Positions 1-15,297 of a stretch of DNA of 15,297 bases are shown here, in pieces. The notes beneath the pieces were generated by a model. The model saw only the letters and a list, made by a program, of their open reading frames with translations, had not been told where the DNA came from and searched no databases. Both the position numbers and the translations under genes were made by a program. Each line of letters begins with the position of its first letter. Within the stretch, counting starts at the first letter, position 1. Source of the DNA: Paramicrosporidium saccamoebae KSL3 (taxonomy: Eukaryota; Fungi; Cryptomycota); NCBI GenBank assembly GCA_002794465.1, contig MTSL01000134.1, positions 1 to 15,297 of the forward strand, written 5' to 3'.

Positions 1-2
1 AA

Positions 3-2204
3 CAAGAGATTATTCCAATTTTAGAAGCTGATGATCTAGGGCGTCTTGAGTCTCTTTCAGCGGATCTGCGTGATGCAGTGCTTGATCCATTCTATTTGGC
101 TGAATTTGATGCCGTCAATCTTGCAAGCACTCTGGCAGATTTGAGAGTGTTTTCCAGATACGACTTGGATCTGCCAAAGCTTGGGGCCGTGCGGATCATG
201 AAATTGCTGATAGACAAGAATATTGCCTTCCAGTGCAACATGAATCGTATAGTGCAGAAAGCAAAACCCGAGGTTTTTCAGCTCTTGATTGATGAGGAAA
301 TATGGACGACGAATAAGAATGCGAATATTGAAGTTGCCAATGCAATCCGAGAGAAAGATCAAGAATACTTGCAGCGTCTCCTTGAGACGCTCAAAGTGAT
401 ACCTGACGAGGATTGCATCGAGTTATTAATCTATAATCGCAATTCAGATGCCTTCAAATGGATAAAGTCCACCCATCCCAACTGGACGCTTGATCAGAAA
501 CTGGTTGATAGATTCGTGCAAGGTGGATCAGGAATCATCTTGGAATGGCTCGACTCTCTCAATCTCGACTTGCTTCAACTAAGCGAAACTGTCTTGGATG
601 ATGCATTTCAAAAAAGGCATTTCCGTGTTCTCGAATGGCTTTTGAAAAAGAGCCAGCGCGATGGGACGCACAAGTTTCCATTGGAATGGACGTGGCAACA
701 AGAAGACATTGCTGTTATCGTTAGAGAAGAGTGTGTACAACTTTTGGAATGGTATGGGACCATCAATCCTGGCTGGAAGTTGAGCGAAGCAAACATTGCG
801 TTTGCGGTTACTTGGGGACTTTTGTCTATTCTGGAAGGGCATGCTCGTCAAAATCCTGATTGGACCTTGAACCCAGCCGCAATCGACGTTGCCATTAGGT
901 TAGGATATTTGCCTATTTTGATGTGGCACGCTGACAGAGTTCCAAGCTGGGTCTTGCAGCAAGCTGGTATTGATAGTGTCGCTGCGCGAGGGTACGTGCA
1001 CATTTTGGAGTGGAATGATTCCTTGAATCGCGCAGCAATTATGCCGAGCGCAGATGCGCTGAAACAGGCATATGAACACGGGCACTTGGAGCTCCTCGAA
1101 TGGTTCCTGATGAAATATCCCGACCAGGTTCTAACATTCCGACCCGAGTGGGCGTTGAGTGAGAAAGACATTCAAGCTATCATTGAACAAGGATACTTGC
1201 ACATTATCTTGTGGCACCTCTCTATCAATCCTAACTGGACACCAAGTGAAGAGCATATTGACACTGCTATCGAGAATGGACATTTGCTCGCTCTGGTGCA
1301 GTGTCTCCCCACTGATCTTGCACTGCCTTTACCAAGCGTATATCAACTTGATAGGATGTTCACAGAGGAAAGAGTCAATGATTTCGAATGGTTCTTTTCT
1401 TCCAATCGTGAATGGATTTTACCGCAAGAAACCATTGACGCTGCCAGTAAAGACGGATATCATAAAGTTTTGAGATGGTATGCCCGGATGAGGCCTGACA
1501 TGCTAAAGCCCAAAGTAGGTAAACTTATGGATTCTGGCACGAACGAAACTTTGGGAATTATAACTTTGGAATGGTTCCTGGAAACGTTCCACCATGGTGA
1601 TTTAGAATCGTTCTGCCCGAATTGGAGGTTGAACGCTGAGAATGTCACTACTGCTATAACGAATGGGTGTATGTATGTTTTGAAATGGTATGCAATCGGA
1701 AACCCTGAGTGGAAATTGGGGGAACGCGGCATTACTGCTGCAATCCAACATGACCGCCTGTTAATTTTGAAGTGGTTCGCGGACATGGAGCCTAACTGGA
1801 CGATGAGTCAAGATAACATTGATACCGTCGTGCTGTATGGACATGGGCACATTTTGAGATGGTATTTCACCACCAATCGTCCAATGCTTCTACCAAGCCC
1901 AAATTCGTTGAGCCGGGCTCTCTTTAGATTTCCATCGTACAAAACCCTCGACTGCTACACCCACACGCGCCGTGACTGGGAGGTAAATCAAGAGCACATT
2001 GATGATGCTACGAAATACGGACAGTTGCAAGTTTTGGAATGGTATGACCGTGTCATGCCCAACAGTATCAGACCAAGCGATGAGGCACTAATCTCGGCTC
2101 GTGAGGCTGGCCACGAAAATGTCATCGTATGGCATGTAAAGAAGCATTGCGAAAAAAGCATGATTTTATTGCTGACTCTCATAAAATCGCTTGAGATACA
2201 GTAG
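3..2204 (+). CDS. Array copy 1 (5'-truncated by window): Trp-rich ankyrin-like repeat protein, presumably secreted like its paralogs
   Basis: The frame is open from base 3 (QEIIPILEADDLGRLESLSADLRDAVLDPFY...) to TAG at 2202-2204. The listed 78 start is an internal GTG. Colinear with copies 2-4. Repeats of consensus W-x-L-x4-I-D-x-A-x3-G-x-L-x-I-L-x-W-x5-P-x. Confidence 0.9.
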   Translation, partial: QEIIPILEADDLGRLESLSADLRDAVLDPFYLAEFDAVNLASTLADLRVFSRYDLDLPKLGAVRIMKLLIDKNIAFQCNMNRIVQKAKPEVFQLLIDEEIWTTNKNANIEVANAIREKDQEYLQRLLETLKVIPDEDCIELLIYNRNSDAFKWIKSTHPNWTLDQKLVDRFVQGGSGIILEWLDSLNLDLLQLSETVLDDAFQKRHFRVLEWLLKKSQRDGTHKFPLEWTWQQEDIAVIVREECVQLLEWYGTINPGWKLSEANIAFAVTWGLLSILEGHARQNPDWTLNPAAIDVAIRLGYLPILMWHADRVPSWVLQQAGIDSVAARGYVHILEWNDSLNRAAIMPSADALKQAYEHGHLELLEWFLMKYPDQVLTFRPEWALSEKDIQAIIEQGYLHIILWHLSINPNWTPSEEHIDTAIENGHLLALVQCLPTDLALPLPSVYQLDRMFTEERVNDFEWFFSSNREWILPQETIDAASKDGYHKVLRWYARMRPDMLKPKVGKLMDSGTNETLGIITLEWFLETFHHGDLESFCPNWRLNAENVTTAITNGCMYVLKWYAIGNPEWKLGERGITAAIQHDRLLILKWFADMEPNWTMSQDNIDTVVLYGHGHILRWYFTTNRPMLLPSPNSLSRALFRFPSYKTLDCYTHTRRDWEVNQEHIDDATKYGQLQVLEWYDRVMPNSIRPSDEALISAREAGHENVIVWHVKKHCEKSMILLLTLIKSLEIQ

Positions 2205-2620
2205 CCCTTATACTATTCCACAGTATATAAAGTGATTGGCAGATTCGTGACCAACCATTTATTAAAGGCTGCGAAATGTATAGTGGGATCCCTGTTGATG
2301 GATGAGCTCGCTTTTATTAAAGTATATGGCTCCTTTATAGGCAGCTATTTTTAATAGGTGATCGGACTGAACTGAGGCCAAGTAAATGTGTCCGTAACTG
2401 GCATATTGTAAAATATTCAAACTGTGGCGACCAATAAAGGGAGCACGATTTTAATCAGTCTTAATTATGACCTTTTGTCAGCTCGACAGTTACATAGTCC
2501 CACTGGTAGCAGGAGCGCTCACTCTCGTCCAACTTAGGTCAACAACCACGACCAAGTCAGCAATTCACCCGAACTACCGTTTGCTAGTGATGAGTCAGAG
2601 TTAGTGCCCCTGCCCTCGCA

Positions 2621-2702
2621 CGCCTATATAAAAGCAGTAGCGGAGTTTATTGGGCGACTGACATCTATCCTCGCCTATAATACAGCCGGGGCAGCGACTA
2701 TT
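2621..2702 (+). promoter_or_regulatory. Putative core promoter of copy 2 (TATA-like elements + conserved 14-mer)
   Basis: CGCCTATATAAAA at 2621, TAGCGGAGTTTATT at 2638-2651, and a second CGCCTATAATACAG at 2672. The block is conserved upstream of copies 3 and 4. Confidence 0.55.
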
Positions 2703-2743
2703 CACGGCAATTAATTGACTACGCAACGCTAGCACTGGTAGCC

Positions 2744-5242
2744 ATGCGTCTATTACGCGCTATGTTTTATCTACCCTTTTTTCTCAGACCTATCATCGGT
2801 TCAAGCCACATTAATTTGAACGAAATGACTGAGGAAGAACTATACAGATACGCAACTAATCCGAACCGTGATGCTGATACGTTCGCATCGATTGTGAGAG
2901 TAGCCAGAGAGAATAAGTATACCATGTTCCTCGAAAATATATCTATCATGCCAAATGTGTCGGCTGAGGATCGTGATAACTCTTTTCAAGACTGGCGTAT
3001 TTTCCAATGGTCCCCTGAGCCACGTTCAAATCTGAGCCAAGACGAGGAGAAAAAAGCCATTCCCCTTCTAGAAGCTGATGATCCAAAGTGTCTTGAGTCC
3101 CTTTCAGCAGAGTTGCTTAATGCGGTGCTGGACCCATTCTACTTGGCTGAATTTGATGCCGTCAATCTTGCAAACACTATGGCAGATTTGAGAGTGTTCT
3201 CCAGATACGACTTGGATCTGCCAAAGCTTGGGGCCGTGCGGATCATGAAATTACTGATAGACAAGAATATTGCGTTCCAGTGCGACATTTACCGCACAGT
3301 TCGGGATGGAAATGCCAAAGTCCTTCAATTCTTGGTTGATGAGAGGGTATGGAAGGCCGATGAGAATGTAAATCGTGAAGTTGTCCTTGCAATCTACGGG
3401 GGAGAACAAGAATACTTGCAGCGCCTTCTTGAGATGCTCAAAGTGGTGCCTAACACAGAGTGCGTCAAGTTACTGATTGAGAAACAAAATTCAGATGCTT
3501 TCAGATGGATAAAGTCGGCTCATCCCGACTGGAAGATCAATCAGGCACTGGTCGATTACATGGTACAACGTGGATCAGGAGACGATTTAGAATGGTGTGA
3601 CTCTCTTAATCTCGACTTGCTCCAACTAAACGAAACCATCCTAGATGACGCATTTCAAAGAGGTCATTTCCGTGTTCTCGAATGGCTTTTGAAAAAGAGT
3701 CAGCGCGATGGAGTGTACGAGTTCCCATTGGAATGGACGTGGCAACAAAACGACATTGATACTATCGTTGAACAAGGATGTGTACAGCTCGTAGAATGGT
3801 ACGGGAAGATCAGTCCTGGCTGGAATCTGAATGAAACGAACATTGCGTCTGCGGTTGAACAAGGGCTCTTGATTATTTTGGAAGACTACGCTAGTAAGCA
3901 TCCTGGCTGGGCCCTACAACAAACTGAAATCGAGATTGCCATTAAAGGAGGACATTTGCACATTTTAAGGTGGCACGCCGAGAGAATTCCGAGCTGGGTT
4001 TTGCAGCAAGCTGAAATCGATAGTGCTGCTGCGCGAGGACATATGCACATTATAAAATGGAACATTTCCTTTAACAGCGCAACGCTTTTACCTAGCGCAA
4101 ATGCGCTTAATCAGGCACGCGTATATGAGTACTTGGAGCCCCTTGAATGGTTCCTGGTAAAGTGTCCTGATCAGATACTAGCATTCCGACCCGAGTGGGC
4201 GTTGAGTGAGAGAGACATTCAGGCTGCCATTGAGCAAGGATACTTGCACATTATCTTGTGGCACCTCTCTGTCAATCCTCACTGGGCACCAGGTGAAATG
4301 GAAATTGATGCTGCTATCGAGAATGGACATTTACAAGCTCTAGTTCAATGTCTCTCTGATAATCTTGCGCTGCCTCTACCAAGTGTGTATCAACTTGAAA
4401 AGATGTTTGCGGAGGAAAGAGCCGGCGATCTCGAATGGCTTTTCTCTTGCGGTCGTGAATGGATTTTATCGCAAGAAACCATTGATGCTGCTACTGAAGG
4501 CGGATATCATGAAATCTTGAGATGGTACGCCCGAAAAATGCCCAACATGCTAAAACCCAACATAGCTACGCTTGCGGATTTTGAAACAGCCGAAAATTCG
4601 GCAATGTTAACTTTCGAATGGTTCCTGGAAATGTTCTACCACGACAGTTTACAGTTGTTTAAACCTGACTGGGAGTTGGACACGACTTTTGCAGCCATGG
4701 ATGGATGTATATACACTTTAAAATGCCACGCAATCCATTACCCATTCCGGAAATTGGGGGAACGCGAAATCACCGCTGCGATCGAGCATGACCACCTGCC
4801 AATCTTGGAGTGGTGGGCAGACAGGGAGCCTAACTGGGTGATGAGTCAAAATGACATTGAGGCTGCCGTTTTGTATGGCCATGCACACATTTTGAAGTGG
4901 TACCTTGAAACCAACCGCCGAATGCCTCTGCCAGGCCCAAAAGTGTTGAGTCGGGTTCTTCTTAGGTTTCCATCATACAAAACCCTCGACTGCTACACCC
5001 ATACGCGCCGTGACTGGGAGGTAAATCAAGAGTGCATCGATGATGCTACTAAAAATGGACAATTGCGGGCTTTGGAATGGTATGATCGTGTCATGCCCAA
5101 CAGCGTCAGACCAAGCGATGAGGCACTGAGCTTGGCCCATGATGCTGGTCACAATAACACTATCGTGTGGTGTGTAAAAAAATATCACTCAGAAGGCATG
5201 ATTTTTTTGCTGACTCTTATGAATTCGCTCAAGATACAGTAG
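2744..5242 (+). CDS. Array copy 2: putative secreted ankyrin-like repeat protein, 832 aa
   Basis: gccATG start, hydrophobic N-terminus MRLLRAMFYLPFFLRPIIGS (signal-peptide-like), uninterrupted ORF, same repeat architecture, ends LLTLMNSLKIQ*. Confidence 0.92.
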   Translation: MRLLRAMFYLPFFLRPIIGSSHINLNEMTEEELYRYATNPNRDADTFASIVRVARENKYTMFLENISIMPNVSAEDRDNSFQDWRIFQWSPEPRSNLSQDEEKKAIPLLEADDPKCLESLSAELLNAVLDPFYLAEFDAVNLANTMADLRVFSRYDLDLPKLGAVRIMKLLIDKNIAFQCDIYRTVRDGNAKVLQFLVDERVWKADENVNREVVLAIYGGEQEYLQRLLEMLKVVPNTECVKLLIEKQNSDAFRWIKSAHPDWKINQALVDYMVQRGSGDDLEWCDSLNLDLLQLNETILDDAFQRGHFRVLEWLLKKSQRDGVYEFPLEWTWQQNDIDTIVEQGCVQLVEWYGKISPGWNLNETNIASAVEQGLLIILEDYASKHPGWALQQTEIEIAIKGGHLHILRWHAERIPSWVLQQAEIDSAAARGHMHIIKWNISFNSATLLPSANALNQARVYEYLEPLEWFLVKCPDQILAFRPEWALSERDIQAAIEQGYLHIILWHLSVNPHWAPGEMEIDAAIENGHLQALVQCLSDNLALPLPSVYQLEKMFAEERAGDLEWLFSCGREWILSQETIDAATEGGYHEILRWYARKMPNMLKPNIATLADFETAENSAMLTFEWFLEMFYHDSLQLFKPDWELDTTFAAMDGCIYTLKCHAIHYPFRKLGEREITAAIEHDHLPILEWWADREPNWVMSQNDIEAAVLYGHAHILKWYLETNRRMPLPGPKVLSRVLLRFPSYKTLDCYTHTRRDWEVNQECIDDATKNGQLRALEWYDRVMPNSVRPSDEALSLAHDAGHNNTIVWCVKKYHSEGMIFLLTLMNSLKIQ

Positions 5243-5637
5243 CCCTTATACTATTATGCGGTATATAAAGTGAGTGGCAGGTCCTAGGTGAGCCATTTCA
5301 TAAAGATTGTGGGGTTTGTAGCAAGACCATTTACCGTGGATTTGTAAATATAATGTACTCTTTCGCAAAGGTACTCGAAATGACACAAGGTCAAGCAAAC
5401 ATGTTTATAAAGGGCTAATCACGAGAGATTCAGGCCGTGGTGGCTGATGGAAAATATGCAATCCCCGTCAGTTGTAATTAAAACTCTTTGGTTCCAGATC
5501 GGCCGCCTCGTATTTAAATTGGTGAGTGGGATTCCTCTCGCTTAACGCAGGTCAATGACCATGGCCAAACCAATGCTTTACTCGAATTTTTGTTTGCTAG
5601 CGATGCACCAGAAACAATCACCTCGTCCCCCCCCCCA

Positions 5638-5720
5638 CGCCTATATAATACAGTAGCGGAGTTTATTAAATAACTGACATTTATCCTCGTCTATAACACG
5701 GCCGGGGCGGCGACTATATC
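5638..5720 (+). promoter_or_regulatory. Putative core promoter of copy 3
   Basis: CGCCTATATAATACAG, TAGCGGAGTTTATT (5654-5667), CGTCTATAACACGG and GGGGCGGCGACTATATC, preceded by a C10 run (5627-5636). Confidence 0.55.
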
Positions 5721-5741
5721 TGTGACAATTAATTGGCAACC

Positions 5742-8249
5742 ATGCATCTATTGCGAGCTGTGTTTTATCTGTTCTTTCTTTTAAAATCCATCATTGGTTC
5801 AAGTCGCACTAATTTGGACAAGATGACCGAGGAAGAGCTATACAGATACGCAACCAATCCGAACCGTGAGGCTGGTAAATTCGCATCAATTGTGAGAGTG
5901 GCGACCAAAAAAAAGTATACCATGTTCCTCGAAAATGTTTCCATCATGCCAAATCTGCAGACTGCAGAACGTGACAGTTATTTTAGGAACCGACGTAACC
6001 TTCAGTGGCGCCCTGAACCTCGTTTAGTCTTGAGCCAAGACGCGGAACAAGAGATTATTCCAATTTTAGAAGCTGATGATCCATGGCGTCTTGAGTCTCT
6101 TTCAGCGGATCTACGTAATGCGGTGCTTGATCCATTCTATTTGGCTGAATTTGATGCTGTCAATCTTGCAAGCACTCTGGCAGATTTGAGAGTGTTTTCC
6201 AGATACGACTTGGATCTGCCAAAGCTTGGGGCTGTGCGGATCATTAAATTGTTAATAGACAAGGACATTACGTTTCAGTGTGACATTTGTCTTATAGTTC
6301 ATGAAGGAAATGACAAAACCATCCAGTTCCTGATCGATGAGAAAGTATGGAGGGTGGACAAGAATGCAAACATTGAAGTCGCCAATGCAATCCGAGAGAA
6401 TAAACAAAAATACTTGCAGCGTCTCCTTGAGACGTTCAAAGTGGTACCTGACGAGCATTGCATCAAGTTATTAATCTATAATCGCAATTCAGATGCTTTC
6501 AAATGGATAAAATCGGCTTATCCCGACTGGAGGATAAATCAAGAGATAGTCGATCAATTAGTGCGATATGGAATGGGAGACCTGATGGAATGGTGCGACT
6601 CTCTCAATCTCGACTTGCTTCAACCAAGCGAAACCGTCCTAGAGGACGCATTTCAAAAAAGACATTTTCGCGTTCTCGAATGGCTTTTGAAAAAGAGTCA
6701 TCGTGATGAACTGTACAAGTTCCCATTGGAATGGACATGGCAACAAAATGAGATTGATATGATCGTGAAAAAAGAATGTACACAACTCTTAGAATGGTAC
6801 AGAACAATCAATCCTGGCTGGAAGTTGAGTGAAGGAAACATTGCGTTTGCGGCTAATTGGGGACTTTTGTCCATTCTGGAAGGGCATGCCGATCAAAATC
6901 CTGATTGGACTTTGCAGCAGGCTGAAATTAGCCTTGCTGTTATGGAAGGACATTTGGAAATTTTAAAGTGGCACGCCAATAGAGCTCCTGATTGGGTTCT
7001 GCAGCAAGCTGAAATTGACAGTGCCACTGCGCGAGGACATGTGCACATTCTGAAATGGAATGATTCTTTAAGCAGAACAACGATTATACCTAGCGCAGAT
7101 GCGCTGAATCAGGCACGTGAATATGGGAATTTAAAGTCCCTTGAATGGTTTCTGTTAAAGTATCCTGATCAGATATTAGCGTTCCGACCCGAGTGGAGGT
7201 TGAATGAGGACAAAATTCGAGCCGCCATTGAGAAAGGATATTTGCAAATCATATTGTGGCACGTCTCTAGCAACCCTAACTGGACACCCAATGAAGTGCA
7301 TATTGACACTGCTGTCAAGACTGGAAACTTGCACACTCTAATCCAGTGTTTCTCTGCTAGTCTTGCGCTGCCTCTACCAAGCATATCGCAACTCGAAGCA
7401 ATGCTTGCAGAGGATGAAATAAATAACCTCGAATGGTTGTTCTCTGTCAGCCGTGAATGGATTTTACCACAAGAAAAGATTGATACTGCCACTAGAAGTG
7501 GGAATCATAAAGTTTTGAACTGGTATGCACGCATAAAGCCTAGCATGCTGAAACCCAGCGTGGGTGAACTCGTGGGTCTTTACACGGACAAAACTTTGGG
7601 AATTCTGACTTTGGAATGGTTCCTGGAAAGGTTCCACCGTGATAGTTCAAAGTCGTTTTATCCTACTTGGAAGTTGGATCGGCAGGACATTTTTATTGCT
7701 GCCACGAACGGATGTATAAACGTTTTAAAATGGCAGGCAGGCAGTCAGCCTGACTGGAAATTGAGCGAAAGCAACCTTAGTGCTGCAATTCGACATGGAC
7801 GCTTATTAGTCTTGGAATGGTTTTCAAACCTGAATCCTCCTTGGATGATGAGTCAGGATAATATTGATGATGCCGTTGAGTGTGGTCAGGGACACATTTT
7901 GAAATGGTATTTTGAAACCAATCGCCCGATGCTTCTACCAAGCCCACATATATTGGACCGGGTTCTCCTCAGGTTCCCATCATACAGAACCCTCGACTTT
8001 TACACCTCGACACGTTGTGACTGGGCGGTGAGTCAAAATCACATTGACTCTGCCACTATAAATGGACAGTTGCGGGCTTTGGAATGGTACGATCGCGTCA
8101 TGCCCAATAGTATCAAACCAAGTCTAGCTGCACTAAACGCGGCTAGGAATTCTGGCCATAGCAACCTCATCGCATGGTGTATAAGAAAACACCACTCAGA
8201 AGGCGCAATTTTCTTGCTGACCCTTATGAATTCTCTCAAGATACAGTAG
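5742..8249 (+). CDS. Array copy 3: putative secreted ankyrin-like repeat protein, 835 aa
   Basis: The first ATG (accATG, 5742) aligns with the copy 2 start; the track's 5733 start is a TTG. N-terminus MHLLRAVFYLFFLLKSIIGS, same architecture. Confidence 0.92.
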   Translation: MHLLRAVFYLFFLLKSIIGSSRTNLDKMTEEELYRYATNPNREAGKFASIVRVATKKKYTMFLENVSIMPNLQTAERDSYFRNRRNLQWRPEPRLVLSQDAEQEIIPILEADDPWRLESLSADLRNAVLDPFYLAEFDAVNLASTLADLRVFSRYDLDLPKLGAVRIIKLLIDKDITFQCDICLIVHEGNDKTIQFLIDEKVWRVDKNANIEVANAIRENKQKYLQRLLETFKVVPDEHCIKLLIYNRNSDAFKWIKSAYPDWRINQEIVDQLVRYGMGDLMEWCDSLNLDLLQPSETVLEDAFQKRHFRVLEWLLKKSHRDELYKFPLEWTWQQNEIDMIVKKECTQLLEWYRTINPGWKLSEGNIAFAANWGLLSILEGHADQNPDWTLQQAEISLAVMEGHLEILKWHANRAPDWVLQQAEIDSATARGHVHILKWNDSLSRTTIIPSADALNQAREYGNLKSLEWFLLKYPDQILAFRPEWRLNEDKIRAAIEKGYLQIILWHVSSNPNWTPNEVHIDTAVKTGNLHTLIQCFSASLALPLPSISQLEAMLAEDEINNLEWLFSVSREWILPQEKIDTATRSGNHKVLNWYARIKPSMLKPSVGELVGLYTDKTLGILTLEWFLERFHRDSSKSFYPTWKLDRQDIFIAATNGCINVLKWQAGSQPDWKLSESNLSAAIRHGRLLVLEWFSNLNPPWMMSQDNIDDAVECGQGHILKWYFETNRPMLLPSPHILDRVLLRFPSYRTLDFYTSTRCDWAVSQNHIDSATINGQLRALEWYDRVMPNSIKPSLAALNAARNSGHSNLIAWCIRKHHSEGAIFLLTLMNSLKIQ

Positions 8250-8642
8250 CCCTTACACTATTATGCGGTATATAAAGTAATTGGCAGATCCATGATGAAC
8301 GATTGTATAAAGATTGTGGGGTTTGCAGCAAGACCACTTACCGTGGGTTCATAGATATAACGCACTCCTTCGCAAAAGTGCACAAAGTGACACGAGGTCA
8401 AGCAAACATGTTTACAAAGGGCTAATTACGAGAGATTCAGACTGTGGTGGCTGATGGAAAATATGCAATTCTCGTCAGTTTTAATTAAAGCTCTTTGTTA
8501 TCAGATCGGCCACCTCACACTTCAATTGGTAAGTGAGATGCCTCTCGCTTAGCGCAGGTCGATGGCCATGACCGAGCCAATAGCTCAACTAAAGTATTGT
8601 GAGTTAGCAATGAGACATAACCAATGTCCCTGTTCTTTCATA

Positions 8643-8730
8643 CCTGTAATAAAACAATAGCGGAGTTTATTAGAGGGCCTCGTGACAGCAATCTTCGTTT
8701 ATACTACAACCGGGGAGCGGCGACCATATC
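8643..8730 (+). promoter_or_regulatory. Putative core promoter of copy 4 (TATA-like elements more degenerate)
   Basis: TAGCGGAGTTTATT (8658-8671) is retained exactly and GCGGCGACCATATC is retained. The TATA-like boxes have changed to CCTGTAATAAAA and CGTTTATACTACA. Confidence 0.45.
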
Positions 8731-8777
8731 TGTGTCAGCCTATTAATATTAATTACGCAACATTAGCGCCGATAGTC

Positions 8778-11285
8778 ATGCATCTGTCACGCACTGCATT
8801 TTGTCTGCTCTTTTTGCTCGAACCCGTCATTGGTGCAAGTCACATTGGTTTGAGTAGCGGGATGACCGAAGAGGAGTTATACCGATACGCCACCGACCCA
8901 AACCGTGAGGCCGGTACATTTATACCAATTGTGAGAGTAGCGACCAAGAGAAATTATGACGTGGTGCTCGAGAATATTTCCATCATGCCAAATTTACAGA
9001 CTTTGGAGCGTGACAGCTATTTTAGGGACCGACGTAACTTGAAATGGTATCCTGAGCCACGCTCAAATTTAAGTCGAGAGGCGGAACAAGAGATTATTCC
9101 AATTTTAGAAGCTGATGATCTAGGGCGTCTTGAGTCCCTTTCAGCGGATCTACGTAATGCGGTGCTTGATCCATTCTATTTGGCTGAATTTGATGCTGTC
9201 AATCTTGCAAGCACTCTGGCAGATTTGAGAGTGTTTTCCAGATACGACTTGGATCTGCCAAAGCTTGGGGCCGTGCGGATCATGAAATTGCTGATAGACA
9301 AGAATATTGCGTTTCAGTGTGACATTTGTCTTATAGTTCATGAAGGAAATGACGAGGTTCTCCAGCTCTTGATCGATGAGAAAGTCTGGAAGGTGGACAA
9401 GGATGCGAACAATGAGATTGTCTATGCCATCTGGAAGGGAAAGCAAGAATACTTGCATCATCTCCTTGAGACACTCAAAGTGATACCTGAAGAGGATTGC
9501 ATCAAGTTATTAATCAAAAAGCAAAATTCAGATGCTTTCAAATGGATAAAATCAGCCCATCCCGATTGGAAAATTAATCAGGAACTAGTCGATCAATTCG
9601 TGCAACATGGATCGGGAAACGTTTTGGAATGGTGCGACTCTCTCAATCTCGACTTGCTTCAACTAAGCGAAACCGTACTAGCTGATTCATTTCAAAATGG
9701 AAACTTTCGTGTTCTCGAATGGCTCCTGAAGAAGAGTCAGCGCGATAAGGTATACAATTTTCCACTGGAATGGACGTGGCAACAAAACGAGATTGATACT
9801 ATCGTGAAGCAAGGATGTGCGCAACTCTTAGAATGGCACAGGACGATCAATCCTGGCTGGAAGTTGAGTGACGAAAACATAGTGTCTGCGGCCAATTGTG
9901 GGCTTCTGGCTATTCTGGAAGGGCACGCCAAACAGTTTCCTGGCTGGGCCCTGCAGCAACCTGAAATCGACACTGTCATTGCGAGTGGACATTTGCCCAT
10001 CCTGATGTGGCACGCCAGTAATAATCCTGGCTGGGCCCTTCAGCAAGCTGAAATTGACAGTGCCACTGCGCATGGGCATGTGAACATTTTAAACTGGAAC
10101 GACTCTTTGAACGGCGCAACAATTATGCCTAGCACAGAGGCACTGAATCAGGCACGTGAATATGGGAATTTAAAGTCTCTCGAATGGTTCCTGACGAAAT
10201 ATCCTGATCAGATACTAATATTCCGGCCCCAATGGACGTTGAGTGATAGAGGCATTCACATTGCCATTAAATATGGCCACTCACACATTGTACTGTGGCA
10301 CGTCTCTGCTAATCCTGGTTGGATACCAAGTGAAGTGCATATTGATACTGCTCTCGTGACCGGAAACCTGCACGCTTTGGTACAACATCTCCCTGATAAT
10401 CTTGCATTACCTCTACCAAGCATTTTTCAACTTGAAAAAGTGTTCAAAGAGGAAAAAACCAATGAGCTCGAATGGTTTCTCTCTGCCGGTCGTGAATGGA
10501 CTCTACCGCAAGAAAAGATTAATGCTGCAACTAAAGGCGGACATTATCAAATCTTGAAATGGTATTCTCAAGTAAAGCCCAACATGCTGAAACCCAGCGT
10601 GGATACACTTATGGATCGGCACACTGACAAAATTTTGAGAATCCAAACTTTGGAATGGTTCCTGGGCACGTTTCACCATGAGGACTTGGGTTCGTTCGAA
10701 CCTGACTGGAACTTGAATGAGTATAAAATCTCTATTGCTATTGCGAATCAATGTGTGTATGTTTTGAAATGGCATACTATTAGAAACGCTGAATGGACAC
10801 TGAGCGAAACTAGCATTAGCAATGCAATTCAGCAAGGTCATTTACTCATTGTGGAGTGGTATGCGGAGATCAATCGTGACTGGACGATGAGTCAGGCTGA
10901 CATTGACAATGTCATTGTTTACGGGCACGGCCACATGTTGAGATGGTATCTCGATACCAATCGCCTAGCACTTTTGCCAAGCCCGGCTACATTGAGTCGG
11001 GTTCTTCTTAGACATCCATCTTACAAAACTCTCGATTGTTATGCTTCTGTGCGTCGCGACTGGACACTAAGTCAAAATTACATTGATGATGCTACTAGAA
11101 ATGGACAGTTGCGGGCTTTGGAATGGTATGACCGTCTCATGCCCAACAGGATCCAGCCAAGCTCCGGCGCACTAAACTTGGCTTATAGGGCTGGCCATAA
11201 AGCTATCATCACATGGTATTTGAAGAAGGATTGCTCAAAAGGTGTTATTTTATTGCTGACCCTTATACAATCGCTTGAGATATAG
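8778..11285 (+). CDS. Array copy 4 (terminal copy): putative secreted ankyrin-like repeat protein, 835 aa
   Basis: The ATG at 8778 aligns with the starts of copies 2 and 3; the track's 8682 start is a GTG inside the conserved promoter block. N-terminus MHLSRTAFCLLFLLEPVIGA. It ends LEI* because the CAG of the other copies is TAG here. Confidence 0.92.
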   Translation: MHLSRTAFCLLFLLEPVIGASHIGLSSGMTEEELYRYATDPNREAGTFIPIVRVATKRNYDVVLENISIMPNLQTLERDSYFRDRRNLKWYPEPRSNLSREAEQEIIPILEADDLGRLESLSADLRNAVLDPFYLAEFDAVNLASTLADLRVFSRYDLDLPKLGAVRIMKLLIDKNIAFQCDICLIVHEGNDEVLQLLIDEKVWKVDKDANNEIVYAIWKGKQEYLHHLLETLKVIPEEDCIKLLIKKQNSDAFKWIKSAHPDWKINQELVDQFVQHGSGNVLEWCDSLNLDLLQLSETVLADSFQNGNFRVLEWLLKKSQRDKVYNFPLEWTWQQNEIDTIVKQGCAQLLEWHRTINPGWKLSDENIVSAANCGLLAILEGHAKQFPGWALQQPEIDTVIASGHLPILMWHASNNPGWALQQAEIDSATAHGHVNILNWNDSLNGATIMPSTEALNQAREYGNLKSLEWFLTKYPDQILIFRPQWTLSDRGIHIAIKYGHSHIVLWHVSANPGWIPSEVHIDTALVTGNLHALVQHLPDNLALPLPSIFQLEKVFKEEKTNELEWFLSAGREWTLPQEKINAATKGGHYQILKWYSQVKPNMLKPSVDTLMDRHTDKILRIQTLEWFLGTFHHEDLGSFEPDWNLNEYKISIAIANQCVYVLKWHTIRNAEWTLSETSISNAIQQGHLLIVEWYAEINRDWTMSQADIDNVIVYGHGHMLRWYLDTNRLALLPSPATLSRVLLRHPSYKTLDCYASVRRDWTLSQNYIDDATRNGQLRALEWYDRLMPNRIQPSSGALNLAYRAGHKAIITWYLKKDCSKGVILLLTLIQSLEI

Positions 11286-11888
11286 TAACTTGTATTTCAC
11301 GACTCACAAAACGATCGGCAACTTTGAGGTTTGAAGCATGACCCCTTACTACTGATTTGTAAATATAATGTATTCTTTTTCACAAGGGTGATCTGGGCAG
11401 GTGTAAAAGGTCTTTAATATATCGCGGAGCTGACTATAAAATCAAGGTTTGTATTGACCAATTGGTAGCTATGGGATTATATCTGTATTGTGAGACTGTT
11501 ATTCATCCACAGGATACACAATTGCTCGGATATATCATCTCTGGAATTTGAAGCCTCCCTCTATTAATATAACGCTGACATTGGACCGATTAAGTAATTA
11601 ATACACCAACTAATGCGCTAACTAATATGCCGACCAATAATATTGCCTCCGATCTTTTCTCCGAGGGTATAAAGTCCCCTACCCTTGCAACTTTCGCAAG
11701 CCCTTTCATTCCAGACCGTGCTGGTCCATCTATCAAATGGTAAGTACAACTTGATGCGACTGGATGATGAAACACTTACTCTGCTTCCTGATGAGTATAC
11801 CTTTTGGAATTCCTCGTTTCTGACAACTCGCATCAAGCCCCATTCTTTGGATACTCATTAATAGGTGCGATGATTGAACATTACTACG

Positions 11889-11954
11889 AACACTAACACT
11901 AACACTAACACTAACACGAACACGAACACGAATGCGAATGCGAGTGCAAATGAC
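11889..11954. repeat. Compound hexanucleotide microsatellite
   Basis: (AACACT)4(AACACG)3(AATGCG)2 AGTGCA AATGAC in unbroken 6-bp register. Confidence 0.9.
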
Positions 11955-12348
11955 TTGTCAAGAGGTAAGAGTCGAGGGCAATGACGATTTGGTCACACCT
12001 TTTATGAACACCATGATTCAATTTACCTCACATGCATCACCATCTGAGCCCATTGTTGCCCTTCATTTACTTATATCATAGAAAGCTCAGCTTTGCTCGC
12101 TTTTAAAGAGGTAATGTATCTATGCGGGAGATGATTATTCTACATTTCAGTTCTGCTTCTGAACCAAAATACTCTGAAGAGAAAGTGTTTATGATCCCGC
12201 CCATCGTGAACTTTTTCTAATTCCCTAGGCCTCTGAATCCAACTGCTTCGGAATGTACAAAATGTGGGAGATGATGAGATTTATTCCGTGTTTCAGCTGA
12301 GTCATGATTACAATTTACACTCTGATCCCTTCTGAGTGTATTCGGATG

Positions 12349-12954
12349 TTAATCGTCTAGTAGCGCGCTTGAAGCATTCCTCGCCGCTCTTGCTGCCTTC
12401 CTAGCCCCTCTGGGAACATTTATTTCTTTTTCTGAGAGTATCAGAAAATCATCCCAGTTGAATTTGTAATAAAATGTTGTTTGTCCCAGTGCCTCGGCCA
12501 TTTTTGGCTCTTTCAGATGGGTAAAGTCGAATGCGTCTTGCAATGCGTCCTGAATGACACTTGTCTGGGCTTTCATTCGTACCAGATATTTGGCAACCTT
12601 CCACTCTGAACTCTCAAACACTCTGCATCTCGCACAACTGGTCCGTAAATCGTCGTCGTCATAGACAGTCAGAGTTCCGGCATTACAGAATGTGTGCACG
12701 CGAGACTTTTTGGAGCGTCGCAAGGCCAACAAACAGCCCGGATACACGCTGTTCTCCATAGACCTACGACAAGCTTCGTCTTCAAGCGACAATAAACATG
12801 GCATCAGGCTGTATTCGTGGCCATTTTTGACAATCTGATGAGCCCACACTGTCTACATATAAATTGCTAACCGATGAGATTGTACTTTGTCAGTTCCCAC
12901 TGCGAGCTTTGTCATTAAGAATAATCTCATGCCGATCCCTAATGCGGCAATCAT
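12349..12954 (-). CDS. Small protein resembling the C-terminal Zn-ribbon OB fold (DBD-C) of RPA1; model join of 12954..12886 and 12852..12349, ~190 aa, start codon uncertain
   Basis: Track ORFs 12853..13035 and 12349..12849 are in the same frame, separated by one TAG that is the acceptor of a 33-nt GT-AG intron. The protein has ENSVYPGC-x16-C-x16-CARC...YLVRM...AEALGQ, which resembles human RPA70 ENCMYQAC-x4-C-x13-CEKC...ILSVNI...AEAILGQ (recalled, aligned by eye). Confidence 0.6.
12853..12885 (-). other. Predicted 33-nt spliceosomal intron (phase 0)
   Basis: Minus strand reads GTACAATCTCATCGGTTAGCAATTTATATGTAG. Removing it deletes the in-frame stop and gives ...GTDK|TVWAHQ... Confidence 0.6.
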
Positions 12955-13050
12955 GCAAAGAGTGATGCAGGACGGTGAGGAGGAGTAATTTTTCGATAGC
13001 CATACAGAGTCGAGTGACAAAGTGGGTGGCAACACCCCTACTACACAACA
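12955..13050. promoter_or_regulatory. Candidate bidirectional promoter between the OB-fold gene and MCM9
   Basis: Only 96 bp separate the two predicted divergent ATGs. No specific motif was recognised. Confidence 0.4.
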
Positions 13051-15096
13051 ATGTTAGCGACAGCAGACGCTAGGTGTGCCGAGGAGGACCAGCTGGTCAC
13101 ATTTCTACTTCAAGAGAATGCGGTAGAGATTGAAGAGTTAATGCAGCTCCCACACGACGGACGGCACTTGAGCCTGGAAGTAAAGTAACACTTCCTCATT
13201 TGGCTGACTGATAGTTTGCTGACAATGCTGAACCGACACGCGAAGCTGGCCACGGTAGTTCTGAATGACCCTGCAACAATCATTCCAATGGCAGAGAGAG
13301 CAATATTGCGGACACAAACGCGAATGATTGCGGACGGGTCGACATTGCGTCAACGCGAGCAGATACACGCGCGTCTCACCGGCGTGCCGATGCTGAAGGG
13401 GATATATTTCAATCGAATTCCAGGAGTGGAAGCCATGGGACGTCTGATAGCAGTGCGAGGCACAGTTACCCGCCTAAGTCCAGTGCGGATGGCGGACCAA
13501 AGTCGCACCTTTCAATGCTGCAAATGCCGAACTCCCATGGAGGCATTCCCCGACGACTTTCAGTTTGGCGTCATTGCAAAGCCGACACTGTGCACAGCAA
13601 TCAATGATGATCAGCGATGCGGCGCAACCAAGTTTGAGCCGTTCCGGGAGGAGGGCGTAGTAGGAAAGGAAGATTACCAGGAAATCCGAATCCAAGAACT
13701 GACGTCATGGCTGGACATTGGGGCCGTGCCAAGGACCTTGACAGTAGTCTTGCGACATGACTTGGTGGACCAGTGCAAGGCGGGCGATGAGGTGCAAATC
13801 ACAGGATGGATGATTGCGCGTTGGAAACCCGTAAAGACGGGATTGCGATGCGAGAACGAGTTTTGTTTGATTGCCAATAATGTGGCTGTTGCTAATCGGA
13901 GTGCATTCGGGAAAATGGACATGGGCAACTTTTCAGCAGTCTTCTGGAATGCTCATCGAGAGGTGCCGCTGCGTGGAAGGGACCTACTGATTAGTAGCTT
14001 CTGTCCACAGATTTACGGATTACATTTGGTAAAGTTGGCGGTTCTACTTACCATCATTGGTGGGACATTGGAGGATGAAGATGGACGAAGGAGACATCGG
14101 AAAGAGGGTCACATTTTGTTAGTAGGCGATCCTGGGACGGCAAAATCCCAATTCTTAGTGACTGCAGCCAAGATTAGTCCACGCTCAGTAATGACCACCG
14201 GATCAGGCTCCACCAATGCGGGACTGACCGTGGCCGCAGTGAAAGATGCTGGAGAGTGGCAATTAGAGGCAGGTGCATTGGTTTTGGCTGACGGCGGCGT
14301 GTGTTGCATTGACGAGTTTAGTGCTCTCCGCGGAAATGATCGCACTTCGATCCATGAGGCTATGGAACAGCAAACGTTGAGCGTGGCAAAGGCCGGTTTG
14401 GTGTGTAAACTGCAGACGCGCTGTTCCATTATTGCCGCCTGCAACTCCAAAGGCCGATTCGAAGAAGGCGAACTGCTCTCTGCCAATGTGGCCTTGGCCA
14501 GTCCCCTTCTCAGCCGCTTCGATTTGATCATTGTGATGGCAGACAAAAGGTCAGTCGACTGGGATCGATCCCTTTCCACCTCCATTCTCGAGACGTCCAG
14601 CAAAGGCGGCACCCGTCGTAAACAAAATGAGAGGACGGGCGTCGATTTTGAGACACTAAAGGCCTATGTGAACTTTGTTCGCAATGAACTGCGTCCGACC
14701 ATGGCGCATGGGGCTCGGGTGGTGCTGGGGAAATATTATCAGCTGCAACGAAGGGCGGATCTCCGCGATGTTGCTCGCACCACAATTAGACTATTGGAAA
14801 GTCTTATCCGTCTGGCCCAGGCCCATGCCAAACTGATGTGTCGAGAGAGCGTTGAGGTTTCCGATGCCATCTGGTCGATTGTCCTAATGGAAACATCCCT
14901 TGCCACACAAAGTCTCTTGGGGATGAGACCCGATGTATATGCCGTGCCGGCCGAATCGCCTACTGCGCAATACGACCAATACGAAACGACCATTCTCACA
15001 AAGTTGGAGATTAACCTAAAAGTCATTGACACTGCCCACCTGAAGCTTGATGCCGAGGCTGATGAGATTTTGTGTTCATGGAAACCCACCCAATAA
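13051..15096 (+). CDS. MCM9: DNA helicase MCM9 (MCM8-9 complex subunit); join(13051..13184,13215..15096), 671 aa
   Basis: Zn finger CCKC...C...C, Walker A GDPGTAKSQFL, TTGSGSTNAGLTVAAVKDAGEWQLEAGALVLAD, Walker B CCIDEF followed by DRTSIHEAMEQQTLSVAKAGLVCKL, Arg finger SRFD, and TTIRLLESLIRLA.AHA.LM are all MCM9-type. Exon 1 (MLATADARCAEEDQLVTFLL...HLSLEV) splices to give EVNLLTM, matching the MCM9 VVNAMTL segment. Confidence 0.93.
13185..13214 (+). other. 30-nt spliceosomal intron in MCM9 (phase 2)
   Basis: GTAACACTTCCTCATTTGGCTGACTGATAG: GT donor, GCTGAC branch-point-like site, TAG acceptor. It contains the in-frame TAA (13186-13188), and its removal restores the frame and homology. Confidence 0.85.
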
Positions 15097-15097
15097 A
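15092..15097 (+). terminator. Possible polyadenylation signal overlapping the MCM9 stop codon
   Basis: AATAAA overlaps CAA-TAA and is followed by AT-rich sequence. Confidence 0.3.
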
Positions 15098-15185
15098 TTC
15101 AGTGTTTGTATAAATTATAAGAAAGGGCCTTGACGAATTATTAACAACTTGGCGACAAAGAGTCTGTTGAATAGCGATAATTCAC

Positions 15186-15297
15186 CTATAATCTTGAATC
15201 AATAGTCCAGTATCGATATTCTAAAACTGATAATCTAGAATCGATAATCTAGAATCGGTAATCTAGGATCGATAATCTAGAATTGATAATCTATTGC
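15186..15297. repeat. 14-bp tandem repeat (consensus CGATAATCTAGAAT), 8 units in register, running to the window end
   Basis: Units start at 15186, 15200, 15214 (degenerate), 15228, 15242, 15256, 15270 and 15284. Confidence 0.92.

Follow-up and report, generated by a model that had tools for sequence, protein, structure and literature searches.

The beginning of contig MTSL01000134.1 raises the question of what a parasite of amoebae may gain from a series of long, closely related repeat proteins. The window, i.e., the whole stretch of 15,297 bp analyzed here, is exactly identical to bases 1–15297 of this contig from Paramicrosporidium saccamoebae (Rozellomycota), a fungus-like obligate intracellular parasite that lives in amoeba nuclei; the intracellular-parasite setting suggested by a preliminary description of this DNA is thus correct. 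According to the list of open reading frames, the window encodes four paralogs of 832, 835, 835, and at least 733 aa, all on the forward strand and arranged head to tail.

Table 1. Features of the window, in positions of MTSL01000134.1.
Feature	Position	Strand	Comment
Copy 1 (c1)	3..2204	+	open from the first base, without visible start codon; at least 733 aa and stop; no internal stops
Spacer 1-2	2205..2743	.	belongs to the duplicated unit
Copy 2 (c2)	2744..5242	+	832 aa, complete, intronless, no internal stops
Copy 2, aa 1-22: signal-peptide-like segment	2744..2809	+	MRLLR, hydrophobic run, RPIIGSS; heuristic assignment only
Copy 2, aa 23-235: N-module	2810..3448	+	family-specific, helical
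Copy 2, aa 236-815: repeats	3449..5188	+	about 19-20 ankyrin-type helix pairs, modal period 29-30 aa
Copy 2, aa 816-832: hydrophobic C-terminal helix	5189..5239	+	conserved, MIFLLTLMNSLKIQ type
Spacer 2-3	5243..5741	.	belongs to the duplicated unit
Copy 3 (c3)	5742..8249 (from ATG)	+	835 aa, complete, intronless, no internal stops
Spacer 3-4	8250..8777	.	duplicated unit; 78% identity to spacer 2-3
Copy 4 (c4)	8778..11285 (from ATG)	+	835 aa, complete, intronless, no internal stops
MCM9 DNA helicase	13051..15096	+	neighbor outside the family; one short intron near the 5' end

A tandem family of intronless genes for proteins of about 830 aa is therefore confirmed by the three complete copies. 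The claim of at least four intact paralogs holds insofar as there are four uninterrupted reading frames, but copy 1 lacks its 5' end, which is missing at the start of the contig and not merely at the window edge; hence, the array possibly contains more than four copies. From the whole array, only the last 132 codons of copy 4 are called in the gene table of MTSL01000134.1 (P0128). Because the public record leaves most of the array out of its gene table, proteome-based comparisons have been blind to it; the omission also explains why an exact protein look-up with copy 2 returned no match.

The paralogs are 63–67% identical at the protein level, with 350 invariant columns in the alignment of the four copies. 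The three spacers, each approximately 500 bp long, show 61–78% mutual identity, compared with only about 40% to the DNA following copy 4, indicating that the duplicated unit spans about 3 kb; the array would have formed by its repeated duplication. Within spacer 1-2, conserved blocks are located immediately downstream of the stop codon and within 150 bp upstream of the next ATG. Nei-Gojobori estimates of dN/dS are 0.33–0.38 in all six paralog pairs, at dS of 0.54–0.75, and hence these are genuine genes under constraint. The copies are not decaying, and the purifying constraint is far from what chance would give.

Each protein contains a long stretch of repeats. Anchoring on a recurrent tryptophan yields 19 units, spaced mostly by 29–30 aa, and the AF2 model of copy 2, the reference copy for structure modeling, is composed entirely of helix pairs, about 20 in number (pLDDT 78.8; input alignment of just 15 sequences). 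Two-helix repeats are thus present as described previously, although their number had been put at about 18. Pfam assigns Ank_4 marginally to copies 2, 3, and 4 (27.6, 26.4, and 26.1 bits; cut-off 22.7), copy 1 falling slightly under the cut-off with 21.5 bits, and Ank_5, also marginally, to copy 4 (30.5 bits; cut-off 27). The family profile matches Pfam-valid ANK proteins at 1e-27 to 1e-20; among them are P0134, P0139, P0140, P0142, and P0144 at 1e-27 to 1e-21, all with strong matches to Pfam Ank_2 or Ank_4. In the Foldseek comparison of the copy 2 model with PDB, the 24 repeats of AnkB rank at the top (2.7e-8), followed by ankyrin-1, NOMPC, and DARPins, with probability 1.0. The agreement with solved ankyrins in global TM-score is low (0.18–0.24), and PPR10 is also matched (2e-5); hence, the fold assignment relies on local geometry and sequence profiles. 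Searches with the copy 2 sequence itself gave no match among PDB chains at E<=1 and just three weak ankyrin matches in a word-index protein search. The DUF3447 model of Pfam matched neither the four window proteins (E<=1) nor P0127, P0129, and P0130 (E<=0.01); PSACC_01907 carries the UniRef label DUF3447. These profile and structure matches support the repeats being a divergent ankyrin-type alpha-solenoid, in line with the ankyrin-like solenoid proposed earlier and with the structural check suggested for it.

The likeness to the ankyrin superfamily, as represented by the 24-repeat AnkB/ankyrin-1 type, comprises the stacked helix-turn-helix solenoid, the G-H-L-x-(I/V)-L signature, and a conserved alanine in helix 1. 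On the other hand, the canonical unit has 33 aa compared with 29–30 aa here, the TPLH start is absent, the hairpin loop is much shortened, and conserved tryptophans end helix 2 and occupy the P-x-W linker; a predicted signal peptide and the family-specific N-module are further additions. Without the 33-residue unit, TPLH, and the hairpin finger, the family represents a divergent short-unit branch of ankyrins.

The same short unit occurs in amoeba-infecting giant viruses, as had been remarked in the preliminary description: second-tier matches contain the AIDxAxxxGHLxILxW unit, and a viral structure library yielded 201 giant-virus ANK matches at <=1e-3, nearly all matches being ankyrin proteins of amoeba-infecting giant viruses, in a library that contains few other ankyrin proteins. 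The giant-virus 'GHxxVLxWF' ankyrins (Mimivirus R837/R840 type, Pandoravirus, Pithovirus, Tupanvirus) share unit length and motif with the array proteins, but several of the matches are named F-box proteins. The metagenome proteins P0134, P0139, and P0144, which were among the profile matches, likewise have the short unit and motif, but contain neither the N-module nor the signal-peptide-like start nor the C-terminal helix. Identity to these viral and metagenome proteins is 12–18%.

These three elements complete the architecture of the array proteins: a signal-peptide-like start, a helical N-module of about 210 aa, the ankyrin-type helix pairs, and a hydrophobic C-terminal helix. The N-termini of copies 2–4 consist of a methionine, a basic residue at position 5, 9–12 hydrophobic residues, a charged residue, and (I/V)IG(S/A)S, so that the hydrophobic core is followed by small residues (SG, GS, or AS), as would suit cleavage by signal peptidase. 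The same layout, built from different residues, is found in distant members at 25–30% identity (P0130, P0131, P0133, P0202, P0257, and the member at L009:7728), and a heuristic reading recognizes n-, h-, and c-regions in every family member with a complete N-terminus. The signal-peptide-like start noted before thus persists despite sequence change, at the level of this heuristic reading. The shortness of the hydrophobic core and the charged residue after it count against a signal peptide. In copy 2, the segment is modeled as an N-terminal helix of low pLDDT.

Conservation along the protein is highest in a block within the N-module, around aa 121–180 of copy 2 (dN 0.03). The N-module has no Pfam match even at E<=10, and no structure reached E<=1e-3 in a Foldseek search with the N-module alone; DARPins came closest (E 0.17). 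The C-terminal hydrophobic run has 8–9 residues and is modeled as a helix closing the solenoid. A GPI-anchor or tail-anchor was considered for this end and rejected, the run being this short, lacking a polar spacer, and being followed by a polar stretch.

As for the N-x-S sequons earlier described as conserved, the quoted sites exist (N65/66 as NISI, NVSI, and NISI; N440/441/338 as NISF, NDSL, NDSL, and NDSL), but their conservation carries no weight: the proteins have 3–7 sequons each, compared with means of 3.2–5.1 in shuffled sequences, and the first site (N65/66) is not retained in wider relatives. Enrichment of sequons was accordingly rejected by the shuffling test. With a low cysteine content (1.1–1.6%) in addition, the array proteins bear no extracellular hallmark.

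The variation among the paralogs is concentrated along a single face of helix 1. The scaffold positions of the repeats have pN/pS of 0.24 (0.16–0.33), compared with 0.90 for the helix-1 face (bootstrap interval 0.72–1.13), for which the positions were chosen after the data had been seen. This pattern fits a fixed scaffold with variable faces, the phrase used for the family at the outset. The term "diversifying", if taken to mean positive selection, is not supported: dN/dS over the whole genes is about 0.35, even the positions that vary most have an average of 0.9, and neither measure gave a signal of positive selection.

When 1.84 billion representatives were searched exhaustively with HMMER, proteins with the N-module turned up only in P. 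saccamoebae and a few environmental (metagenome/SRA) contigs. In P. saccamoebae, the family comprises at least 11 genes at seven loci, two of them fragments without the N-module: the four-gene array, a tandem pair at a contig end (PSACC_00888 and PSACC_00889; L009:7728-8888 and L009:9261-10430), and single genes at L005:10001-11587 and L006:10001-10948 as well as PSACC_00226, PSACC_03337, and PSACC_00042. Through gain or loss of repeats, which number two in the shortest members and about 20 in the array proteins, protein length ranges from approximately 315 to 835 aa. One short member adjoins two Ser-rich signal-peptide proteins resembling wall or coat proteins.

Downstream of the array lies MCM9, whose intron has an apparent length of 30 nt. 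Pfam scans of MCM9 exon 1 and of a minus-strand open reading frame at 12349–12849 gave no match even at E<=10. The short intron had hinted at Blastocystis, but the TGTTTGTT motif occurred once, as chance predicts, and this reading was abandoned on identification of the contig. In the three MCM9-syntenic contigs of related organisms (L001–L003, 63–65% MCM9 identity), tblastn with 13 family proteins detected no member in the DNA around the gene. A pattern scan of metagenomes matched 75 stretches, none of which was confirmed by tblastn. Judging from these searches, the family is restricted to the Paramicrosporidium lineage, which settles the suggested check of taxonomic spread in favor of lineage restriction. 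Nor is it a named family: the N-module belongs to no Pfam family, GenBank labels the members 'hypothetical protein', the P. saccamoebae genome paper does not mention them, and the literature searched for Paramicrosporidium with ankyrin, or for ankyrin signal-peptide families in microsporidia, contained nothing relevant.

We hold with moderate confidence that the array is a lineage-restricted tandem family of secreted ankyrin-type solenoids with a variable face, probably binders of host nuclear components. A putative cleavable signal peptide would take each protein into the secretory pathway. There it would fold as a long ankyrin-type solenoid made of the N-module, a variable number of helix pairs, and a capping helix, the latter being provided by the hydrophobic C-terminus. 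With constant Trp, Leu, Ala, Gly, and Pro scaffold positions and an exposed helix-1 face that varies between paralogs in each unit, every copy would present a different binding surface on a common frame. As the parasite grows within the host nucleus, the most likely role would be that of exported or surface-displayed binders of amoeba nuclear components. Signal-peptide function, export, and host targets are what we infer here; a role as host-binding factors is plausible, export being read heuristically from the N-terminus. STT3 is encoded on the same contig, making functional ER glycosylation and a secretory route plausible.

The same signal-peptide evidence would hold if the proteins were secreted but retained by the parasite, in the spore wall, the polar-filament apparatus, a plasma-membrane coat, or the ER lumen, the array then reflecting a structural need or gene dosage unrelated to host binding. 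The N-module and the C-terminal helix could serve assembly or anchoring, the overall purifying constraint agrees with such a role, and so does the short member beside the wall- or coat-like proteins. However, structural proteins are usually of constant length, unlike this family, variation among the paralogs peaks on the exposed face of the helix, and the syntenic contigs of relatives have no member; we consider retention unlikely, although it deserves some weight. Slightly less probable still is that the hydrophobic N-terminus stays uncleaved as a membrane anchor or plays no part in targeting, leaving cytosol-facing scaffolds of the parasite and a mere lineage-specific expansion. Ankyrin repeats are overwhelmingly cytosolic, which favors this explanation, as do the low cysteine content, the ordinary number of sequons, and the second hydrophobic segment at the C-terminus. 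Repeat-protein expansions unlinked to secretion are also known from other early-diverging fungi (PMC8778642). Against it, a core of 9–12 aa is too short for a typical anchor and precedes SG, GS, or AS as expected of a signal peptidase site, the N-terminal layout is kept among members of just 25–30% identity, and the C-terminal run has no more than 8–9 residues and is modeled as the end of the solenoid.

Another possibility concerns origin and can hold alongside the preferred reading of secreted host binders, namely, horizontal transfer of the repeat module: while in the amoeba, the parasite would have taken it up from either a giant virus or an ankyrin-rich amoeba-associated bacterium, with later fusion to a signal peptide and N-module of its own. 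It is suggested by the 29–30-aa AIDxAxxxGHxxVLxW unit common to second-tier matches, by the best viral fold matches all being from amoeba giant viruses, and by GC3 of the family slightly below that of neighboring genes (43–50% vs. 47–58%). Yet identity to any non-family protein is just 12–25%, the compositional difference is small with overlapping ranges, and the giant-virus ranking is expected, since the viral library has few other ankyrin proteins. We regard such a transfer as quite improbable.

Among known systems, the closest parallel to the proposed role is drawn from Microsporidia, where clade-specific, locally duplicated signal-peptide families (NemLGF1/5 etc.) constitute the chief class of proteins exposed to the host; they are often located at the ends of chromosomes or contigs, and some members reach the host nucleus (Reinke et al. 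2017, PMC5423893). The array family, from a sister lineage, shares with them clade specificity, local duplication, and location at contig ends, and its signal-peptide-like starts may correspond to their signal peptides. No sequence relationship was found, the microsporidian families are mostly without a recognizable domain, unlike the ankyrin-type solenoid predicted here, and their host exposure has been demonstrated, that of the array family being a proposal.

Intracellular bacteria also export ankyrin proteins that act as binders in the host, including in its nucleus, e.g., the effectors of Legionella, Coxiella, and Orientia, and AnkA of Anaplasma. The array proteins in their proposed role would resemble them as ankyrin binders exported by an intracellular parasite. 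The bacterial effectors differ in having canonical 33-aa units and in using type IV or type I secretion with no Sec signal peptide, and none was matched in any search with the array family. A bolder and rather unlikely extension is that an intranuclear rozellid exports a repertoire of short-unit ankyrin binders straight into the amoeba nucleoplasm, as a eukaryotic equivalent, via Sec, of the ankyrin 'nucleomodulins' of bacteria, with the giant-virus type of repeat; three unrelated kinds of amoeba parasites would then have converged on, or exchanged, one scaffold.

Paramicrosporidium branches off at the root of the line that led to Microsporidia; to our knowledge, nothing has been reported on its dealings with the host nucleus. 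With the array family, P. saccamoebae has a first concrete candidate for contact between parasite and host. Without export of the proteins, the locus would amount to nothing more than a lineage-specific repeat-protein expansion. If they are exported, parasites of amoebae, which have repeatedly made use of ankyrin solenoids, would gain a eukaryotic example, and signal-peptide families expanded by local duplication would predate Microsporidia.

Bases 3–11285 of the window are taken up by four long ORFs on one strand, whose products share 63–67% identity and 350 invariant columns, in line with the tandem paralog family proposed in the preliminary description. Pairwise dS is 0.54–0.75 and dN/dS 0.33–0.38, with the strongest constraint in the block of aa 121–180 (dN 0.03). 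The copies are old; all four are intact and evolve under purifying selection. A reading of the array as pseudogenes or non-coding repeats is excluded by the intact frames and the dN/dS range. The spacers between copies (499–539 bp) are 61–78% identical to one another and only ~40% identical to the DNA 3′ of copy 4; hence the duplicated unit is the entire ~3-kb stretch, regulatory DNA included. The window matches contig MTSL01000134.1 with 0 mismatches across 14411 compared bases, and its first base is the first base of the contig. Copy 1 is therefore truncated by the assembly and merely stops at the contig edge, so that no gene in the window is broken, and the array may extend beyond four copies. 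The window contains no virus or virus-like element.

Over the array (1–11285), the gene table of the GenBank record has a single model, the 132-aa P0128, retrieved by the exhaustive HMMER search and equal in sequence to the copy 4 C-terminus (MTSL01000134.1, GCA_002794465.1); copies 1–3 are without a model. Possibly, annotation treated the array as repeat DNA and masked it. The P. saccamoebae genome paper mentions neither ankyrin, secretion, signal peptides, nor tandem genes.

Coordinates of the array, its protein segments, and related features (L005, L006, and L009, stretches of MTSL01000095.1, MTSL01000134.1, and MTSL01000068.1)
Feature	Position	Strand	Description
Copy 1	3–2204	+	ORF open at first base
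Copy 2	2744–5242	+	832 aa; starts at first possible start codon past upstream stop
Copy 3	5742–8249	+	835 aa; homologous ATG at 5742
Copy 4	8778–11285	+	835 aa; homologous ATG at 8778
Signal-peptide-like start	aa 1–22		Met, basic residue at position 5, 9–12 hydrophobic, one charged, then (I/V)IG(S/A)S
N-module	aa 23 to ~235		helical
Repeats	aa ~236–815		19 units, recurrent Trp as anchor, spacing mostly 29–30 aa
C-terminal tail	last ~15 aa		conserved, hydrophobic, MIFLLTLMNSLKIQ type; low-confidence terminal helix in model
P0130	MTSL01000095		N-module member, P. saccamoebae
Member ORF	L005:10001–11587		528 aa
PSACC_00226			N-module member, P. saccamoebae
PSACC_01907	window's contig, ~8 kb past window		N-module member
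Member ORF	L006:10001–10948		315 aa
PSACC_00889, PSACC_00888	L009:7728–10430, ~430 bp from contig end		tandem N-module members, 386 and 389 aa
Microsatellite	11886–11932		hexanucleotide AACACT/ACGAAC, about 7–8 copies
Minus-strand ORF	12349–12849	−	166 aa
MCM9	13051–15096		downstream of array
Tandem repeat	15188–15293		14 bp, 7.6 copies, 78% matches, directly 3′ of MCM9 stop codon

The repeats follow the motif W-x-L-x-x-x-x-I-D-x-A-x-x-x-G-H-L-x-I-L-x-W-x-x-x-x-x-P-x-W. Pfam assigns Ank_4 to three copies and Ank_5 to copy 4, over threshold and marginally. A four-copy profile (HMMER, 1.84 billion representatives) gave 1524 matches at E ≤ 1e-3; the proteins in the tier just below the true family (1e-27 to 1e-20) match Pfam ankyrin models strongly and share the short unit type (AIDxAAxNGHxxVLxWF). 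For copy 2, an AlphaFold2 model built on a shallow alignment (15 rows) has helix pairs throughout (pLDDT 78.8, pTM 0.51). Its top PDB match by Foldseek is the 24-repeat ankyrin-B domain (2.7e-8), accompanied by ankyrin-1, NOMPC, the latrotoxin ankyrin domain, and DARPins; PPR10 ranks after the ankyrins (~2e-5). Global TM-scores are low (0.18–0.24), as expected with long curved solenoids. The viral structure library yielded 201 matches at E ≤ 1e-3, and all named proteins among the best 50 are giant-virus ankyrin or F-box proteins, mostly from amoeba-infecting viruses (Tupanvirus, Pandoravirus, Mimivirus, Pithovirus, Cedratvirus) at 11–18% identity. The canonical ankyrin repeat has a 33-residue unit and a TPLH motif, whereas this family has a 29–30-aa unit and lacks that motif. 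By these sequence and predicted-structure matches, we place the family as a divergent, short-unit branch within the ankyrin superfamily; the earlier structural reading, an ankyrin-like solenoid, was right.

Against Pfam, the N-module yields nothing, including at a cut-off relaxed to E ≤ 10. When it is modeled alone (pLDDT 79), no PDB entry reaches E ≤ 1e-3 in Foldseek; DARPins come closest (E 0.17). Beyond the repeats, this module is common to proteins from P. saccamoebae and from environmental contigs, namely several JGI contigs (two traced to sample 3300042203) and one Logan contig; PSACC_03337 and PSACC_00042, likewise of P. saccamoebae, match over the repeats only. Read from DNA, each member checked elsewhere is likewise one ORF, and the recorded P0130 model (443 aa) splices 85 repeat codons out of an uninterrupted 528-aa ORF. 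The shorter members checked have a hydrophobic tail similar to that of the long copies. Architecture is thus constant across loci (signal-peptide-like start, N-module, repeats), the sole variable being repeat number, from ~2 to ~20. The family is unnamed, mostly unannotated, and lineage-restricted. The PSACC_00889/PSACC_00888 pair shares its contig-end position with the array. On L005, five called GH47 (alpha-mannosidase) genes surround a member (7739–16050). Beside PSACC_01907, two adjoining genes (L006 7782–9555, ~9–11 kb past the window) encode proteins whose N-termini clearly resemble signal peptides and lead into very long tracts of poly-Ser and Arg-rich sequence.

A fixed scaffold with a variable face had been suggested for the repeats, and the pattern fits. 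With the 19 units in register and six paralog pairs pooled (bootstrap over units), pN/pS is 0.24 (0.16–0.33) at scaffold positions (two Trp, Leu −2/−19, Ile −14, Ala −11, Gly −7, Pro +6) and 0.90 (0.72–1.13) at positions −20, −16, −15, −12, −9, and −8, a contrast that is descriptive only, as the variable positions were picked from the same data. The top single position is −12 (1.67), and five of the six (−16 to −8) are spaced i, i+1, i+4, i+7, i+8, forming one face of helix 1. This variation could also arise under relaxed constraint and is no demonstration of positive selection; given also the dN/dS of the copies, the term "diversifying" overstated the evidence. The two sequon sites described as conserved are present, the first not being conserved in wider relatives; the 3–7 sequons per protein are inside the shuffled expectation. 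An STT3 gene is located on MTSL01000134.1, which makes N-glycosylation at least a possibility for P. saccamoebae.

The minus-strand ORF, in the 1.7 kb that separate copy 4 from MCM9, coincides with no called gene, has no Pfam match, and may be due to chance. The first MCM9 exon (13051–13184) is in frame with the main ORF, a lone TAA standing between them. A 30-nt GT...AG intron (13185–13214) would retain LLTMLNRHAK, a segment alignable with the relatives P0005 and P0006. From the length of the deposited product (659 aa), 66 nt of intron are implied, which on our reading would take this segment out. Three environmental contigs, L001–L003 (JGI 3300036987, 3300037657; SRR27341044), probably from uncultured Paramicrosporidium relatives, carry MCM9 at 63–65% identity. 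In L001 and L002 the downstream order (WD40, BRCA2, MUS81, RRM protein) is that of P. saccamoebae; upstream of MCM9 the relatives' contigs have acyl-CoA dehydrogenase and NDH2, and the fetched DNA around MCM9 in L001–L003 contains no family member.

We know of no host-interaction factor of P. saccamoebae. The layout of the signal-peptide-like start is maintained at 25–30% identity while its residues differ, which is the behavior of functional signal peptides; it is quite unlikely that the N-terminal segment stays uncleaved and the proteins serve as cytosolic or membrane-anchored scaffolds. Retention by the parasite, as structural or coat proteins, is unlikely. A further alternative, concerning origin only, is that the repeat module was gained from a giant virus or a bacterium within the amoeba. 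GC3 of the family is slightly below that of neighboring genes, but the two ranges overlap; we consider such a gain very improbable.

We somewhat favor the reading that the proteins would enter the secretory pathway, with the ankyrin solenoid acting as a binding surface different in each paralog, and that export would take them to the parasite surface or into the host nucleoplasm where the parasite lives. P. saccamoebae (MTSL00000000) is an intranuclear amoeba parasite of the Rozellomycota (PMC5701793). In Microsporidia, most host-exposed proteins come from large gene families that are clade-specific, carry signal peptides, and were duplicated locally, and some of these proteins get into the host nucleus (PMC5423893). 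Such families are the nearest functional parallel of the array family. The earlier view of the proteins as exported, host-directed binders is a reasonable prediction; what is new here is a signal-peptide-like start and a novel N-module atop a short-unit ankyrin solenoid.
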